Of a stretch of 64,000 bases of DNA, positions 1 through 64,000 are shown in pieces. The stretch lies in the NCBI GenBank assembly GCA_965208105.1, contig OZ242318.1, forward strand, positions 4,640,001 through 4,704,000. Reading direction: 5' to 3'. Source of the stretch: Candidatus Latescibacterota bacterium (GTDB taxonomy: Bacteria; Latescibacterota; UBA2968; UBA8231). How positions within the stretch are numbered: the stretch's first letter is position 1; each line of letters opens with the position of its first letter. The notes below the pieces were generated by a model. The model searched no databases, was not told the origin of the DNA, and saw nothing but the letters and a program-made list of their open reading frames with translations. Both the position numbers and the translations under genes were made by a program.

Positions 1-73
1 AAATTGGTGTAAGGCGGAGACCGCAGGCAGGTTTGGCAACGGGCAAAAGGTTAAGCGACAAGGAGAGGGTGCG

Positions 74-442
74 ATGTTCAAGGAAGCCATACCAATCCTG
101 GGTGTTGCAAGTTCGGAGATCGCCGAGGAATTCTACTGCGAACGGCTCGGGTTCCGGCGTCTGTACGCCTACAGGCCCAAGCCGGCCAAGCCCGATCCCT
201 GCTATATGGGAGTAGGCCGAGACGCGGTCCATATAGTTGTTTCCTCTTTTGAAGGCGACGGTCCACCAGGCAGCCGCAACGTCCAGATCTATGTCGAAGA
301 CGCGACGGCAATCTACGAGGAATTCAAGCAGGCAGGGGTTTCGGTTGGAGAGATTTTCGATCAGACCTGGGGCAACATCGAGTTCTCTTTCGCCGATCCG
401 GATGGAAACAGCATAATTATCGCTCAACACAAGGCTGACTAA
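74..442 (+). CDS. VOC/glyoxalase/bleomycin-resistance family protein
   Basis: 122 aa. N-terminal 'PILGVASSEIAEEFYCERLGF' and C-terminal 'DQTWGNIEFSFADPDGNSI' are typical VOC motifs. SD-like AAGGAG lies upstream. Confidence 0.88.
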   Translation: MFKEAIPILGVASSEIAEEFYCERLGFRRLYAYRPKPAKPDPCYMGVGRDAVHIVVSSFEGDGPPGSRNVQIYVEDATAIYEEFKQAGVSVGEIFDQTWGNIEFSFADPDGNSIIIAQHKAD

Positions 443-593
443 GTAACCCCTGGTCATTTTACAGCGCGTTTTGTGCTGTGCCATTTGAATGGCTGGCCAG
501 CGGCAATCCGGTTCCCGAGTTGGCAAGTCCAGCATTACGTTGTGATCCATTCCGCATGGAAAGGGGAATCGACATCAAACCAGGAGAATATCG

Positions 594-920
594 ATGAAGG
601 TATTGAAGACGTGGTTGCTCTACTATGTGCACGATATGGATCGGGCAAAGGCATTCTATATGAAGACCTTTCAGGTCAAACCCCTGAAGGAGACAGAAGG
701 TTGGACGGAACTGGATTTCGGCTCTTTGGTGCTGGCGTTGCACACTCTGCCTGCCCACGGAGGAGGTACCATGCCCCATGCAGGGCTGATCGTTCAGGTA
801 GACAACCTGGATGGGGTTCAAGCCGACATAGAGCGAAATGGGGGACGGCTGGTGGAAAAACGCGACGAGGGGTACCGCTGCTGTGAGGATTCCGAGGGCA
901 ATGGTTTCGAGCTATGCTAA
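594..920 (+). CDS. VOC family protein
   Basis: 108 aa with 'YVHDMDRAKAFY', 'WTELDFG' and 'EDSEGNGFEL'. AGGAG lies upstream of the ATG. Confidence 0.8.
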   Translation: MKVLKTWLLYYVHDMDRAKAFYMKTFQVKPLKETEGWTELDFGSLVLALHTLPAHGGGTMPHAGLIVQVDNLDGVQADIERNGGRLVEKRDEGYRCCEDSEGNGFELC

Positions 921-1014
921 CCCAGCCCGGATTGCCGTGATCTAAGTTCCCCTTTGGGATGCCGTCAGTAATGGCGCCGGGTCCGGCCGCCTTTCAGCCT
1001 CTTTTGGTGCGTCT

Positions 1015-1704
1015 ATGGACAATCGCCTGGATATCGAGCAGGTAGCCTCGTTAGCTGTGTGTGCCATAAATCGCGGCTGGCTTCGAAGGCTTCGGTCAAT
1101 CGTTGAAAGCTATCCCGAGTATGTGAGTCAAACACTCGAAATTGGAGCGATGAGCCTTGGCGGAAGAAGGCTGGGTGAGGATTCCGACATACTCATGTGC
1201 GTCGAGTTCGTCGCTGAAAGGGGCATGGAGATTACGGCCCGGCTGCCCGGTCTGGATAGCTGCTTCAAGTATTGTCCGTCAGTGGCTCATTTCCTGCTGA
1301 ATCTAGGCCTCGATTCGAATATTACCGATGGGCGGGGCAATACCGGTCTTCACTATATGGCAGAAATCGGCTACGTGAGTGCAGTAAGGGAGCTGCTGTC
1401 CCATGGAGCGGACAGTCGACACAAGAACGATGACGGCTTAACGGCTTGGGATGTGGCCAACGAAGAAGGCAATCGACGAACCCAGAGATGCCTTGAGGGA
1501 CAGAAAGTGAATTCTTGCAGTGACATGGAAATCCGGTGGTTTTCCCGCCGCCGTGGATATGGATACATCAGAAATTCAATTTCCGGCGATATATATTTCG
1601 AGCACTCCTGTGCACCTGGCTGCGGGATAGAAGAGGGGACCAGGTTGGAATTCGATTTGGACTGTGATGATTTTGGCCCCACCGCTGACAACATCCACCT
1701 ATAA
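1015..1704 (+). CDS. ankyrin-repeat protein with C-terminal cold-shock (OB-fold) domain
   Basis: Ankyrin consensus 'DGRGNTGLHYMAEIGYVSAVRELLSHGAD...DGLTAWDVA'. The C-terminus 'IRWFSRRRGYGYI...GDIYFEHS...IEEGTRLEF...GPTADNI' matches a CSD. Confidence 0.75.
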   Translation: MDNRLDIEQVASLAVCAINRGWLRRLRSIVESYPEYVSQTLEIGAMSLGGRRLGEDSDILMCVEFVAERGMEITARLPGLDSCFKYCPSVAHFLLNLGLDSNITDGRGNTGLHYMAEIGYVSAVRELLSHGADSRHKNDDGLTAWDVANEEGNRRTQRCLEGQKVNSCSDMEIRWFSRRRGYGYIRNSISGDIYFEHSCAPGCGIEEGTRLEFDLDCDDFGPTADNIHL

Positions 1705-1805
1705 CCGGGCATGTCCAGCTTCGGGCTTATGCTCTTAAGAGAACCGCTCCGAGGCCAGGCACGGCGAAGACCCTATGGGCAATTGAATTTCAGGTTCTCA
1801 CCGAA

Positions 1806-2642
1806 ATGATCTTTGACATTGGTGAGACAAAAAATGCGGTCCTCGATCCTGAAGTCGATCACCTCATCGAGGGCCTGCCGCTCGCTATCGAGAGAGAGTA
1901 TACATTCACGGCGCCTGGCGACTACAGATCCTATCCGCGTATCGACCCCGTGCAGCGGATTCCAGCCTCCGAGAAGCATATCGGCTGCGTTCTCCGATAC
2001 CTGCGGCAGGTCCGACCCAGACTCAATACAGTTATTTCTCTGCTCAAAGAGGAAAGAGGGCGCGGGCTGGATGTAGGTATTGGCTTCGGGCTTATCGAGG
2101 TCGCTCTCACAGATTACTTCGGTGTGCAGATCGAGGGTTCCGAGCTGCCATTCAATATCAATAGCTATTGTGCGATACCCCTGAACCGCGGGATTCGGGT
2201 GACGCCTTGGGATCTGGGATCGGTTCCGCCATTCAGACGGGGGACCTTCAACTTTCTCGTGCTGATGGAAGTCCTGGAGCATCTCAAACTACCGCCGGGG
2301 AGAACGATTTCCAGAATTGCCTCTTTGATCGCACCTGGCGGGCGATTGATTCTCACGACACCAAACATTGCCCGTCAAGCGAATCTCGAGGCTCTGCAGT
2401 ACGGGCGAAACATCTTCGAGGCCTACCGCGAGGATCTCCCGGACAACCTGGACGTGACCGATTACGTCTCGCACATTCGGGAATACACGATTTCTGAAGT
2501 TGTAGAGCACGTGGAAAATGCAGGCCTGAGAATCGAGCAAGTCCTCACCTGCAATCAATGGGCACCGCATGATCGGCTGCTTGAACCATTGCGCAACGAC
2601 ATCACCATCGTCGATGCGAGAAAGGGACAAGGAAGCAATTGA
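1806..2642 (+). CDS. class I SAM-dependent methyltransferase
   Basis: Motif I 'GLDVGIGFG', plus 'MEVLEHL' and 'APGGRLILTTPN'. Confidence 0.85.
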   Translation: MIFDIGETKNAVLDPEVDHLIEGLPLAIEREYTFTAPGDYRSYPRIDPVQRIPASEKHIGCVLRYLRQVRPRLNTVISLLKEERGRGLDVGIGFGLIEVALTDYFGVQIEGSELPFNINSYCAIPLNRGIRVTPWDLGSVPPFRRGTFNFLVLMEVLEHLKLPPGRTISRIASLIAPGGRLILTTPNIARQANLEALQYGRNIFEAYREDLPDNLDVTDYVSHIREYTISEVVEHVENAGLRIEQVLTCNQWAPHDRLLEPLRNDITIVDARKGQGSN

Positions 2643-2771
2643 ATGGCGATGCCTGAAGGCAGCACAGCGGCCGCCTCTGCGGGGCTGTACCGCCCCTGGC
2701 CTGCGGCAAACACTTGCGGATTCAGAGATCCGGCGAGGGTCAGGGGAAGAAGGAATTAGAATCGGAGACCG

Positions 2772-3884
2772 ATGATCAGACTGACTCAAATTACCCTGGA
2801 ACAGTTGGAGTGGTACAGGGAACAGACTGGCGGTCATTATGGAATGGAATTCGAGTTCGAAGGTCCGTCGGGATTCTTTGGATTCTATGGCGAGTTTGAT
2901 ATCTCCGGCGAAGGCGAGGTTTGCCTGGAGAACCTCCTGGTAGCCAATTCCTGTGAACACGAACAGGGTGAGATGATTGCCGAGATCAGTGCACTGCGGC
3001 AGACTGTCATGGACGGCATCTGGACCTCTACATTGCAACAGGAAAATAGCATCGAAGCGATTTGGGAGGAGTTCAGACTGGAGCTTTTTTCCGAACCGAC
3101 CCGGGATGGAACTGTTGCGACTCATTTGCTGCTCTCACACGAAGATCCCGCAATATTCAGAGAGCCCTATTTCAAGAGTGGATTCAAATTGCGTTCCGAC
3201 CGCGCCGATGAGGAGTCCGAGCTGCAAAATCCCGGCAACTACTACCCCGTAAGTCCTGGAAGAGCCCCCGAACAGGCGGAGGTTGTCGATGCGGCCGAGC
3301 TTGCAGGTCGCATTCAGGGTAAGTCTCTGGTGGCGTTCACGGGCGCCGGGTTATCGGCGGCGGCAGGCATTCCCCCCTTGAAGGGGAAAGGTGGATTGGG
3401 GGAGCGCTTCCCTATCCACGATCGCCGTTTTGCCGGGGCCGTGGCCGATTGGATCCTGCACCGTCCTCGTGAGACGGCTATGGTACTTGGGAGGTTCTAT
3501 ACCGGATTCATGACTGCCAGTCCCACTCCAGCCCACTCGGCTCTTGCACAATTGGAGCAGCGGGGAATACTGAAGCATGTCATTACGGGCAATTTTGACG
3601 GGCTGCATGAGCGGGCCGGCAGCCAAAAGGTGCATATCAACGAAGCCAGATATTTTAAAATGTCGAACGAGGGCTGGACCTGGATCGAGGAGGGCGAGGT
3701 CGCCCTGGTTGTTGGCGTGTCGATGGATGCGGACTACGGTCTGCTGGACTATGCCCGAAACAAAGATCTCCAGGTTGTGGTTATGGCACCGAGTCGCCCG
3801 GAATTCATGCACCCACAGGACTGGTTCGTCGAAGGTCTCGCCGAGGATATTCTGCCGGAGCTTTGCAGCATTCTCATTGCTTGA
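2772..3884 (+). CDS. atypical Sir2/sirtuin-fold protein with ~180-aa N-terminal unknown domain
   Basis: NAD-binding Rossmann motifs 'AFTGAGLSAAAGIP', 'PTPAHSALAQLE', 'VITGNFDGLHERAGS' and 'LVVGVS'. No HG motif or CxxC Zn domain is visible. Confidence 0.78.
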   Translation: MIRLTQITLEQLEWYREQTGGHYGMEFEFEGPSGFFGFYGEFDISGEGEVCLENLLVANSCEHEQGEMIAEISALRQTVMDGIWTSTLQQENSIEAIWEEFRLELFSEPTRDGTVATHLLLSHEDPAIFREPYFKSGFKLRSDRADEESELQNPGNYYPVSPGRAPEQAEVVDAAELAGRIQGKSLVAFTGAGLSAAAGIPPLKGKGGLGERFPIHDRRFAGAVADWILHRPRETAMVLGRFYTGFMTASPTPAHSALAQLEQRGILKHVITGNFDGLHERAGSQKVHINEARYFKMSNEGWTWIEEGEVALVVGVSMDADYGLLDYARNKDLQVVVMAPSRPEFMHPQDWFVEGLAEDILPELCSILIA

Positions 3885-3997
3885 ACACCCTCTTCACGAG
3901 ATGGCCCAGTTGGGCCGGTTGGCCGGTCCAGGCTGCCCGGGTGGGCTAGGCTGGCCCCAAGGGCAGGGGAAGGTGCCGTCTGCTAAGGCGAACTGAA

Positions 3998-4666
3998 ATG
4001 AGAAGCAGCCACGTAGGTATTTTCAATCACGACGAGGACGCTGCCACCTATGACCGTGATGTGCTCAGGTCCGACGACCCCGTAAGGGAAGGCTACACCG
4101 AGGTTCTTGACTGGGTCGCTCGGAAAGCTGCCGTCACCGGGGATTCGACCGTTTTGGAGCTCGGCTCCGGAACCGGGAATTTGACCGCCCGATTGCCGCC
4201 GTGCCGGTCCCTGGTCTGTGTCGACGCCTCTGCTGAGATGATCACCCTCGCCCGGCGAAAGTTTCGGGACCGGTCTCACATCTCCCATGTGCAGGCGGAT
4301 ATACTTGAGTACTTCGATCTCCACAATCACCCATTCGAGATCGTGGTCAGTACCTACGCCCTCCATCATCTCACCGAGGGGGAGAAGCGATTTCTGTTCG
4401 ACCGGCTGGTGGAAAGACTGCCGCGGGGGGGACGTGCGTTATTTGGCGACCTGATGCTGGCATGCGCGGGGCAGGAAAGCATTTTGTCAGATCACTACCG
4501 TTCGCTCGGTGACGAGGCAACGGCGGCCGCCATCGAAGAGGAGTTCTTCTGGCACCTCGATGCGGCGGTCGACCACCTGCGCAACCTGGGTCTCTCGGTG
4601 GAGACGGCCAGATTCTCCCCTCTGTCATGGGGAATGGAGGTCATCCTGCCGCAGACCGCCGGCTGA
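3998..4666 (+). CDS. class I SAM-dependent methyltransferase
   Basis: 'VLELGSGTGNL', 'VDASAEM', 'STYALHHL' and 'GGRALFGD'. Confidence 0.88.
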   Translation: MRSSHVGIFNHDEDAATYDRDVLRSDDPVREGYTEVLDWVARKAAVTGDSTVLELGSGTGNLTARLPPCRSLVCVDASAEMITLARRKFRDRSHISHVQADILEYFDLHNHPFEIVVSTYALHHLTEGEKRFLFDRLVERLPRGGRALFGDLMLACAGQESILSDHYRSLGDEATAAAIEEEFFWHLDAAVDHLRNLGLSVETARFSPLSWGMEVILPQTAG

Positions 4667-4751
4667 TAACAGCGCGGTATCCGGCAATTGCACCCCGGGG
4701 AGAACCGGGTTGATTTGAGGCGGTGGCTGCTGCCCCGCGAACCGCAAGGCC

Positions 4752-5525
4752 ATGGCTGTGGAACAATACGCAAGCAGTGAAAACCTGGATGCCAGAATCG
4801 TTCTGCACGAGCGCTTCAGCACCAACAGGTACGGATGGGGCAGGTGGGTGTTCGACCAGCTTCGAGTGCCGCCGCGGAGCACCATTCTCGAGCTGGGATG
4901 CGGCACCGGCTCTCTCTGGTCGAGGAATATCGATCGAATTCCCGAGGACTGGACCGTCGTCCTGAGTGACCTGTCTGCGGGCATGCTTGAACGGGCTCGA
5001 ACAGACCTGTCCCAGGGCGGGAAAATTTTCGCCTTCGGTCGGATCGACGCCCAGTCAATCGCCATGCAAGACGGGACCGTCGATGTCGTCGTTGCCAATC
5101 ACGTTCTCTACCACGTGTCCGATCGTCCAAGGGCCTATTCCGAGATTCGCCGAGTTCTCAGGCCGGGGGGGCAACTTTACGCCGCGACCAACGGAAAGAC
5201 CGCCTCGGCGGGAATTCCGGAGTTGGTGCAACGAGTCAAGCCGGATGCCTACGGCGAAGTGCCGGAGACGAGAACATTGTTCTCCCTGGAGAACGGTGCC
5301 GGGGAGTTGTCCAGGTGGTTTGCCGGGGTTGAGGTCCTCCAATACGAAGACTCGTTCCTGGTCACCGAGGCCCAGCCATTGATCGATTACGTCGCATCGA
5401 CGCAACGTCTGAACGAGGACGAGTTGGCGCGCTTCGGCGCGCTGGTGATGGCGGAGATCTCCCGAAGTTCGGAGATCCGCATACCAAAAAATTCGGGAAT
5501 GTTCCGGGCAAGGAAGACCTGGTAG
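4752..5525 (+). CDS. class I SAM-dependent methyltransferase
   Basis: 'ILELGCGTG', 'SDLSAGML', 'VVVANHVLYHV' and 'RRVLRPGGQL'. Confidence 0.9.
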   Translation: MAVEQYASSENLDARIVLHERFSTNRYGWGRWVFDQLRVPPRSTILELGCGTGSLWSRNIDRIPEDWTVVLSDLSAGMLERARTDLSQGGKIFAFGRIDAQSIAMQDGTVDVVVANHVLYHVSDRPRAYSEIRRVLRPGGQLYAATNGKTASAGIPELVQRVKPDAYGEVPETRTLFSLENGAGELSRWFAGVEVLQYEDSFLVTEAQPLIDYVASTQRLNEDELARFGALVMAEISRSSEIRIPKNSGMFRARKTW

Positions 5526-5628
5526 AATCATCCTCCCGCGCCAGGGACGGATTACACTACCTCACACAATTTCGTGCCGGGCATTGGTCCATGCCTTACG
5601 GCCCGGACCAACGGAAAAATTGACTGGA

Positions 5629-6360
5629 ATGGATGTATCGGCAGAATACTGCGTCCGCGATTGGTTCAAGACCCTCCATGAGAGTTTCTGGCTTCGCCCG
5701 GACGAAGGGGGAGAGGAAGAAGCCGGTTTCCTCCGACGGGCGTTGCGTATCCGCAAGGGCCAGCGCGTCCTGGATGCTCCCTGCGGGGCGGGGCGTGTCG
5801 CATACCATCTGGCCAGGCATGGAATAGATGTCGTCGGGATCGATCTGCAATCGGCCTTCATAAACCGGGCTGAGCGAAGATTCGCCAGAAACGGGGTGGA
5901 AGCCGATCTCAGGATCTTGGACCTGCGATCGATCGAGTTCGATAACGAGTTCCACGCGGTCTACAACTGGTTCAACAGCTTCGGATACTTTTCCGAAGGC
6001 GAGAATGCCGACCTGGTTAGGCGATTCGCCCGCGCCCTGCGTCCAGGTGGACGGCTGCTGATCGAGCAAACGAACCGCGAGCGGATACTGCGGAACTTCC
6101 GTCCTGTGACCGCCAGGCATGGCGTGCTGCTCCGGTCGAGGTGGGACGCCGAAAAGGAACGCCTCCTCGTACAACATGAATGTGAGGGGATTGCGGCAGC
6201 CGAAAGCGGATCGTCTCAACGTCTCTATACCCTGTCGCAGATGCGAAAACTGGTTGCCTCGGCAGGTCTCGATGTGGAGATTGTCCATGGATCGTTGAAC
6301 CGCGAGCCCTACCGCCGGGGCAGCGGTAAGATGATGGTCGTCGCCCGTAAGGGCCGTTAA
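5629..6360 (+). CDS. class I SAM-dependent methyltransferase
   Basis: 'VLDAPCGAGR', 'NSFGYF' and 'ALRPGGRLLIE'. The ORF is open from 5584; I prefer the ATG at 5629. Confidence 0.88.
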   Translation: MDVSAEYCVRDWFKTLHESFWLRPDEGGEEEAGFLRRALRIRKGQRVLDAPCGAGRVAYHLARHGIDVVGIDLQSAFINRAERRFARNGVEADLRILDLRSIEFDNEFHAVYNWFNSFGYFSEGENADLVRRFARALRPGGRLLIEQTNRERILRNFRPVTARHGVLLRSRWDAEKERLLVQHECEGIAAAESGSSQRLYTLSQMRKLVASAGLDVEIVHGSLNREPYRRGSGKMMVVARKGR

Positions 6361-6396
6361 CGCCCAAAGTTGAGGTACGCAGGGAGTGGTCACCGA

Positions 6397-6774
6397 ATGG
6401 ATATCCGCGGAGTAGACTTCGTGGTGCATTACGTACGCGATCTGGAGGAGGCGGTTTCATTCTACCGCGATACCCTCGATCTCAAGTTGGAGCTGCACAA
6501 CCCACAGTGGAATTGGGCGGAATTTTCCGTTCCCCCTATTACTCTTGTCCTCTTCGGCACATACAAGGGGGCGCCTCTGACACATGGGAAAGGGGGAAGC
6601 GGCCTAGCCCTGGCGGTGGACGATTTCGACGCTGCGATCGAAGAATTGCGCCGCAAAGGCGTGGAGGTCGGGTGGGGTCCGAACGAGCTTTCCACCTGCC
6701 ATGTGGCCATGATCACCGATCCTGGAGGGAATCCGCTTTTCATCCACAAGCGCAAGGATGGAAGCTGGGGTTAG
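6397..6774 (+). CDS. VOC family protein
   Basis: 'VRDLEEAVSFYRDTLDL', 'LAVDDFDAAIEELRRKGV' and 'ITDPGGN'. The ATG at 6397 follows GGAG. Confidence 0.88.
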   Translation: MDIRGVDFVVHYVRDLEEAVSFYRDTLDLKLELHNPQWNWAEFSVPPITLVLFGTYKGAPLTHGKGGSGLALAVDDFDAAIEELRRKGVEVGWGPNELSTCHVAMITDPGGNPLFIHKRKDGSWG

Positions 6775-6920
6775 TGTCCGTGGACCTGAATGAAGCTCTC
6801 CTGCAGCAGGGAAGTTGAGCGTCCGTTCAAATCAACCTCCAGATGCCCCTGTGACGGAGGGCATGCGTTCCGGACCGCTTTACCTGATTGACTGGTCCAT
6901 AATCCCATTGGAGGGGCAGG

Positions 6921-7523
6921 ATGAATGGTTGGCGTGAACTGAGATTCCCGGTGGACTCTCTGAAGAAGCAGGTCCTCGTGGTCGAGGACGACCGCGGGAG
7001 AGTACTTGCCGATCCCCTTCGGTGGAAAATCCTCGAGACCCTCGGAGACGGGAAGTCGGTCGCAGAGCTTTCGCAGAGCTTGAAAGTTACCGATTCCCGG
7101 TTGCTGTACCATCTGAAACGGCTGGCGCAGACAGGTGTCGTTTACCTGAAGAAGGATGGAAGAATGCCCGGGCAATGGCGCTGTTTGCCTGCTGCGGGGC
7201 AGATCCGCGTTCGAGAGCTACCTCCTCCGCCGAAGGAGCAAGTTCCCGAGGCCATGCCTGTCGATATTGCCGGGCAGTTCAACCAGGCAGTTCGCGAAGC
7301 TGCCGAAGGCTTGTACGGTATGACCTTTCAGACTTCGGTCAACCACAACCGCGCGCGGCTATCCCAAGAGCAGGCATCCGAGTTCAGTCGCCGATTGTTG
7401 GCGCTGATAGAAGAATACTTTCCTCCGGGTAAAGGAGATCGCGGGGGGATCAAATACGGATTCTACGGAGTTCTCACACCGATCGACCTTCCTCCTCTCG
7501 CAGACTCTGAAGCAACGGAGTGA
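6921..7523 (+). CDS. ArsR-like winged helix-turn-helix transcriptional regulator
   Basis: 'LADPLRWKILETL..GKSVAELSQSL...LLYHLKRLAQTGVV'. C-terminal 'ARLSQEQASEFSRRL' extension. GGAGG SD upstream. Confidence 0.8.
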   Translation: MNGWRELRFPVDSLKKQVLVVEDDRGRVLADPLRWKILETLGDGKSVAELSQSLKVTDSRLLYHLKRLAQTGVVYLKKDGRMPGQWRCLPAAGQIRVRELPPPPKEQVPEAMPVDIAGQFNQAVREAAEGLYGMTFQTSVNHNRARLSQEQASEFSRRLLALIEEYFPPGKGDRGGIKYGFYGVLTPIDLPPLADSEATE

Positions 7524-7662
7524 GACTTGCCGGAAGACGCCATGGCGGGATGGCAGCCCCCGCGTGGGAGCCTCGCATGAGGAATGAAGTTGAAGGGGGT
7601 TTCTCTGATTTTCCGGCGGCGCATGCAGGGTGTGGCAGATCTCACCGATCCTCCATGCAATC

Positions 7663-8592
7663 TCACTTCCCACCCTGGCCGGGAGAGAATCTCAACAATC
7701 TTTCGGCAAAGTCAGGGTGACGGGAGCACTCTCTTTCAACGTACTCCCGATAGAGCGACACCAGACCAGCCGAATGCTCGTAACCAGCATTGATTTCGAA
7801 CACCTGCAGTGAATCCGCAATCCAGTCCTCCGTTGCCTGCAGGCCGAGAAAGCTCGCCATCCTTTCCAGGGTCTTCTTCCTGTCATCGTACTCGAAGTAG
7901 TGAAAGAACCTGTCCGGATATCTCACCTCCAGGTCCTTGAAACGGATAATTTCATCGAGGACCGATTTGAGGGTGTTTTCAACGCTGGCGCCGGCGTTGG
8001 GGTCCGGAAAGATCCGCGCATGCCCCGTCTTGAAGTTCGAGGCGGCGCAGTCCATGGGGTTTCTGACCGGCATGAGGAACCTGAGCTTGTGATTATCCTT
8101 GAAAATGGTTCTCAGGTCGGTGTCCATTTTCCGCATTCTTTTCGAGGTCCTCAGGGACTCCTTCCAGAATAGAGCTTTGCCGCATTCCTTTGCCGGATTC
8201 ATTCCTCTGCCAGGCAGCAACTCCCTCATTTTCTGGTTATCGGCGAATGCATGAGCGCGGGTGATGGATCCGCCGTAGTTGCCCCGCCTTCCTTTGCGAG
8301 AGATATGAAGAGCGTACTGGACGAAGCGCCCGAAGCGTTCGGCGCTGTAACTGCCGATGAAATCCAGCCTTCGATCTCCGAAAATGCGCCTCCCGGCATG
8401 GTTCAGCACGTGGCAATCGGGGTGCAGAAACAGAAGGGATGCGGTCAAGGTCGTCAGATTCCTGTAAGGACCGAGGGCCAGGCACACGGCCCCTATTGCT
8501 TCCGTCTCGACGGAGCGGGATACGATTAGATCGAACTCCTTAAGAGGTTTGTCCAGGAGTATGGATTTTGCTTGTCCAGCTATTCTCTTCAT
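7663..8592 (-). CDS. sulfotransferase-fold protein (putative)
   Basis: 'LALGPYRNLTTLTASLLFLHP' resembles the 5'-PSB motif (GxxRSGTT..L..HP). 'FLMPVRNPMDCAAS' resembles the 3'-PB motif (RNPxDxxxS). 'ERMASFLGL' lies near the C-terminus. Confidence 0.55.
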   Translation of the reverse strand: MKRIAGQAKSILLDKPLKEFDLIVSRSVETEAIGAVCLALGPYRNLTTLTASLLFLHPDCHVLNHAGRRIFGDRRLDFIGSYSAERFGRFVQYALHISRKGRRGNYGGSITRAHAFADNQKMRELLPGRGMNPAKECGKALFWKESLRTSKRMRKMDTDLRTIFKDNHKLRFLMPVRNPMDCAASNFKTGHARIFPDPNAGASVENTLKSVLDEIIRFKDLEVRYPDRFFHYFEYDDRKKTLERMASFLGLQATEDWIADSLQVFEINAGYEHSAGLVSLYREYVERECSRHPDFAERLLRFSPGQGGK

Positions 8593-8935
8593 CGATCCTG
8601 ATTGATCATGGCTCTTCGCCGGTAAAAATACAGACGGGACGGGCGGCCAGGGGTATATCCGAAGCCTGCCCTTCTCGGCCTGAATTGTTGACTGAAATCT
8701 GCTCCATTTCTATATTCCTTGGCCGCCGGAGATCTTCCGGGCCTGGCCATGGCCGAGGCATCAGCGGGGGTGGCCGACGCGGCAGGTCCAAAAGGTAGTG
8801 AATATAGGGCGCCGGCGCATTGAGCAACAACCCCAGTTTCTCTTCCCATACAGCCTCTTCAGCAAATCAGGGCCGGCGGCTTGTCTGTCCGGACTGTGCT
8901 CGGAGCATAGAGCTGATTTCAGGTAGAAGAACCGC

Positions 8936-9721
8936 ATGAAAGCTCTCATCCTGGTTGCTGGCCAGGGCCGCAGATTGTGGCCTTTCACGAGGGACTGCCC
9001 AAAGTGCCTCCTCTCCATCGGGGGCCGATCCATTCTCGAACAGCAACTGTCCAACCTGGAGAAGGTCGGAATCGGGCAGGTCGTCCTGGTTTGCGGATTC
9101 GGCGTCGAATCGATCCGCCGCGCGGCCGCGGCCTATCAGGGGAACTTGCAGGTCAAGATCGTCTACAACCCTTTCTACGCCGATGCCGACAACCTGATCT
9201 CCCTGTGGGCAGCCCGATGCGAAATGGACCAGGACTTCGTTCTCCTGAACGGCGACAACGTATTCCACCCCCGCATTGTCGAGCTCCTGCTCGAGACCGA
9301 AAAGATGTGCTGCCTGATGATCGACCGAAAATCCTTCTACGACGAAGACGATATGAAGTTGCAGCTGCAGAGGGACCAAATCCTGCGGATCGGCAAATCT
9401 TTGCTCCCCGATTCCGTCAATGCCGAGTCCATCGGCATCATGCAGTTCATCGACGCGGGTGTCGGGGAGCTCAAGCTGGTTCTCGAGGAGGCCGTCCTCG
9501 AAGAGCGGTCCCTCAAGGATTGTTTCCTCAACTGCGTTCAGCGTCTCATCGACCATGGTTTTCCCGTCAACTTCCGCGATATAGGGGGGTTGCCGTGGGC
9601 CGATGTGGACACGCCCGAAGATCTCCGCCAAGTGCGCCGTAACCTTCCAATCTACCAGTCCCAGTTTGCGCATTTCGGCCACACCCGGCCTTTGTATGGA
9701 AAGGCCAGGGGGGGCATATGA
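8936..9721 (+). CDS. NTP transferase / phosphocholine- or inositol-phosphate cytidylyltransferase family (LicC/IPCT-like)
   Basis: 'MKALILVAGQGRRL.P.T...PKCLL', 'VLLNGDNVF', 'DEDDMK' and 'WADVDTPEDL'. Confidence 0.88.
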   Translation: MKALILVAGQGRRLWPFTRDCPKCLLSIGGRSILEQQLSNLEKVGIGQVVLVCGFGVESIRRAAAAYQGNLQVKIVYNPFYADADNLISLWAARCEMDQDFVLLNGDNVFHPRIVELLLETEKMCCLMIDRKSFYDEDDMKLQLQRDQILRIGKSLLPDSVNAESIGIMQFIDAGVGELKLVLEEAVLEERSLKDCFLNCVQRLIDHGFPVNFRDIGGLPWADVDTPEDLRQVRRNLPIYQSQFAHFGHTRPLYGKARGGI

Positions 9722-11157
9722 TCCGCCAGGGGATTCTGGTCTTCGAGAACACCCCTCAGGGTGCCCGGAGCGCAGGTCTTCGGGTAGCCGGTCTCTCCCT
9801 TTTGGAGCGGCACATCCGCACCCTGGCGCGGGCCGGGATTCAGCGGCTTCTGGTCCTCGCGCCCGCCTCCATGAATCTCGAGCTCAGCAAGTTTGTCGAA
9901 AAACTCGACATAAGTGTCGAGCGTCTCACCTGGGGTGGGAGGCTGGCCCCGGCGCTGAATACCGCTGAAGACTGCCTGGTTCTCTGCGGCGACTACGTCC
10001 ATCATCACTCCTCGCTCAGCGCCCTGCTCGAGGGTGGATTGAAGGGCTTTGACCTCGTCGCCCAGGCCGCGGGCGAGCCCCCTCAGGACGGGGTATTCCA
10101 GACCGTATCCACTTCCTCCGGATCGGCGGATTTCTCCGAGGCGAAATCCTCCTCATCCAGCGTAAGTTCGGGGGCATTCCTCTGCGCCGCGGACCTGTTC
10201 TCGCCTGCCCAGCTCGGCGCTGCTTCAGGGAGTCTTCAGGATTTCCTGAAGAACAGAACCAGGGGGCGCAAAATCGAGGTGCGAAGTTCCACTCCGGCGC
10301 TCTGGCGCAGGGTGTGGGACCGCCGCAGCTCGCGCTCCGCCAAGAACATGCTCTTCAGCCAGGTTACCAAGTCCACCAGCGGCTTCGTATCGCGCCACAT
10401 CAATGCCCGCGTTTCCATCCCCACCAGCAAGCTGCTGATAGAGACGGGAATCTCGCCCCACGCCACGACCATCCTCCTGGTGCTCACCACGGGTCTGGCC
10501 AGCGCCTATCTGGTTACGCGCCCGGATGAATATATCATGCTGGCTCTGGCCGGCATTCTATGGCAATTCGCCGCTATTTTCGACCGCTGCGACGGAGAGA
10601 TCGCCCGGGTCAAGCTGTGCGAGTCGAATTTCGGCGCCTGGTTCGATACCATAACCGACAACATCGCCTACGTATGCGCCTACGTCGGCCTTATGATCGG
10701 CATGCACCGGCTCTACCCGGAGACAACCTTCTACGTTTACCTGGGAGCCGTGGCCGCCGGCGAGCTCATTCTGTGCCTCGCCTTTGCCTATGGTTACGCG
10801 ATCAAAATCGGAAACGGCAGCCTGCAGCACTACCTGATGGATTCCATCCACAACGTTCCGGCCTCGGAGAAGGGACCGGTTCACAGATTCATGGAACGTC
10901 ATGGATTTATAGCGAAGCGCGATTTCTTCTCCTTCTTCTTCTTCCTGGCCGCCATTGCCAACTGCGTCCAGTTGATTTACTGGTTTCTCATCGTCGGGCT
11001 TCACCTGCTCGTCATCGGCATGCTCATATTGCACAAGAAAGTTGTGCGGGCAGGGAAAGAAACACCGGAGTCGCACCAAATTGGAGAACCCGCGGAAGAT
11101 GCCCTGCCTGTCCTCGATTCCCTCCAGGCCCCTCCTCCGTCCGTCGAGGACAGGTAA
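9718..11157 (+). CDS. CDP-alcohol phosphotransferase (DIPPS/PIPS-like) with degenerate N-terminal NTP-transferase-like domain
   Basis: Signature 'FDRCDGEIARVK...FGAWFDTITD', 'K.TSGFVSRHINARVS' and N-terminal 'VAGLSLLERHIRTLARAGI'. Several TM helices. ATGA overlap with the upstream gene. Confidence 0.88.
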   Translation: MIRQGILVFENTPQGARSAGLRVAGLSLLERHIRTLARAGIQRLLVLAPASMNLELSKFVEKLDISVERLTWGGRLAPALNTAEDCLVLCGDYVHHHSSLSALLEGGLKGFDLVAQAAGEPPQDGVFQTVSTSSGSADFSEAKSSSSSVSSGAFLCAADLFSPAQLGAASGSLQDFLKNRTRGRKIEVRSSTPALWRRVWDRRSSRSAKNMLFSQVTKSTSGFVSRHINARVSIPTSKLLIETGISPHATTILLVLTTGLASAYLVTRPDEYIMLALAGILWQFAAIFDRCDGEIARVKLCESNFGAWFDTITDNIAYVCAYVGLMIGMHRLYPETTFYVYLGAVAAGELILCLAFAYGYAIKIGNGSLQHYLMDSIHNVPASEKGPVHRFMERHGFIAKRDFFSFFFFLAAIANCVQLIYWFLIVGLHLLVIGMLILHKKVVRAGKETPESHQIGEPAEDALPVLDSLQAPPPSVEDR

Positions 11158-12209
11158 TGAAATTCTTGAAGCTCGCCTTGCCGGGTCTGGGCCTTCTTTT
11201 CCTGGGCTATCTGATTGGCAAGTTGGGACCCGACGAAATCCTGCGCAATTTCATCATCATGAAGTGGTCCTTCCCCTTCATATTGATAATTGCCTTGACC
11301 TGGCACATCACCAACTCCATCGCATGGAGCTTTGCATTCCCTCCTGGCGCCTTCAAGCCCCCCTGGCACCGTCTTTTCATGGCAAAATTGGCCGGGGAAT
11401 CAGTAAATCAGCTGACCCCTCTGGCCAACCTCGGCGGTGAGCCTCTGAAGGCCTATTTGCTCAAACGCGAATCACCCTCTTCCCTGGGGCTGGCATCGGT
11501 CATAGTCAACAAGACCGCTCAGATAATTACCGGCCTGCTCTTTACTACCCTGGGGCTCTTTCTCGTCGTCGTCTATAATTTAAAATTGCCGAAGGCCATT
11601 CCCCTCCCCATCCAGATCGGGCTCGTGGTTCTTCTTGCGATAGGGGTTCTTCTCATCTGGCTGCTCTACAAAAAGCAGAAGCGGCTGTTTTCCTCCCTTC
11701 GCATCATGTTGCGGAGAATCGGGGTCAACACTCGTTTCCTGGAGAAGAAGGTGGCCAGGGCAGTGAGTATCGACACCAATATCAGCCGCTACTACAGCGA
11801 TTACAAAGGACGTTTTTTCCTGGTCTTGTTCTTTCATGCCATCGGTTGGCTCCTGGGCGCCTGTGAGACCTATGTCATCCTGAGAGCTCTGGACGCCGGC
11901 GCGGAATTCGAAGTGGCCTTCCTCATCACCGCGCTGGCCGTTATCATCAACAGCCTGTTTTTCTTCATGCCTTCCAATATCGGCGTCCTCGAAGGAGGAC
12001 AGGTTTTTCTCTTTTTGACCCTGGGCCTGAATCCTGCAATGGGCCTGTCGCTGGGAATAATCAAGCGCATGCGCAAGGTCTTCTGGATCTCGGTGGGATG
12101 GTTTTTTCTCACCCGTCTGAGCAGGAACCTGCTGGAGGCGGAGGTCTCCGAACAGAGCAGGACGGCTCCGCCGGCCAAGCAGGCCGAGTCCATCCTGAGA
12201 TATCGCTGA
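11157..12209 (+). CDS. lysylphosphatidylglycerol-synthase TM-domain (UPF0104/flippase-like) membrane protein
   Basis: The true start is the ATG at 11157 (TAATG overlap). Contains 'GESVNQLTPLANLGGEPLKAYLL' and 'FMPSNIGVLEGG' and is highly hydrophobic. Confidence 0.85.
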   Translation: MKFLKLALPGLGLLFLGYLIGKLGPDEILRNFIIMKWSFPFILIIALTWHITNSIAWSFAFPPGAFKPPWHRLFMAKLAGESVNQLTPLANLGGEPLKAYLLKRESPSSLGLASVIVNKTAQIITGLLFTTLGLFLVVVYNLKLPKAIPLPIQIGLVVLLAIGVLLIWLLYKKQKRLFSSLRIMLRRIGVNTRFLEKKVARAVSIDTNISRYYSDYKGRFFLVLFFHAIGWLLGACETYVILRALDAGAEFEVAFLITALAVIINSLFFFMPSNIGVLEGGQVFLFLTLGLNPAMGLSLGIIKRMRKVFWISVGWFFLTRLSRNLLEAEVSEQSRTAPPAKQAESILRYR

Positions 12210-12210
12210 A

Positions 12211-13557
12211 ATGGCAACGATTGCGGCACCTGTCTCATGGATTCTTGGACTTTCGTTCGGAGTGATCTTCCTGGCATCCGCAGGGGCTCAACCTCGCAAG
12301 CACAGCCTGCAGGAACTCATCGGCAAGGCCCTGAGTCTCAATGCCGAAATTGACGCCGTGCAGTGGCGGCTGGAAAGGGCATCGGCGCGCAAGCGGCAAG
12401 CGCAGGGAGCCCGTATCCTGCCCCGCCTTCGCCTGGAGAGCGAAAGCGGCATGGTTCCCGAGGCCCGTGGAGACATTCTCAATCCCCCCGCCGACACCAT
12501 GGGCATCAGGCCCCTCGGGCCATTCAACCGCACCGAACTCGAATTCGTCCAGCCCCTGTACGCCTTCGGGAAATTCACCAACCTGATGCGTGCGGTCGAA
12601 GCGGGAATTTCCGTCGAAGAAGCGGCTTTGAAGGAGAAACGGCTGGAGGTCGCCTTGACGACCAAAAGCTTTTACTACGGGGTCCTGCTGTCCAAGGATC
12701 TGCGCCAGTTGGCGGACGAGCTGTACAGGGAGCTGACAGAAAGACAGAAGAAGATTGCCGACGATCCGACTGTCCCCCTGTCCAGCCTGTACAAGTTGAA
12801 GTTGGCTCTCCTTGAATTGGAGCGGCAGAAGCGCGAGGCCGCCTTGCAGGAGGACCTGGCTCGCGCAGCTCTGCTCTGGACCGTGGGATTGTCCGAGGGC
12901 GAGCCCCTGGAGTTGGAGGAGGAGTGGCTCGAACCCGCCAGGGCGGTGGTGCCGCCCCTGGAGACCTTGACCGAGCAGGCCCTCGCGGTCCGTCCCGACT
13001 GGCAGGGACTACAGGCCGGGATCAGGGCCAAGAAGGCTCTCAGGGAGGCCGCCCGAAGTGAGTACTATCCCCAGATTTTTCTGGCGGGGGGCCTGCGCTA
13101 TGCGGTCGCACCCCACCGCACCGACCAGCGCAATCCCTTTGTCAAGGATGGGTTCAACTACTTCAACGGCGGCGTATTCATCGGTATGCGCCAATCCTTC
13201 GAATGGGGACTGCTCGGAGGCAAACTGGACCAGGCCCGCGCCGAATTCCAGGAACTCAAGGCCAGAGAAAGGGGCGTCCTTCAGGCCATCCGGCTCGATG
13301 TAAAACGCGCCTATGGTGACTATCGCAATGCTGACGACGCCCTGAGCACGGAGTCTGAAAAGCGGAAGGTGACGCGACAGTGGCTCAAGCAGGCCAAGGA
13401 AGAGTACGATTTCGACCCTGGAGAACTGAAGGAACTGATCAGCGCATTCGAGGAGTGGGCGCAGACCGAGAAGAGCTACCGCACGGCCGTATATGATTTC
13501 AACCTGAGCCTTGCCCGCCTGGAAAAGATTGCGGGGGGCGTTCCTTTGAGCGAATAG
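12211..13557 (+). CDS. TolC family outer-membrane protein
   Basis: Signal peptide, then 'SLQELIGKALSLN', 'FVQPLYAFGK', 'ARSEYYPQIFL' and 'AVYDFNLSLARLEKIAG'; two OEP-like repeats. Confidence 0.88.
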   Translation: MATIAAPVSWILGLSFGVIFLASAGAQPRKHSLQELIGKALSLNAEIDAVQWRLERASARKRQAQGARILPRLRLESESGMVPEARGDILNPPADTMGIRPLGPFNRTELEFVQPLYAFGKFTNLMRAVEAGISVEEAALKEKRLEVALTTKSFYYGVLLSKDLRQLADELYRELTERQKKIADDPTVPLSSLYKLKLALLELERQKREAALQEDLARAALLWTVGLSEGEPLELEEEWLEPARAVVPPLETLTEQALAVRPDWQGLQAGIRAKKALREAARSEYYPQIFLAGGLRYAVAPHRTDQRNPFVKDGFNYFNGGVFIGMRQSFEWGLLGGKLDQARAEFQELKARERGVLQAIRLDVKRAYGDYRNADDALSTESEKRKVTRQWLKQAKEEYDFDPGELKELISAFEEWAQTEKSYRTAVYDFNLSLARLEKIAGGVPLSE

Positions 13558-13559
13558 CG

Positions 13560-14930
13560 ATGGCGAGGCGACGTCTGAGGTTGTTCGGTTTTTTTCTCCT
13601 TTTCCCTTTCCTGGTGTTTCGGGAGGGACGCGCCGCAGCCCAGGGGGAGGGTTATGTCCACGAAGAAGGCCTTCTGCCGCTGGACATAGGGGGGCTGAAC
13701 CATTTCCTGCAGGGTAGCGGCCGAATTCAGGCGCGGGGACTCGACAGCTTGTTGGCCTCCGCCGTCGATTTCGAGCGCTTGAGCATGCGCACTTTCGGGG
13801 ATTATTGCGAAGATTCCCTGACCAACTACGAAGACAGGCTCGATGACGGCGAACTGCGGCAGCTTGTTGGCGGATGCAGGGAGGAGCTGGTCGCGGCCTA
13901 CCGCAAGCGTCTGGTCGCAGATCTCGCCGAGCGTCTGCGCCGACCCATTCCCTACCAGTTGCAGGTGGAAGATTATCAGGTATCCGGGGATGGCGGTCTC
14001 GTACGGCTCAAGGCCACCGCCAGGGAGGACGAGGTCTACCTGCGCTGCCATGTGCGCCGCAGGGAAGGGAAGTGGAGGATAGAAGACCTGGCCATAGGCG
14101 ACCGGCTGGTGAGCCGGAGGTACCGGGATGATTTTGGCGAAATCCTGGAAGAAGAATACTCGTTGCCAGTACTGATTGCTCATTTGGACCGCCGGCCCTA
14201 TCTCGTCCTGGAAGATTTTTCCAGTGCCCGGGCAGGACAGTTGCCCAAAGGATGGAAGTGGCGCAAAAGGGACGAGAAGAAGCCGAAACCCTATCTCGTC
14301 GAGCAAATCAACGGCAATCATTACCTGGCCGCCCAGGATACCGGCAGTTCCGTGATCATGCTCAAGTTCTCCCATTGGAACCCACGCGAATACCCGATCC
14401 TGACCTGGTGCTGGCGCGTCGATGTCCTGCCTTCAGGAGGCGACGAACGCCATGGCCGCACCAACGACAGCGCCGCCGGACTCTACGTGAATTTCTCGAT
14501 GAACTGGATAGGAATCCCCAAATATATCAAGTATGTTTGGAGCTCGACCCTGCCTGTCGGGACGGTGGGTAGACGCAAGAGAATCGCCCGGCCATGGTTT
14601 TTTGTTGTCGAAAGTGGAGAGGAAAACCTGGGGAGTTGGATATTCGAACAGACCGATCTCTACAAGGATTACCAGCGCGTCTACGACGGCAAACTCACAG
14701 ACCGCACCATCGGCCTGGGGATTCTTACCGATGCCAACAATACCGGTTCGCGCGCCGAGGCTTCTTACGCCGACGTCAGAGTGTGGACCAGGGAGGCGGA
14801 GAAAAAGGGACTGATCGAAGACTACTGCCGCTGTTTCGAGGGGGGCAATGAGGGGGGTGAGTCTGCCTGGCCGCACGGGAGGACGTTCTTTTCTGTCGAA
14901 GAATATGCCGAAGGAAGGGATCGAAATTGA
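13560..14930 (+). CDS. MlaC/Ttg2D-like domain fused to DUF3047 domain
   Basis: N-half 'VDFERLSMRTFG...KWRIEDLAIGDRLVSRRYRDDFGEIL' is MlaC-like. C-half 'LTWCWRV..LP.GGDER..TNDSAA.LYV...YVWSSTLPVGT...ILTDANNT' is DUF3047-like. Confidence 0.7.
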   Translation: MARRRLRLFGFFLLFPFLVFREGRAAAQGEGYVHEEGLLPLDIGGLNHFLQGSGRIQARGLDSLLASAVDFERLSMRTFGDYCEDSLTNYEDRLDDGELRQLVGGCREELVAAYRKRLVADLAERLRRPIPYQLQVEDYQVSGDGGLVRLKATAREDEVYLRCHVRRREGKWRIEDLAIGDRLVSRRYRDDFGEILEEEYSLPVLIAHLDRRPYLVLEDFSSARAGQLPKGWKWRKRDEKKPKPYLVEQINGNHYLAAQDTGSSVIMLKFSHWNPREYPILTWCWRVDVLPSGGDERHGRTNDSAAGLYVNFSMNWIGIPKYIKYVWSSTLPVGTVGRRKRIARPWFFVVESGEENLGSWIFEQTDLYKDYQRVYDGKLTDRTIGLGILTDANNTGSRAEASYADVRVWTREAEKKGLIEDYCRCFEGGNEGGESAWPHGRTFFSVEEYAEGRDRN

Positions 14931-15574
14931 GGCGTCTCCATTTCCATTGCGCAGCCCTCGCGGCTTTGCTGATGCTTCTCTGCGGCCGGCCTCAAGCCCT
15001 GGCCCCGGACAGCACCGGTGCAGCTGGTCGGGGGCAACCGACTCCCATTGCCATGCTCAGGTCCCACGATGCTGCGGTTCGGGCCATACTTGCCCGCTCA
15101 CCCAATGACTCGCTCTCGGCGGAATCGAGCGCCCGGATCAAGCACCATATAAATTCCACTTTCGATTTCAGAGAGTTGAGCAGGTTGTCTCTGGGAACCA
15201 CCTGGGACGAGCTGGACAAGGATGAGCGCGCCGGTTTCGTCGAGGTATTCAGCGGAATTATCGAAGAACAGAACTTCGACAATTTCCTGCGCTACTACCG
15301 GGAGGGGAAGATCGAATACCGGAAAGAGGAAATCGACGGAACCCGGGCTGCCGTCAGTGCCCTGGTGCCGCTGCAGAGAGAAGAGATCGGGATTACCTAC
15401 CTGCTGCACAGGGAAGGAGACGGGTGGCGCGTCTACGACCTCGTCGTTGACGGGGCCAGTACGGCAGAAGGCCACAGGAGGAGGCACGCTCGTTATATCG
15501 AGAAGCATTCGTTCGAGAAGCTCCTTCTTCAACTCAAGAAGCAACTCGGCCGGCTCGAGAATAAGGAAGACTGA
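14927..15574 (+). CDS. MlaC/Ttg2D/HpnM-family periplasmic lipid carrier
   Basis: Signal peptide, 'FDFRELSRLSLGTTWDEL...FVEVFS' and 'ITYLLH...WRVYDLVVDGAS'. Confidence 0.85.
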   Translation: MRRLHFHCAALAALLMLLCGRPQALAPDSTGAAGRGQPTPIAMLRSHDAAVRAILARSPNDSLSAESSARIKHHINSTFDFRELSRLSLGTTWDELDKDERAGFVEVFSGIIEEQNFDNFLRYYREGKIEYRKEEIDGTRAAVSALVPLQREEIGITYLLHREGDGWRVYDLVVDGASTAEGHRRRHARYIEKHSFEKLLLQLKKQLGRLENKED

Positions 15575-15582
15575 TTGGCTCG

Positions 15583-17961
15583 ATGCACATAAACTACGAA
15601 CGGCTCGTTCACTATATTCACCATCACTATGTAGGCGTCATTCTCATTTCCGTTTGCCTGTCCATAGTGGGTGGCTACTTCGCTGCGCATCTGCGGGTCA
15701 AGAGCGACCTCGCCAACCTGTTGCCGGAAGATCATCTCAGCGTCCTCGAGCTCAACCGGATCCGGGAACGGGTCGGGGGCATTGGTCCGCTCATGGTCAT
15801 CATCACAGGCGACGATCTGGGCAAGTCCGTGGAGTTCATGCTTGCCCTTGCCGACTCTCTGGAGCACAATCCCCGCATCGGTTCGGTGGTAAGGGGCAAG
15901 GACCGGGAGTTCTGGAGCAGGAACAGGCTCCTCTACATGGATCTGGAGGACCTGGATACGATCCACGCACGCATTTCCGACTACATCGAAACGCAGAAAC
16001 TCCGGCAGTCTCCACTCTACTTCGCCCTGGACGACGAGGAAGAAGCTGGACTGGATTTTTCGGACCTGGAGGAGAAGTACAGCGATCAAGGCGCCACCGA
16101 GCTGGAAAAAACCTACTACCTGACCAAGGAAAAAAACGGGGTAGTCCTCAGCCTGTATCCCGTCGGAGTAATTACGGATCTGCAATTCAACCAGAGACTA
16201 TTCAAAAGCCTTGAGAGTACGATTGAGGCCATAGATCCAAAAAGTTTCCATCCCAGCATCGATTACGCCTTCAAAGGAAGCCTGAAGAACAGCTCATACG
16301 AGTACCAGCTCGTCCTGGAGGACCTGAGAGATACCGCCCTTTACGCCTTCCTTGGGGTTCTGGTGCTGATCTCGCTCTACTTCCGCCAGGTTCTGGCCTC
16401 CCTCTTCGTCGTCCTCCCTCTGCTCATGGGGGTCTCCTGGACCTTTGGCCTGACCTATCTCGTGATCGATCATCTCAACCTGATCACGGTGGGCCTCTTC
16501 GCCATTCTCTTCGGGTTGGGGATTGATTTCGGCATTCACATATTTGCTCGCTACCGCGAGGCACGCCGCCGCGGCATCGACGTGGAAGAAGCCCTCAGCG
16601 AGACCATTTGCCACACCGGCAGGGCTCTGACCACTACTGCCGCCACGACCTCGGTGGCATTCTTTTCCCTGATGGCCACCGACTTCAAGGGCTTTTCCGA
16701 GTTCGGATTCATCGTCGGCATAGGCACCCTCTTCTCTCTCGCCGCGATGCTCGCCACTTGTCCGGCCTTCATAGTCCTGGCCGAACGCCTGAACCTGATC
16801 AAGCTCCAAAAGGACTCACTGCGGGTGTTCAAACGCGGCAGGTATCCTCTGCCTCTCCTCACCATTGCCGCCGCGCTGGCGGTAACGGCTTTTTCATTTT
16901 TTCACTTGAATGACCTCGAATTCGAGTATGACTTCACCAAACTCAGACCGAGCATATCCTACAAAAACAAGGCCAGCCTTCCCAATGCCCTTAAGGAGAC
17001 GCGCTCTCCCGCCATTGTCCTGACCGAAAACTTCACCGAGGCGGAAGAAGTCGTGGAAACGGTGAACAAAATACGGGCAAGCAATGGCGATGCGTCCACC
17101 ATCCGTTCGGTCAAAAGCGTCTATTCCTTTCTTCCAAGGGACCAGCCCGAGAAACTGGATCTCATCCGCCGCATCGAACAACTCGTGGACGACTCGGAAG
17201 ACCTGATAGGAGAAGACCAGAGGGCCGAGGTTGATTCCCTACGGCAATTCCTCGAAGTCACAAAGCTGACCTTGAAGGACCTTCCCGAAGACGTGACCAA
17301 GAAATTCACCGGAAAGAACGGGGAGTTGCTCAATTTTGTCATGATAAACGCATCCGTACCTTTAAGGGATGGAAAAAACGCCATTAACTTCGCCCGGGAG
17401 ATCAGCGAAATCCACACTCCTTCGGGCAATACCTACCGCGCCTCCAGCGCCCACATTATTTTTGCCGATATGCTCCAGACCATGATCGACGACAGCAAAA
17501 TCGCCGTAGTGCTGACCCTGCTCGTCGTCATCGCGGTCCTGCTCATCGATCTGCGCAATGTTGTCGCAACCTTACTGGTTCTGACGCCCCTGCTCAACGC
17601 GCTCGTGTGGGTTACGGGCTTCATGTACTTGTTCGATATTCGCCTGAATCTCTACAACATGGTTGCCTTTCCAACGATGATAGGCATGGGAATCGACAAT
17701 GGCGTCCACATCTACCATCGCTATCGCGAAGAGGGTAGGCATTCTTTGCGCCTGGTGCTGCGCACCACCGGCATCGCCCTGCTGGCCACTTCCCTGACGA
17801 CCATGGTAGGATTTTCCGGGCTGATTCCAGCCAACCATCCGGCCCTCGTATCCATCGGCACTCTCTCCCTGATCGGCTTGGGGTGTTGCTTTGTCACGGC
17901 AGTCACCCTGCTGCCCGCAATCCTCCAGCTCGGGGAGAAAAAATTCCGCCGGGAAGGCTGA
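15583..17961 (+). CDS. MMPL family (RND superfamily) transporter, HpnN-like
   Basis: 792 aa with two repeats: 'FGLGIDFGIHIFARYRE' and 'IGMGIDNGVHIYHRYRE'. Also 'DLANLLPED'. About 12 TM helices. Confidence 0.92.
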   Translation: MHINYERLVHYIHHHYVGVILISVCLSIVGGYFAAHLRVKSDLANLLPEDHLSVLELNRIRERVGGIGPLMVIITGDDLGKSVEFMLALADSLEHNPRIGSVVRGKDREFWSRNRLLYMDLEDLDTIHARISDYIETQKLRQSPLYFALDDEEEAGLDFSDLEEKYSDQGATELEKTYYLTKEKNGVVLSLYPVGVITDLQFNQRLFKSLESTIEAIDPKSFHPSIDYAFKGSLKNSSYEYQLVLEDLRDTALYAFLGVLVLISLYFRQVLASLFVVLPLLMGVSWTFGLTYLVIDHLNLITVGLFAILFGLGIDFGIHIFARYREARRRGIDVEEALSETICHTGRALTTTAATTSVAFFSLMATDFKGFSEFGFIVGIGTLFSLAAMLATCPAFIVLAERLNLIKLQKDSLRVFKRGRYPLPLLTIAAALAVTAFSFFHLNDLEFEYDFTKLRPSISYKNKASLPNALKETRSPAIVLTENFTEAEEVVETVNKIRASNGDASTIRSVKSVYSFLPRDQPEKLDLIRRIEQLVDDSEDLIGEDQRAEVDSLRQFLEVTKLTLKDLPEDVTKKFTGKNGELLNFVMINASVPLRDGKNAINFAREISEIHTPSGNTYRASSAHIIFADMLQTMIDDSKIAVVLTLLVVIAVLLIDLRNVVATLLVLTPLLNALVWVTGFMYLFDIRLNLYNMVAFPTMIGMGIDNGVHIYHRYREEGRHSLRLVLRTTGIALLATSLTTMVGFSGLIPANHPALVSIGTLSLIGLGCCFVTAVTLLPAILQLGEKKFRREG

Positions 17962-17988
17962 TTCCAGCGGGCCACGCAGAGGAATCGA

Positions 17989-18018
17989 CAGGCCGGCCGA
18001 AGAGATTCGACCGGCCTG
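17989..18018. terminator. hairpin between convergent MMPL gene and tRNA-Gly (probable terminator)
   Basis: On the minus strand, CAGGCCGGTCGAA-TCTC-TTCGGCCGGCCTG forms a 13-bp stem with one G.U pair. T-tails are weak. Confidence 0.6.
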
Positions 18019-18080
18019 ATTTCATATGGGAGAAATTGCGATTAACCGGAGATTGGGATAATTTTACTGAAGGAATAGAT

Positions 18081-18156
18081 TGGAGCGGGAGACGGGACTC
18101 GAACCCGCGACAACCACGTTGGCAACGTGGAGCTCTACCAACTGAGCTACTCCCGC
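18081..18156 (-). tRNA. tRNA-Gly (GCC)
   Basis: The reverse complement is GCGGGAGTAGCTCAGTTGGTAGAGC-TCCACG-TTGCCAA-CGTGG-TTGTC-GCGGGTTCGAGTCCCGT-CTCCCGC-TCCA. It is 76 nt with anticodon GCC, a TTCGA loop and encoded CCA. Confidence 0.97.
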
Positions 18157-18312
18157 TCTCGATGACTGTTCAATGGAAGGCCGTTCCAGGAATTGATCCG
18201 CTGGTGGGGGATGGTTAGCCCTTGATCCGACGCTGGAGGAAGAAGATCATCCGGCAAATCCCGGCTTAAGCGGGAGAAATTCCTGGAAAATCTGAGGGGA
18301 ATTAATATAAGT

Positions 18313-21300
18313 ATGGGCAGAATTCGCGTCAAGAACTCCCGTCCTCCGCTGGTTTCCCACGCCGCATTCCTGCTCTTCGCCATCCATTCCCTGGCAGGAT
18401 GCGGCACGGACTCCTCTTCCCCGGAAGAACAGCGCGCCCGCTGGCACAACAACCAGGGCGTGGTTTACATGGACCAGCATCACTACGTTCGAGCCAGGGA
18501 GGAATTCCAGCGGGCAATCGCACTGGATCCCGCCCACGCCAACAGCCACGCCAACCTGGGTATCGCCTACTACAGTCTCGGCAAGTACGACAGTGCCGGA
18601 ACGGCGTTGCGCACGGCGTTGAAACTGGACCCTGAACACCTTCACGGCCACTATACATTGGGGCTGATATACAGCGCCCAGGGCAAGCAGTACGAATTTG
18701 CCCTCCAGGCATTCGAGCAGGTCGCCCAGGCGGACCCCGACGATCCTCTGGTGCACTACTATCTCGGCCAGGTAAAGGCCAAGCTGGGAAGAGACGAGGA
18801 GGCAATAGAGGAATTGCGCAGGGCGATTCGCCTTGACCCCTACAATACCTCTGCCTACTACGCCCTCGCCAACCAGTTGAGGCGTCAAGGACATGCGGAA
18901 GAGTGGCAGGCTGTGCTCGATACATTCGACAGCTTGAGCCAGGCGGGGCACGAGGGAATTAGTACTTCATACCAGGGCCAGGGAAAGTATGCCGAGGCAG
19001 TGACAGATGCGGGTTATGCAGGTTCTGCCCGCGACGACACCAGGGGACCGTTTCTCTTCTCCAGGGCGCCGGTTCCAATGGAAGATCTTCCCGAGAAAAT
19101 CCGGTTTTCCGCGATGGAGGACTTCGACGGAGACGGAGACCCCGACCTCCTCCTGGGCGATGAAATGCCCTTGCTCTACCGCAACCTGGGCGATCGCTTT
19201 GCCCCGATCCATGATTTCGACCTCCCTCTGCCCGGGAACCTCCCGATAACCGGAGCGGTCTTTGGTGATGCCGACAATGACGGCCGCTCCGATCTGGTTC
19301 TGAGCGGCGAAAAGACCTTGTTCCTGCGCAATGAAGAGGAGGATTCCTGGGTGCTGGGGGACTCGCTGTGGGGGCCGACCCGGGGGATGGTATTCGCGGA
19401 CACCGATCACGACGGCGACCTGGATCTGCTCGCCTTGGGACGAAAGGGGACAAGGCTGTTGGCCAATGACGGCTCGGGGAGGTTCATTCCCGTTCCCGGT
19501 CCGGCCGGCATCGCCACCCGACAGCCGGGAAAGCGGGCGATCTTCTCCGATTTCGACAACGACCGCGACGTGGACGGGTTCGTCCTCGGCGCCGGTTCCG
19601 TCCAGGTCTTCACCAACAACCGGGACGGCACCTTCACCGACATCGGTGCTGAACTGGGCCTGCAGCCCCTCGATGCGGCGGATTTTTGCCTGGAGGATTT
19701 CGACCAGGACGGCTACATGGATTTAGCTGCATTGAGCACCGGCGGCGAGCTGGCAATTTTTTCCAGCCAGGCCGGCAAGGGGTTCGAATCTCAACCCGGC
19801 CTCACCGTGCCGCAAGCGCGGGTACATGGCTTGCGTCCGGCCGATTTGGATAACGACGGGGACCTGGACCTGCTGGTCTTCGGCGACCAGGGGATTCACA
19901 TTCTGGCGTACCACGAGGACAAATTTCATCTTGAAGAAGACGTGGTTGGAGCCGGGGTGGAAACAGAGCAGGTACTCGTGGCAGACTTCGACGAAGATGG
20001 CGCCGCCGATGTCTGGGCCCAGGGTAACCTTTGGCGCAACGAAGGCGAGGGAGGGCAGTGGATCAAAATCCTCCTCCAGGGGCTCAACAGCAACCGCGAC
20101 GGGATCGGGTCCAAGGTCGAAGTAAAGACCGCCAACCGCCATCAGAAGAGAGTGGTGAGGGGAGGAAGCGAGGATTTCCGCACCTTGAATTTCGGCCTGG
20201 CCGCGGCGGACTCGGTGGAGTTCGTCAGAGTCCTCTGGCCCAGCGGGGTGCGCCAGACGGAACTTGCGACAAAAGCGGCTCAGAGGCTGACCCTCACCGA
20301 ACTGAACCGCAAGGGTACTTCCTGTCCCATTCTCTACGCCTGGAATGGTGAGGAGTTCAGCTTCGTCACCGACATACTCGGCGGCTCCATTATCGGCTAC
20401 CTGCTGGCTCCGGGCGAGTACTATACCCCTGATACGGACGAATACGTCCGGCTGGGCGGGATTGTCCCTAGGGATGGCAGCTACGTCTTGCAATTAACCA
20501 ACCAGCTCGAGGAAGTGATCTACCTTGACGCCATGCATCTGGTGGCAGTGGATCATCCCGCTGGAGTGGAGGTCTACCCCAACGAACGCCTGCTATCCTC
20601 ACCGCCGTATCCGGATTTCCGCCTCTATGCCTTGAAAGATCTGAAGCCCCCCGAGAGAGCAGCCGACCATCTCGGCAGGAACATAATCGCGCCGTTGCGC
20701 AGCATAGACGACGACTGGTACGAGGGCTTCGAGCGCGAGCGCATCCACGGCTACGCCCGCGATTACACCATCGAGCTCGATCTGGGAGACCTGGGCGATT
20801 GTGACCATCCCGTGCTCCTGGGATACGGCTGGGTGGATTATGCCCACTCCAGCTCAAATTGGTCCGCCGCGCAACAGGGACTGGCGCTCTATCCCCCCCG
20901 ACTGGAGGTTGCAGACGGCAAGGGCGACTGGATCGAGGTGAGCGCCGACATGGGTTCTCCGGCCGGTCTGCCCAAGTATCTGCTGTTCGACCTGAAAGGT
21001 CTTTTCCACAGCGAGGATTACCGCCTGCGCATCAGCACCAACACCCCGATCTACTGGGACCAGTTCCTGGTGGGAAGAGCGGTGGACACCAGGCTCGAGG
21101 TCCACCGATTGCGTCCCGACTCCGGCGACCTGCACTGGCGCGGCTATCCCGAACATACATCCATCAAGGGTACCTTTGCCTTCCGCTACCACTACGACCG
21201 CCTGCGGCAACACGCCGATTGGGGTGCCCACCGCGGTGCCTTTACCCGCTTCGGCGAGGTCACGGAACTGGTGGGCGCGGTGGACGATAAATTCGTAATC

Positions 21301-21573
21301 ATGTTTCACGGAGACGAACTGACCGCCGCCTTCGACGCCGGGCACCTGCCCCCCCTGAAAGCTGGCAGCCAGCGCACTTTCCTGCTCTACGCCGATGGAT
21401 TCGGCAAGGACATGGACTTCCATTCTGCCCACTCCCTGACCGTGGCTCCCCTGCCCTTCCACTCCATGTCGGGTTATCCCTACCCTGAGACCGAGACCTA
21501 TCCCCGGGACCAGGAGCATCTGGACTACTTGTTGGAGTACAACACCCGCCGAATCAAGGGCTACTATGAATGA
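18313..21573 (+). CDS. TPR + FG-GAP repeat + ASPIC/UnbV (CRTAC1-like) lipoprotein
   Basis: Lipobox 'LAGC' and N-terminal TPRs. Many DxDxDGxxDL repeats. UnbV 'SNRDGIGSKVEV...LNFGL...VRVLWPSG', then an 'SCPILYAWNG' C-terminal domain. Confidence 0.85.
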   Translation: MGRIRVKNSRPPLVSHAAFLLFAIHSLAGCGTDSSSPEEQRARWHNNQGVVYMDQHHYVRAREEFQRAIALDPAHANSHANLGIAYYSLGKYDSAGTALRTALKLDPEHLHGHYTLGLIYSAQGKQYEFALQAFEQVAQADPDDPLVHYYLGQVKAKLGRDEEAIEELRRAIRLDPYNTSAYYALANQLRRQGHAEEWQAVLDTFDSLSQAGHEGISTSYQGQGKYAEAVTDAGYAGSARDDTRGPFLFSRAPVPMEDLPEKIRFSAMEDFDGDGDPDLLLGDEMPLLYRNLGDRFAPIHDFDLPLPGNLPITGAVFGDADNDGRSDLVLSGEKTLFLRNEEEDSWVLGDSLWGPTRGMVFADTDHDGDLDLLALGRKGTRLLANDGSGRFIPVPGPAGIATRQPGKRAIFSDFDNDRDVDGFVLGAGSVQVFTNNRDGTFTDIGAELGLQPLDAADFCLEDFDQDGYMDLAALSTGGELAIFSSQAGKGFESQPGLTVPQARVHGLRPADLDNDGDLDLLVFGDQGIHILAYHEDKFHLEEDVVGAGVETEQVLVADFDEDGAADVWAQGNLWRNEGEGGQWIKILLQGLNSNRDGIGSKVEVKTANRHQKRVVRGGSEDFRTLNFGLAAADSVEFVRVLWPSGVRQTELATKAAQRLTLTELNRKGTSCPILYAWNGEEFSFVTDILGGSIIGYLLAPGEYYTPDTDEYVRLGGIVPRDGSYVLQLTNQLEEVIYLDAMHLVAVDHPAGVEVYPNERLLSSPPYPDFRLYALKDLKPPERAADHLGRNIIAPLRSIDDDWYEGFERERIHGYARDYTIELDLGDLGDCDHPVLLGYGWVDYAHSSSNWSAAQQGLALYPPRLEVADGKGDWIEVSADMGSPAGLPKYLLFDLKGLFHSEDYRLRISTNTPIYWDQFLVGRAVDTRLEVHRLRPDSGDLHWRGYPEHTSIKGTFAFRYHYDRLRQHADWGAHRGAFTRFGEVTELVGAVDDKFVIMFHGDELTAAFDAGHLPPLKAGSQRTFLLYADGFGKDMDFHSAHSLTVAPLPFHSMSGYPYPETETYPRDQEHLDYLLEYNTRRIKGYYE

Positions 21574-21771
21574 CCGCAGCTTGAGGGGATCGTGGGATGC
21601 ATGAAACCACCGGCCGCGCATCCCCTGAATTCCTGATCCTACTCCCATTCCTCCCCGCATCCACCGCCCTAGGTTCAAATGTCGAGACGCCGATTCAGAG
21701 TCCCCGGCAGCCCCGGCTCTGCAGCTGACGCGGAGGAGGACCATGGGCCAGGCCGGAAATACGGCAGCCGG

Positions 21772-23967
21772 ATGAGGATGGGGCTGAGAAGATTTAATGC
21801 GAACCTCTCTCCCGCGGTTCGCCGTTCTTGCGTTCGCCTTTGGGGCCAGGCGAAAATTGATAAACTGCTTTTGAGGAACATCGGGTACTGTACGTCTGGA
21901 TGGCTGGTGCTGTACATTCTCTTTCTCGCGGCAATCTACGTCTCATTCAGCGACAATCTGCCCGACATCGACGATTGGAGTTTCCAACCCAAGCGCATAA
22001 CCAGGGTCTTCTCTTCCGATGGTCAGCACCTCAAGGACTTTCTCGAGGAGAACCGCGAAATCCTCACCTACGAGGAAATACCCCTGGCGATGACAGACGC
22101 TCTCATCGCCACCGAGGACCAGCGTTTTTTCTTCCACTGGGGCATTGATCTGCGCCGCATTTTCGGGGCCATTTTCGCAAATGTCAAATCGATGAGCCTG
22201 ACAGCCCAGGGTGCCAGTACGCTCACCCAGCAGTTGGCCCGCAACGTTTTTGCCCAGGTAGGCAGAGAGCGAGGCAGTGGATCGCTGGAGGAGGTCAGGG
22301 CAACCTACGCCCGAAAGGTCCGCGAGCAGATCATGGCGGTAAATATCGAGCGATTGTATACCAAGCGGGAAATCTTGACCATGTATCTCAACACGGTCTA
22401 TATGGGGCACGGACGCTATGGTCTCAAATCAGCGGCCCGCTTCTATTTCGACAAGGATGTCGAGGACTTGAAGGTTGAGGAGTGCGCCATGCTGGTTGCC
22501 ATCCTGAAGGCTCCCTCCACCTACAGCCCCCTGAGGAATCCCGACAGGACTTTCATACGCCGCAACCAGGTTCTGCTCAATCTCGTGGGTGTCGGGAAAC
22601 TTTCAGAGCCCGCCTACCAGGAGCGGCGGCAGCAGCCTGTCAAAATACGGCGCAGCAAGCACGCGGAGACCTATGGATTGGCTCCTTACTTCATCGAATA
22701 CGTACGCCGGCAACTGGAAGATGAATACGGTATGGCCTTCAAACGCGATGGCTTGACGGTCTACACGACCCTCGACTCGCGCCTGCAGCGCATTGCCGAG
22801 AAACACTTCGCCATCGAGATCGGCAAGGTCCAGAAGAAGGTAGACAGATATCTGGCCAACAAGGGTCCGGGGGAAGGCCTGCCAGACTCCGCCGTGGTAC
22901 AGGCTGCGTTCGTGGCCATCGATCAGAAAAACGGCCGCGTTCTGGCCATGATCGGAGGCCGAAATTTCAGGGAGAGCAACTGGAACCGCGCAACGCAGGC
23001 CAGGAGACTTCCCGGCTCTGCCTTCAAGCCTTTTGTCTACACCGCGGCTATCGACAACAATCGATTCACCATAGATGTGATGGAAGACAACGCCATCACC
23101 ATCTGGGAGAACAACCGGCTCTGGGACCCGGAGAACTACGATAAAAAATTCAAGGGCCCCATGACCCTGCGCGAAGGACTCAAGCAATCGCGGAACCTGA
23201 TCGCCATCAAGCTGGCTGATGAAATCGGCCCGGAACTCATCAAGCGCTATGCCAGGAACATGGGCATTACTACTCCCATCAGCGCCGTCCCCAGCATCGG
23301 CATCGGTACGAGTGCGGTTCACCTCATCGACCTGGTAGCGGCCTACTGCGTCTTCCCCAATAAAGGAATCTATGTAGAGCCAGTGATGGTGAGCCGTATT
23401 TCCGACCGCGAGGGCCGCCTCGTATTCGAGCGGCAGGAGGGACGCAAGCGCGAGGTGCTGAGGCCGGCGGTGACGGTCGTTATGACCGATTTGATGCGCT
23501 CGGTGATCGACGAGCCCGGCGGCACCGGGCATTCAATCCGCTATCGCTACCATTTCAATGCCCCTGCCGCGGGAAAGACCGGGACAACCAACGACTACGC
23601 CGACGCCTGGTTTATCGGATATACTCCACATATCGCCGTCGGGGTTTGGGTGGGCATGGACGATCCCAGCCTCAGTCTGTGGCCGAAACAGACCGGCTCC
23701 GGGGCTGCTCTTCCTCTTTGGGCGCGTTTCATGGAAGAAGTCTATCGCGAGGTGGAACCCTACCGCAGCAGGGCCAGGGAACCCTTCGATTATCCCGAAG
23801 ATTTGGTGGTTGAGCTTCCGGTCTGCAAAGACACCAACAAACTGGCAGGCAAGTACTGCCCGGACCAGAGCAAGGACCTCTTCATCTGGAATGAAGCGCT
23901 ACCCGAATATTGCCCTTTGCACGGAGGCGATGGGAAGGTGCGTTCGAGTCTGGGCCGGAGATTCTGA
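21772..23967 (+). CDS. class A penicillin-binding protein (PBP1A family)
   Basis: TG motifs 'ATEDQRF', 'GASTLTQQLARN' and 'RKVREQ'. TP motifs 'SAFK', 'SRN' and 'KTGT'. The ORF is open from 21679; the start is uncertain. Confidence 0.93.
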   Translation: MRMGLRRFNANLSPAVRRSCVRLWGQAKIDKLLLRNIGYCTSGWLVLYILFLAAIYVSFSDNLPDIDDWSFQPKRITRVFSSDGQHLKDFLEENREILTYEEIPLAMTDALIATEDQRFFFHWGIDLRRIFGAIFANVKSMSLTAQGASTLTQQLARNVFAQVGRERGSGSLEEVRATYARKVREQIMAVNIERLYTKREILTMYLNTVYMGHGRYGLKSAARFYFDKDVEDLKVEECAMLVAILKAPSTYSPLRNPDRTFIRRNQVLLNLVGVGKLSEPAYQERRQQPVKIRRSKHAETYGLAPYFIEYVRRQLEDEYGMAFKRDGLTVYTTLDSRLQRIAEKHFAIEIGKVQKKVDRYLANKGPGEGLPDSAVVQAAFVAIDQKNGRVLAMIGGRNFRESNWNRATQARRLPGSAFKPFVYTAAIDNNRFTIDVMEDNAITIWENNRLWDPENYDKKFKGPMTLREGLKQSRNLIAIKLADEIGPELIKRYARNMGITTPISAVPSIGIGTSAVHLIDLVAAYCVFPNKGIYVEPVMVSRISDREGRLVFERQEGRKREVLRPAVTVVMTDLMRSVIDEPGGTGHSIRYRYHFNAPAAGKTGTTNDYADAWFIGYTPHIAVGVWVGMDDPSLSLWPKQTGSGAALPLWARFMEEVYREVEPYRSRAREPFDYPEDLVVELPVCKDTNKLAGKYCPDQSKDLFIWNEALPEYCPLHGGDGKVRSSLGRRF

Positions 23968-24066
23968 AGCCTGGGGATCCGAGCTGCCCGAAGAGAATCG
24001 CATGGCAGCCCAAGGGAGTGAGGGGCGGCACCCATGGCCCGCGGGAGGAAGATGTCCGGCAGGAAG

Positions 24067-24729
24067 CTAAAAAACGAAGAAAATATAGAACAAACCTCCA
24101 ATGATACTTGCGGATAGACCGCGTTCGATTACCCTGCTGCCCGTCTCCGACATGGTGCGGGTAACCTCCGTTCCTCCCCCCAGAAGCTGGATTCTGTCCG
24201 CCGGAACCCGATCCATTTCATGGGCCTCAATTCGCCTGGTCCAAAGGACTCTTCCACCGGGGTCATGTAATCGCAGAAAAAGATTTCCATACGCTTCGCG
24301 CTGGACCCAGGACCTGACCGAAAACCATTTTTCTTTCCATGGCGTGTAGAGTACCTTGGGATCGGCGAGCCGGTAGTGCAACACCCCTGCCTCGGAGATA
24401 CCTTGCCGTGGTGGCTTGAGAACAATCCTGAAGCCGCGGCGTATCAGAACCTCCATCAATACATCCTCGGCAATCCAGTTCCTGGCGCTTTCCTTTTGCC
24501 CTTGCAGAAAAATCCGGGCATTGGGGGCCAAGGGAAATTCGCCCAGCGCGTCCTCCAAGGATTTCCTGAGAGCCAGGCTGACAAGTTGCACATCGGTCGT
24601 GTATATGGAATCATCCACCGACGCAAGGGAGGGGCGGATGCTGAATGGCGAACGAACCTGGAAGTTCGTGCCCTCCCCACCAGTGACCAGGACCAGGCAA
24701 AACGCGGCCAGCCAAATCATTGCGGACAT
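24067..24729 (-). CDS. hypothetical exported protein with C-terminal hydrophobic anchor
   Basis: N-terminal signal-like 'MIWLAAFCLVLV' and C-terminal 'SASIIGGLFYIFFVF'. No family recognised. Confidence 0.6.
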   Translation of the reverse strand: MSAMIWLAAFCLVLVTGGEGTNFQVRSPFSIRPSLASVDDSIYTTDVQLVSLALRKSLEDALGEFPLAPNARIFLQGQKESARNWIAEDVLMEVLIRRGFRIVLKPPRQGISEAGVLHYRLADPKVLYTPWKEKWFSVRSWVQREAYGNLFLRLHDPGGRVLWTRRIEAHEMDRVPADRIQLLGGGTEVTRTMSETGSRVIERGLSASIIGGLFYIFFVF

Positions 24730-24949
24730 ATTTGGGTCTCTTGCCTGTCCCTTCCACGGTTGGACAACAGCACCTCGGAGGTGTCTTCAGGGTTGCGCCC
24801 AGGTGTGATTCGATGGTCCCGAACTGCTTTTTTATCTAGGGCTTGCAGCGGACGAAGCTTAAGGGAAAGGGACTTGCCTGTCAAGCTGCTTGCCGTCCAT
24901 GCCGGCAGGGTCCTGAAAGGTTGGCGGAAGGCTGGGCAGCAGAAAAGGC

Positions 24950-24979
24950 TTGACTTGGCAAGCATCATCTAAATACGTT
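24950..24979 (+). promoter_or_regulatory. possible sigma70-type promoter for the ytfI/ytfJ-like pair
   Basis: TTGACT-N18-TACGTT in an AT-rich patch upstream of 25026. Confidence 0.35.
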
Positions 24980-25025
24980 ATGGACAGATATTTAACTTCA
25001 ATGTTTATCCTTACTTGAGCAGATT

Positions 25026-25730
25026 GTGACAGAGTCTATCCCCTACCTCGTCCTGGGCGTCGTCCTTCTATTTTTCCTGGTGCCAAGCGCCATCGGACTG
25101 AGGATTGAACGCCGCAGAGACCAGGTCTCTCCCGATTTGCGGATTGATATGGCTTTTTTGGGTGGGGTGGCGGGCATTCGCATAGGGATGGAAGCTGGGG
25201 AGTGGTCCCTCTATCCTCTCCTGGGCCCCTGGAGGCTCAGGCTGCTTCGCCTGCGACTGGGAATGGGAAGATGGCCCGCAAAGAGAAAGAGTCCAACCCC
25301 AAATGGCCAACGACCGTCCAGGCAAGGGAGAGCATCGCGCGGGGTCTCCAAACCACCGGGTCGGCGCCTGTATGACCGGGCCCGCTTGTATTTCCCCTTG
25401 GGCATGGACCTGCTCAAAAGACTGCGCCGGACCCTGGTCCTGAGGAAACTTCAAATGAAGGGGGCCCTGGGATTCGAGGACCCGGCTAAAACCGGTTGCG
25501 CGGCCGCTTGCCTTCAAGGTCTGACGATCATTAGCAGCAAGAGGATCGAGATAGATTTCAGCCCCGATTTCGAACGTCCCGGCCTGCGCGGCCGCCTGTA
25601 CCTGGACTTTCGCCTGCACCTGGGCTATCTGCTTGTCCTTGCCCTGATTCTCGCCATCAAGGCTGCCTTGGGTCGGCTGGTCGCCCGTGCTCCGGGCTTC
25701 CTTGCAGCGCCAGGATCGAGCAGGATTTGA
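25026..25730 (+). CDS. DUF2953 (YtfI-like) membrane protein
   Basis: N-terminal TM helix, 'LGFEDPAKTG' and 'IDFSPDFE'. Lies directly upstream of a YtfJ homologue. Confidence 0.65.
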   Translation: MTESIPYLVLGVVLLFFLVPSAIGLRIERRRDQVSPDLRIDMAFLGGVAGIRIGMEAGEWSLYPLLGPWRLRLLRLRLGMGRWPAKRKSPTPNGQRPSRQGRASRGVSKPPGRRLYDRARLYFPLGMDLLKRLRRTLVLRKLQMKGALGFEDPAKTGCAAACLQGLTIISSKRIEIDFSPDFERPGLRGRLYLDFRLHLGYLLVLALILAIKAALGRLVARAPGFLAAPGSSRI

Positions 25731-25899
25731 AAGATTGGAAAATCGTTTGCTCCCTGGGTGTGAGGGGAAGAGGTAGGTTGGAGGAGGTGGTCACGGAGCT
25801 CCTGCACTCAAGGGCACCTGGAGGGGGAGATCAACGCGAACCACTGTACTCTCTGCTGCGTCCAGCAAGCCCCAATCCTAAATGAATGGAGACCGGCCA

Positions 25900-26304
25900 A
25901 TGTCATCATCCGTCGAAACCCTTATCGAGCGCGTACTCAACGAGCTGCATCGCATCATCAAGACAGAAACGGTTGTAGGAGAGCCCGTAAAAGCGGGCGA
26001 TTCCACCCTGATTCCGGTTTCCAGGATCTCCTTTGGATTTGGAGCAGGCTCCGGGCAGAAGGATGGCAAGGGCCAGAGCGGAACGGGGGGCGGAGCTGCC
26101 GTAGAGCCTATCGCCTTTGTAGTAATCAATGCCGAGGGCGAGGTTCAGATTCTGCCGCTGCACGAAAAAGAACCCGGCCTCGGCCATCTGGTTGAACTTG
26201 TGCCGGAAGCCCTGGCAAAGGTCAGAAAGTTCGTTGGCAAAAAGAAGGGCAGAGATGAGGGTGCGGTTGAATCCGGGCCGGAGGGCGGGGAACCACCCCG
26301 GTGA
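25900..26304 (+). CDS. GerW/YtfJ family protein
   Basis: 'TETVVGEPV...TLIPVSRISFGFGAGSG...GTGGGAAVEPIAFVVI'. Confidence 0.88.
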   Translation: MSSSVETLIERVLNELHRIIKTETVVGEPVKAGDSTLIPVSRISFGFGAGSGQKDGKGQSGTGGGAAVEPIAFVVINAEGEVQILPLHEKEPGLGHLVELVPEALAKVRKFVGKKKGRDEGAVESGPEGGEPPR

Positions 26305-26333
26305 TGGTCGAAGGTGGCGGGGAAGATTCCTAT

Positions 26334-27407
26334 CTATTCATTCGGAGGCCGATAAAGCTGGCCACAAGCCGCGGAAATATCGCGCCCTCTGCTCTCGCGG
26401 AGCGTGATGGATGCGGACGAGCGTTCCTTCAGCAACTGCTGGAAACGGCTTGTGCGCTGCTTCGGAGGTCGACGGTATGGGCTGTCGCCGCCCAATTCGT
26501 TGTAGGGAATCAAGTTGATCTTGCAGGGTAGGTCCCGAGTGAGAAAGGCCAGGCGCACGGCGTCCTGGTCCGCATCATTCACGCCGTCCAGCAGCACGTA
26601 TTCAAAAGTGACCCGGCGGCCGCGGAGATCGTAGAATTCTCTGGCGGCATCGAGCAGATCGGCAATTTTATATCCCCGGCCAATGGGCATCAGGAGTTCC
26701 CGCCCGGAGTCCGTCGTGGCATTGAGAGAGATGGCAAGGCCAACATTCAAGTCTTCCCTGGCCAGTTTGCGGATCCCGGGGAGATAACCTGCCGTCGACA
26801 CGGTGATTTTTCGGCCGCCGATGCCGGGTCCAGGGTCCAAACGCATGAGGCGCAGGGCGCGTACTACATTTTCGTAGTTCAGAAGCGGCTCTCCCATACC
26901 CATCATCACTACATTAGTCACCCGCTCTCCGCGTTTTCGCAATGCCTGGTTCAAACGGATCAACTGGTCGATGATCTGACCGGGGCTCAGGTTGCGAATG
27001 AATCCCATTCGGCCGGTAGCACAGAACTTGCAGTCCAGGGCGCACCCCACTTGCGAAGACAGACAGGCGGTACGGCGGTCTCCCTCCTCTATCATCACGG
27101 ACTCGATGCACTCGCCCGTGGGCAGTTCGAAGAGAAATTTGACGGTGCGGTCCCTGGGAGATTCCCTTCGCTCCACTTCCCGCAGGGTGCTGACCCATGC
27201 AAGTTTTTTCAAGGCCTCTCTGAAAGGCTTGGACAGATCGGTCATCTCGTCGAGGTCGGTGGTGCCTTTGCCGTAGATCCAGGAGGCCAATTGCCCCGCC
27301 CGATACTGCTGCTGGCCCATGCGGCCGACCAGGCGGCTCAGTTCATGTGGCAGTAGACCCTTCAAGTCTATACGGCTGGATTTGCTGGATTTGTCGGTTT
27401 CCTTCAT
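26334..27407 (-). CDS. rlmN: 23S rRNA m2A2503 / tRNA radical SAM methyltransferase RlmN
   Basis: 'CLSSQVGCALDCKFCATG', 'MGMGEPLLN' and C-terminal 'RGRDISAACGQL'. Start set at the ATG at 27407. Confidence 0.96.
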   Translation of the reverse strand: MKETDKSSKSSRIDLKGLLPHELSRLVGRMGQQQYRAGQLASWIYGKGTTDLDEMTDLSKPFREALKKLAWVSTLREVERRESPRDRTVKFLFELPTGECIESVMIEEGDRRTACLSSQVGCALDCKFCATGRMGFIRNLSPGQIIDQLIRLNQALRKRGERVTNVVMMGMGEPLLNYENVVRALRLMRLDPGPGIGGRKITVSTAGYLPGIRKLAREDLNVGLAISLNATTDSGRELLMPIGRGYKIADLLDAAREFYDLRGRRVTFEYVLLDGVNDADQDAVRLAFLTRDLPCKINLIPYNELGGDSPYRRPPKQRTSRFQQLLKERSSASITLRESRGRDISAACGQLYRPPNE

Positions 27408-27456
27408 AACGAAGCTATTTTTCCATTCTTGAAGCGCGTTTGTCCTCAAAAACAGC

Positions 27457-27492
27457 TTGACTGTTTGTTGTCGTAGGTTTATTATAATAAAC
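27457..27492. promoter_or_regulatory. divergent promoter region with perfect 16-bp palindrome
   Basis: TTGACT(27457)-N17-TATTAT. The palindrome GTTTATTATAATAAAC (27477-27492) carries TATAAT on both strands. Confidence 0.6.
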
Positions 27493-27599
27493 AGGTTTAT
27501 AAAAAGAGTCCATCGCTTGGAGCATCGGCATTTTTCTTCCTTCCCCCCGCGTCGGTGCAATTCCAATCCCCGTTTTCACAGTTTTGCCATTTCTACGCA

Positions 27600-28949
27600 A
27601 TGCGTCTACCCGGCTGCAATTGGTTCTGGCCAAGTATTCTCTGCCTTCTGTTGATGATGGGCTTGCGTGCAGAAGTTTTTCACAGCCTTGGTGCGGGGGG
27701 TCAGCCGCACGTCAGGACGCCTCCTCCCGTTTCCCATGATTCCAGACCAGGCAAGCCAGCATTTGTCGGTCCGCGGCTGCCTTCGCTGGCACCGCCTGTC
27801 GGCGAAAGGCTGCAGAGAGTAATAAACGACACTTTCAGGCGCGATGATTCGATTTACAACTCTTTGAAAAAGCACCGGATATCGGAGCTCCAAATCGCAA
27901 ACTTGGTCGGCGCATTCGAGGGTCTCTTCGATCCCGACGCGAAGTTGAAACCTCGCGATTACTACACTCTGACGGTGGACACGAGCGGGGTTATCCAGCG
28001 CTTCGAATACACAGCTCATCGCCAGCCGGAAAGTCCTCTACTCATCGAACTCCTCGAGGACGATCTGGTAGGACGCCGGCTCAATCTGCCCCTCGACAAG
28101 CGCGTGGAGGTCATAGAAGCCAGGATCGTCGATAATTTGACCAATGCTATCCGTGCCGAAGGTGAATACGACGCCCTGACCGATGTGCTGGCAGACCATA
28201 TCTTCGGGGCGGTTATCGACTTCCAGAAGTGCCCTCGCCAGGACGACCGTATTGAGATCGTCTTTGAAAAGTACTATCGGGACAACCGCTTTATTCGTTA
28301 TGGGGATGTCCTTCTTGCCAGGTACAGAGGGCAACAGGCCTCTCAGCTGGCCGTCTTCTACCGCGACCCGGACGGCCAGAGAGGATATTACGATTGGGCC
28401 GGCAAGTCGCTGGCGCGCGCCTTTCTGCTGAAGCCGCTCTCCTTTCGGCGGATCAGTTCAAGATTCAGCCGCAAACGCTTCCATCCGATCCTCAGAAAGA
28501 ACCTCCCTCATCTTGGCACCGACTATGCCGCCAGCCAGGGCACTCCGGTCAGAGCGACCGCAAGAGGTCGGGTGGTGCATGCCGGCTGGAAAGGGAGCTA
28601 CGGAAAACTGGTTGAGATCGCCCATCCAAACGGCTATCGGACCCGCTACGCCCATTTGAGCCGAATCGAGGTTCGCGCGAACGAACGGGTCCACCAATCC
28701 GAAATCATCGGCCTGGTGGGTGCCACCGGGAGGGCAACGGGTCCACATCTCCACTACGAGTTGATCAAGAACGGGAGCCACATCAACCCGCAGACCGTCA
28801 ACAATGGCATCCAGGGCGAGGTCCTGCAGAAGAAATACCAGTCAGCCTTCGCCACCCACCGCGACAACCTGCTGGAACTGCTCGATAGAGGCCGCGCTCC
28901 CATCCCATCCCCCGACCTCCTGGCGGCCTCCAAGACAGTGCAGCCATGA
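27600..28949 (+). CDS. M23 family peptidoglycan DD-endopeptidase (MepM/OapA-like)
   Basis: 'RFHPIL...HLGTDYAA', 'TRYAHLS' and 'TGRATGPHLHYE'. N-terminal signal/TM segment. Confidence 0.92.
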   Translation: MRLPGCNWFWPSILCLLLMMGLRAEVFHSLGAGGQPHVRTPPPVSHDSRPGKPAFVGPRLPSLAPPVGERLQRVINDTFRRDDSIYNSLKKHRISELQIANLVGAFEGLFDPDAKLKPRDYYTLTVDTSGVIQRFEYTAHRQPESPLLIELLEDDLVGRRLNLPLDKRVEVIEARIVDNLTNAIRAEGEYDALTDVLADHIFGAVIDFQKCPRQDDRIEIVFEKYYRDNRFIRYGDVLLARYRGQQASQLAVFYRDPDGQRGYYDWAGKSLARAFLLKPLSFRRISSRFSRKRFHPILRKNLPHLGTDYAASQGTPVRATARGRVVHAGWKGSYGKLVEIAHPNGYRTRYAHLSRIEVRANERVHQSEIIGLVGATGRATGPHLHYELIKNGSHINPQTVNNGIQGEVLQKKYQSAFATHRDNLLELLDRGRAPIPSPDLLAASKTVQP

Positions 28950-29056
28950 CGCAAAGGCTTGACACTGGACCGGGCTTGATGTTGTGTTGATTGGTTTGGC
29001 CCCGGGTCAACGAGGCACAGAGTCAGAAAGTTTTCAGCAAATACCAGAAAAACGCT

Positions 29057-29470
29057 ATGGGCGAGGACCTTATAGGTGAGATAGAGGCGCTGGCTGAACG
29101 GGATGGCCGTTTTCACAAGGACGCCTATTTCTTTATCTACCAGGCCCTTCGCTTCACGGTGGACAAGCTGGGACACAAAGGGCCATGCCACATATCCGGT
29201 GGAGAGCTGCTATCAGGCATCAGCGATTACGGCCTGGATCAGTTCGGACCGCTAACCCACTCGGTCTTTGCTCGCTGGGGCGTCCACGAGACCCGGGATT
29301 TCGGAACCATCGTCTTCAATCTGGTCGACGCCCAATTGATGAGCAAGACGGAGCGGGATTGCATCGAGGACTTCGAGGACATCTACGATTTTTCCGAAGA
29401 ATTCAATTGGAAGAAACGCAAGATGGAATTCTCGAAGGTGCCCGGAATGGACCTGGAGCGGCAGACCTGA
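29057..29470 (+). CDS. Minf_1886 family protein
   Basis: 'DGRFHKDAYFFIYQAL..T...HISGGELL.GI..YGLDQFGPL...VF..WGV..TRDFGTIVFNLV...D..EDF...YDF'. Confidence 0.8.
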   Translation: MGEDLIGEIEALAERDGRFHKDAYFFIYQALRFTVDKLGHKGPCHISGGELLSGISDYGLDQFGPLTHSVFARWGVHETRDFGTIVFNLVDAQLMSKTERDCIEDFEDIYDFSEEFNWKKRKMEFSKVPGMDLERQT

Positions 29471-29486
29471 GGGTCTGGTGTCCTCC

Positions 29487-30698
29487 ATGAAAATCGCCTA
29501 CTTCGATTGCTTCGCCGGGATCAGCGGCGACATGTTATTAGGCGCTCTGGTCGACGCCGGCCTCGATCCAGGTCTCCTCCAGGAGGAGATAGGCAAACTC
29601 GACCTTCCTCACCTCAGCACAAATTTCAGTCCGGTTTCCAGGCACCACATAGCTGCAATCCAGGCCCAGGTTTGTTTCGGGTCCGGATCAGTCGCTCCCG
29701 GCGAGGAGCATCATCTCGACCTGAACCCCGAACCCCGGGGACATAATCGTCTCGGCCACATCCTCTCCGTCATCCGGTCGAGCCGCCTCGATGAAGACGT
29801 AAAGAGAACCTCCATTCGCATATTCGAGCGTTTGGCCCAGGCGGAAGCACAGGTCCACGGGGTCTCCGTCGAGGCGGTGCATCTGCACGAGGTCGGGGGC
29901 CATGACGCCATCGTCGACATCGTAGGGACGGTTGCTGCCCTGCGCCTGCTGGCCATCGACGAGGTCTATTCCTCGGCCTTGCGCATGGGAACGGGGTTCG
30001 TCCAGTGCGCCCACGGCTCCTACCCCGTCCCCGCGCCGGGAGTACTGGCCCTGTGCCAGGACATTCCCTGCGAGCAGACCCAGATTCGCGCCGAACTGGT
30101 CACGCCGACAGGAGCTGCCATCATCACCACGATCGCCAGGTCCTTCGGCTCTCCTCCCGCGTTCGCCCAGGAGAGCGTAGGCTACGGAGCAGGGAGTCGC
30201 GATTTGGATGAAGTCCCCAACCTGCTCCGCGTCCGCATCGGTTCTACCTCGCAGGCTTTGTCCCAGGATCGCGCGGTGCTGCTCGAGGCCAATATCGACG
30301 ACATGAACCCGGAGATCTATGGTTATCTCTTCGACCTTTTGTTCGAGCGCGGCGCCAGGGACGTCTATATAACCCCGGTGCAAATGAAGAAGGGACGGCC
30401 GGGAAATCTGCTGAGCATCCTGGCCGACGAGTCCCTGCTCGATGTCATGGTTGGCACCGTTCTGGCTGAAACCACAACCATGGGCGTGCGTTTTCACTCC
30501 GTCGAACGGCGCAAACTGGAACGCAGTGTCACCTCGGTGGCTACACCCTACGGGCCGGTTTCGGTCAAGGTTTGCAGTCTTGACGGCATAAGGCGTCTTG
30601 CCCCCGAGTACGAAGACTGCGCTCGCCTGGCGCGCCGGCATGAAGTGCCCATCCAGGCGGTCTACGCTGCTGCCCGCAGCGCTATCCCGGAGGAGTAA
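29487..30698 (+). CDS. larC: nickel pincer cofactor biosynthesis protein LarC
   Basis: 'YFDCFAGISGDMLLGALVD', 'VHLHEVG..DAIVDI', 'ELVTPTGAA', 'EANIDDMNPE', 'MKKGRPG' and 'PEYEDC'. Confidence 0.94.
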   Translation: MKIAYFDCFAGISGDMLLGALVDAGLDPGLLQEEIGKLDLPHLSTNFSPVSRHHIAAIQAQVCFGSGSVAPGEEHHLDLNPEPRGHNRLGHILSVIRSSRLDEDVKRTSIRIFERLAQAEAQVHGVSVEAVHLHEVGGHDAIVDIVGTVAALRLLAIDEVYSSALRMGTGFVQCAHGSYPVPAPGVLALCQDIPCEQTQIRAELVTPTGAAIITTIARSFGSPPAFAQESVGYGAGSRDLDEVPNLLRVRIGSTSQALSQDRAVLLEANIDDMNPEIYGYLFDLLFERGARDVYITPVQMKKGRPGNLLSILADESLLDVMVGTVLAETTTMGVRFHSVERRKLERSVTSVATPYGPVSVKVCSLDGIRRLAPEYEDCARLARRHEVPIQAVYAAARSAIPEE

Positions 30699-30702
30699 TT
30701 CC

Positions 30703-31473
30703 ATGATTCACTGGAGGAAGGTATGCACTGCATCCGCGACCTGCGTACTGCTGGTTCTTGCCCTGGCGGGTGCCGAGGAGGCTCCGGAGAGGGGCGCGCT
30801 CGACGAATTCGACCTCATGCATCCGCTGCCCGTCGAGGAGGGCCAGCCGCCGCGCATCATCCTGGGGGATATCAACGGATTCGTCAGGGTTTTCGAGGAG
30901 CGCGCCGAGGCCTTCGAGGAGGTGTGGACCAGCGAGGAGTTCGAGGGTGCAATCTTCGCCCTCCAGATCGTCGACATCAACGCGGACGATCTGGATGAAA
31001 TCGTCGTATTCACCGATAGAGGGCGCATTCACTATCTGGATGTCAGAACCTACAAATCTCTATGGGACAATCCCCCCAACGAGTACCAACGCATAACGGC
31101 CCTGACCATCGAGGACGTGGACGACGACCCCCAGCCCGAGCTCATCTTCTGCGCAGACGGCCGCCTGATAATCTACGACGGCAGCAATCAATTCGAGGAG
31201 TGGCGCAGCGATCAGACCGAGATTAAAGCTGTAGATATCGTGGTGGAAGACGTGGACGGGGACGACGAGGAGGAAATCGTTCTCAACGATGGATATGTCT
31301 TTGACGCCCGCTTCCTCGATCTGGAGTGGCAGTCGCCTGAATCCTTCGGAGAGCGCATGGGACTGTTGGACATAGACAACGATGGCATCATCGAGGTAAT
31401 CGGCGAATTCAGGGGACGCTTCATCCGCATTTTCGACATCGATTTGCGCCGGGAGAAATCCATCATCCGCTGA
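30703..31473 (+). CDS. acidic exported protein with FG-GAP-like DxDxD repeats
   Basis: Signal peptide and repeats 'DINADDLDEI', 'DVDDDPQPEL', 'DVDGDDEEEI' and 'DIDNDGIIEV'. Confidence 0.7.
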   Translation: MIHWRKVCTASATCVLLVLALAGAEEAPERGALDEFDLMHPLPVEEGQPPRIILGDINGFVRVFEERAEAFEEVWTSEEFEGAIFALQIVDINADDLDEIVVFTDRGRIHYLDVRTYKSLWDNPPNEYQRITALTIEDVDDDPQPELIFCADGRLIIYDGSNQFEEWRSDQTEIKAVDIVVEDVDGDDEEEIVLNDGYVFDARFLDLEWQSPESFGERMGLLDIDNDGIIEVIGEFRGRFIRIFDIDLRREKSIIR

Positions 31474-31569
31474 GGGCACGCGGCTGCAGCATTGACCCCT
31501 GCCCTCACCCTGTTTTATATATTGCCATCATCCCCCTCCCGAATTATCCAAACTGAAGGAGCGCTGAAA

Positions 31570-32562
31570 ATGTCTCGACCGGTAACCCTTTTCACGGGCC
31601 AGTGGGCCGATTTGGACATAGAAACCATGTGCCGGAAGGCCCGGGACTTCGGCTACGACGGCCTTGAACTGGGCTGTTGGGGCGACCACTTCGAGGTCGA
31701 CAAGGCCGACCAGGAGTATTGCCGTGCCAGGCGCGGGTTGCTGGAGAAGTACGACCTGCAGCTCTTTTCCATATCCGCGCATCTGGTCGGCCAGGCGGTT
31801 TGCGACCTCATCGACGAGCGCCACCAGGCCATACTGCCGGACTACGTCTGGGGAGACGGCGACCCCGAGGGGGTGCGGCAACGGGCCGCCGACGAAATGG
31901 TGGCCACCGCCCGGGCGGCAAAACGTTTCGGCGTAGATGTGGTAAACGGCTTTACCGGCAGTTCCATCTGGCATCTCCTCTACTCCTTTCCACCTGTGCC
32001 GGCGCAGATGATCGACCGGGGATACGAGGACTTTGCCCGGCGCTGGAAACCAATACTCGACGAGTTCCAGAATCTCGACCTCAAATTCGCCCTTGAAGTG
32101 CATCCCACCGAGATCGCCTTCGACATAGCTTCGGCCTCGCGCGCCATCGAAGCGCTCGATGGGCATCCTTGCTTTGGTTTCAACTACGACCCGAGCCACC
32201 TGGGCTACCAGGGGGTCGACTACGTGGAGTTCATTCATCGCTTCGGCACGCGCATCTTTCACGTTCACATGAAAGATGTGGGCTGGTCTTCAGCTCCAAC
32301 CGAGGCAGGGATTTTCGGCGGCCATACCGACTTCGGAGATCGCCGGCGCTTCTGGGATTTCCGCTCATTGGGCCGCGGCGGAATCGACTTTGAAGAGATC
32401 ATCCGCGCCCTGAACCGCATCAACTACCGGGGACCGCTATCGGTGGAATGGGAAGACAGCGGCATGGACCGCGAACACGGTGCGGCGGAAGCCTGCGCCT
32501 TCGTCAAGGAAGTCGATTTCGAGCCCTCCGCCGTTGCCTTCGACTCGGCCTTCGGCGACTGA
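31570..32562 (+). CDS. sugar phosphate isomerase/epimerase (xylose isomerase-like TIM barrel)
   Basis: '[11 protein letters not shown]', 'FALEVHP', 'NYDPSH', 'HVHMKD' and 'LSVEWED'. Confidence 0.9.
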
Positions 32563-32766
32563 GCAAATTCAAAATTCTTCAAAAGGGCCCCTGCCCGCTG
32601 ATTTCGCAAGCAGTTCGCCCGCTTGGCCATGGGTATTTCCGCCGCGGTGGACCCATGTTTCCCGGGAGCCGGGGTGGAGATCGGCAAGGATTGTCCTGCC
32701 GCAGGAAATGCCCATTCGGCCCAGGGAACAAGCGTGCCATTTATCCCAATCGAAAGGAAAGCATCA

Positions 32767-34332
32767 ATGAGCCGCAACGCAGCCGTCTTCCTGGTGCTTC
32801 TCAGCGGACTGATCGGATGGAACTGCAGCAGCGAACCGCGGAACGTGCTCGTTTTTGGACGGGGGTCCGATTCGGTGGGTTTGGATCCCGCCCTGGAAAA
32901 CGACGGTGAATCCTTCAAGGTCTGCGACAATATCTACGAGACCCTGGTGGCTTACAAGGAAGAAAGCACGGCTGTGGAACCCCAGTTGGCCATATCCTGG
33001 GAAAGTTCGGAGGATGGTCTGACCTGGATCTTTCATCTGCGCACCGGGGTGCGTTTTCACGACGGAACCGCTTTCAATTCCGCGGCAATGCTTTTTTCCC
33101 TGGGCCGGCAGTTCTTCAAAGACCACCCCTTCCACGAGGTCGAGGGAACCTACAAGTATTGGAAGGACATGGGCATGGACGACATCGTCGCCGGTATGGA
33201 GGCGCCCGATGATTCGACCTTCGTCATTCGCCTGAACCAGCCCAATGCCCCTTTTCTGTCGAATCTGGCCATGAATTTCGCGGCCGCGGTCAGCCCCGCC
33301 GCCGTGCGTCGCTACGGAGACGATTATTTCAAGAACCCTGTGGGGACCGGACCGTTTCGCATGGTCGAATGGCGCAAGGACGAACGTATCGTCCTGGAAC
33401 GAAACGCGGACTACTGGGGGGCCAAGCCACACTTGGACCGGTTGATTTTCAAGCCCATACAGGACGCATCGGTGCGTTTCCTGGAGTTGAGCACGGGAGC
33501 CATCCACGGCCTCGACAACCTGAGCCCCGAGTTCCTCGAGGAGATTCGCCGCAATCCCGAGCTGAACCTCCTCACCCAGGCGGGCATGAACATCGGCTAT
33601 CTGGCGATGAACATGGATAGAGAGCCTTTTGACAATCACCTTGTCCGGCTGGCACTCAACCACGCCGTGGACAAGCAGTCCCTCGTGGACAACTTCTACC
33701 AGGGTCTGGCCTCACCGGCCAAGAACCCCATTCCCCCTACCCTGTGGGGATACGACGAGTCGGTCGAACCTTATCCCTACGATCCGGAAAGGGCGCGGGA
33801 ACTGCTCGCTCAGGCAGGCCATCCAGGAGGCTTTGAAACCGAGTTGTGGGCAATGCCGGTGCCGCGCCCCTACATGCCTCAGCCGGACAAAATAGCACAG
33901 GCAATCCAGGCGGACCTGGAATTGGTGGGGGTTCGCGCCCGCATCGTACAGTGGGAGTGGGGGACCTACCTGGACAAGGTCTTCAACGGCGAGCACCCCA
34001 TGGCCCTGCTGGGCTGGACCGGCGACAATGGCGATCCCGACAACTTCCTCTACGTCCTTCTGGACAAGACCGCCGCCGCAAAGCCGGCCCAGAACATCGC
34101 CTTCTACCGCAGCGACGAACTCCACGACATCCTGGTCCTGGCGCGCCGGACTTCAGACCAGGGGGAGCGCATCCGTCTCTATTCCGAAGCCCAGCAAATC
34201 ATCCACCGCGATGCTCCCTGGGTTCCCCTGGTGCACGCCACTCAGACGGCGGCATTTCAGAGGGAGGTCGAGGGATTCAAGCTGCACCCCACGGGAAGCA
34301 AGTGGTTCCACGGGGTGAAGTTTTCCAGGTAG
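32767..34332 (+). CDS. dppA: ABC transporter substrate-binding lipoprotein, family 5 (DppA-like)
   Basis: 'GLDPA', 'IYETLV', 'PVGTGPF', 'AMPVPRPYMP' and 'GWTGDNGDPDNF'. Lipobox-like 'GWNC'. Confidence 0.88.
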   Translation: MSRNAAVFLVLLSGLIGWNCSSEPRNVLVFGRGSDSVGLDPALENDGESFKVCDNIYETLVAYKEESTAVEPQLAISWESSEDGLTWIFHLRTGVRFHDGTAFNSAAMLFSLGRQFFKDHPFHEVEGTYKYWKDMGMDDIVAGMEAPDDSTFVIRLNQPNAPFLSNLAMNFAAAVSPAAVRRYGDDYFKNPVGTGPFRMVEWRKDERIVLERNADYWGAKPHLDRLIFKPIQDASVRFLELSTGAIHGLDNLSPEFLEEIRRNPELNLLTQAGMNIGYLAMNMDREPFDNHLVRLALNHAVDKQSLVDNFYQGLASPAKNPIPPTLWGYDESVEPYPYDPERARELLAQAGHPGGFETELWAMPVPRPYMPQPDKIAQAIQADLELVGVRARIVQWEWGTYLDKVFNGEHPMALLGWTGDNGDPDNFLYVLLDKTAAAKPAQNIAFYRSDELHDILVLARRTSDQGERIRLYSEAQQIIHRDAPWVPLVHATQTAAFQREVEGFKLHPTGSKWFHGVKFSR

Positions 34333-34335
34333 TCG

Positions 34336-35343
34336 ATGTACGGCTTTGTTCTCAAGCGCCTGGCTTTGCTGGCGCCGACCCTTGTTGGCGTATCCCTTCT
34401 GGTCTTTCTGATGATTCACCTCGTGCCCGGCGATCCTGCCCAGGTCATGCTGGGAGAGCGCGCCAACGCAGAGACCCTGGCCGCCCTGCGCGCGGAGATG
34501 GGCCTGGACAGGCCCTTTCACGTGCAGTTCGGCCGCTTTTTCGGCAGTTTGCTCAAGGGTGATCTTGGCCGCTCCATCCGCACCCACGAAAAGATTTCGA
34601 CTGAACTCCTGCAGCGCTTTCCGGCCACTTGCGAACTCACCTTCGCCAGCATGATCCTCGCCGCCGCCGGAGGGATTATCGCCGGTCTTCTGGCGGCGGT
34701 TAGAAGGGCCCGCTTCCTGGACTACGCCAGCATGATTGTGGCCACGGCCGGCATTTCCATGCCCATTTTCTGGTTGGCGTTGATGTTGATCCTCCTGCTG
34801 GCTGTCTACTTGCCCCTCTTCCCGATCTCGGGTCGGCTGAGCCCCCACCTGCACGTGGTTCCACAGACCCATTTCTACCTCCTGGACGCTCTGCTCAGCG
34901 GCAATCTCCGGGCTTTCGGGGACGTCCTCTGGCACCTCGCCCTGCCCACGATCGCCTTGAGCACCGTGCCCATGGCCGTCATCGCCCGCATGACCCGGGC
35001 CAGCCTGCTCGAGGTCCTGGGAGAAGACTATATCCGGACCGCCTGGTCCAAGGGATTGGCAAAAAGGGCGGTTATCCTGCGCCACGCCGTCAAGAACGCT
35101 TTCATTCCCACGCTTACGGTAATCGCTCTCCAATCCGGCTATCTCCTGGGGGGGGCGATCATTACCGAAACCATTTTTTCCTGGCCGGGCCTGGGGCGCT
35201 GGCTCTTCCTGGCGGTGCAGGCCCGCGATTTCAGGGCGGTGCAGGGAGGGGTGCTCCTGCTGGCCACGGTTTTCGTCACGATCAATCTCCTCGCGGACGT
35301 GCTCTACGCCTGGCTCGATCCCAGGATCCGCTACGAAAAATAG
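34336..35343 (+). CDS. dppB: dipeptide ABC transporter permease DppB
   Basis: 'HLVPGDPA', 'GDLGRS', 'EDYIRTAWSKGL' and 'TETIFSWPGLG'. Confidence 0.9.
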   Translation: MYGFVLKRLALLAPTLVGVSLLVFLMIHLVPGDPAQVMLGERANAETLAALRAEMGLDRPFHVQFGRFFGSLLKGDLGRSIRTHEKISTELLQRFPATCELTFASMILAAAGGIIAGLLAAVRRARFLDYASMIVATAGISMPIFWLALMLILLLAVYLPLFPISGRLSPHLHVVPQTHFYLLDALLSGNLRAFGDVLWHLALPTIALSTVPMAVIARMTRASLLEVLGEDYIRTAWSKGLAKRAVILRHAVKNAFIPTLTVIALQSGYLLGGAIITETIFSWPGLGRWLFLAVQARDFRAVQGGVLLLATVFVTINLLADVLYAWLDPRIRYEK

Positions 35344-35358
35344 GCGGCGAGTGGGACA

Positions 35359-36288
35359 CTATTCGATCCGCTGAATCAGATCAGGTGAAATTCCTCCGAA
35401 GAAATGTTCCTCCTTCACTCCCTCATTGACCGCAACGTCCTCGTATTCCAGGGAGATTTCCACCTCCTTCTGGCGGATCACGACGGTTCGGGGTAGATAG
35501 AGGGGCCCCACTCTCCGATAGTCCTGCATCAGGCGATTCCACCCGGGATGACTTCCGGATGGCTCGACCGCCTCGCGAATGAAGAAGCCCCGGTGGAGGT
35601 CGATCCAGACGCGGCGGGCGAGGTTGGCCCCGCGCAGCGGAACCACCGCCCGGCCTGCCCGGGGGTGCTCGATGGCCCGGCTCGAGTCGATGCGCCCGGG
35701 CTCGATCTGTCCCAGCAGTAGATACCTCAGATTGTATGGTCCCAGCTCCATTCCCGTCAGTTGGTGGAACAGGACCTGGGTCGATCCTTTCCAGTTCCCC
35801 TCCCTGCTGAGGACCGTCAACGAGTCCGCCTGCACCAGTGCGGTAAAAAGGTGAGTGTAGAGCGGGCCGCGAACTTCCATCCTCAGCAGGTCCGGCTGTG
35901 CCAGCAATATCGACATGGCTGCCCGCACCTGGCCCTCTTCCCGGCGAATGGTGATGCTCCCCCTGGCTTTGAGATCCGTGAGCGATTGCAGAGGATTCCG
36001 CGATAGGTTGACGAGTTCTTCGATCCCTTTGTCCGGCCGCCAATCCTGGCGCGACACCGGGGGAGGGGCGCAGCTGAGCGCGATCAACTGCAGCGAGAAG
36101 AAGGCCGATCCAAGAAGCTGGAATGTCCTCCGCCGCCGCCCTTCTGCGGGGGACCAGGGGGAATCGAGTGTTGGCCGGTTCTCCCCGTATGGGTTGGAGG
36201 GATGGAGTATGGCTTGATCCGTCAGCCGCCGTTCAGCTTTCGTGGTTTTCGCTATGATGGATTTCAGACCTGATTCGAGCCGCTGCAT
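35359..36288 (-). CDS. LolB/DUF4292-like lipoprotein
   Basis: Lipobox-like 'ALSC', 'LRMEVRGPL', 'HQLTGMEL...LRYLLLGQI' and 'YRRVGPLYLPRTVVI'. The start is uncertain. Confidence 0.55.
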   Translation of the reverse strand: MQRLESGLKSIIAKTTKAERRLTDQAILHPSNPYGENRPTLDSPWSPAEGRRRRTFQLLGSAFFSLQLIALSCAPPPVSRQDWRPDKGIEELVNLSRNPLQSLTDLKARGSITIRREEGQVRAAMSILLAQPDLLRMEVRGPLYTHLFTALVQADSLTVLSREGNWKGSTQVLFHQLTGMELGPYNLRYLLLGQIEPGRIDSSRAIEHPRAGRAVVPLRGANLARRVWIDLHRGFFIREAVEPSGSHPGWNRLMQDYRRVGPLYLPRTVVIRQKEVEISLEYEDVAVNEGVKEEHFFGGISPDLIQRIE

Positions 36289-36298
36289 GCAGGGGAAA

Positions 36299-38248
36299 TC
36301 AAGGAAGAATGAGTTCCAGTTTGGTTTTCACGTCGTGATTGTCGGGAGCGAGCTCCAGGGCCCGGGTCCAGTGGGTTCTGGCCTCGTTGTCCTTGCCCAA
36401 AGCCTGGGCGACATCGCCGGCGTGGTCCAGGATGATCGCCTGATCCCCGGCCGCTTCAACGGTTGGATCGCCGCGGCCCAATATCTCCAGGGCGCGCCCC
36501 AGGTAGTGTTGAGCGTGATCCAGTTGCCCGAGGCGAAAGTAAGCCCAGCCAAGGCTGTCCAGAAAAGCGCTGTTTCCCGGATCCAGAGATACTGCCTTCG
36601 ACAACATCACCACGGCTTCTTCCAGGTGAATGCCCTTGTCGGCGTACATATACCCTAGATAATTCAGCGAATAGGCATCGTCGGGATCTGCTTCGAGCAA
36701 TCGCTCGAAGGTTTCGATCGCTCGGTCGAAGTAGGCTTCCCTGCCTGTCTGGCGCGCCGCCTGTTCGAAGCAGCTTCCCAAATAGAACAGTCTGTGGGTG
36801 TCCTCCGGGTCCAGATCGGTAGCCAGGATGAGCTTTTCAATTGCCTCTTCCCACAATTCCAACTTCTCCAGAGCCAGGCCCCAGTGCAGGTAGAGGTCGC
36901 CGTTGAGTGAGTCCAGTTTCACGGCGTTCCGGTACTGCAGGATTGCCTCCTCCCACTGTTGCCGGCGGCCCAGGACTATGCCCCTGCGCATGTGGAGTCC
37001 GGCATGGCCGGAATTCAACTCCAGAGCGCGGTCGTAGACGGCGATTGCCTCTGTCCAATTCTTCTGCTTTTCATGGGCGAATCCCCAGTAGAGATAGAAG
37101 TCAATCTCGTCGGGATGGACCTCGAGACCTCTGCGATAGATGTCGATTGCCCGCTCAAATCGGTCTGCCCTCTCCATGGCTGCACCCCAGAAAAGATATA
37201 TGCTGCTGCTGTCTGGCATGGCCGCCGCGGCTTCAGAGAGAATTTCGTTGGCGCGGTCGTATTCCTCCCGGACAATGAAATAGCGGGCGAGATCCAACCA
37301 TTCCTCGGCGGTGCCTGGCTGCATTTCGACTATATATTCGAAGACAGCGGCCGCCTCGGCATATCTCTGGGCTTCGGACAGCGCCAGTCCCAAACGGTAG
37401 AGAAAGCGGGGTCCCTCCTCGGCGAGAACGGTGTTCAGTTCCTCGCCCGCGGCGACCAGAACCGCCAGTTTGTGAAAGAAGACAGGGCTCTCGGGCAGAA
37501 TGCGGGCTGCCTGGCGGTAATACATCAATCCAGCTTCCCTTCGTCCTCCGGAGATCTGGACCGCAGCCATTCCCAACCATGCGCTTTCGATCTCGGGATG
37601 GGATTCGAGCACCCTCTCGAAAATATCTTCAGCCTTCTTGCGGTCACCGATGTGCAGATAGACATAGCCTATGTTTACCCTGACTCCGGGAGGGGCATCG
37701 TCCCTTTTCAAGACGGGCTCCAGCAGCGGAGATATGCGCCTGATCTGACCGGTCTTCAGGTAGAAATCGGTGAGGTGAAAGTAGAGTTGCCAGTTCGTCG
37801 GCTCGTACGGAAGCAGTCTCTCCAGCTCCCTGGCAGCTCGGTGTTCGTCCTCTCTATCCTGGAAGATCCGGAAAAGCAGATAGCGCAACTTGGTGCGGCC
37901 GGGATCGAGCTTCAGGGCCTTGCGGGCAAAAATTTCGGCCATCCGTCCATCGTCGATCTTTTCGTAGGCGAGGGCAAGCCGTTCGTGGATCGTCGGGGAA
38001 GAGGGATCGAGGTCGGCGGCGCTGCGCAAGGCCACGATCGCGCCGTGATAATTCTTCTGGGCTTCGAATACCTTGGCCTTGACGAAGTAGCGCGTGGCCT
38101 GCTTGCGCTGGACCTCGGCAGTATCCTCCTGGCGGTCGGGCCTCCATGGCAATGGACCTCCGCATCCCCAGGTGAGGAAAACAGCGCAGATGCCGGCGTG
38201 GAGAAGGGGAAGACAGCCGGTGAAATATTTCCATCCAACCGTGATCAA
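36299..38248 (-). CDS. tetratricopeptide-repeat lipoprotein (LbcA/PA4667-like)
   Basis: Many TPRs, including 'YSLNYLGYMYAD.G..LEEA...AFLDSLGWAYFRLG'. Lipobox 'TWGC'. The probable TTG start at 38248 overlaps the dppC stop (TTGA). Confidence 0.85.
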   Translation of the reverse strand: MITVGWKYFTGCLPLLHAGICAVFLTWGCGGPLPWRPDRQEDTAEVQRKQATRYFVKAKVFEAQKNYHGAIVALRSAADLDPSSPTIHERLALAYEKIDDGRMAEIFARKALKLDPGRTKLRYLLFRIFQDREDEHRAARELERLLPYEPTNWQLYFHLTDFYLKTGQIRRISPLLEPVLKRDDAPPGVRVNIGYVYLHIGDRKKAEDIFERVLESHPEIESAWLGMAAVQISGGRREAGLMYYRQAARILPESPVFFHKLAVLVAAGEELNTVLAEEGPRFLYRLGLALSEAQRYAEAAAVFEYIVEMQPGTAEEWLDLARYFIVREEYDRANEILSEAAAAMPDSSSIYLFWGAAMERADRFERAIDIYRRGLEVHPDEIDFYLYWGFAHEKQKNWTEAIAVYDRALELNSGHAGLHMRRGIVLGRRQQWEEAILQYRNAVKLDSLNGDLYLHWGLALEKLELWEEAIEKLILATDLDPEDTHRLFYLGSCFEQAARQTGREAYFDRAIETFERLLEADPDDAYSLNYLGYMYADKGIHLEEAVVMLSKAVSLDPGNSAFLDSLGWAYFRLGQLDHAQHYLGRALEILGRGDPTVEAAGDQAIILDHAGDVAQALGKDNEARTHWTRALELAPDNHDVKTKLELILP

Positions 38249-39078
38249 AGGGCCGCCCTCCTGGGATCCAGGGCGTCCCGGAGTCCATCTCCCAGCAAGT
38301 TGAGGCCCAGGACCACGATGAAAATCGCCAATCCCGGGAAGGCCATCACCCATGGCGCCTTGAGCAGGAGTTCACGGCCTCCCGAGAGCATGGATCCCCA
38401 TTCGGGGGTTGGAGGCTGGGCGCCCAGCCCCAGGAAGCTGAGTCCGGCGGCGTCCAGTATGGCGGTTCCCAGGCTCAAGGTGGACTGCACGACGAGGGGC
38501 GCCGCACAATTGGGCAGCACATTGTGCCAGATGACGTGCAGGTCTCCAGCGCCGAGGGCCCGAGCTGCTTCGATATAGGCCTTCTCGCGGATGGACAGCA
38601 CCGTGGCGCGGACGAGGCGGGCGTACTGGGGCACCATGACAATGCTCACAGCCACCATGACGTTCTCGATTCCCGGCCCGATCATGGCCACTACGGCCAG
38701 GGCGAGAAGAATGCTGGGGAAGGCAAGCACCATGTCCATGAGCCTCATTACCGAAGCGTCGACCAGGCCGCCGCGGTAACCGGCAACCAGCCCCAGCATG
38801 GTGCCCACGGTCAAGGCGATGGAGATGGAGACCAGGCCTATCCGAAGTGAGATGCGCGCGCCGTAGATGATGCGGCTCAGGATGTCGCGACCGAAGTCGT
38901 CGGTGCCCAGAGGGTTGGCCAGCGAGGGTGTCTGCAGGCGCTGGTAGGGATGTTGTTCCAGCGGATGATGTGGAGCGAGAACAGGGGCAAGCACGGCCGC
39001 CATTACCAGTGCGAGCACAATCCCGGCCCCGAAAAGCGCGAGGCGGTGCCGCTTGAAATGGCGCAATAGATCGAGCAT
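38245..39078 (-). CDS. dppC: dipeptide/oligopeptide ABC transporter permease DppC
   Basis: 'LGTDDFGRDILSRIIYGARISL', 'YIEAARALGA' and 'LSFLGLGAQPPTPEWG'. Confidence 0.9.
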   Translation of the reverse strand: MLDLLRHFKRHRLALFGAGIVLALVMAAVLAPVLAPHHPLEQHPYQRLQTPSLANPLGTDDFGRDILSRIIYGARISLRIGLVSISIALTVGTMLGLVAGYRGGLVDASVMRLMDMVLAFPSILLALAVVAMIGPGIENVMVAVSIVMVPQYARLVRATVLSIREKAYIEAARALGAGDLHVIWHNVLPNCAAPLVVQSTLSLGTAILDAAGLSFLGLGAQPPTPEWGSMLSGGRELLLKAPWVMAFPGLAIFIVVLGLNLLGDGLRDALDPRRAAL

Positions 39079-39418
39079 GGCCGTCAATGCTGTTTGTCCT
39101 CTACTGCCTCCACCTGTATCCCGCAATGGCTCAAGCACCAGGATTGTCCTCAAAACCACCAATCGGCGATTTTTCCTTGCGGGTCTTCGTGATCATGCGG
39201 ATAAACTCCCGGGTCCGATAGGGCAGAGATTCCCGGCACGGAGTTCACCGGAAATATAACCCCGGGGGAGACCAGCGCAAAAGACCCCTCTGTCCCTTCA
39301 GGTTCAGATTCTGGGGGACCCGACCCGCGGTTCCGGCCTTCCAGAGCCTTCGGTTGCCGGCCGCAGGTGCAATGCTTATCATTTGCCGGCCGCAAAGCCC
39401 GAAGGCCACCTATCGACT

Positions 39419-40753
39419 ATGCGCAAGTACCCGATCAGCGGCTGGGGTCTCTACCCGATTGTAAAAGCCTGCAAAAGCAAAGCCCGCTACTCACAGGACT
39501 TGGTCGACTTTGCCCTCGGGAAAAAGCCCATGCTGCCCCAGGGCAACTGCCGCAGCTACGGCGATGCCTGCCTCTTCGATCGAGTTGTTTCCACCCTTCC
39601 CCTGAACCACCTGCTCAGCTTCGACCCGACCACGGGAATTCTGTGCGCCGAAGCGGGCATTACCCTTGATGAAATCATCCGCTTTGCGCTTCCGCGCGGC
39701 TGGTTTCTACCTGTAACTCCCGGCACCAAGTTTCCCACTCTGGGAGGCTGCATCGCGGCGGATGTCCACGGAAAGAACCATCACGGGGAGGGGGCGATTT
39801 CCTCATTCGTCCTCCAATTGGATATGGTTCTGGCCGATGGTTCCCAAGTCCGCTGTTCGCCGCGAACCAACAGCGACCTGTTTCGCGCTACTCTGGGGGG
39901 TATGGGACTCACTGGTTTTATCTACGCGGTTGCGCTGCGCCTCAGGAAGGTCTCTTCGGCTTACATCCGGGTGAGATCCCTCAAGACCGCCAGCCTTGCC
40001 GAAACCTGCTCGGTTTTGGAAGAAACCGGAGCAGGCTATCTATACTCCGTAGCCTGGGTCGACTGCCTGTCAAGAGGAGGAAGGTCCGGGCGCGGCCTGG
40101 TCATTCTGGGCAATCATGCTCCTGCAGACGAGCTGGGCTCGAACACTCCCTTTCGTCTGCATTCTGCAGGAAAGCCCTTCCTGCCATTCCACCTTCCCCG
40201 GCTGGCGATCAATCGCTGGTCCGTGCGGATTTTCAACGCATTCTACTATCACAAGCAACTGCGCCGGAGCGGGGACGCCCTGGTACACTACGATCGCTTC
40301 TTTTTTCCCCTGGACGCCGTCGGCCACTGGAATCGAATCTATGGCCGCTGCGGCTTCCTCCAATACCAGTTCGTCGTTCCGCTTGCGGGCGGAGGTGAAA
40401 TCGTAAAGGAGATTCTGCGGTCAATCGCGACCAGCGGAATGGCTCCGTCACTCGCCGTGTTGAAAATTCTAGGGACCCGGCAAGGCGGCCTCCTGTCCTT
40501 TCCCATGCCGGGATACACGTTGGCCCTGGATTTCCAGGTCGGGGATGGAGCCATCATTCCCCGGCTGCGCGAGCTCGACGAGCTGGTCCTGCAGGCGGGC
40601 GGCCGCATCTACCTGGCCAAGGACGCCATTCTCCAAAGGCCGAACTTCGAAGCCATGTATCCGGGTCTGGAGGAGTTCAGGAGAATCAAGCGGCGGTACG
40701 ACCCCGAAAACCTTTTCCGCTCCCATCAATCGGAGCGCCTGGGTATATCGTGA
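39419..40753 (+). CDS. FAD-linked oxidoreductase, DprE1-like (polyprenylphosphoryl-ribose oxidase)
   Basis: 'GNCRSYGD', 'LPVTPGTKFPTLGGCIAADVHGKNHH', 'WNRIYG..GFLQYQF' and 'GGRIYLAKD'. Confidence 0.85.
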   Translation: MRKYPISGWGLYPIVKACKSKARYSQDLVDFALGKKPMLPQGNCRSYGDACLFDRVVSTLPLNHLLSFDPTTGILCAEAGITLDEIIRFALPRGWFLPVTPGTKFPTLGGCIAADVHGKNHHGEGAISSFVLQLDMVLADGSQVRCSPRTNSDLFRATLGGMGLTGFIYAVALRLRKVSSAYIRVRSLKTASLAETCSVLEETGAGYLYSVAWVDCLSRGGRSGRGLVILGNHAPADELGSNTPFRLHSAGKPFLPFHLPRLAINRWSVRIFNAFYYHKQLRRSGDALVHYDRFFFPLDAVGHWNRIYGRCGFLQYQFVVPLAGGGEIVKEILRSIATSGMAPSLAVLKILGTRQGGLLSFPMPGYTLALDFQVGDGAIIPRLRELDELVLQAGGRIYLAKDAILQRPNFEAMYPGLEEFRRIKRRYDPENLFRSHQSERLGIS

Positions 40754-41493
40754 CCGGGCGTGCCCTGATCCTTGGTGCCAAATCGGCCATTGCCCGTGCA
40801 ATAGCCCGAGGCCTCAGCGAGGAGGGGTGGGACCTGATCCTGGCGGCGCGGGACGTGGATCGGCTCGAACCATTCGCCGCCGATATCAGGCTGCGCACGC
40901 AACGGCAGGCCGGCTTGGTCGAATTCGACGCTCTCGCGGACGCTTCGCTTTCCTCTCTGCCCGCCAGCCTGCAGCGGAACTTCGGCGAGTTCGACCTGGT
41001 GGTTCTGGCTTTCGGATACCTGGGCGATCAGCAAAGGGCCAGCGGGGATACAGCGGAGATCGAGAAGATTCTACGAACCAACTTCACCGCCGCGGCCGTC
41101 GTCCTCAGCCACTTCGCGAACCATCTCGTAGAGCGCGGCAGGCCCGGCGGCATAATTGCCGTCAGTTCGGTGGCAGGTGACCGGGGACGGCAGAGCAACT
41201 ACTTTTACGGCGCGGCCAAAGGCGCACTGTCGTTGTTCCTGCAGGGCCTGCGGAACAGGCTGGCTCGCACCCAGGTCCACGTGCTGACCGTTAAACCCGG
41301 CTTCGTCCATTCACCAATGACGGCCCATATGGAGGGCATGTTTCTGGTGGCTGAACCGGAAAGGGTGGCAGGGGATATCTTGAGAGCATACAAAAAGAGG
41401 CGGGACGTCCTCTACACTCCGTGGTACTGGCGCTACATAATGCTCCTGGTCAAGTGTATTCCCGAGTGCGTTTTCAAGCGTCTGCAGCTGTAA
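40750..41493 (+). CDS. SDR oxidoreductase, DprE2-like
   Basis: 'ILGAKSAIARA', 'SSVAGDRGRQSNYFYGAAKG' and 'KPGFV.SPMT'. GTGA overlap with the DprE1-like gene. Confidence 0.85.
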   Translation: MTGRALILGAKSAIARAIARGLSEEGWDLILAARDVDRLEPFAADIRLRTQRQAGLVEFDALADASLSSLPASLQRNFGEFDLVVLAFGYLGDQQRASGDTAEIEKILRTNFTAAAVVLSHFANHLVERGRPGGIIAVSSVAGDRGRQSNYFYGAAKGALSLFLQGLRNRLARTQVHVLTVKPGFVHSPMTAHMEGMFLVAEPERVAGDILRAYKKRRDVLYTPWYWRYIMLLVKCIPECVFKRLQL

Positions 41494-43669
41494 CTTCCAG
41501 ATTTTCGGGGTTGCTCCTCAGACCATCCCCGGTTTCCTCCAGTCCACCTGTCTCACCTCGCAAGCGCTGCATCAAGGTCGTGTAGCGCAATGCCACTGCA
41601 TCGTTTTCCACAGCCAGGTTGAGCGCCTTTTGGGTTCCAACCACCACGATCATCTCTTTTGCCCGCGTGAATGCGGTATATAGAAGGTTGCGCTGCAACA
41701 TCACATAGTGCTGCGTAGTCAGCGGCATGACCACCACTGGAAACTCTGAACCCTGTGCCCTGTGAGTGCTGATCGCGTAGGCCAGGGTCATTTCGTCCAG
41801 TTCGGCAAAATCGTAGCTCAGAGAACTGTCAAATTTTATCCTCATCTGCTGTTCATCCATGTCCAACCCGGCGATTATTCCCGTATCGCCGTTGAAAACT
41901 CCCTTGTCGTAGTTGTTCTTGACCTGCATCACTTTGTCTCCCACCCGAAGCTCCACGCCGCCATGATTGTAGGACTGACCATGGGGGTTGAGACGCTGTT
42001 GGAGGCGCAAGTTCAAATTGACAGCCCCGGTCTCACCACGGTACATGGGGGTAATCACCTGAATGTCGCGCATGGGGTCATGGCCGCGGCCCGGCAACCG
42101 GCGGGCGCACAAATCCTCGATCAGTTCCGCGGACCGGGCGGGGTCTTCCTCTTCCAGGAAGAAAAAGTCCGATGCCTCCCTGTTGCTGATTGAGGGCGGC
42201 TCTCCGCGGTTTACCCGGTGAGCGTTGAGAACAATCTGGCTCTCCCGGGCCTGCCGGAAGATTTCTGTCAATCGCACCACTGGCACGGTTCCGGAGGCGA
42301 TAATGTCCCTGAGCACGTTGCCCGGACCCACCGAGGGCAGCTGGTCTATGTCTCCAACAATCACCAGATGGGCGGTATCGGGAATGGCCTGCAGCAGAGA
42401 GTGCATCAAGGCTACGTCGATCATGGAGGCTTCGTCGACTATCAGAGCATCCACCTCCAGACGGTTGTCGTAGTTCTTTCGGAATGCTCTCTCGGCGGGG
42501 ATGAACTCGAGGAGGCGGTGGATGGTCCTGGCCTCCCTGCCCGTGGCCTCGGCCAGGCGCTTGGCCGCCCTACCAGTAGGCGAGCACAGGGCGACCTCAA
42601 GGCCTTTGGACTCGAACAAGGCGAGGATTTCTCTTGTTATGGTGGTCTTTCCCGTGCCCGGGCCACCAGTCAGCACGATTACCTTTTTCCTGGCCGCCAG
42701 GCCTATGGCCTCCCACTGGCTGGGAGACAATTGCAGGCCTTCTCCACTACCGGTGTGGCGGGGGGAATCGAGCTTGACCGCGGCCGGTGTCCGCAGCAGG
42801 CGCTTGAGGGAGGAGGCCAATCCTACCTCGGCGTAGTAGAGCGGTGGCAGGTAATAGCGCAAGTCCTCTTTGGAGATTCCGTCGTCGGCTCGCAGGGTTT
42901 CCAGTGCGGGAGGAAAGAGTTCCGCGTTGACCCCCAGAATGTCCTTGCACTGTTGCATCAGGACCTCAACCGGCAGAAATACGTGGCCTTCCTCGGATCC
43001 CCGGACGAGCAGGTATCGCATTCCCGCCTGAATCCTCTCCGGGGCGTCCGCGGCCAGACCCATGTTCCTGGCGATCCGGTCGGCGATCCGGAAGCCGATT
43101 CCAACAATATCGCGCTCCAGGCGGTATGGATTCTCCCGAACCCGTTGGATCGCTTCCTGGCCGTACTGTTTGAATATCTTGACTGCATAGCCGGTGGTGA
43201 TCCCATGCGACTGCAGAAAAACCATCACGTCCTTGATCCGGCGCTGGTCTTTCCAGGCCCGTGCGATCAGGTCCACCCGGCTTTTGCCCAGTTTGTCAAC
43301 CTCGAGAAGGCGGTATGGGTCGGCATCGATGATCTCCAGGGTCTGGGCGCCGAAATGCGCCACGATGCGCCTGGCGGAAACGGGTCCTATGCCCTTGATC
43401 AGGCCTGATCCCAGGTACTTCTGAATGCCTTCAAGAGTCGAGGGGTGGACCTGCCTGTAGCTCTCGATTTTGAATTGGCGGCCGTACTTTGGATGGCTTA
43501 CCCAATCTCCATCTACTTCGATGGTCTCCCCTTCCTTGAGGGCCGCCACCGAGCCCACCACGGTAATCCGTTCCCGCTTGCCCTCGGGTACAAGGCGAGC
43601 GATCATGTACCCGCTTTCCTCGTTGAAATAGGTAATCAGGTCAATACAGCCCTTGATGGATTCGCTCAT
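41474..43669 (-). CDS. recD2: ATP-dependent RecD2 DNA helicase
   Basis: 'HPKYGRQF', HhH 'IKGIGP', Walker A 'GGPGTGKTT', 'VDEASM', 'QLPSVGPG' and 'HRAQGSEF'. Confidence 0.95.
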   Translation of the reverse strand: MSESIKGCIDLITYFNEESGYMIARLVPEGKRERITVVGSVAALKEGETIEVDGDWVSHPKYGRQFKIESYRQVHPSTLEGIQKYLGSGLIKGIGPVSARRIVAHFGAQTLEIIDADPYRLLEVDKLGKSRVDLIARAWKDQRRIKDVMVFLQSHGITTGYAVKIFKQYGQEAIQRVRENPYRLERDIVGIGFRIADRIARNMGLAADAPERIQAGMRYLLVRGSEEGHVFLPVEVLMQQCKDILGVNAELFPPALETLRADDGISKEDLRYYLPPLYYAEVGLASSLKRLLRTPAAVKLDSPRHTGSGEGLQLSPSQWEAIGLAARKKVIVLTGGPGTGKTTITREILALFESKGLEVALCSPTGRAAKRLAEATGREARTIHRLLEFIPAERAFRKNYDNRLEVDALIVDEASMIDVALMHSLLQAIPDTAHLVIVGDIDQLPSVGPGNVLRDIIASGTVPVVRLTEIFRQARESQIVLNAHRVNRGEPPSISNREASDFFFLEEEDPARSAELIEDLCARRLPGRGHDPMRDIQVITPMYRGETGAVNLNLRLQQRLNPHGQSYNHGGVELRVGDKVMQVKNNYDKGVFNGDTGIIAGLDMDEQQMRIKFDSSLSYDFAELDEMTLAYAISTHRAQGSEFPVVVMPLTTQHYVMLQRNLLYTAFTRAKEMIVVVGTQKALNLAVENDAVALRYTTLMQRLRGETGGLEETGDGLRSNPENLEVTAADA

Positions 43670-43699
43670 CGGTTTCCTGGGGATTTTTACAATGAAAAT

Positions 43700-44302
43700 T
43701 CAGGCCGAGAAGATTCCTTCAATCCACAGGGTCAGCCCCAGAATCAATCCCGTCGCCACCCCACCCAAAAGGGCTCCCGCCGCCACCTGTGCAGCAGTAT
43801 GGTAGCCGAGGCGCAGGCGGGCCCATGCCACCAGCGGCAGTGCCGGGGCAAGCGGCCACATGCCCGTTCCTCCGGCAAGCCAGAGGATCAGGAGTCCACC
43901 TCCCACTCCCGTTGCATGGATGCTGATCTTCCAATGTCTGTTGATCATCCATACCAGAAACGTGTTGCAGAAGAACGCACATCCCGCACCGATCAGGAGA
44001 CCAGGTGCGCCTAGCAGGAACAGCAATAAACACCCGAGGAAGTAGCAGATTGCTCCCAGCAGCAGCAGCCGCCCTCTTTGATTCCCATCACTTGGGTAGA
44101 GGTGGTCAATGTAGCCGGTTCGCCGCAGACGTACCAGTATGATTCCGGGAAGGATGGAAAAGAGCAGTACTCCCGCGCTACCCGCCGTCCATGCAGCTTT
44201 ATCAAGCCAGGTCAAGCCTGCGAACACCACCAGCCCGACCATGGATGGATTCAACGCGTGGGAAATCAGGTGGGCCAGTTTGTCGAGTCGATGGGGATGC
44301 AT
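43700..44302 (-). CDS. PAP2-superfamily membrane protein
   Basis: About 6 TM helices, with 'WKISIHA' (C2-like) and 'WARLRLGYHTAAQV..G' (C3-like). Confidence 0.65.
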   Translation of the reverse strand: MHPHRLDKLAHLISHALNPSMVGLVVFAGLTWLDKAAWTAGSAGVLLFSILPGIILVRLRRTGYIDHLYPSDGNQRGRLLLLGAICYFLGCLLLFLLGAPGLLIGAGCAFFCNTFLVWMINRHWKISIHATGVGGGLLILWLAGGTGMWPLAPALPLVAWARLRLGYHTAAQVAAGALLGGVATGLILGLTLWIEGIFSA

Positions 44303-44308
44303 CCCCTC

Positions 44309-44737
44309 TCACCTGGACCATTTCTTCCCGCTGGCTGTCCCCTTGTCCACCGCTTTCTTCTGACCGTCGAGGAGAAACCCGACAAACCGTTTCTCTCCCA
44401 AGGTCTTGAGGTAGGACAACAGTGAAACTTCGGCTTCCTTGCGGTTGAGTTGGTATTTCTTGCCCAGGGACTCGATCATCTTGCCGACCGGGGTGCGGCC
44501 GTTGCACATCTGCCAGACCTCGGTGCCCACTTCATCCAGGGTGATCTTTCGCTCTTTGGGGATATAGAAGACTTTGGAGAGAATGCGGACTTTCCAGGTG
44601 TCCTGACGGCGTATCGTGATCTGCACTTCGCCGTCTTCGTTGGCTTCCCAATCTAGCGCCTCATTGCGTGCCGGCCGTGAAGCCAGCATGGCTTCGCGGC
44701 TCAGCTTCGGTTTTCTTTTCGTGGCAAAAATACCCAT
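44309..44737 (-). CDS. stand-alone PqqD-family / RiPP recognition element (RRE) protein
   Basis: 'ITLDEVGTEVWQMCNGRTPVGKMIESL...EAEVSLLSYLKTLGEKRFV' is the PqqD wHTH consensus (LxxxGxxVWxxxDGxxTV..I...L). Confidence 0.82.
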   Translation of the reverse strand: MGIFATKRKPKLSREAMLASRPARNEALDWEANEDGEVQITIRRQDTWKVRILSKVFYIPKERKITLDEVGTEVWQMCNGRTPVGKMIESLGKKYQLNRKEAEVSLLSYLKTLGEKRFVGFLLDGQKKAVDKGTASGKKWSR

Positions 44738-45671
44738 TGATCACCTTTTGGACTAGATCGCCGGCTTTGTCTTTTTTGCGGTACAGGTGGTCGACAATAC
44801 AGATTTTATTGGCCTGCTCGCAGTGCCAGACTCTGCTGTCCAGGTACTGACGGGGGCGAGGATTGATAAGCGGCAGTGGCCGCAGAAGCTGGCGCCAGCG
44901 ACTCCGCGGCCGTCCCTCCACCCGCAGACCTTCATGCGAAGCCACCTCCTCTGCAGCGACGTCATAATTGAAGTCGCGCAACTGTTTTTTAAAGAAACTT
45001 GGATACCAGTCAATGAGGGTGGTGTGCTTGAGCAGCATGGCGGCCATGCTCAGGCGCTGGACCCGGCACACTTGCTTCCCCCGCTCGAAGGACAGCTGGA
45101 TGTGGCCCGACTTCAACTCGTGCCCATTGAGCTTGAAGTCGACCGGCGTGAAGAATTTCAGTCCATAAATACTCCAGAAAAGATGATCGTTGCGGGGGTG
45201 GTCCTGCAGCGAACGCAATACGGTTCCGACCACCTCCTCAATATTCTCGCGTGGCTTGCAGAGGAGGCGAACGAGAACGACCCGGCCGCAGTCCCTGCAG
45301 GCTCGGGCCAGATTGTAGGCGCGGAAGTCAGCATCCCAGGTGAAGGTCTCGTAATCGCTTTCCTCCAGCCAGGTCTTGTCTCTGAGGAACCTGGCGCGGC
45401 GCTTGATGGAAAAGGAGGTGCCTTCTTTTCTGGCTTTTTTCTCCAAGCTCTCGGCGTATCGGTCGACGATCTCGGAGACCCCCAGACTTCCCCTTGCCTT
45501 CCCTTTGCCCTCGCGCCATTCGATCTCGGCGCGCACGATCTCGGCATCGTCGAGGCGCGCGTAGCCGCTCTTGTAGTCCCCGCTTACCCTTCCAAGGTTC
45601 CAGTCCTCGGGAACCCGCAGATAGATTCCCTGCCAGCCGAAGTCCGCCCACTTTGTCGGTGCAAGGGTCAT
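44661..45671 (-). CDS. hypothetical protein, two PsbP/Mog1/DcrB-like repeats (putative)
   Basis: Internal repeat 'WQGIYLRVPEDWNL...KSGYARL' / 'IYGLKFFTPVDFKL...KSGHIQL'. No signal peptide. Starts 4 bp after the OPT gene. Confidence 0.6.
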   Translation of the reverse strand: MTLAPTKWADFGWQGIYLRVPEDWNLGRVSGDYKSGYARLDDAEIVRAEIEWREGKGKARGSLGVSEIVDRYAESLEKKARKEGTSFSIKRRARFLRDKTWLEESDYETFTWDADFRAYNLARACRDCGRVVLVRLLCKPRENIEEVVGTVLRSLQDHPRNDHLFWSIYGLKFFTPVDFKLNGHELKSGHIQLSFERGKQVCRVQRLSMAAMLLKHTTLIDWYPSFFKKQLRDFNYDVAAEEVASHEGLRVEGRPRSRWRQLLRPLPLINPRPRQYLDSRVWHCEQANKICIVDHLYRKKDKAGDLVQKVINGYFCHEKKTEAEPRSHAGFTAGTQ

Positions 45672-45675
45672 GGAC

Positions 45676-48075
45676 CTAAAAGATCAGCACCGACACGGAC
45701 TTCTGGATCAGCGCCACGGCAATGGAAGCCATGCCCATCAGCGCCATGCCGCAGGCAAATCCCACCGCCAGGATCGGGGCGTACTGGCGCCATTGCTTTT
45801 TGCCGTACTTGTTCCAGAAATAGTAGCGGGCAAGCAGGGCCCCGACCATCTCGGTGACGAAGAAGTGGGGGATATGCGTCAATGCCCGGACGTATCCGAA
45901 AACCAGCAGGATTGGCAGGCCGAATATGGACAGGAGAACATAGGAGACCAATCCGATACCCACGCCGAGAATGATGATATCGCGCTTCATGGCGCGGAAG
46001 AGCCAGGGCTCGTCGGTAGAGCGTTGGATCCACGGGCTGGTGAATTGGGGATCGGTGTCTACTTCGAAGTAATAGATCCAGCCCTCGGGCACGGTTTCCA
46101 GGGAGAGGACCCGGAGTGTGGGTTTGGGACTGCGCATGATTTCCTGGTCAGCTGCCGGCGCAACTGCCTTTATCGGGGGTCCGGTCGACGGGGCGAGAAT
46201 CTCCTGCGCCATGGCTCCGGCGGGCCGCTCGGGGATCACATCGGGCTGGCCTTCGGCGAAGTAAGTGAAAAAAGCCCGTTTCTCCGTCCAGGGGCCGGCC
46301 TCCCCGCGCTTGCCGGTGCTGTCCAGCCATTCCCGGTCGACCAGACGGGCGCGCCAGTACCACCACTCGTTGGCAGTCAGGTTGGCGGGCGTCCAGGCAA
46401 TGTCCTTTCCGTCCCGGGAGATCTCCAGGTGGCTGCGCATCGTCCCGGTGTACCAGATGCACAACTGGTATGCCCGCAGGCGCCAGATCAGCTGGGCGTA
46501 AGGGTAGGAAGCCGATGGCACCGGAGCCAGTTTCCAGATATAGGACCCGTAGAGGAAGGTGGCTCCCAGGACAATGGGAATCATGAACATTTCGGCCTTG
46601 ATGATGCTCGTGAACCTGGTTCCGGTCAACTCGATTTCGCGGAACTTCTGGGTCATGGCGCCGTAATTGCCCAGGGGAAAGGGAATGAACCAGATGCTCA
46701 CCCCCTGGTACCCGGAGAGAATTATCGTGGCTTCGCGCACGAAGGGAATCTCAACCGTCTGTCCAACCATCCCCACCAGGCGGGCGTTGACGAAGGATTG
46801 AAAGGGTGTGAAGATGAACCCGAAAAACAGAAAGAACCAGATAAAGTGGCTGAACTCGGGCAGGAGGGCCCAGGCAATCGCGATGAGGCCGGCGGTTCCG
46901 GCAATATAGAAGCTCAGCGCAACCCATATCGGGAAGTCTCCACGGCCCTCGGGGGCTTTGAAGCTGCGCTCCCGTCCCTGGGCCTTTTCAAGGGACGCGG
47001 TGCGCAAACTTTGAACAACCTGATAGACTCCGATCAGGGCGATGGCGATAGTGGTTCCGATGCCGAAGCTCATCCAGAAGTCCACCTGATTGACAAAGAA
47101 GGTATCTACCGTACCCATGCCTGGCTGCCACGTGGACAGATATCCCGCCTCGTAGAGAAAGGGATTTACAATGGAATGTACCACCACCCCGAGGAAGGTC
47201 CCCATCACCGCCCAGAAGGGCATTACCAGCCCGGTGAAGATGGGGCCGAGATGGGCGGTGAATCCCAGCGGAGTGGCGGGGATGAAATTCCCGGTTACCT
47301 GGGTGAAGTCGACGAAGGGAATGGGGATCAGCTGAATGGGCTCGGTCAGCAGAGCGCCGCTGATGGCCGGAATGGCCACGTATATGGCGCCGAATACGAG
47401 ACCGATCATGGCGCCTGCGGAGAACACCCGCCAGCGCCAGCTTTCCAGTCCCTGGGTGGTCTCGGCCAGCGCCGTGGCCCCCTGTGCGGCCACGGGTGCA
47501 AATGGGAACGGCAAGCGCTCATAGTCGGAGTTGACCCGAAACAGGATGTAGGCCATGGTAAACCACAGGACCCGCGAGATTACCATGCCGGCGATCATCA
47601 GCGCGATGGGCACTGCCCAATCGCGGTGGAAGAAGGTGCGCAGCACCAGGGCTTCCGAATCGTAGGAAGGGGCCCACCAGGTAGGGATCAGTTTCGTGAG
47701 TCCGAATTGCTTGGCCGCGGGAGACTGCACCAGGTACTGGTTCCAAAGAAGTCCCTCGAAGACCCCGGTCTCGGCGGCGATCAGGCCTGCCGCCACGTAG
47801 TAGAGGAGGTAGACTTCCTGGCGCCTGAGGGTGGTGAACGAGCGCTTGATGACCTCGGCGAAGAGGATGATCGTGACCCATTCGGCCGCTGCCCCGAGTG
47901 AGCCTCCGACCATGAGACTGAGGTACATGTTCCCGGGGATCATGACGAAGGCCACGAACAGAACCCCGAGAACTGCCTTGATGGTAAACCCCTCCTCGAA
48001 TTGAGACGGGGTTTCCATCAAGTCGCGGTATTCTTCAATCTCTTCGTTTGGGTTGGTCTTCTTGCGTCCGAGCAC
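45676..48075 (-). CDS. OPT-superfamily-like peptide transporter with inserted soluble domain
   Basis: 'GFTIKAVLG...PGNMYLSLMVG' and 'ERLPFP' match OPT family motifs. Many TM helices and a ~140-aa hydrophilic insert near the C-terminus. Confidence 0.72.
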   Translation of the reverse strand: MLGRKKTNPNEEIEEYRDLMETPSQFEEGFTIKAVLGVLFVAFVMIPGNMYLSLMVGGSLGAAAEWVTIILFAEVIKRSFTTLRRQEVYLLYYVAAGLIAAETGVFEGLLWNQYLVQSPAAKQFGLTKLIPTWWAPSYDSEALVLRTFFHRDWAVPIALMIAGMVISRVLWFTMAYILFRVNSDYERLPFPFAPVAAQGATALAETTQGLESWRWRVFSAGAMIGLVFGAIYVAIPAISGALLTEPIQLIPIPFVDFTQVTGNFIPATPLGFTAHLGPIFTGLVMPFWAVMGTFLGVVVHSIVNPFLYEAGYLSTWQPGMGTVDTFFVNQVDFWMSFGIGTTIAIALIGVYQVVQSLRTASLEKAQGRERSFKAPEGRGDFPIWVALSFYIAGTAGLIAIAWALLPEFSHFIWFFLFFGFIFTPFQSFVNARLVGMVGQTVEIPFVREATIILSGYQGVSIWFIPFPLGNYGAMTQKFREIELTGTRFTSIIKAEMFMIPIVLGATFLYGSYIWKLAPVPSASYPYAQLIWRLRAYQLCIWYTGTMRSHLEISRDGKDIAWTPANLTANEWWYWRARLVDREWLDSTGKRGEAGPWTEKRAFFTYFAEGQPDVIPERPAGAMAQEILAPSTGPPIKAVAPAADQEIMRSPKPTLRVLSLETVPEGWIYYFEVDTDPQFTSPWIQRSTDEPWLFRAMKRDIIILGVGIGLVSYVLLSIFGLPILLVFGYVRALTHIPHFFVTEMVGALLARYYFWNKYGKKQWRQYAPILAVGFACGMALMGMASIAVALIQKSVSVLIF

Positions 48076-48097
48076 GGGACGGCTCCTCCCTTTCCCT

Positions 48098-51000
48098 TTA
48101 TGCTGTTATCTCGGTGCGTTCGCCTGCCAGGATCTGCCCGCCCTGCTCCCTGTAATTTTCCTTGGCCTCGGCATCCACAGTGCGCCAGATTAGAAACTGT
48201 TTGCGGATTACGTTCATGAAACGCTGGTTCACCCGGCGCCAGGAGGCATCCTCGCCGCTGAGGCGTTTGATCTTCAGGGTGATGGTGTAGATTTGGTGTT
48301 CGGACTCAGGGGTGGCGTGGAACACCACGTTCTGGCTCACTCCCAGGTCGAAGGGAGCCAACCAGATATTCATGTCGATGATGTAGCCTTCCCCGTCATC
48401 GGTTTCGAAACGCCGCAGATTGGCGCCATCGGTGTAGAAGGTGCCGATGGATTCCTCGCTGTAGGAGTCGAAGTAGCCGATGAGAAAGACGCAAAGCCCC
48501 AGCACCTCGTGGCCGCTGACCGTGAATGGAAAGTCGAAGTTCCACTGGTCTCCCTGGGGAGGAGGAAGTTTCCACCTACGGGTCACGTCCGGGACCGCCA
48601 TCTGGGAGGCCTTGCGGGCGGGATAGATAGTCGACAGCATGACCACGACCATCACCAGTATACAGGATGTAACCGCTGCCAGGGAAGAGTAGTTGAGGGT
48701 AAAGCCGGACAGCAGGTCCAGCACTATGAGCCCCTTGGCGATCATTTGTCCTGCGAGGTATCCGGCCACCACCCCGAGGACCGAATATACGCAGGACTCG
48801 GCAATGAAGAGCCATGAGATGTGCCGGGGAGCCAATCCCACCGAGGAGTAGATGCCGATCTCGCGGAATCGTTCGTAGACGCTGCCCATCATGGTATTGA
48901 GGACGATGAGCGATGCGATCAGGATGGGGATGAACAGGTTGGCCAGGCCGGAAAACGAGGTCAGCCCGAGGGAGCTGTAGATCGACACTTTGATATACTC
49001 GTCCCCTTCTTCCCTGATCCCGGCGAACAGGGTGACGGCCAGACGGGATATGAACTCCTCGATCTCCCTGCGCTCGTCTATCCCTTCGTGGAAGCGAACC
49101 GCCACCGATTGCAGCGGGTTGCCGCTTCCCACGTTGCGGAGGGTGTGGTAGGGGGTGATGAGAATGTTGGCCGGCTCCAGGTGGACGAACGGCTTGATTA
49201 TCACCTTGGCATCTTCCAGCCCCTGCTTTTCGCGCTCTTCCTCCTCCTCGATCTCCTGTACGGCCTGCCCCCCGGTTACGGCGAAGTCGGCCGGGGTCAT
49301 GATCTCGTCGTCCAGGTCCTTGAGATCCTTCATGCGCTTGGAGTCGATGACCCCGATCACGGTGAAGTGTTCGCCGAAGACGCGCACTCGTGCGCTTCCC
49401 ACATCGGCCAAATCCAGGTTCAGGTTGTCCGCTCCTATCATGTCGTTTGGCAGGATGCACACGTTCTCTTCGCCGGGTCGAAACCACCTGCCCGCCACCA
49501 ATGCCCGATCCATTCCGGTAACTTCCTGTTCAGTGGGAGTCAATCCCAGAACTCCCAGGGCGTTGTGGGAGCGGGACCCGTGCTTGATCTTTATGTGGGC
49601 TTTCTCCTTGTTGGTATACCAGCTCCGTGGTGCGATGGCCGCGATTTCGTGGAAGTTGCTGTTGGCGTATTCCAGAACCGATTCTTCCAGGGGAAGCCAG
49701 GCTTTGCTGCGTATCAGGAGTCCTTCATAGAGCCCCTCGTTATCGCGTTCGATCTGGTTGAAGCGCAGACCGGTTTTGATGGAGGTGAAGGAGAGTACGG
49801 TGAATGTGAGAAGAAGAAGGGTGGCAAAGGTTAGGGCGGTTCGCGTCTTGCGGCGTTTCATGTTGGAAATACCCAGTTGAAACGCGGTCATCGAGGCGCT
49901 GGAGCGGCTCACGTCGGTATCGTGAATGACGGCCACTTCGGTTCGCAGCTTCTTCATCTGCTCGTTGAATCGGCCGGAAATTATCCACATTACCAGGACT
50001 GCCAGGGCGAGAATCACGAATGCGAGCAGGATAACGAAAGGGTTGGAAAGCTGGAAGGCGGGATGCACTTGCCAGAGGATTATCCAGATCACCAGGAAAA
50101 CCCCGACGAATCCGAGGATTTGGTTCTTTATGGTGGCGGCGGTGATAAGGAGGCGTTCGGCGAAAAAAGCGCAGGGGATGACCAGGGCCATGAAGAAGAT
50201 GATTCCCTGGATGACATCGTTTTGGGTCGATTTTACGTCCGGATAAGCGCGAGATTCAAGGCCGATGGCGGAGCGGGTATGGCGCACGAAGTCGCTCCAT
50301 TTCTTCTGTCCCAGGGCCGCCTCCGCGGCATCGAGCTCCACCTTGGCGCGGCCATGAAGGTTGTTGAGCCGCTGGTTTTCAATTGCGAAACTCTTGAGCT
50401 CCGCCATCCGCGCTTCATCCAGGTTCCACATGTCCCTTGCGGTCAGGAACGAAGTCCTGGCAAAGGAAGTCTCGGAGTCGATGGCGAAGCCGGCGCCCTC
50501 GGCGGCGTCGATGTCCATGTGGGTCCCGGCATTCAGCAGCAGGGAGCGAAAGCCCAGGATGCTTGCCCCGAAGCCCATCTTTACCTGAGTTCCGGGACGC
50601 GCGAAGAGCACCCCGACGGGCTCGTCCTTGGACGAGGGTCCCTCCCCGATGGTGTAGCCGTATTCAACCGGGGCGCTGTTGCTCTCGTCGAAAACGCTGA
50701 CCGTGGACAACTTGGTCAGATAGCGGGGATCGACAATGTCGTAGAAATTGTAGGCCTCGCAGGGGAAGAGGATCACCATCCACTCTTTGTCGCGCCAATC
50801 CATTTCGATCAGCATGGGGTAGGTCTCGTCGCCCTGCACGCCGCGGTCGGGAGCGTAGGTGATTTTTCCCGTGATCGGATCCATGTAATAGCCTTCGATC
50901 TGCAGGTTCTTGACGCGAATCCGATTGACGTAGAAGGTTCCGTTTTCGTCCACTGTTTCGAAGTACTCGCCGCGCACCCCCTTGTAGGATTTTTTCTTGC

Positions 51001-52855
51001 CGTTGCGCACCACGGCCACGGTTTCCGTTCGCGGCAAATCCGGTACGATACTGCGTCGAGGAAAAACCATTGTTTTTCCCCTCAGGGTGCGAAGATTATC
51101 CTTCAGACGCATTTTGAAGTCGGGAAAGAGCTCCGGGTCTTCGAAAGCCATGTGGAACATTCCCGCGAGCATGCGGATTTGCTTGGACAAATTTGTGAAG
51201 TTGACCCGGTCGGCCTTGTCCAGAGGCGTATCCACCAGGAATCGGGCGTCGTTCACCGTCACGAAGGCCAGGGCCGGAGTGCCGGCGTCGAGGACCAATT
51301 CGCTGTTCACCGAAATTTCCCCGGGTACGAATGTTTCCCAGCTCATCCCGCCTTCGGGGCTGATGCCGTTTATCAGCACGTCCTTGGGATTGTAGCCCAA
51401 TTCCCGGCTGATGAGGCGGGCGTAGCCAATGAAATTCTTTCCGAAGGGAGCGAAGTAGCGTTTGTAGTAGAAGCTGGTGTTGCTGTTCCACACCCCCAGT
51501 TCGTCGGTCTGCGAGGAAAGGTCCAGGCTGACAAAAAGCTTGATATCGAGAGAATCGACCTTGGGATTCACCCAGGTCCGATATAGATCCAGCTTCAAAC
51601 TCTCGTCGTCGATCAACTCCTCCAACAGATCCTCCTGGGTGGCGAAACTGTCCTTTTGAAACAGCAGGCGCCCCCCTTCCCTGCGCACGATGCCTTCCTC
51701 CAGGCTCGCGTTCAGCACCTCCGCAACCAGCGCAGTATCCCTGTCGGTGGCCGCGCTGCGTACCAGGGCTTCCTTGCCAAGAAATTCTTCACGACCCACC
51801 CGATAGTACACGCCATCCTGATCGATTCGGCCCTGGGCCAGCGCCGCTTCCACCGTTCTGCGAATCAACATGTGGTCTACGAAAGGGTCCTCCTTGCGCA
51901 GATAGCGCTGGATGAAATCGTCGACCCCGCGCAAGCCCAGGTGGTGGGCGGAGGTGGCCAGGAAGATGACGCTCCGCGCCGGTGGGTTGGCCTGAAAATA
52001 ACGCGCTAATTCCAGAAGAGCGGTGATGCCGGAGGCTTGCTCGGCGCCGGGAGCGAGCGCTGGAACCACCGACATGGCGTCGTAGTATGATTCCAGAACA
52101 ATGACCTCGTTGCGCAGGAGTGGATCATAGCCCGGGATGGTGGCGAAGATATTCCATGCCGGCCGCCGCTCCCAGTCCATGCGGTATTCCATCCGCACAT
52201 CCACTGGACCGGATGCGGCGATTGCCTCCCGTAGACTTTCACCGTTCAGTTTGGAGATCCAGAATCTGGGGATGTCGAGAGGCATGGTGAGAAACTTCTT
52301 TTCCCCCTCGAGGTAAACCGTTGAATCAGGTTCGACAAAGAGGACGGCAGAGGCTCCTAGGTAGGCGCTGTTGAGCCAGTTGTCTCCCGAGTTGAAGTCC
52401 ATCAAGACGATGGCGTCCTCGATATCCTGGCCGTCCATGTCGGAGAATTCCCCCGAACCGGCATCGATGATTCTTCCCCGCAGCCCTCCCTCGGGCAGAG
52501 TGGAGGTCTTCACCAGGTTGGGCCAAAGGCCATGGAGGGGAAAACCTTCGTCCTGGCCGACAATTTTGAGGAGGCCGCCTTGCTCAAGGGGAATCGAGAT
52601 GTCGTATTCCTGGACGGTGATCCCCTTCAGGCCGATATCGCGGAATGCTTTCTGAATGTGATGTGCTGCCTTCTCGGCCCCGTCATAGCCGGATACCCGG
52701 GACCCCAGGCTGGCGAAAAACTCCATACTGCGTTCCAGACGTTCCTCCGGCGCCGTATTCCTCAGCGCGTCGAAATCTACGGCAGCGTCTGCAATAGTCG
52801 CGTCGAGGCAACTTATGAGCCCCCACAACCATAAGCTTGCCAGGCGCCTAATCAT
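48098..52855 (-). CDS. PA + M28 peptidase-like domain fused to MacB/FtsX-type permease (~1585 aa)
   Basis: Signal peptide from the ATG at 52855. M28 N-terminus 'SRVSGYDGAEKAA', PA-like 'IIDAGSG...IVLMD' and M28 core 'SGITALLELARYF'. MacB TM1 'NMKRRKTRTALT' and FtsX 'VYERFREIGIYSSVG...IYPARKAS'. Confidence 0.85.
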   Translation of the reverse strand: MIRRLASLWLWGLISCLDATIADAAVDFDALRNTAPEERLERSMEFFASLGSRVSGYDGAEKAAHHIQKAFRDIGLKGITVQEYDISIPLEQGGLLKIVGQDEGFPLHGLWPNLVKTSTLPEGGLRGRIIDAGSGEFSDMDGQDIEDAIVLMDFNSGDNWLNSAYLGASAVLFVEPDSTVYLEGEKKFLTMPLDIPRFWISKLNGESLREAIAASGPVDVRMEYRMDWERRPAWNIFATIPGYDPLLRNEVIVLESYYDAMSVVPALAPGAEQASGITALLELARYFQANPPARSVIFLATSAHHLGLRGVDDFIQRYLRKEDPFVDHMLIRRTVEAALAQGRIDQDGVYYRVGREEFLGKEALVRSAATDRDTALVAEVLNASLEEGIVRREGGRLLFQKDSFATQEDLLEELIDDESLKLDLYRTWVNPKVDSLDIKLFVSLDLSSQTDELGVWNSNTSFYYKRYFAPFGKNFIGYARLISRELGYNPKDVLINGISPEGGMSWETFVPGEISVNSELVLDAGTPALAFVTVNDARFLVDTPLDKADRVNFTNLSKQIRMLAGMFHMAFEDPELFPDFKMRLKDNLRTLRGKTMVFPRRSIVPDLPRTETVAVVRNGKKKSYKGVRGEYFETVDENGTFYVNRIRVKNLQIEGYYMDPITGKITYAPDRGVQGDETYPMLIEMDWRDKEWMVILFPCEAYNFYDIVDPRYLTKLSTVSVFDESNSAPVEYGYTIGEGPSSKDEPVGVLFARPGTQVKMGFGASILGFRSLLLNAGTHMDIDAAEGAGFAIDSETSFARTSFLTARDMWNLDEARMAELKSFAIENQRLNNLHGRAKVELDAAEAALGQKKWSDFVRHTRSAIGLESRAYPDVKSTQNDVIQGIIFFMALVIPCAFFAERLLITAATIKNQILGFVGVFLVIWIILWQVHPAFQLSNPFVILLAFVILALAVLVMWIISGRFNEQMKKLRTEVAVIHDTDVSRSSASMTAFQLGISNMKRRKTRTALTFATLLLLTFTVLSFTSIKTGLRFNQIERDNEGLYEGLLIRSKAWLPLEESVLEYANSNFHEIAAIAPRSWYTNKEKAHIKIKHGSRSHNALGVLGLTPTEQEVTGMDRALVAGRWFRPGEENVCILPNDMIGADNLNLDLADVGSARVRVFGEHFTVIGVIDSKRMKDLKDLDDEIMTPADFAVTGGQAVQEIEEEEEREKQGLEDAKVIIKPFVHLEPANILITPYHTLRNVGSGNPLQSVAVRFHEGIDERREIEEFISRLAVTLFAGIREEGDEYIKVSIYSSLGLTSFSGLANLFIPILIASLIVLNTMMGSVYERFREIGIYSSVGLAPRHISWLFIAESCVYSVLGVVAGYLAGQMIAKGLIVLDLLSGFTLNYSSLAAVTSCILVMVVVMLSTIYPARKASQMAVPDVTRRWKLPPPQGDQWNFDFPFTVSGHEVLGLCVFLIGYFDSYSEESIGTFYTDGANLRRFETDDGEGYIIDMNIWLAPFDLGVSQNVVFHATPESEHQIYTITLKIKRLSGEDASWRRVNQRFMNVIRKQFLIWRTVDAEAKENYREQGGQILAGERTEITA

Positions 52856-53025
52856 GAGATGTACCTTCCCGGTGAGAGCAGTGGGCAGATTCGGTCCCGT
52901 GTGAATGTTCGGTGTAAATATAAGCAAATGGCATCAAGGTTCCACTGCCAGGTAGAGAGGCATCGCATCCACCCGGGAGATCTCCGGATTCTGGAAATCC
53001 ATCACCGGTTCCCCGGTTAGCGGTC

Positions 53026-53544
53026 CTATTGCTCAAGCCAGCCATTTGCGCGCAATTTTCCAAGTGTCCAGTAAACAAGCAGGCCGATGAGTATCCCGCT
53101 CGCGAGACCCGTGGCAAGAAATATGGGCAGGAGGAAGAACAGGGAAGCGTGGCCGATGTAAAGGTAGGCCAGGAGCAGTTGGACAGATTGATGAATCAGA
53201 GCACCCAGGGCACTCAGGCCCACGGGGCTGAATAGTTCCGGCTTACTTTTGAAAACCCCTGCCATTACGGCGAGGCTGGCCATCCCCGCGCCCCCGGCGA
53301 TTACGAATGCAGGTCCTCCCAGACTCCCGCTGATCAGCCCGCCCACAAGCAGCTTGATGGCGCTTACTCCCAGTGCGGCGAGAAAGCCGTATACCATCAA
53401 TGCGAGCAATACTGCCAGATTTCCCAATCCCAACTTCATCCATGGCAGGGGCCTCGGGACCAGTGATTCGAAAACGAACAAGACCAGAGCGGCGCTTCCA
53501 AATAGTCCCAGCCGGGTGAGATCCCTGGCGGAAATAGAATTCAT
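53026..53544 (-). CDS. Gx transporter family / heptaprenyl-PP synthase component I-like membrane protein
   Basis: 'LFVFESLVP.PLPWMKLGLGN' and 'FSPVGLSALGALIHQSVQL'. Confidence 0.82.
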   Translation of the reverse strand: MNSISARDLTRLGLFGSAALVLFVFESLVPRPLPWMKLGLGNLAVLLALMVYGFLAALGVSAIKLLVGGLISGSLGGPAFVIAGGAGMASLAVMAGVFKSKPELFSPVGLSALGALIHQSVQLLLAYLYIGHASLFFLLPIFLATGLASGILIGLLVYWTLGKLRANGWLEQ

Positions 53545-53990
53545 CGGCTCACCATGTCGAAACCCTTTCCATAAGTCCTGCCCTGGACCCGTAATACCAG
53601 GCGGTTGGGTACGCAGACTGCCGCCTCACCCCGGCGCCGCACCCATCCCCTGCGCACGCAGAGAAGTTGCGGGCATGGAGCCGCAACAATCCGGGCGGCT
53701 CCTTCGCGGATTTCCACCTCGCTGATCCCCTTTGGACCATCCAGGCGCAAGGACCGCGGTTCCGAGAGTGGGTATGGTCCGAACACCTCTGCAGCTACCT
53801 CGACCACCACCTCTGCACCGTCAGGGGAGGGATCGAACTGGTAGGCTGAAAGGCCAATAATAAAAAGCGCCGCACCGAGTATCAATAGCTTGTCGGCCCT
53901 GGTTAGAATCGCCCACCACGCAACCAGGGAAGCCAGGGGTGAATGCCTGGAGTGGCTCGGTGGTTTTTCCCGTCCGGGCTTACTTGACAT
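53541..53990 (-). CDS. NusG domain II (DUF1312/Lin0431-like) protein
   Basis: TM helix, then 'GPKG...VEI..G.ARI..APCPQLLCV..GW...GEAAVCVPNRL'. Overlaps the Gx gene. Confidence 0.82.
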   Translation of the reverse strand: MSSKPGREKPPSHSRHSPLASLVAWWAILTRADKLLILGAALFIIGLSAYQFDPSPDGAEVVVEVAAEVFGPYPLSEPRSLRLDGPKGISEVEIREGAARIVAAPCPQLLCVRRGWVRRRGEAAVCVPNRLVLRVQGRTYGKGFDMVSR

Positions 53991-54012
53991 TATCTGCGAT
54001 CTTTGCTAAACT
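53984..54012 (+). promoter_or_regulatory. sigma70-type promoter for rpsU
   Basis: TTGACA (53984-53989)-N17-TAAACT (54007-54012) with an extended -10 TG. Confidence 0.65.
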
Positions 54013-54168
54013 TTCTGGGATTTCCAGGGTCTAACTTGTTGAATTACGGCTACTTCAGCAATCGATTCTCGACCCATAATTCAAGATTCGCGGTCCTGGA
54101 CGACCTCATTCGAACACAGCTCGACCCACTGCAATGTTCCAATTCCGCGTACCGTGAAGGAGCTATCT

Positions 54169-54372
54169 ATGAGTTGCAATTTCAGCGTTGAAATCAGAGG
54201 CGGCGAACCATTCGAAAAAACCCTGCGTCGTTTCTCGGCAAAATTGCGAAAAACAGGCGTACTGCAGGACTTGAAGAGACGCCGCTTTTTCGTCAAACCC
54301 TCCGTCCAGAAAAAGATCGATCGCCAAAAGAGCATACGCCGACAGCAAAAAGCTCAGAGGCTCGCGCGATAA
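54169..54372 (+). CDS. rpsU: 30S ribosomal protein S21
   Basis: 'VEIRGGEPFEKTLRRFSAK..KTGVLQDLKRRRFFVKPS'. SD GAAGGAG upstream. Confidence 0.93.
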   Translation: MSCNFSVEIRGGEPFEKTLRRFSAKLRKTGVLQDLKRRRFFVKPSVQKKIDRQKSIRRQQKAQRLAR

Positions 54373-54545
54373 CTCCGACCTCTCCGAGCGTCTGCCGGAT
54401 CTGAATCGGTTGCCCGAGTTTAAACTTCCCGATCCCCGGGACCTCGCTGCCTTGCCGTCCGCGCCTCCTCACGTCGCGGTAGCCGTTGGGCGCCGAAGCG
54501 AGTAGTCCTTCAACCCAGACTCACCCACATCGCGGGTGGATCGAA

Positions 54546-56801
54546 ATGGGCGACTTGCCATCTCACACAGCTGATCCCGATGCCCCAAAGGCCGTCGATC
54601 CGACTCCCGGGATTCCCATTCCTCTCGCCCACCTCGATGCAACTCTAGAACAAGCCGAAGGCCATCTGCAGCTGCAGATGTTGCTGATAGAAGTGGCCTC
54701 CTCCAACGAGCAGGCCGACTTCGATCTCATCTCCCGGGCCTATCACTTCGCCAGCGAGCATCACGGCGGCCAGATTCGCAAATCAGGCAGACCCTTTTTC
54801 CTGCAGCACTGCGTCGAGGTAGCCCGCATATTGGCACAGTTGCGGCTTGACTCCACAACCGTAGCTGCTGGTCTCTTGCACGACGTCCTTGAGGACACGC
54901 CGGCTACTCCGGAAAAGGTTACAGAGGAGTTCGGCCAAAAGATTGCCGCGCTTATCGACGGGGTTACCAAGATCGACCGTTTCACCTTCGATAGCCGGGA
55001 AGCGCGCCAGGCCGAGACCTATCGCAAGATGTTGCTGTCCATGACCAGGGATATACGGGTCATCCTGATCAAGTTTGCCGACCGCCTGCACAACATGCGC
55101 ACCTTGGAGCACATCGCCCCCAGCCAACAGCGCCGCGTTGCCCTCGAGACCCTCGACGTCTTCGCTCCTTTGGCCCACCGCTTCGGGCTTGCCCGCATTC
55201 GCTGGGAGCTCGAAGACTTGAGTCTCAAGTATCTCGAACCCGAAACATACCAGGAGATCGCAGACAAGGTTGCCATGAAGCGCAAGGAGCGCGAGGACTA
55301 CATCGAGGAGTTCAAGGCGCCCATAGAAGAAGAATTGCGCAAAACCGGAATCGAGGTCGAGATCACCGGAAGGGCAAAGAATTTTTTCAGTATCTACAAC
55401 AAAATGAAGAGGCGCAGCAAGCCATTCGAGGAAATCAATGATCTCATGGCCATACGCCTGATCGTCAGGTCCGTGCGCGAATGTTACCACACCCTGGGCC
55501 TGGTTCATACAATCTACCATCCCAAACCCGATCGTTTCAAGGATTATATTGCTACGCCCAAGACCAACATGTATCAGTCTCTGCACACCTCGGTCATTGG
55601 TCCGCGGGGCCTGCCCGTCGAAATTCAGATCCGGACTGCGGAGATGCACCACACGGCCGAGATAGGTATCGCCACCCACTGGAGGTGCGAGTCGGGAGAT
55701 ACTCGTCCAAGCGACCTTGACCAGCACATGCACTGGCTGCGCCAGGTCCTGGACTGGCAGCGCGATGCCACGGACCCGGCCGAATTCATGGAGAGCCTCA
55801 AAATCGATCTCTTTCAAGATGAGATTTTCATTTTTACCCCCAAGGGGGATCTCCACCAGCTCCCTCAGGGCGCAACCCCCATCGATTTCGCATTCGCCAT
55901 CCATACGGATATCGGCCTGCAATGTCTGACCGCGAAGATAAACGGCCACGTCGTCCCCATCGCGACCGAATTGAAGAGCGGGGATACGGTGGAGATCATC
56001 ACCTCCTCCCACCAGAAGCCAAGTCAGTCCTGGCTGGAAGTGGCCAAGACCACCAAGGCTCGCCACGCAATTCGCCGCTGGTTGAGAGAAGAACGACACG
56101 CCCATTCCGCCCGACTCGGACAGGAGATGCTCGAACGCGAGTTGAAGAGGTGTCGCCATAACCTGAAAAGCGGAGAGTTGGAGGCGTTGGGAAAGGCATT
56201 CGACCTCGCCGACAGCGAACATCTATACGCTGCCATCGGCAGCGGCGATCTCTCCGTTGTAAAGGTTGTAAACCAGCTTGTTCCCCACAAGCTGAGTCCC
56301 CGGCCCCGGCCCAGGCTCAGGGACCAGCGGGGCATCCTCATCCAGGGAATGGACGACCTGATGGTCAGTTTTGCAAAGTGCTGTACCCCGATACCCGGCG
56401 ATCCCATTATTGGCCTGATTACTCGGGGACGTGGAATCTCCGTGCACCGCATCGATTGTTCCAATACCGGTTCCGTTGCAGCGGAACCGGAACGGCTATT
56501 GGCCGTTGAATGGAATCCCGATGAGGATTTTGCCTTTACCGTGCAACTGCGCGTCAAGAGCCATGACCGCAAGTACCTGCTCTCCGATATTACCAAGGTG
56601 ATCAGTGATACCGGCGCGAATATCTACAGTTCGACGACGCGGACGACGGGCAATATCGCCGCCCAAGACTTCTGGGTCGACGTTAAAAATACAGGCCAAC
56701 TTTCGGAAACAATTGAGAAGATTTTGAAAGTAGAAGGGGTGATTGAGGTGTATCGGGTCGGGGAGACGCAGGTTTCATCACCCTCACCTGCAACATCTTA
56801 G
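54546..56801 (+). CDS. relA: bifunctional (p)ppGpp synthetase/hydrolase RelA/SpoT
   Basis: HD domain 'LLHDVLED', 'KFADRLHNMRT', synthetase 'YQSLHT...EIQIRT', TGS 'TPIDFAFAIHT', 'AKCCTPIPGD' and a C-terminal ACT domain. Confidence 0.95.
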   Translation: MGDLPSHTADPDAPKAVDPTPGIPIPLAHLDATLEQAEGHLQLQMLLIEVASSNEQADFDLISRAYHFASEHHGGQIRKSGRPFFLQHCVEVARILAQLRLDSTTVAAGLLHDVLEDTPATPEKVTEEFGQKIAALIDGVTKIDRFTFDSREARQAETYRKMLLSMTRDIRVILIKFADRLHNMRTLEHIAPSQQRRVALETLDVFAPLAHRFGLARIRWELEDLSLKYLEPETYQEIADKVAMKRKEREDYIEEFKAPIEEELRKTGIEVEITGRAKNFFSIYNKMKRRSKPFEEINDLMAIRLIVRSVRECYHTLGLVHTIYHPKPDRFKDYIATPKTNMYQSLHTSVIGPRGLPVEIQIRTAEMHHTAEIGIATHWRCESGDTRPSDLDQHMHWLRQVLDWQRDATDPAEFMESLKIDLFQDEIFIFTPKGDLHQLPQGATPIDFAFAIHTDIGLQCLTAKINGHVVPIATELKSGDTVEIITSSHQKPSQSWLEVAKTTKARHAIRRWLREERHAHSARLGQEMLERELKRCRHNLKSGELEALGKAFDLADSEHLYAAIGSGDLSVVKVVNQLVPHKLSPRPRPRLRDQRGILIQGMDDLMVSFAKCCTPIPGDPIIGLITRGRGISVHRIDCSNTGSVAAEPERLLAVEWNPDEDFAFTVQLRVKSHDRKYLLSDITKVISDTGANIYSSTTRTTGNIAAQDFWVDVKNTGQLSETIEKILKVEGVIEVYRVGETQVSSPSPATS

Positions 56802-56804
56802 AAC

Positions 56805-56837
56805 TCCGGCGAGGGGGGACCGCGGCCCTTCGCCGGA
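56805..56837 (+). terminator. GC-rich hairpin after relA
   Basis: TCCGGCGAGGGG / CCCTTCGCCGGA form a 12-bp stem immediately after the stop. The U tail is weak. Confidence 0.5.
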
Positions 56838-56901
56838 TCCATTTCCACATTGCAAACCTTCGGGTGCGCCATTCGCAGGCAGCTAGGAGTACCTCTGCAA
56901 G

Positions 56902-58008
56902 ATGCCAGCCGACTATTTCCTTCCCCACATCTCCCGCATGAATGCATATGTCCCGGGAGAACAGCCGCGGGAAGGGGGTTTCATCAAGCTCAACACCAAC
57001 GAGAATCCCTACCCGCCGTCCCCCCTGGTCCTTCGGCGTCTGCGCTCGGCCTGCGAGGAAGATCTCAAACTCTATCCGGACCCGGATGCCAGTGCCGTGC
57101 GCCGCAGGTTGGGCGAGATTTTCTCCGTCCATCCCGACGAAACTATCGTCGGAAATGGTTCGGACGAGTTGCTCAATATCGTCGTGCGGTGTTTTGCGGG
57201 CCCGGGCGAGAAGGTCGTCTATCCAAGTCCGACCTACGGTTACTACGAGAAGCTGGTCCGCCTGCAGAACGCCAGGCCGATTCCCATTGGCTTTCCCGAA
57301 GATTTTTCGCTCCCTCAAGATCTTGTTTTGGAGGATGCACGGGTTACCTTGATCGCCAACCCCAACTCCCCTTCAGGCACACTTGTTCCCTGCCGGGAAA
57401 TCGCAGGAGTGGCGAGCGCCACGAATGGGGTTCTGGTGGTGGACGAGGCCTATGTGGACTTCGCCGAGGAGGGGTGCGTTCGCCTCATCGACTCGTATCC
57501 AAACGTCATTGTCGTGCGCACCATGTCGAAGTCTTTTTCCCTGGCCGGCATGCGCATAGGCTTTGGCTTCGCCAACCGAGAGCTGGTGGCAGGGATGCGC
57601 AAGGTCAAGGAGCACTACAACATGGGACGGCTGGGCCTGGTGGCCGCGGAGGCCGCACTGGAGGACATGGATTGGATGCGAGGTCACGCCGCCCGCATCT
57701 GTGCGACCCGGAATCACCTCGTTCAAGGCCTCGTTGACCTGGGCTTTTCGGTTTGGGACTCCGCGGCCAATTTCGTCCTTGCCCGGATCGACAACCCTCC
57801 TGCCTCCGGGGTCTATGCGAAATTGAAGGAGCGCCGTATCCTGGTGCGCTACTTTGATCAGGGCCGCCTGCGTGATTGTTTGCGCATCACGGTCGGCCAG
57901 GACCGGGAAGTTGCAGCGCTGCTTCAAGCTCTGGAAGAAATCTTTGGCGAGGAAAAGGGTGAAGGCCAGAAAAGTCCGGAAGTGGATTCAAAGACAGGTG
58001 GAAGATAG
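56902..58008 (+). CDS. hisC: histidinol-phosphate aminotransferase
   Basis: 'IKLNTNENPYPPS', 'GNGSDE', 'NPNSPSG', 'VDEAY' and PLP-lysine motif 'RTMSKSFSLAGMRIG'. Confidence 0.92.
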   Translation: MPADYFLPHISRMNAYVPGEQPREGGFIKLNTNENPYPPSPLVLRRLRSACEEDLKLYPDPDASAVRRRLGEIFSVHPDETIVGNGSDELLNIVVRCFAGPGEKVVYPSPTYGYYEKLVRLQNARPIPIGFPEDFSLPQDLVLEDARVTLIANPNSPSGTLVPCREIAGVASATNGVLVVDEAYVDFAEEGCVRLIDSYPNVIVVRTMSKSFSLAGMRIGFGFANRELVAGMRKVKEHYNMGRLGLVAAEAALEDMDWMRGHAARICATRNHLVQGLVDLGFSVWDSAANFVLARIDNPPASGVYAKLKERRILVRYFDQGRLRDCLRITVGQDREVAALLQALEEIFGEEKGEGQKSPEVDSKTGGR

Positions 58009-58087
58009 CAGTTGCATTCTCTAATCGGGCGATTCACCTGGTAGGATCCTTCGCCTCTTTCCCCTCCCAAGGGGCGGGGCAGGCGAT

Positions 58088-59092
58088 TCAACGAATATTC
58101 GAGTGAGTTTCCGACCCCTCAGGACCCCCGAGGCGCTGGCTGATGCGTGGAGTGCGCCCGCCGCGCTGGTGCATACTGGCCAGCATATCGCCGAGCAGAC
58201 CGGTCGAGAAGAATTGAATCCCTACAATGATCAGCAGGATTCCCAGCATGAGCAGGGGAAGACGGTTTTGTATGTTTCCGTGCTCGTATCGCAGAAAGGC
58301 GATGTATCCACAGACCACCGAGCCAGTCAGAGTGGAAATCATTCCCAATGCCCCGAAGATGTGCATGGGAGTGGTCATGAAGCGCACCACGAAGGTGATT
58401 GTCAGCAGGTCGAGGAAGCCATTGAGCAGGCGACCGGCGCCGAATTTGGACCGGCCGAATTGCCGCGGGTGGTGCCGCACCGGAATCTCCCCCACACGGT
58501 ACCCCGCCCAGTGGGCAATGGCAGGAAGGTAGCGGTAAAGTTCCCCGTAAAGGTAGGGGATGGCGTCTTCGGCCACTTCGCGGCGGTAGGCCTTGAGCCC
58601 GCAATTGAAATCGTGCAGGCGGATTCCCGCAACCATTGATGTCACCCTGTTGAACAATTTGGATGGCAAGGTCTTGCTCAAGGGATCGCGGCGGTTTTTC
58701 TTCCAGCCCGATACCAGGTCGTAGTCTCGGTTGAGAGCCTCCAGCAGGCGGGGAATTTCCTCGGGGTCGTCCTGCAGATCTGCGTCCATCGTGACGATTA
58801 TCCGGCCGCGGGCTTCCAGGAAGCCTGTGGCCAGCGCGGCGGCCTTGCGGTGGTTGCGCCTGAAACGCACGGCCCGGATGCGCGGATACTTCGCGCTCAT
58901 CTCAACGACGGCGTCGTAAGATGCGTCGGTGCTGCCGTCATCCACGAAGATGATCTCTGACTCGAATTCCTGATTTTCCAGGACCAGATGCAGCTTTTCA
59001 CATAGTGGACGGAGGCTATCTTCCTCGTCGAAGACTGGAATGACCACCGACAGGTAGGGATTTCCCCCCGGTGATTCAGGACTTGAGCTCAT
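58088..59092 (-). CDS. GT2 polyprenol-phosphate glycosyltransferase (ArnC/GtrB-like)
   Basis: 'SVVIPVFDEE', 'VDDGSTD', 'MDADLQDDP' and 'HDFNCGLKAYR'. Two C-terminal TM helices. Start at the ATG at 59092. Confidence 0.9.
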   Translation of the reverse strand: MSSSPESPGGNPYLSVVIPVFDEEDSLRPLCEKLHLVLENQEFESEIIFVDDGSTDASYDAVVEMSAKYPRIRAVRFRRNHRKAAALATGFLEARGRIIVTMDADLQDDPEEIPRLLEALNRDYDLVSGWKKNRRDPLSKTLPSKLFNRVTSMVAGIRLHDFNCGLKAYRREVAEDAIPYLYGELYRYLPAIAHWAGYRVGEIPVRHHPRQFGRSKFGAGRLLNGFLDLLTITFVVRFMTTPMHIFGALGMISTLTGSVVCGYIAFLRYEHGNIQNRLPLLMLGILLIIVGIQFFSTGLLGDMLASMHQRGGRTPRISQRLGGPEGSETHSNIR

Positions 59093-59285
59093 CGACTTCC
59101 TCTCTCCAGCTGCCAGTGCGGTTTGGTAGTACCGGGTAAGTGGATTCCGGGGCGGAACGTCAGCCCCCTTGTGTTCTGTCGTAGCTGCCCCCGAAATTCC
59201 AAAAATAATAATTGCGGGCTTGTATGCACAATCGGCAACCGCCCGGGCTTGACACCCTCCTTCAGTACGCAGTATATAGCCTGTC

Positions 59286-60743
59286 GTGCAACTATCACCA
59301 AATTCCCACATTCACCTCATTGCCGTCGGCGGCACTGCCATGGGAACCGTTGCCGCCATGCTCAAGGAGCGCGGCTATCGCATTACCGGATCGGACGACC
59401 ACCTCTACCCGCCGATGAGCACCTTCCTGGAGGAGGAGGGGATCGAAGTCATGGAGGGGTTTTCCGCAGGCAATTTGCATCGGGCCCCGGATCTGGTGGT
59501 TGTCGGGAACGCGGTTTCGCGTGGCAACCCGGAGGTGGAGGAAACTCTGAATCGCAGGATTCCCTACCTTTCAATGCCGGAGGTAGTGCGCGATTTCTTC
59601 ATCCGCGAAAAGCGCTCCGTGGTAATTGCGGGGACCCACGGCAAGACCACCACCACCGCCCTCAGTGCCCATCTCCTGTCCAGCGCCGGGCTCGACCCAT
59701 CCTTCCTGATCGGGGGCGTTGCCCGCAATTTTCACCGGTCCTACCACCTCGGCAAAGGGGCCTTCTTCATCGTCGAAGGCGACGAGTACGATAGTGCTTT
59801 CTTCGCCAAGACTGCAAAATTCTTCTTCTACCTGCCCGAAGTGCTCGTGGTCAACAATATCGAATTCGACCACGCCGATATCTATGCCAATCTATCCGAA
59901 ATCGAAAAGGCTTTCCGCCAGCTCATCAACCTGGTCCCGCAGAACGGCCTTATACTGGCTAATGGCGATGATCCCGTAGTGGCCGCTTTGGTCCCGGCTT
60001 CCCTTGCGCCGGTGCAGACCTTCGGCTTTGGGGATGGAGCATTCTGGAAGGCGGGCCAGATCGAGGTCGCCGGAGAGATGGTCCGCTTCACCGTTAGCCG
60101 GCAGGGTGAGCGATGGGAGGATTTCGAGCTCCGAATGAGCGGCGCCCACAATGTGCGCAATGCTCTGGCCGCCATCGGCGTAGGGGTTCAAGCCGGCCTC
60201 TCCGCCGATCAATTGCGCGACGGGCTGCGCACTTTCAAAGGCGTCCTGCGCCGCCAGCAAATCGTGGGGGAGGTCGACGGAATCGTTCTCATAGATGATT
60301 TTGCCCACCATCCCACGGCTGTCGCCCACACGCTTGAGGGCGTGCGCCTGAGCTACGCGGGTGCCCGGGTCTGGGCGGTTTTCGAGCCGGCCAGCGCCAC
60401 CAACGCCCGGGCCACCTTCACCGACCGCTACGTCGAGGCATTCGCCGCGGCCGATTTCTTTATCATCGCCAAGGTACCGCGTCCCGACCGCGCCTCCCCG
60501 GACGCTCCAATGGATCCCCACCGCCTTGCCGCGCTGATTCGTGGGCAAGGCAGGACAGCTCACTACATTCCCGAAGTCCCCCGGATTATCGACCGCCTTC
60601 TGGGCGCTCTCCGCCCCGGGGATGTGGTTGTCTTCATGAGCAATGCCGGCTTCGGCAACGTCCAATCAAAACTGCTTGAAGCCCTGCGAGAACGCCATGA
60701 CGCCGAAACCTGTGCTCAAACCACCGGTCCTCGAGCCCGGTGA
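59286..60743 (+). CDS. mpl: murein peptide ligase Mpl
   Basis: 'HLIAVGGTAMG', 'LYPPMS', 'AGTHGKTTTT', 'EGDEYDSAFF', 'EFDHADIY' and 'DDFAHHPTA'. Confidence 0.92.
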   Translation: MQLSPNSHIHLIAVGGTAMGTVAAMLKERGYRITGSDDHLYPPMSTFLEEEGIEVMEGFSAGNLHRAPDLVVVGNAVSRGNPEVEETLNRRIPYLSMPEVVRDFFIREKRSVVIAGTHGKTTTTALSAHLLSSAGLDPSFLIGGVARNFHRSYHLGKGAFFIVEGDEYDSAFFAKTAKFFFYLPEVLVVNNIEFDHADIYANLSEIEKAFRQLINLVPQNGLILANGDDPVVAALVPASLAPVQTFGFGDGAFWKAGQIEVAGEMVRFTVSRQGERWEDFELRMSGAHNVRNALAAIGVGVQAGLSADQLRDGLRTFKGVLRRQQIVGEVDGIVLIDDFAHHPTAVAHTLEGVRLSYAGARVWAVFEPASATNARATFTDRYVEAFAAADFFIIAKVPRPDRASPDAPMDPHRLAALIRGQGRTAHYIPEVPRIIDRLLGALRPGDVVVFMSNAGFGNVQSKLLEALRERHDAETCAQTTGPRAR

Positions 60744-61656
60744 CCAGATCGCCCTGGTTGCGCCTTCGGGAAGTCCTCCCCCCGCGGCCTTGAGGGAAAG
60801 CACCGCCTATCTGCAACAGTGCGGCTACAGGGTCAAGCCGGGGAGCCATCTCTTCGAATCCTACAAGTACCTGGCCGGACGCGATGAAGAGCGCGTTGCC
60901 GATCTTATGGAAGCCTTTTCCAATGCCCGTACCCGGGCCATATTCTGTGCCCGGGGAGGCTATGGCTGCAGTCGCCTGCTCGACCGGCTCGACTACGGCG
61001 TAATCGCCGGCAACCCCAAAATCCTCCTGGGCCACAGTGACACTACCGCTCTGCACCTTGCCCTCTACGCCCGCATCGGGCTGGTGGGCTTCACAGGTGC
61101 TCTGGCCACTCTGGACCTTCGCCCCGGGCCCCGGACCTCCTTCACCCAGGGGTCTTTGTGGCGCGCCCTGACCAGCACGGATCCGCTTGGCGCTCTTCCC
61201 GCCGACTCAATGCAAGTCCTGGCGCCGGGGCGGGCGTGCGGCCCTCTGCTGGGAGGCTGCCTCTCCCTGCTCTGCAGCCTTTTGGGCACCCCCTTCCTGC
61301 CCGATTTCAAGGGGGCAATTCTCCTGCTGGAAGATGTGGGAGAGAGACCTTACCGGATAGACCGCATGCTCAACCAGCTGCGCCTTGCCGGGATTCTGAG
61401 CCAGGTCAGCGGCATCGTCCTGGGGCAGTTCAGGGACTGTTTCACCGGTCCCAGGAAGGCCTGTTCTTTGACGCTTGCACAGATCGTCGAGGACTTGGCC
61501 CGGGACCTCCATATCCCAATTGTCGCCGGCTTTCCCTATGGCCACTTCAAGCGCCGTTTCGTCCTCCCCCTCGGAGTCTCGGCCATTTTGGACACAAGTG
61601 TTCCGGGACTGCACCTCACCGAGGCGGCCCTCGAATCCAGGGAAGGCCATTCATGA
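60697..61656 (+). CDS. ldcA: muramoyltetrapeptide LD-carboxypeptidase (S66)
   Basis: 'VAPSG', 'ARGGYG', 'GHSDTT', 'LLEDVGE.PYRIDRML.QL' and 'YGH'. Confidence 0.9.
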   Translation: MTPKPVLKPPVLEPGDQIALVAPSGSPPPAALRESTAYLQQCGYRVKPGSHLFESYKYLAGRDEERVADLMEAFSNARTRAIFCARGGYGCSRLLDRLDYGVIAGNPKILLGHSDTTALHLALYARIGLVGFTGALATLDLRPGPRTSFTQGSLWRALTSTDPLGALPADSMQVLAPGRACGPLLGGCLSLLCSLLGTPFLPDFKGAILLLEDVGERPYRIDRMLNQLRLAGILSQVSGIVLGQFRDCFTGPRKACSLTLAQIVEDLARDLHIPIVAGFPYGHFKRRFVLPLGVSAILDTSVPGLHLTEAALESREGHS

Positions 61657-61877
61657 GGATGGAGGGGTTCGCCTTCACTGCGACAATCTCCGGGTTTCCG
61701 GGTGTGATCGATGCCTCGGGAAACTGCGGAGCGAATGAGGTGCCGGTCACAGGCCTGATGGTGCAGAAATTTCTGCCTGTGGTGGACACCGGGGCCTGGC
61801 CGAATAATTTTTTCGAAGGGGGAAATTTCGGCGATGCGGCGGTGCTGGATTTTCAGCGGATGTCCGTCCTTGACTAA
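61653..61877 (+). CDS. small hypothetical protein (74 aa) or gene fragment
   Basis: The ATG overlaps the ldcA stop (ATGA). Composition is protein-like. No family recognised. Confidence 0.3.
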   Translation: MRMEGFAFTATISGFPGVIDASGNCGANEVPVTGLMVQKFLPVVDTGAWPNNFFEGGNFGDAAVLDFQRMSVLD

Positions 61878-62070
61878 TTTGCCTGTTGGGCAGTGTATCT
61901 ATACCCGATCCTTCTCACCACATCCCCATTCAGCTGGTCGGAAAGGGAGAACGAGATGTTGAGCGCAGGTCGAATCCCCGCTTGCAACCTCGAGGGCTGC
62001 AACGATAGACCGGGAAGGGACAGTGCTCCTGAATGGTCCCCCCTGCTGGTGCAGTGGCGGCGGTGAATCC

Positions 62071-63339
62071 ATGCCGATGAGGTCGGTGGTTTCGGCGCAG
62101 TTGCGCGAGTATTTGAGGAGCAACCAGGACGGGCTGGTTTCCCTGCTGAAAAGCCTGGTCGGCATCCCCACAATCAATCCTCCCGGGCAGTGCTACGGAC
62201 AGATGGTGAAGGTGCTGCAAAACCGCTGCCGGCAGCTGGGAATGAAAGTGAAGGTCCACCGGGTCCCCGACGGGCTTGTCCGCGATGTGGCAGGTGTGGG
62301 GCCGGAGTTTCCCAGGTACAACCTGATCGCGCGCTGGGATGTGGGTGCACCCAGGACCGTGCACTTCAATGCACATTACGACGTAGTGCCGGCGGCCGGA
62401 AGCTGGAAACTCGGTGGCCCATTTACTCCTGTTGAGCGCAACGGCGAGGTCTATGGCCGTGGGACGGGGGACATGAAAGGCTCGATCGCTGCCTTGCTGA
62501 TGGCCGTGGAAGCCCTGCGCCACAATCGCCTGTCGCCCGCATTCAACGTCGAGTACTCGTTTACTGCCGACGAAGAAACGGGAGGGGAATTGGGCGCCGG
62601 ATTCATCGTGCGCCAGGGCCTGATCGACGCTGATTACGCCGTGGTCTGCGAAGGTGCGGCGGGCAGCCGGATCGGCTGCGGTCACAACGGTGTTTTGTGG
62701 CTTGTCGTGGAACTGGAAGGGAGGTCGGCGCACGCGTCCAGTCCCCGAAAAGGCATCAATGCCTTCGAGGCAATGGCGGCAATGGTCTCTCATTTGCAGG
62801 GGTACAAAAGAGAGCTGCTCGCCCGGGGGAGTCGTTACCGCGATTTCGACGGGAAGGAGTGCCGCCCTACCATCAACATCGGGGGTGTGTTTGGTGGAGG
62901 CGACGGGGACAAGGTGAATACTGTTCCGGAGCGGTCATGGTTCTCCATCGATCGCCGCATTTTGCCCAATGAGGACCTCCACCTCGTCGAACGGGAATTG
63001 CGCGATGTCCTCGGTCGGGCGGCCCAGAAGCATGCCAAGGTCAAGGTCGAGATCAGGGCTCCTCTGCGCATTGCACCTTGCGTGGTCGATCCCCGCCATG
63101 TCCTGCCCCGGACTTTTGCGCTGACCGCCCAGAGCGTGCGGCGCAGGCCGGCGGAATTCGGGACGACGAGGGGATTTACCGATCTCCACTATTTTGTCGA
63201 GGAGGGCGGGTTGCCGGGGATCGGCTACGGGGTCAAGGGTGAGCAGGGCCACGGCGTGGACGAGCGCGTCGCCGTCCGCGATGTACTGCAGACGGGCAGG
63301 ACATATGCCGAGTTCATGGTCAAGGGGATCCAGGTCTGA
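62071..63339 (+). CDS. M20 family metallopeptidase (ArgE/DapE-like deacylase)
   Basis: 'FNAHYDVVP', 'YGRGTGDMKG', 'DEETGG', 'GRSAHAS', 'KVNTVP' and 'HGVDE'. Confidence 0.9.
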   Translation: MPMRSVVSAQLREYLRSNQDGLVSLLKSLVGIPTINPPGQCYGQMVKVLQNRCRQLGMKVKVHRVPDGLVRDVAGVGPEFPRYNLIARWDVGAPRTVHFNAHYDVVPAAGSWKLGGPFTPVERNGEVYGRGTGDMKGSIAALLMAVEALRHNRLSPAFNVEYSFTADEETGGELGAGFIVRQGLIDADYAVVCEGAAGSRIGCGHNGVLWLVVELEGRSAHASSPRKGINAFEAMAAMVSHLQGYKRELLARGSRYRDFDGKECRPTINIGGVFGGGDGDKVNTVPERSWFSIDRRILPNEDLHLVERELRDVLGRAAQKHAKVKVEIRAPLRIAPCVVDPRHVLPRTFALTAQSVRRRPAEFGTTRGFTDLHYFVEEGGLPGIGYGVKGEQGHGVDERVAVRDVLQTGRTYAEFMVKGIQV

Positions 63340-63355
63340 TGAGAGAGGAATAATC

Positions 63356-64000
63356 GTGGATCTCGTCAAGTTGGTGAGCGCCGGGGAGATGGCGGCAATC
63401 GACCTCCGCAGCATCGAAGAAGGGGGCATTCCAGCAACCGAGCTGATGGAGCGCGCCGGCCGCGGGGTATATGAGATCATCCAGGAAGAATGGGACGGCC
63501 TCGACGGTCTGGACCTGGCAGTGGTCTGCGGCAAGGGCAACAACGGCGGTGATGGATTCGTCGCTGCGAGGTTGCTGCACCAGGCCGGGGTGACCCAGCG
63601 CATCTTTCTGGCCGCCGAAAAAGGGGAGATCGGCAGGGATGCGGCACACCACCTTGAACTCCTCGAATCAGCGGGTGCCCAGGTCGAAAGGCTCCGGGAC
63701 CCAGGGGATTTCAAGCGGTTCGAGGTTGCTCTGAAGGCCTCGGATCTGGTGGTTGATGCCCTCCTGGGCACGGGTATCCGTGGCGCACCCAGGCCGGAGC
63801 TGGAACGAATCATCGATCTGATCGGGGCGTGTGGCTCCCCCGTAGTAGCCGTGGACCTGCCTTCCGGCCTGGATGCCGATACAGGTCAGATCCACGGGGC
63901 ATGCGTCAATGCAACTCTGACCGCCACGTTTGGACTGCCCAAGATCGGCCAGATGTTCTTTCCCGGCCGGTCCCGTTGCGGTGTGCTGCGGCTCGTGGAC
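63356..64000 (+). CDS. nnr: NAD(P)H-hydrate epimerase (YjeF N-terminal; probably Nnr), truncated by window end
   Basis: The GTG at 63356 follows GAGG. My translation gives 'EMAAID...LMERAG...CGKGNNGGDG...VDALLGTG...VAVDLPSG'. The ORF is missing from the track because it has no stop in the window. Confidence 0.9.
   Translation, partial: MDLVKLVSAGEMAAIDLRSIEEGGIPATELMERAGRGVYEIIQEEWDGLDGLDLAVVCGKGNNGGDGFVAARLLHQAGVTQRIFLAAEKGEIGRDAAHHLELLESAGAQVERLRDPGDFKRFEVALKASDLVVDALLGTGIRGAPRPELERIIDLIGACGSPVVAVDLPSGLDADTGQIHGACVNATLTATFGLPKIGQMFFPGRSRCGVLRLVD

What the first reader, a model, noticed from the sequence alone, without database searches (positions are those of the whole stretch)
43700..52855. 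Candidate undescribed peptide-handling system: M28-pseudo-peptidase-MacB/FtsX fusion + OPT transporter + PsbP-like protein + stand-alone RRE + PAP2
Seen in sequence: five co-directional genes with gaps of 22, 4, -77 and 6 bp, which reads as one operon. They encode (i) a giant exported PA/M28-fold domain joined to a MacB/FtsX permease, (ii) an OPT-like secondary transporter, (iii) a soluble two-repeat protein, (iv) a free PqqD/RRE protein and (v) a PAP2-like membrane protein. Established: RREs bind RiPP leader peptides, OPTs import peptides or metal-chelates, M28/PA folds bind peptides, and MacB/FtsX permeases work by mechanotransmission with a partner ATPase. Inference: three independent peptide-binding folds sit on both sides of the membrane with no modifying enzyme or precursor gene. 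This suggests a receptor/translocon complex that captures, imports or exports a specific peptide or protein. I know of no characterised system with this composition.
Basis: partly seen in the sequence, partly recalled or inferred. Interest (0 to 1): 0.88.

Follow-up and report, generated by a model that had tools for sequence, protein, structure and literature searches.

The report
ATP-driven surface arm with OPT-like partners
Four of the five genes belong to a conserved, undescribed membrane system of Latescibacterota and Poribacteria, built around an FtsX/MacB-type ABC machine with a giant peptidase-like outer arm and OPT-like transporter partners.

Summary
The five co-directional genes and their spacings are as described. 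A is a signal peptide, an 850-aa PA/M28-like ectodomain, 3 TM helices, a MacB core domain, an FtsX permease and a 165-aa tail. B has an OPT/YSL-like fold, on a low-confidence model. C is a tandem PsbP/Mog1 fold. D is PqqD-like. E is a divergent PAP2.

A-B-C-D linkage is conserved down to about 40% identity of A. E is only a local neighbour.

In three other families of the phylum the operon reads DUF6785/6784, A, B, C, D, mini-FtsX, LolD-type ATPase. The window's genome carries the mini-FtsX/ATPase pair 1.65 Mb away.

A, C and mini-FtsX occur together in the phylum sample. None of the three was found in one family (0 of 13).

My reading is a type VII ABC mechanotransducer coupled to OPT-fold carriers. 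The substrate is unknown. "Three peptide-binding folds" is over-read. My literature searches found no description.

The parts
48098..52855 (-). Gene A, 1585 aa: signal peptide, PA/M28-like ectodomain, 3 TM helices, MacB-type periplasmic core domain, FtsX permease and a C-terminal cytoplasmic domain
   Evidence: ORF. Pfam M28, MacB_PCD and FtsX. A profile of 18 family members hits the PA-domain M28 aminopeptidases 2ek8 and 6hc6 (E 1e-15 to 1e-14), MacB, LolC, LolF and YtrF permeases, and Nicalin. More than 1800 homologues, named only as FtsX-like permease or M28 peptidase in MAGs.
52784..52855 (-). A residues 1-24: probable Sec signal peptide (MIRRLASLWLWGLISCLDATIADA)
   Evidence: Read from the sequence. 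No signal-peptide predictor was run. Homologues start at the equivalent ATG.
50222..52783 (-). A residues 25-878: extracytoplasmic domain with a PA-like region and a remodelled M28-like region, followed by about 320 conserved residues of unknown fold
   Evidence: Alignments to YwaD/6hc6 and 2ek8. Family conservation of Y257 (102/105), D259 (105/105), E272 (102/105), H304 (103/105) and H305 (76/105) at the canonical H, D, D, E, E positions. The Pfam M28 match covers only residues 235-316 (window 51908-52153).
49961..50221 (-). A residues 879-965: three hydrophobic helices that bring the chain from outside to the cytoplasm
   Evidence: Kyte-Doolittle scan. Topology is inferred, not tested.
48596..49840 (-). 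A residues 1006-1420: MacB/FtsX module, made of TM1, the periplasmic core domain (about 1027-1294) and TM2-4
   Evidence: Pfam MacB_PCD at 1006-1192 and FtsX at 1308-1419. PDB profile hits to MacB, LolC, LolF and YtrF. Hydrophobic segments. PADLOC PDLC01991 'CARF_m8--CARF_LolE_TM', E 5.6e-55.
48101..48595 (-). A residues 1421-1585: conserved cytoplasmic C-terminal domain of unknown fold
   Evidence: No Pfam or PADLOC match when scanned alone. Mean family conservation 0.56-0.78 per 50-residue block.
45676..48075 (-). Gene B, 799 aa: polytopic membrane protein, probably of the OPT/YSL fold, with a beta-rich insert at about residues 545-690
   Evidence: No Pfam family. OPT C-terminal match is below cut-off. 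The AlphaFold2 model is low-confidence (pLDDT 57). Even so, the only two Foldseek hits with E<0.001 are barley YS1 (7wst 2e-6, 7wsr 2.5e-5; the next hit is 0.078). hhalign to the DUF6785 family gives probability 40%, E 3e-4. A lies directly upstream in 59 of 61 B-retrieved loci.
44661..45671 (-). Gene C, 336 aa: cytoplasmic tandem PsbP/Mog1-fold protein with near-invariant C125, C128, H158, C284, C316 and H317
   Evidence: 745 cluster representatives at E<=1e-3. 0 of 90 members match Pfam. pLDDT 91.5. Foldseek hits TplEi, PsbP, BT_1490 and Mog1. Conserved Cys and His residues. No hydrophobic segment.
44309..44737 (-). Gene D, 142 aa: PqqD/RRE-like protein with a conserved basic N-terminal extension. 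Its first 77 nt overlap the end of C.
   Evidence: Pfam PqqD E 1e-9. NCBIfam PqqD-type chaperone models match below their cut-offs. The N-terminus is conserved in 25 homologues. The C+D complex prediction gave weak support: 0.47, best control 0.00.
43700..44302 (-). Gene E, 200 aa: divergent PAP2-superfamily membrane protein. It is a syntenic neighbour and probably not part of the system.
   Evidence: PAP2 at 14.5 bits (cut-off 27.2). 18 of 19 homologues match PAP2 at E<=1. Invariant S127, H129, R162 and H168. E is adjacent to D in only 15 of 40 loci and was not detected in the Poribacteria and L153-type loci. It travels with RecD2.

Best explanation
A, B, C and D are the window's share of a larger conserved system. 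The system is a type VII (MacB/FtsX/LolCDE-like) ABC mechanotransducer joined to OPT-fold membrane proteins.

Shown:
- The complete gene set is DUF6785/6784 protein, A, B, C, D, mini-FtsX (about 230 aa, no periplasmic domain) and a LolD/MacB-type ATPase. It occurs as one operon in other families of the phylum.
- In the window's genome the mini-FtsX/ATPase pair lies 1.65 Mb away. No DUF6785 gene is adjacent to A.

Inferred:
- The ATPase dimer drives the FtsX module of A, probably paired with mini-FtsX in the way LolC pairs with LolE.
- ATP binding and hydrolysis move A's periplasmic core domain and, through it, the 850-aa PA/M28-like ectodomain.
- The ectodomain binds or trims an extracellular peptide, protein or cell-wall peptide at a remodelled, conserved metal-type site (Y/D/E/H/H).
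- B, and DUF6785 where present, carry the product across the membrane as secondary carriers.
- C (tandem PsbP fold with a Cys/His cluster) and D (PqqD-like) form a cytoplasmic pair that receives the peptide or regulates the carrier.
- E (PAP2) is a neighbour, not a component.

The composition and the ABC energy coupling are well supported. The substrate and the direction of transport are guesses.
For: Synteny:
- A is followed by B in 51 of 60 loci retrieved with A. A lies upstream of B in 59 of 61 loci retrieved with B. B is followed by C then D in 46 of 49 (A-retrieved) and 19 of 54 (B-retrieved) loci. DUF6785 lies upstream of A in 22 of 54 and 29 of 36 loci.
- The order holds in Poribacteria at 39-41% identity of A.

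Fusion:
- A-type proteins are fused to DUF6785+DUF6784 in 4 loci, giving proteins of 2118-2122 aa.

ATPase and mini-FtsX:
- The full 7-gene operon is present in L177, L178 and L180. L179 is cut short. It is also present in L153.
- The four Poribacteria loci carry an ATPase-type ORF after D.
- The window genome's ATPase is 70% identical to those operon ATPases. The next best ATPase in the genome is 51-55% identical. It sits beside a 231-aa FtsX-only protein. Its best NCBIfam models are LolD, MacB, DarD, YbbA and FtsE.

Phyletic pattern in a 121-genome sample of the phylum:
- A was found in 107 genomes, mini-FtsX in 101 and C in 102.
- By my tally of the three tables, 96 genomes have all three. 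In 13 genomes none was found, and all 13 belong to family f10 (completeness 64-97%). The 12 mixed cases are 57-91% complete.

Folds and topology:
- C fold. B fold. DUF6785 family against OPT: hhalign probability 74%, E 2.8e-5 over 464 columns.
- A's topology fits MacB, with TM1 starting inside and the tail ending inside.
- The remodelled M28 site is conserved.

C+D complex prediction: weak support. Score 0.47, best of 3 controls 0.00. The mark was reached by 58 of 80 solved complexes and 2 of 110 mismatched pairs. At 0.60 or under it was reached by only 7 of those 80 solved complexes and by both mismatches that passed. The runs agree in at least 61% of contacts. The partner's pLDDT is at least 70.
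Against: - No ABC ATPase lies within the 64-kb window. Of 65 ABC_tran matches in the genome, the nearest are about 38 kb before the window's start and about 14 kb after its end. The assignment of the distant pair rests on orthology and co-occurrence only.
- The phyletic pattern amounts to one independent absence (family f10). Related genomes are not independent.
- No physical interaction between A, mini-FtsX, the ATPase and B was tested.
- B's OPT assignment is weak. Pfam OPT is below cut-off (17.8 bits against 25.8). The profile search of PDB sequences found nothing. hhalign of B against OPT gave probability 2%. The fold match comes from a pLDDT-57 model.
- Most A-B pairs lack C-D (35 of 54). 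Some A paralogs stand alone or are followed by UPF0182 (5 of 60). The parts list therefore differs between subtypes.
- Nothing shows that the substrate is a peptide. A relative profile in PADLOC carries a beta-galactosidase label instead.
- The M28 second half and its last two ligands could not be aligned significantly.
- Transcription as one unit was not shown.
Confidence: 0.5

Rival explanations
1. Cell-envelope remodelling machine. The A/mini-FtsX/ATPase set acts like FtsEX, which uses ATP to switch on extracellular cell-wall hydrolases. Here the M28-like arm would act on peptidoglycan stem peptides. B and DUF6785 would recycle the released peptides. C and D would handle them in the cytoplasm.
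For: - Poribacterial A carries a LysM motif, E 2.3e-9.
- No FtsX or FtsE above the NCBIfam cut-offs is present in the genome, and the mini-FtsX/ATPase pair is among the best weak matches.
- C and mini-FtsX are single-copy in nearly all genomes, as a housekeeping function would be.
- A PAP2 gene (lipid-carrier phosphatase family) and a flagellin gene are neighbours.
- FtsEX systems that control hydrolases are well documented (abstract starts seen in the listings).
Against: - None of A, C or mini-FtsX was found in 13 of 13 genomes of family f10, which are up to 97% complete. The system is therefore dispensable within the phylum.
- A is multi-copy, with 1-9 matches per genome. That is unusual for a division factor.
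- LysM was seen only in the Poribacteria form.
- No amidase, EnvC-like or other peptidoglycan-enzyme family was detected in the locus.
Confidence: 0.2
2. Peptide export, or sensing and detoxification. This would be a BceAB- or MacB-like module that expels, or protects against, a ribosomal or antimicrobial peptide. D would act as the leader-peptide-binding RRE.
For: - D is a PqqD-family protein. Its nearest NCBIfam models are RiPP chaperones.
- FtsX-type permeases with large outer domains and LolD/DarD/bacteriocin-type ATPase similarities are present.
Against: - No radical-SAM, cyclase, protease or other maturase family was found in the window genes scanned or in the 7-gene operons.
- No precursor gene was looked for systematically and none was noticed.
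- Most A-B pairs lack D.
- OPT-family proteins are known as importers (recalled, not tested).
- The D matches are all far below the NCBIfam cut-offs.
Confidence: 0.08
3. Signalling-controlled membrane effector related to the CRISPR-ancillary 'CARF_m8 - LolE_TM' proteins. The cytoplasmic tail of A would sense a nucleotide signal and switch the membrane module.
For: - The membrane module of A, A', the Poribacteria form and the L177 form match PADLOC PDLC01991 'CARF_m8--CARF_LolE_TM' at E 1e-49 to 1e-59. They also match PDLC01990 'CARF_Beta-galactosidase_LolE_TM'.
- In L153 a PilZ (c-di-GMP-binding family) gene follows the ATPase.
Against: - The 156-aa tail alone matches nothing in PADLOC or Pfam.
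- The match runs over the TM helices and periplasmic module, not over an identifiable CARF part.
- The meaning of the model's name could not be checked because the source paper is not held.
- I noticed no CRISPR or other defence genes in the loci, but I did not scan for them.
Confidence: 0.05
4. Unrelated neighbours kept together only by recent common descent.
For: - E behaves this way.
- Much of the wider synteny (NusG_II, Gx transporter, RecD2, SDR) is shared only among close relatives.
Against: - The A-B-C-D order persists at 27-41% protein identity in Poribacteria and in the L145/L153 type.
- A fusions to DUF6785 exist.
- C and D overlap or abut throughout.
Confidence: 0.03

Closest known systems
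FtsEX with EnvC, PcsB, RipC or CwlO (type VII ABC systems that activate extracellular hydrolases)
   Same: An FtsX-type 4-TM permease works with a cytoplasmic FtsE/LolD-like ATPase. The work is done outside the membrane on a hydrolase-like domain. The mechanism is described in abstract starts seen in the listings.
   Different: Here the hydrolase-like (M28/PA) domain is fused to the permease through a signal peptide and 3 extra TM helices. A second, domain-less FtsX protein is encoded. OPT-fold proteins and a PsbP/PqqD pair are linked. NCBIfam FtsX and FtsE scores are far below cut-off.
LolCDE (LolC/LolE heterodimer with LolD)
   Same: Two different FtsX-type permease genes go with one LolD-like ATPase. 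LolD is the best-scoring NCBIfam model for the ATPase (236 bits, cut-off 308) and lolCE is the best for mini-FtsX.
   Different: All scores are below cut-off. Mini-FtsX has only a loop of about 43 residues where LolC and LolE carry a periplasmic domain. No LolA- or LolB-type partner was seen. That LolC and LolE form a heterodimer is recalled knowledge.
MacAB-TolC and YbbAP-TesA (other type VII ABC systems)
   Same: A has a MacB_PCD plus FtsX architecture and hits MacB structures in the PDB. YbbAP-TesA pairs such a transporter with a hydrolase (abstract start).
   Different: No MacA-type adaptor and no TesA-type partner were detected in the locus. The ATPase is not fused. The ectodomain and the partner proteins are different.
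OPT/YSL transporters (barley YS1, PDB 7wst and 7wsr) and Pfam DUF6785+DUF6784
   Same: B's model matches only YS1 with significance. The DUF6785 family aligns with OPT over 464 columns. B and DUF6785 share an 'ERLP[FY]P' segment and the N-terminal helices.
   Different: B fails the Pfam OPT threshold. It has a 150-residue beta-rich insert. Unlike known OPTs, it is tied to an ABC-type partner. My searches found no paper mentioning DUF6785 or DUF6784.
PA-domain M28 aminopeptidases (YwaD 6hc6, 2ek8) and non-catalytic M28-like ectodomains (Nicalin, transferrin receptor)
   Same: The PA-then-M28 order and sequence similarity, E 1e-15 to 1e-8. As in Nicalin, the canonical Glu-Glu pair is missing.
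   Different: Canonical zinc and catalytic residues are replaced by a conserved Y/E/H/H set. An insert of about 110 residues and about 320 further residues follow. The whole is fused to an ABC permease. The role of Nicalin as a non-enzymatic subunit is recalled, not tested.
PqqD / RiPP recognition elements
   Same: D passes the Pfam PqqD threshold.
   Different: No RiPP enzyme or precursor is linked. Instead D is invariably paired with a tandem-PsbP protein: D followed C in all 65 loci where C followed B with enough sequence downstream (46+19).
PADLOC PDLC01991 / PDLC01990 ('CARF_m8', LolE_TM proteins)
   Same: The whole membrane module of A aligns with these models (A' residues 744-1425 to profile positions 30-656 of 810).
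   Different: No CARF part was recognised in A. Only the model names were available to me.

Membership tests
Type VII ABC (MacB/FtsX/LolCE superfamily) permease - gene A | FtsX-type C-terminal 3-helix bundle (TM2-4) preceded by TM1 | tested here: met
   Pfam FtsX 56.2 bits (cut-off 25.5) at residues 1308-1419. Hydrophobic segments at 1006-1026, 1298-1327, 1346-1373 and 1385-1416. PDB hits to MacB, LolC, LolF and YtrF.
Type VII ABC (MacB/FtsX/LolCE superfamily) permease - gene A | Periplasmic core domain between TM1 and TM2 | tested here: met
   Pfam MacB_PCD 28.5 bits, just over the cut-off of 27, at residues 1006-1192. Also found in the Poribacteria and fused forms.
Type VII ABC (MacB/FtsX/LolCE superfamily) permease - gene A | Cognate cytoplasmic ABC ATPase of the LolD/MacB/FtsE type | tested here: inconclusive
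   None in the window. One is present in the same operon in L153, L177, L178, L180 and the Poribacteria loci. A 70%-identical orthologue lies elsewhere in the genome. Binding was not tested.
Type VII ABC (MacB/FtsX/LolCE superfamily) permease - gene A | Dimeric transmembrane assembly and ATP-driven mechanotransmission | not testable with these tools
The heterodimer with mini-FtsX is an inference from gene content.
Peptidase family M28 (active metallo-aminopeptidase) - A ectodomain | M28 fold | tested here: inconclusive
   Pfam matches profile positions 1-78 of 193 only. The profile search aligns the PA domain and the first half of M28 to 2ek8 and 6hc6. The second half matches only at E of 42 or worse. 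No structure model of A was made.
Peptidase family M28 (active metallo-aminopeptidase) - A ectodomain | Canonical co-catalytic zinc ligands and catalytic Glu (His, Asp, Glu-Glu, Asp/Glu, His) | tested here: not met
   In the alignment to YwaD, His becomes Y257, the bridging Asp becomes E272, and Glu-Glu becomes H304-H305. The same residues occur in 102, 102, 103 and 76 of 105 family members. The last two ligands could not be placed reliably.
OPT (oligopeptide transporter) superfamily - gene B | Match to the Pfam/TIGR OPT model above its threshold | tested here: not met
   No Pfam hit. TIGR00728 gives 19.1 bits against 128. PF03169 gives 17.8 bits (B) and 19.8 bits (B') against 25.8, over the C-terminal ~90 profile positions (529/534-622 of 623) only. 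hhalign to 13 OPT proteins gives probability 2%.
OPT (oligopeptide transporter) superfamily - gene B | OPT/YSL transmembrane fold | tested here: inconclusive
   Foldseek hits YS1 (7wst E 2e-6, TM 0.39/0.50; 7wsr 2.5e-5, TM 0.42/0.53) and the next hit is 0.078. The model has pLDDT 57 and pTM 0.48. The VIA-align libraries were unavailable.
PsbP/Mog1 fold - gene C | Alpha-beta-alpha sandwich of the PsbP type, twice in tandem | tested here: met
   Model pLDDT 91.5. Foldseek probability 1.00 to TplEi (two domains), PsbP, CyanoP, BT_1490 and Mog1, with 9-14% identity.
PqqD / RRE - gene D | PqqD domain above the Pfam threshold | tested here: met
   39 bits against 23.4, residues 64-119. The Poribacteria homologue scores 49.7 bits.
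PqqD / RRE - gene D | Linked RiPP precursor and modifying enzyme | tested here: not met
   No such family was found among the 8 window genes scanned. My family models labelled none of the other ORFs in the 7-gene operons. Small ORFs were not searched systematically.
PAP2 phosphatase superfamily - gene E | PAP2 domain match and the catalytic His/Arg motifs | tested here: inconclusive
   The window protein scores 14.5 bits against 27.2. 18 of 19 homologues match at E<=1, best 6.5e-6. S127, H129, R162 and H168 are invariant, while the final Asp position reads Q172 (the motif assignment is recalled). PDB profile hits G6Pase and LpxE only at E 0.1-0.6.

The most novel reading that the evidence does not exclude
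One single-copy ATP motor (mini-FtsX plus a LolD-type ATPase) serves a whole family of interchangeable surface 'arms'. These are the A paralogs, at 1-9 matches per genome. The window-type arm is peptidase-like. PADLOC model names suggest that relatives carry a beta-galactosidase-like arm. Each arm would be docked to its own OPT-fold carrier (B or DUF6785).

This would be a hybrid of a primary (ABC) and a secondary (OPT) transport module in one complex. It would be a 'one motor, many receptors' nutrient-capture system of Latescibacterota and Poribacteria, analogous in logic to TonB-ExbBD with its many receptors. In one subtype a PsbP/PqqD pair would take over the captured peptide in the cytoplasm.
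Probability: 0.2. Interest if true: 0.85.

Novelty: new variant of a known kind. Interest (0 to 1): 0.68.

Why it matters
Type VII ABC systems (MacB, LolCDE, FtsEX, YbbAP) do mechanical work outside the membrane.

- **A new architecture.** The working arm here is an 850-aa peptidase-like domain fused to the permease. A partner FtsX has no outer domain at all. The conserved companions are OPT-fold membrane proteins, which are normally stand-alone secondary carriers.
- **A possible new coupling.** If the parts form one complex, it would show coupling between an ABC mechanotransducer and a secondary transporter.
- **First context for orphan families.** It would give a first functional setting to three families that have none: DUF6785/6784 (25 copies in this genome), the tandem-PsbP family C (745 cluster representatives, no Pfam model) and a non-RiPP PqqD.
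- **Abundance.** The system was found in most sampled genomes of a poorly known phylum that has no cultured model. Fragments 95-99% alike occur in marine and sponge metatranscriptome libraries.

Tried and rejected
- Promoter and terminator scans were at chance level: 6 found against 4.6 expected, and 14 against 13.7. They say nothing about the operon's ends.
- B against PDB sequences by profile gave 0 hits. B in the ESM Atlas (named clusters) gave no usable hit.
- The tool's hhalign of a 17-sequence B alignment against 5 DUF6785 sequences gave probability 6%. Larger alignments raised this to only 40%.
- The C alignments (90 and 15 rows) were too divergent for a collection scan. I therefore could not examine the neighbourhood of distant C relatives, such as the one labelled Armatimonadota.
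- The VIA-align libraries were not installed.
- RNA evidence. Short contigs (178-983 nt, 95-99% alike, depth 2-5) from two metatranscriptome libraries of two studies lie on parts of A and B (X1) and of A-D (X2). No listed piece bridges a gene junction by 31 nt. DNA carry-over was not excluded. These contigs show neither expression nor co-transcription.
- PADLOC's 'CARF' label could not be interpreted because the source paper (PMC7498327) is not held. Supplements are closed in any case.
- I considered and rejected the idea that E belongs to the system.
- I also considered that the ABC ATPases 3 kb from the paralogous A'B' locus are its partners. A divergently oriented gene lies between them, and they are not the orthologues of the operon ATPase.
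- The Nicalin match is no closer than the match to ordinary M28 enzymes. It is not evidence for a special relationship.

Full report
**1. Observation.**
The minus strand of the window carries five tightly spaced ORFs:
- A, 48098-52855
- B, 45676-48075
- C, 44661-45671
- D, 44309-44737
- E, 43700-44302

Recomputed from those coordinates, the spacings are 22, 4, -77 and 6 nt, exactly as reported. The run of co-directional genes is longer than five. A NusG_II gene and a Gx-transporter (Hpre_diP_synt_I) gene precede A, with a 170-nt gap. A RecD2 helicase gene follows E after 30 nt. Consensus promoter and terminator scans were at chance level.

**2. What each gene encodes.**

*Gene A.* A matches Peptidase_M28 over residues 235-316, which is only profile positions 1-78 of 193. 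It also matches MacB_PCD and FtsX. A hydrophobicity scan together with these domains gives this layout:
- signal peptide, residues 1-24
- outer domain, 25-878
- three helices, 879-965
- cytoplasmic linker
- TM1, 1006-1026
- periplasmic core domain
- TM2-4, 1298-1416
- cytoplasmic tail, 1421-1585

This is the MacB topology with an extra exported arm in front. A profile of 18 family members hits the PA-domain M28 aminopeptidases 2ek8 and YwaD (E 1e-15 to 1e-14). It also hits MacB, LolC, LolF and YtrF, and more weakly Nicalin and the transferrin receptor.

In the alignment to YwaD, the canonical zinc-binding His is Y257. The bridging Asp is E272. The Glu-Glu pair is H304-H305. Across 105 family members these positions read Y (102), E (102), H (103) and H (76, otherwise F). 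D259 is invariant. So the canonical M28 site is absent, but the replacement is under strong constraint. I call it a remodelled site rather than a dead one.

*Gene B.* B has no Pfam family. Both B and its paralog B' touch the last ~90 positions (529/534-622 of 623) of the OPT model, below threshold. A profile search of PDB sequences found nothing. The AlphaFold2 model from 17 sequences is poor (pLDDT 57). Even so, its only significant Foldseek matches are the two barley Yellow-Stripe-1 entries, which belong to the OPT/YSL fold. Their E-values are 2e-6 and 2.5e-5, and the next hit is at 0.078.

*Gene C.* C has no Pfam match in 0 of 90 family members. The family nevertheless has 745 cluster representatives at E<=1e-3. 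Its model (pLDDT 91.5) is a tandem of two PsbP/Mog1-type domains. The best matches are TplEi, PsbP and BT_1490. Six Cys and His positions are nearly invariant.

*Gene D.* D is a PqqD-family protein. Its N-terminal extension is conserved, so the 77-nt overlap with C is real dual coding.

*Gene E.* E is a divergent PAP2-superfamily protein. 18 of 19 homologues match at E<=1.

**3. Linkage.**
A scan of species-representative genomes with A gave 64 loci. They are labelled Latescibacterota, 'Gemmatimonadetes' and Poribacteria, plus single loci labelled Planctomycetota, Aminicenantes and Verrucomicrobiae. A metagenome scan with the B alignment gave 80 loci. I mapped the families onto six-frame ORFs with HMMs and phmmer. 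I counted only loci with enough flanking DNA.

| Relation | Loci retrieved with A | Loci retrieved with B |
|---|---|---|
| B directly follows A | 51 of 60 | not counted here (loci were retrieved with B) |
| A directly precedes B | not cited | 59 of 61 |
| C then D follow B | 46 of 49 | 19 of 54 |
| E within 4 kb of D | 36 of 40 | 7 of 8 |
| E adjacent to D | 15 of 40 | 1 of 8 |

Of the 9 A-retrieved loci without B, 4 have A fused to DUF6785 and 5 have no B at all.

E was not detected in the Poribacteria loci or in the L145/L153-type loci. Where it is displaced, a flagellin-like gene intervenes and E stays beside RecD2. These loci are not independent samples, and my gene calling is crude.

The A-B-C-D order persists in Poribacteria at 39-41% (A), 40-42% (B), 27-30% (C) and 32-35% (D) identity. 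It therefore cannot be recent shared synteny. E can be.

**4.

*(a) A DUF6785+DUF6784 membrane protein.* It lies directly upstream of A in 22 of 54 and 29 of 36 loci. It is fused to an A-type protein in four loci, giving proteins of 2118-2122 aa. In the window's genome it lies next to the paralogous A'B' pair.

The DUF6785 family aligns with 13 OPT proteins of the phylum at hhalign probability 74%, E 2.8e-5, over 464 columns. It aligns with B at probability 40%, E 3e-4. B and DUF6785 are therefore probably two divergent branches of the OPT superfamily. Direct evidence for B is weak.

*(b) The missing ATPase.* No ABC ATPase lies in the window. In the four Poribacteria loci an ATPase-type ORF follows D. 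In metagenome locus L153, and in three genomes of two other families of the same phylum (L177, L178, L180), the operon reads: DUF6785, A, B, C, D, a 200-230-aa FtsX protein without periplasmic domain, ABC ATPase.

The window's genome has exactly this pair at 3,034,690-3,036,182. Its ATPase is 70% identical to the operon ATPases. The next ATPase in the genome is 51-55% identical. The small protein is FtsX-only. The best NCBIfam models are LolD, MacB, DarD and YbbA for the ATPase and lolCE or MacB for the small protein. All scores are below cut-off.

**5. Phyletic pattern.**
In 121 genomes sampled from the phylum, the A module was found in 107, mini-FtsX in 101 and C in 102. From my tally of the three tables:
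- 96 genomes have all three.
- 13 genomes have none. All 13 belong to family f10, with completeness 64-97%.
- 12 genomes are mixed, with completeness 57-91%.

This is essentially one independent event, so it supports the link without proving it. Mini-FtsX was single-copy in every genome that had it, and C in all but one. That one, G075, has two partial matches on separate contigs. A gives 1-9 matches per genome. In further genomes (G003, G031, G035) C and mini-FtsX lie within 1-2 kb of each other on one contig.

**6. Interaction test.**
The single complex job went to C+D.
- Verdict: weak support. Score 0.47, best of 3 controls 0.00.
- The mark was reached by 58 of 80 solved complexes and 2 of 110 mismatched pairs.
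- At 0.60 or under it was reached by only 7 of those 80 solved complexes and by both mismatches that passed.
- The runs agree in at least 61% of contacts. The partner's pLDDT is at least 70.

Given the strict C-D pairing in the genomes, I take this as mild support for a C-D complex.

**7. Mechanism.**
*Shown:* the domain content, the conserved linkage, the fusion, the operonic ATPase and mini-FtsX in other lineages, and the orthologous pair in this genome.

*Inferred from established knowledge of type VII ABC systems* (abstract starts in the listings, plus recalled textbook knowledge):
- The ATPase dimer drives the FtsX helices.
- The motion passes to the periplasmic core domain and on to the fused PA/M28-like arm.
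- Mini-FtsX probably supplies the second half of the transmembrane dimer, as LolE does for LolC.

*Speculative:*
- The arm captures or trims a peptide-type ligand.
- B and DUF6785 import the product.
- C and D receive it or regulate the carrier.

The main rival is an FtsEX-like cell-wall role. In its favour are the LysM motif in the Poribacteria arm and the lack of a recognisable FtsEX in this genome. Against it, the system was not found in any of the 13 sampled genomes of one family, and A is multi-copy. A RiPP-type role has no enzyme or precursor to support it. The PADLOC 'CARF_m8 - LolE_TM' match shows that the same membrane module exists under another label. By the model names, it also exists with a beta-galactosidase-like arm. 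The C-terminal tail of A alone matches nothing, and I could not read the source paper.

**8. Comparison with the known, and novelty.**
The core qualifies as a type VII ABC permease, because the FtsX and MacB_PCD features are met. It is not a member of any named subfamily, since all NCBIfam scores are far below cut-off. The M28 membership test fails on the catalytic residues. OPT membership of B fails by sequence threshold and is inconclusive by fold. PqqD membership of D is met, but its RiPP context is not.

These full-text searches found no description:
- 'DUF6785' or 'DUF6784': 0 papers
- FtsX / M28 / PqqD: 1 paper, irrelevant
- Latescibacteria + FtsX: 0 papers
- mechanotransmission / MacB / peptidase M28
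- type VII ABC / FtsX / OPT / heterodimer
- CARF / LolE / SAVED

For some searches I saw only the first 10-12 listed titles and abstract starts.

I rate the finding a new variant of a known kind. It is a type VII ABC system with an unprecedented fused arm, a domain-less partner permease and OPT-fold companions.

**9. Limits.**
- No structure of A was predicted. Both fold jobs went to C and B.
- The fold of B rests on a weak model.
- I could not examine the neighbourhoods of distant C relatives.
- Expression evidence is limited to short contigs, 95-99% alike, in two RNA libraries. These show neither transcription nor an operon.
- The search of earlier findings, the listing of cluster members and the VIA-align libraries were unavailable.

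Noticed in passing
G000 genome-wide (for example 493925-496117, 3559510-3561897, 1679120-1681102); none in the window: The genome holds 25 full-length paralogs of the uncharacterised DUF6785(+DUF6784) membrane family. They sit in varied neighbourhoods that look catabolic, with oxidoreductase-, amidase- and dioxygenase-like starts read by eye. The family aligns with OPT transporters at hhalign probability 74%. It looks like a greatly expanded importer family.
   Followed up: partly
L035:14801-17620, L036:14813-17647, L046:14831-17665; G000 3025566-3028388: A third A-type paralog (68-69% identical) is followed by a UPF0182 membrane protein instead of B. The window genome's own UPF0182 gene lies about 6.3 kb from the mini-FtsX/ATPase pair.
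   Followed up: partly
window 44661-44737: The end of C, including its invariant Cys-His, and the start of D, with its conserved basic N-terminus, are encoded in the same 77 nt in two frames. The overlap recurs in most Latescibacterota loci. In Poribacteria the two genes abut instead.
   Followed up: partly
L011:18598-19758, L023:17953-19116, L026:18636-19832, L053:18711-19910 and others: In many relatives a flagellin-like gene on the opposite strand lies between D and E. E remains directly upstream of RecD2.
   Followed up: no
window 48098-49084 (A residues about 1258-1562); L073, L177, L058: The A membrane module matches PADLOC models named 'CARF_m8--CARF_LolE_TM' (E 5.6e-55) and 'CARF_Beta-galactosidase_LolE_TM'. 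I could not establish what the CARF label refers to.
   Followed up: partly
L153:11166-11588: A PilZ-domain gene (E 7e-10) directly follows the operon's ATPase in this one metagenome locus.
   Followed up: no
L073:1-2862 and L073:2958-5870 (G000 488001-493870): Two paralogous proteins of 950-970 aa lie beside the A'B'-DUF6785 locus. At least the second starts with a signal-peptide-like N-terminus. Both have weak SlpA_C beta-barrel hits below cut-off. They may be outer-membrane proteins.
   Followed up: no
G000 498755-503197 and 496110-498758: A second A-B pair (A' 1480 aa, 43-45% identical; B' 882 aa, 43% identical) exists in the same genome without C, D or E paralogs. It is followed by a DUF6785/6784 gene.
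   Followed up: yes
window 43600-53100: Contigs 95-99% alike occur in a marine and a sponge metatranscriptome library from two studies. A close relative is present in those habitats. Expression is not shown.
   Followed up: partly
G000 whole genome: No FtsX or FtsE reaches the NCBIfam cut-off in this genome. The search for canonical OPT also found nothing above cut-off.
   Followed up: partly
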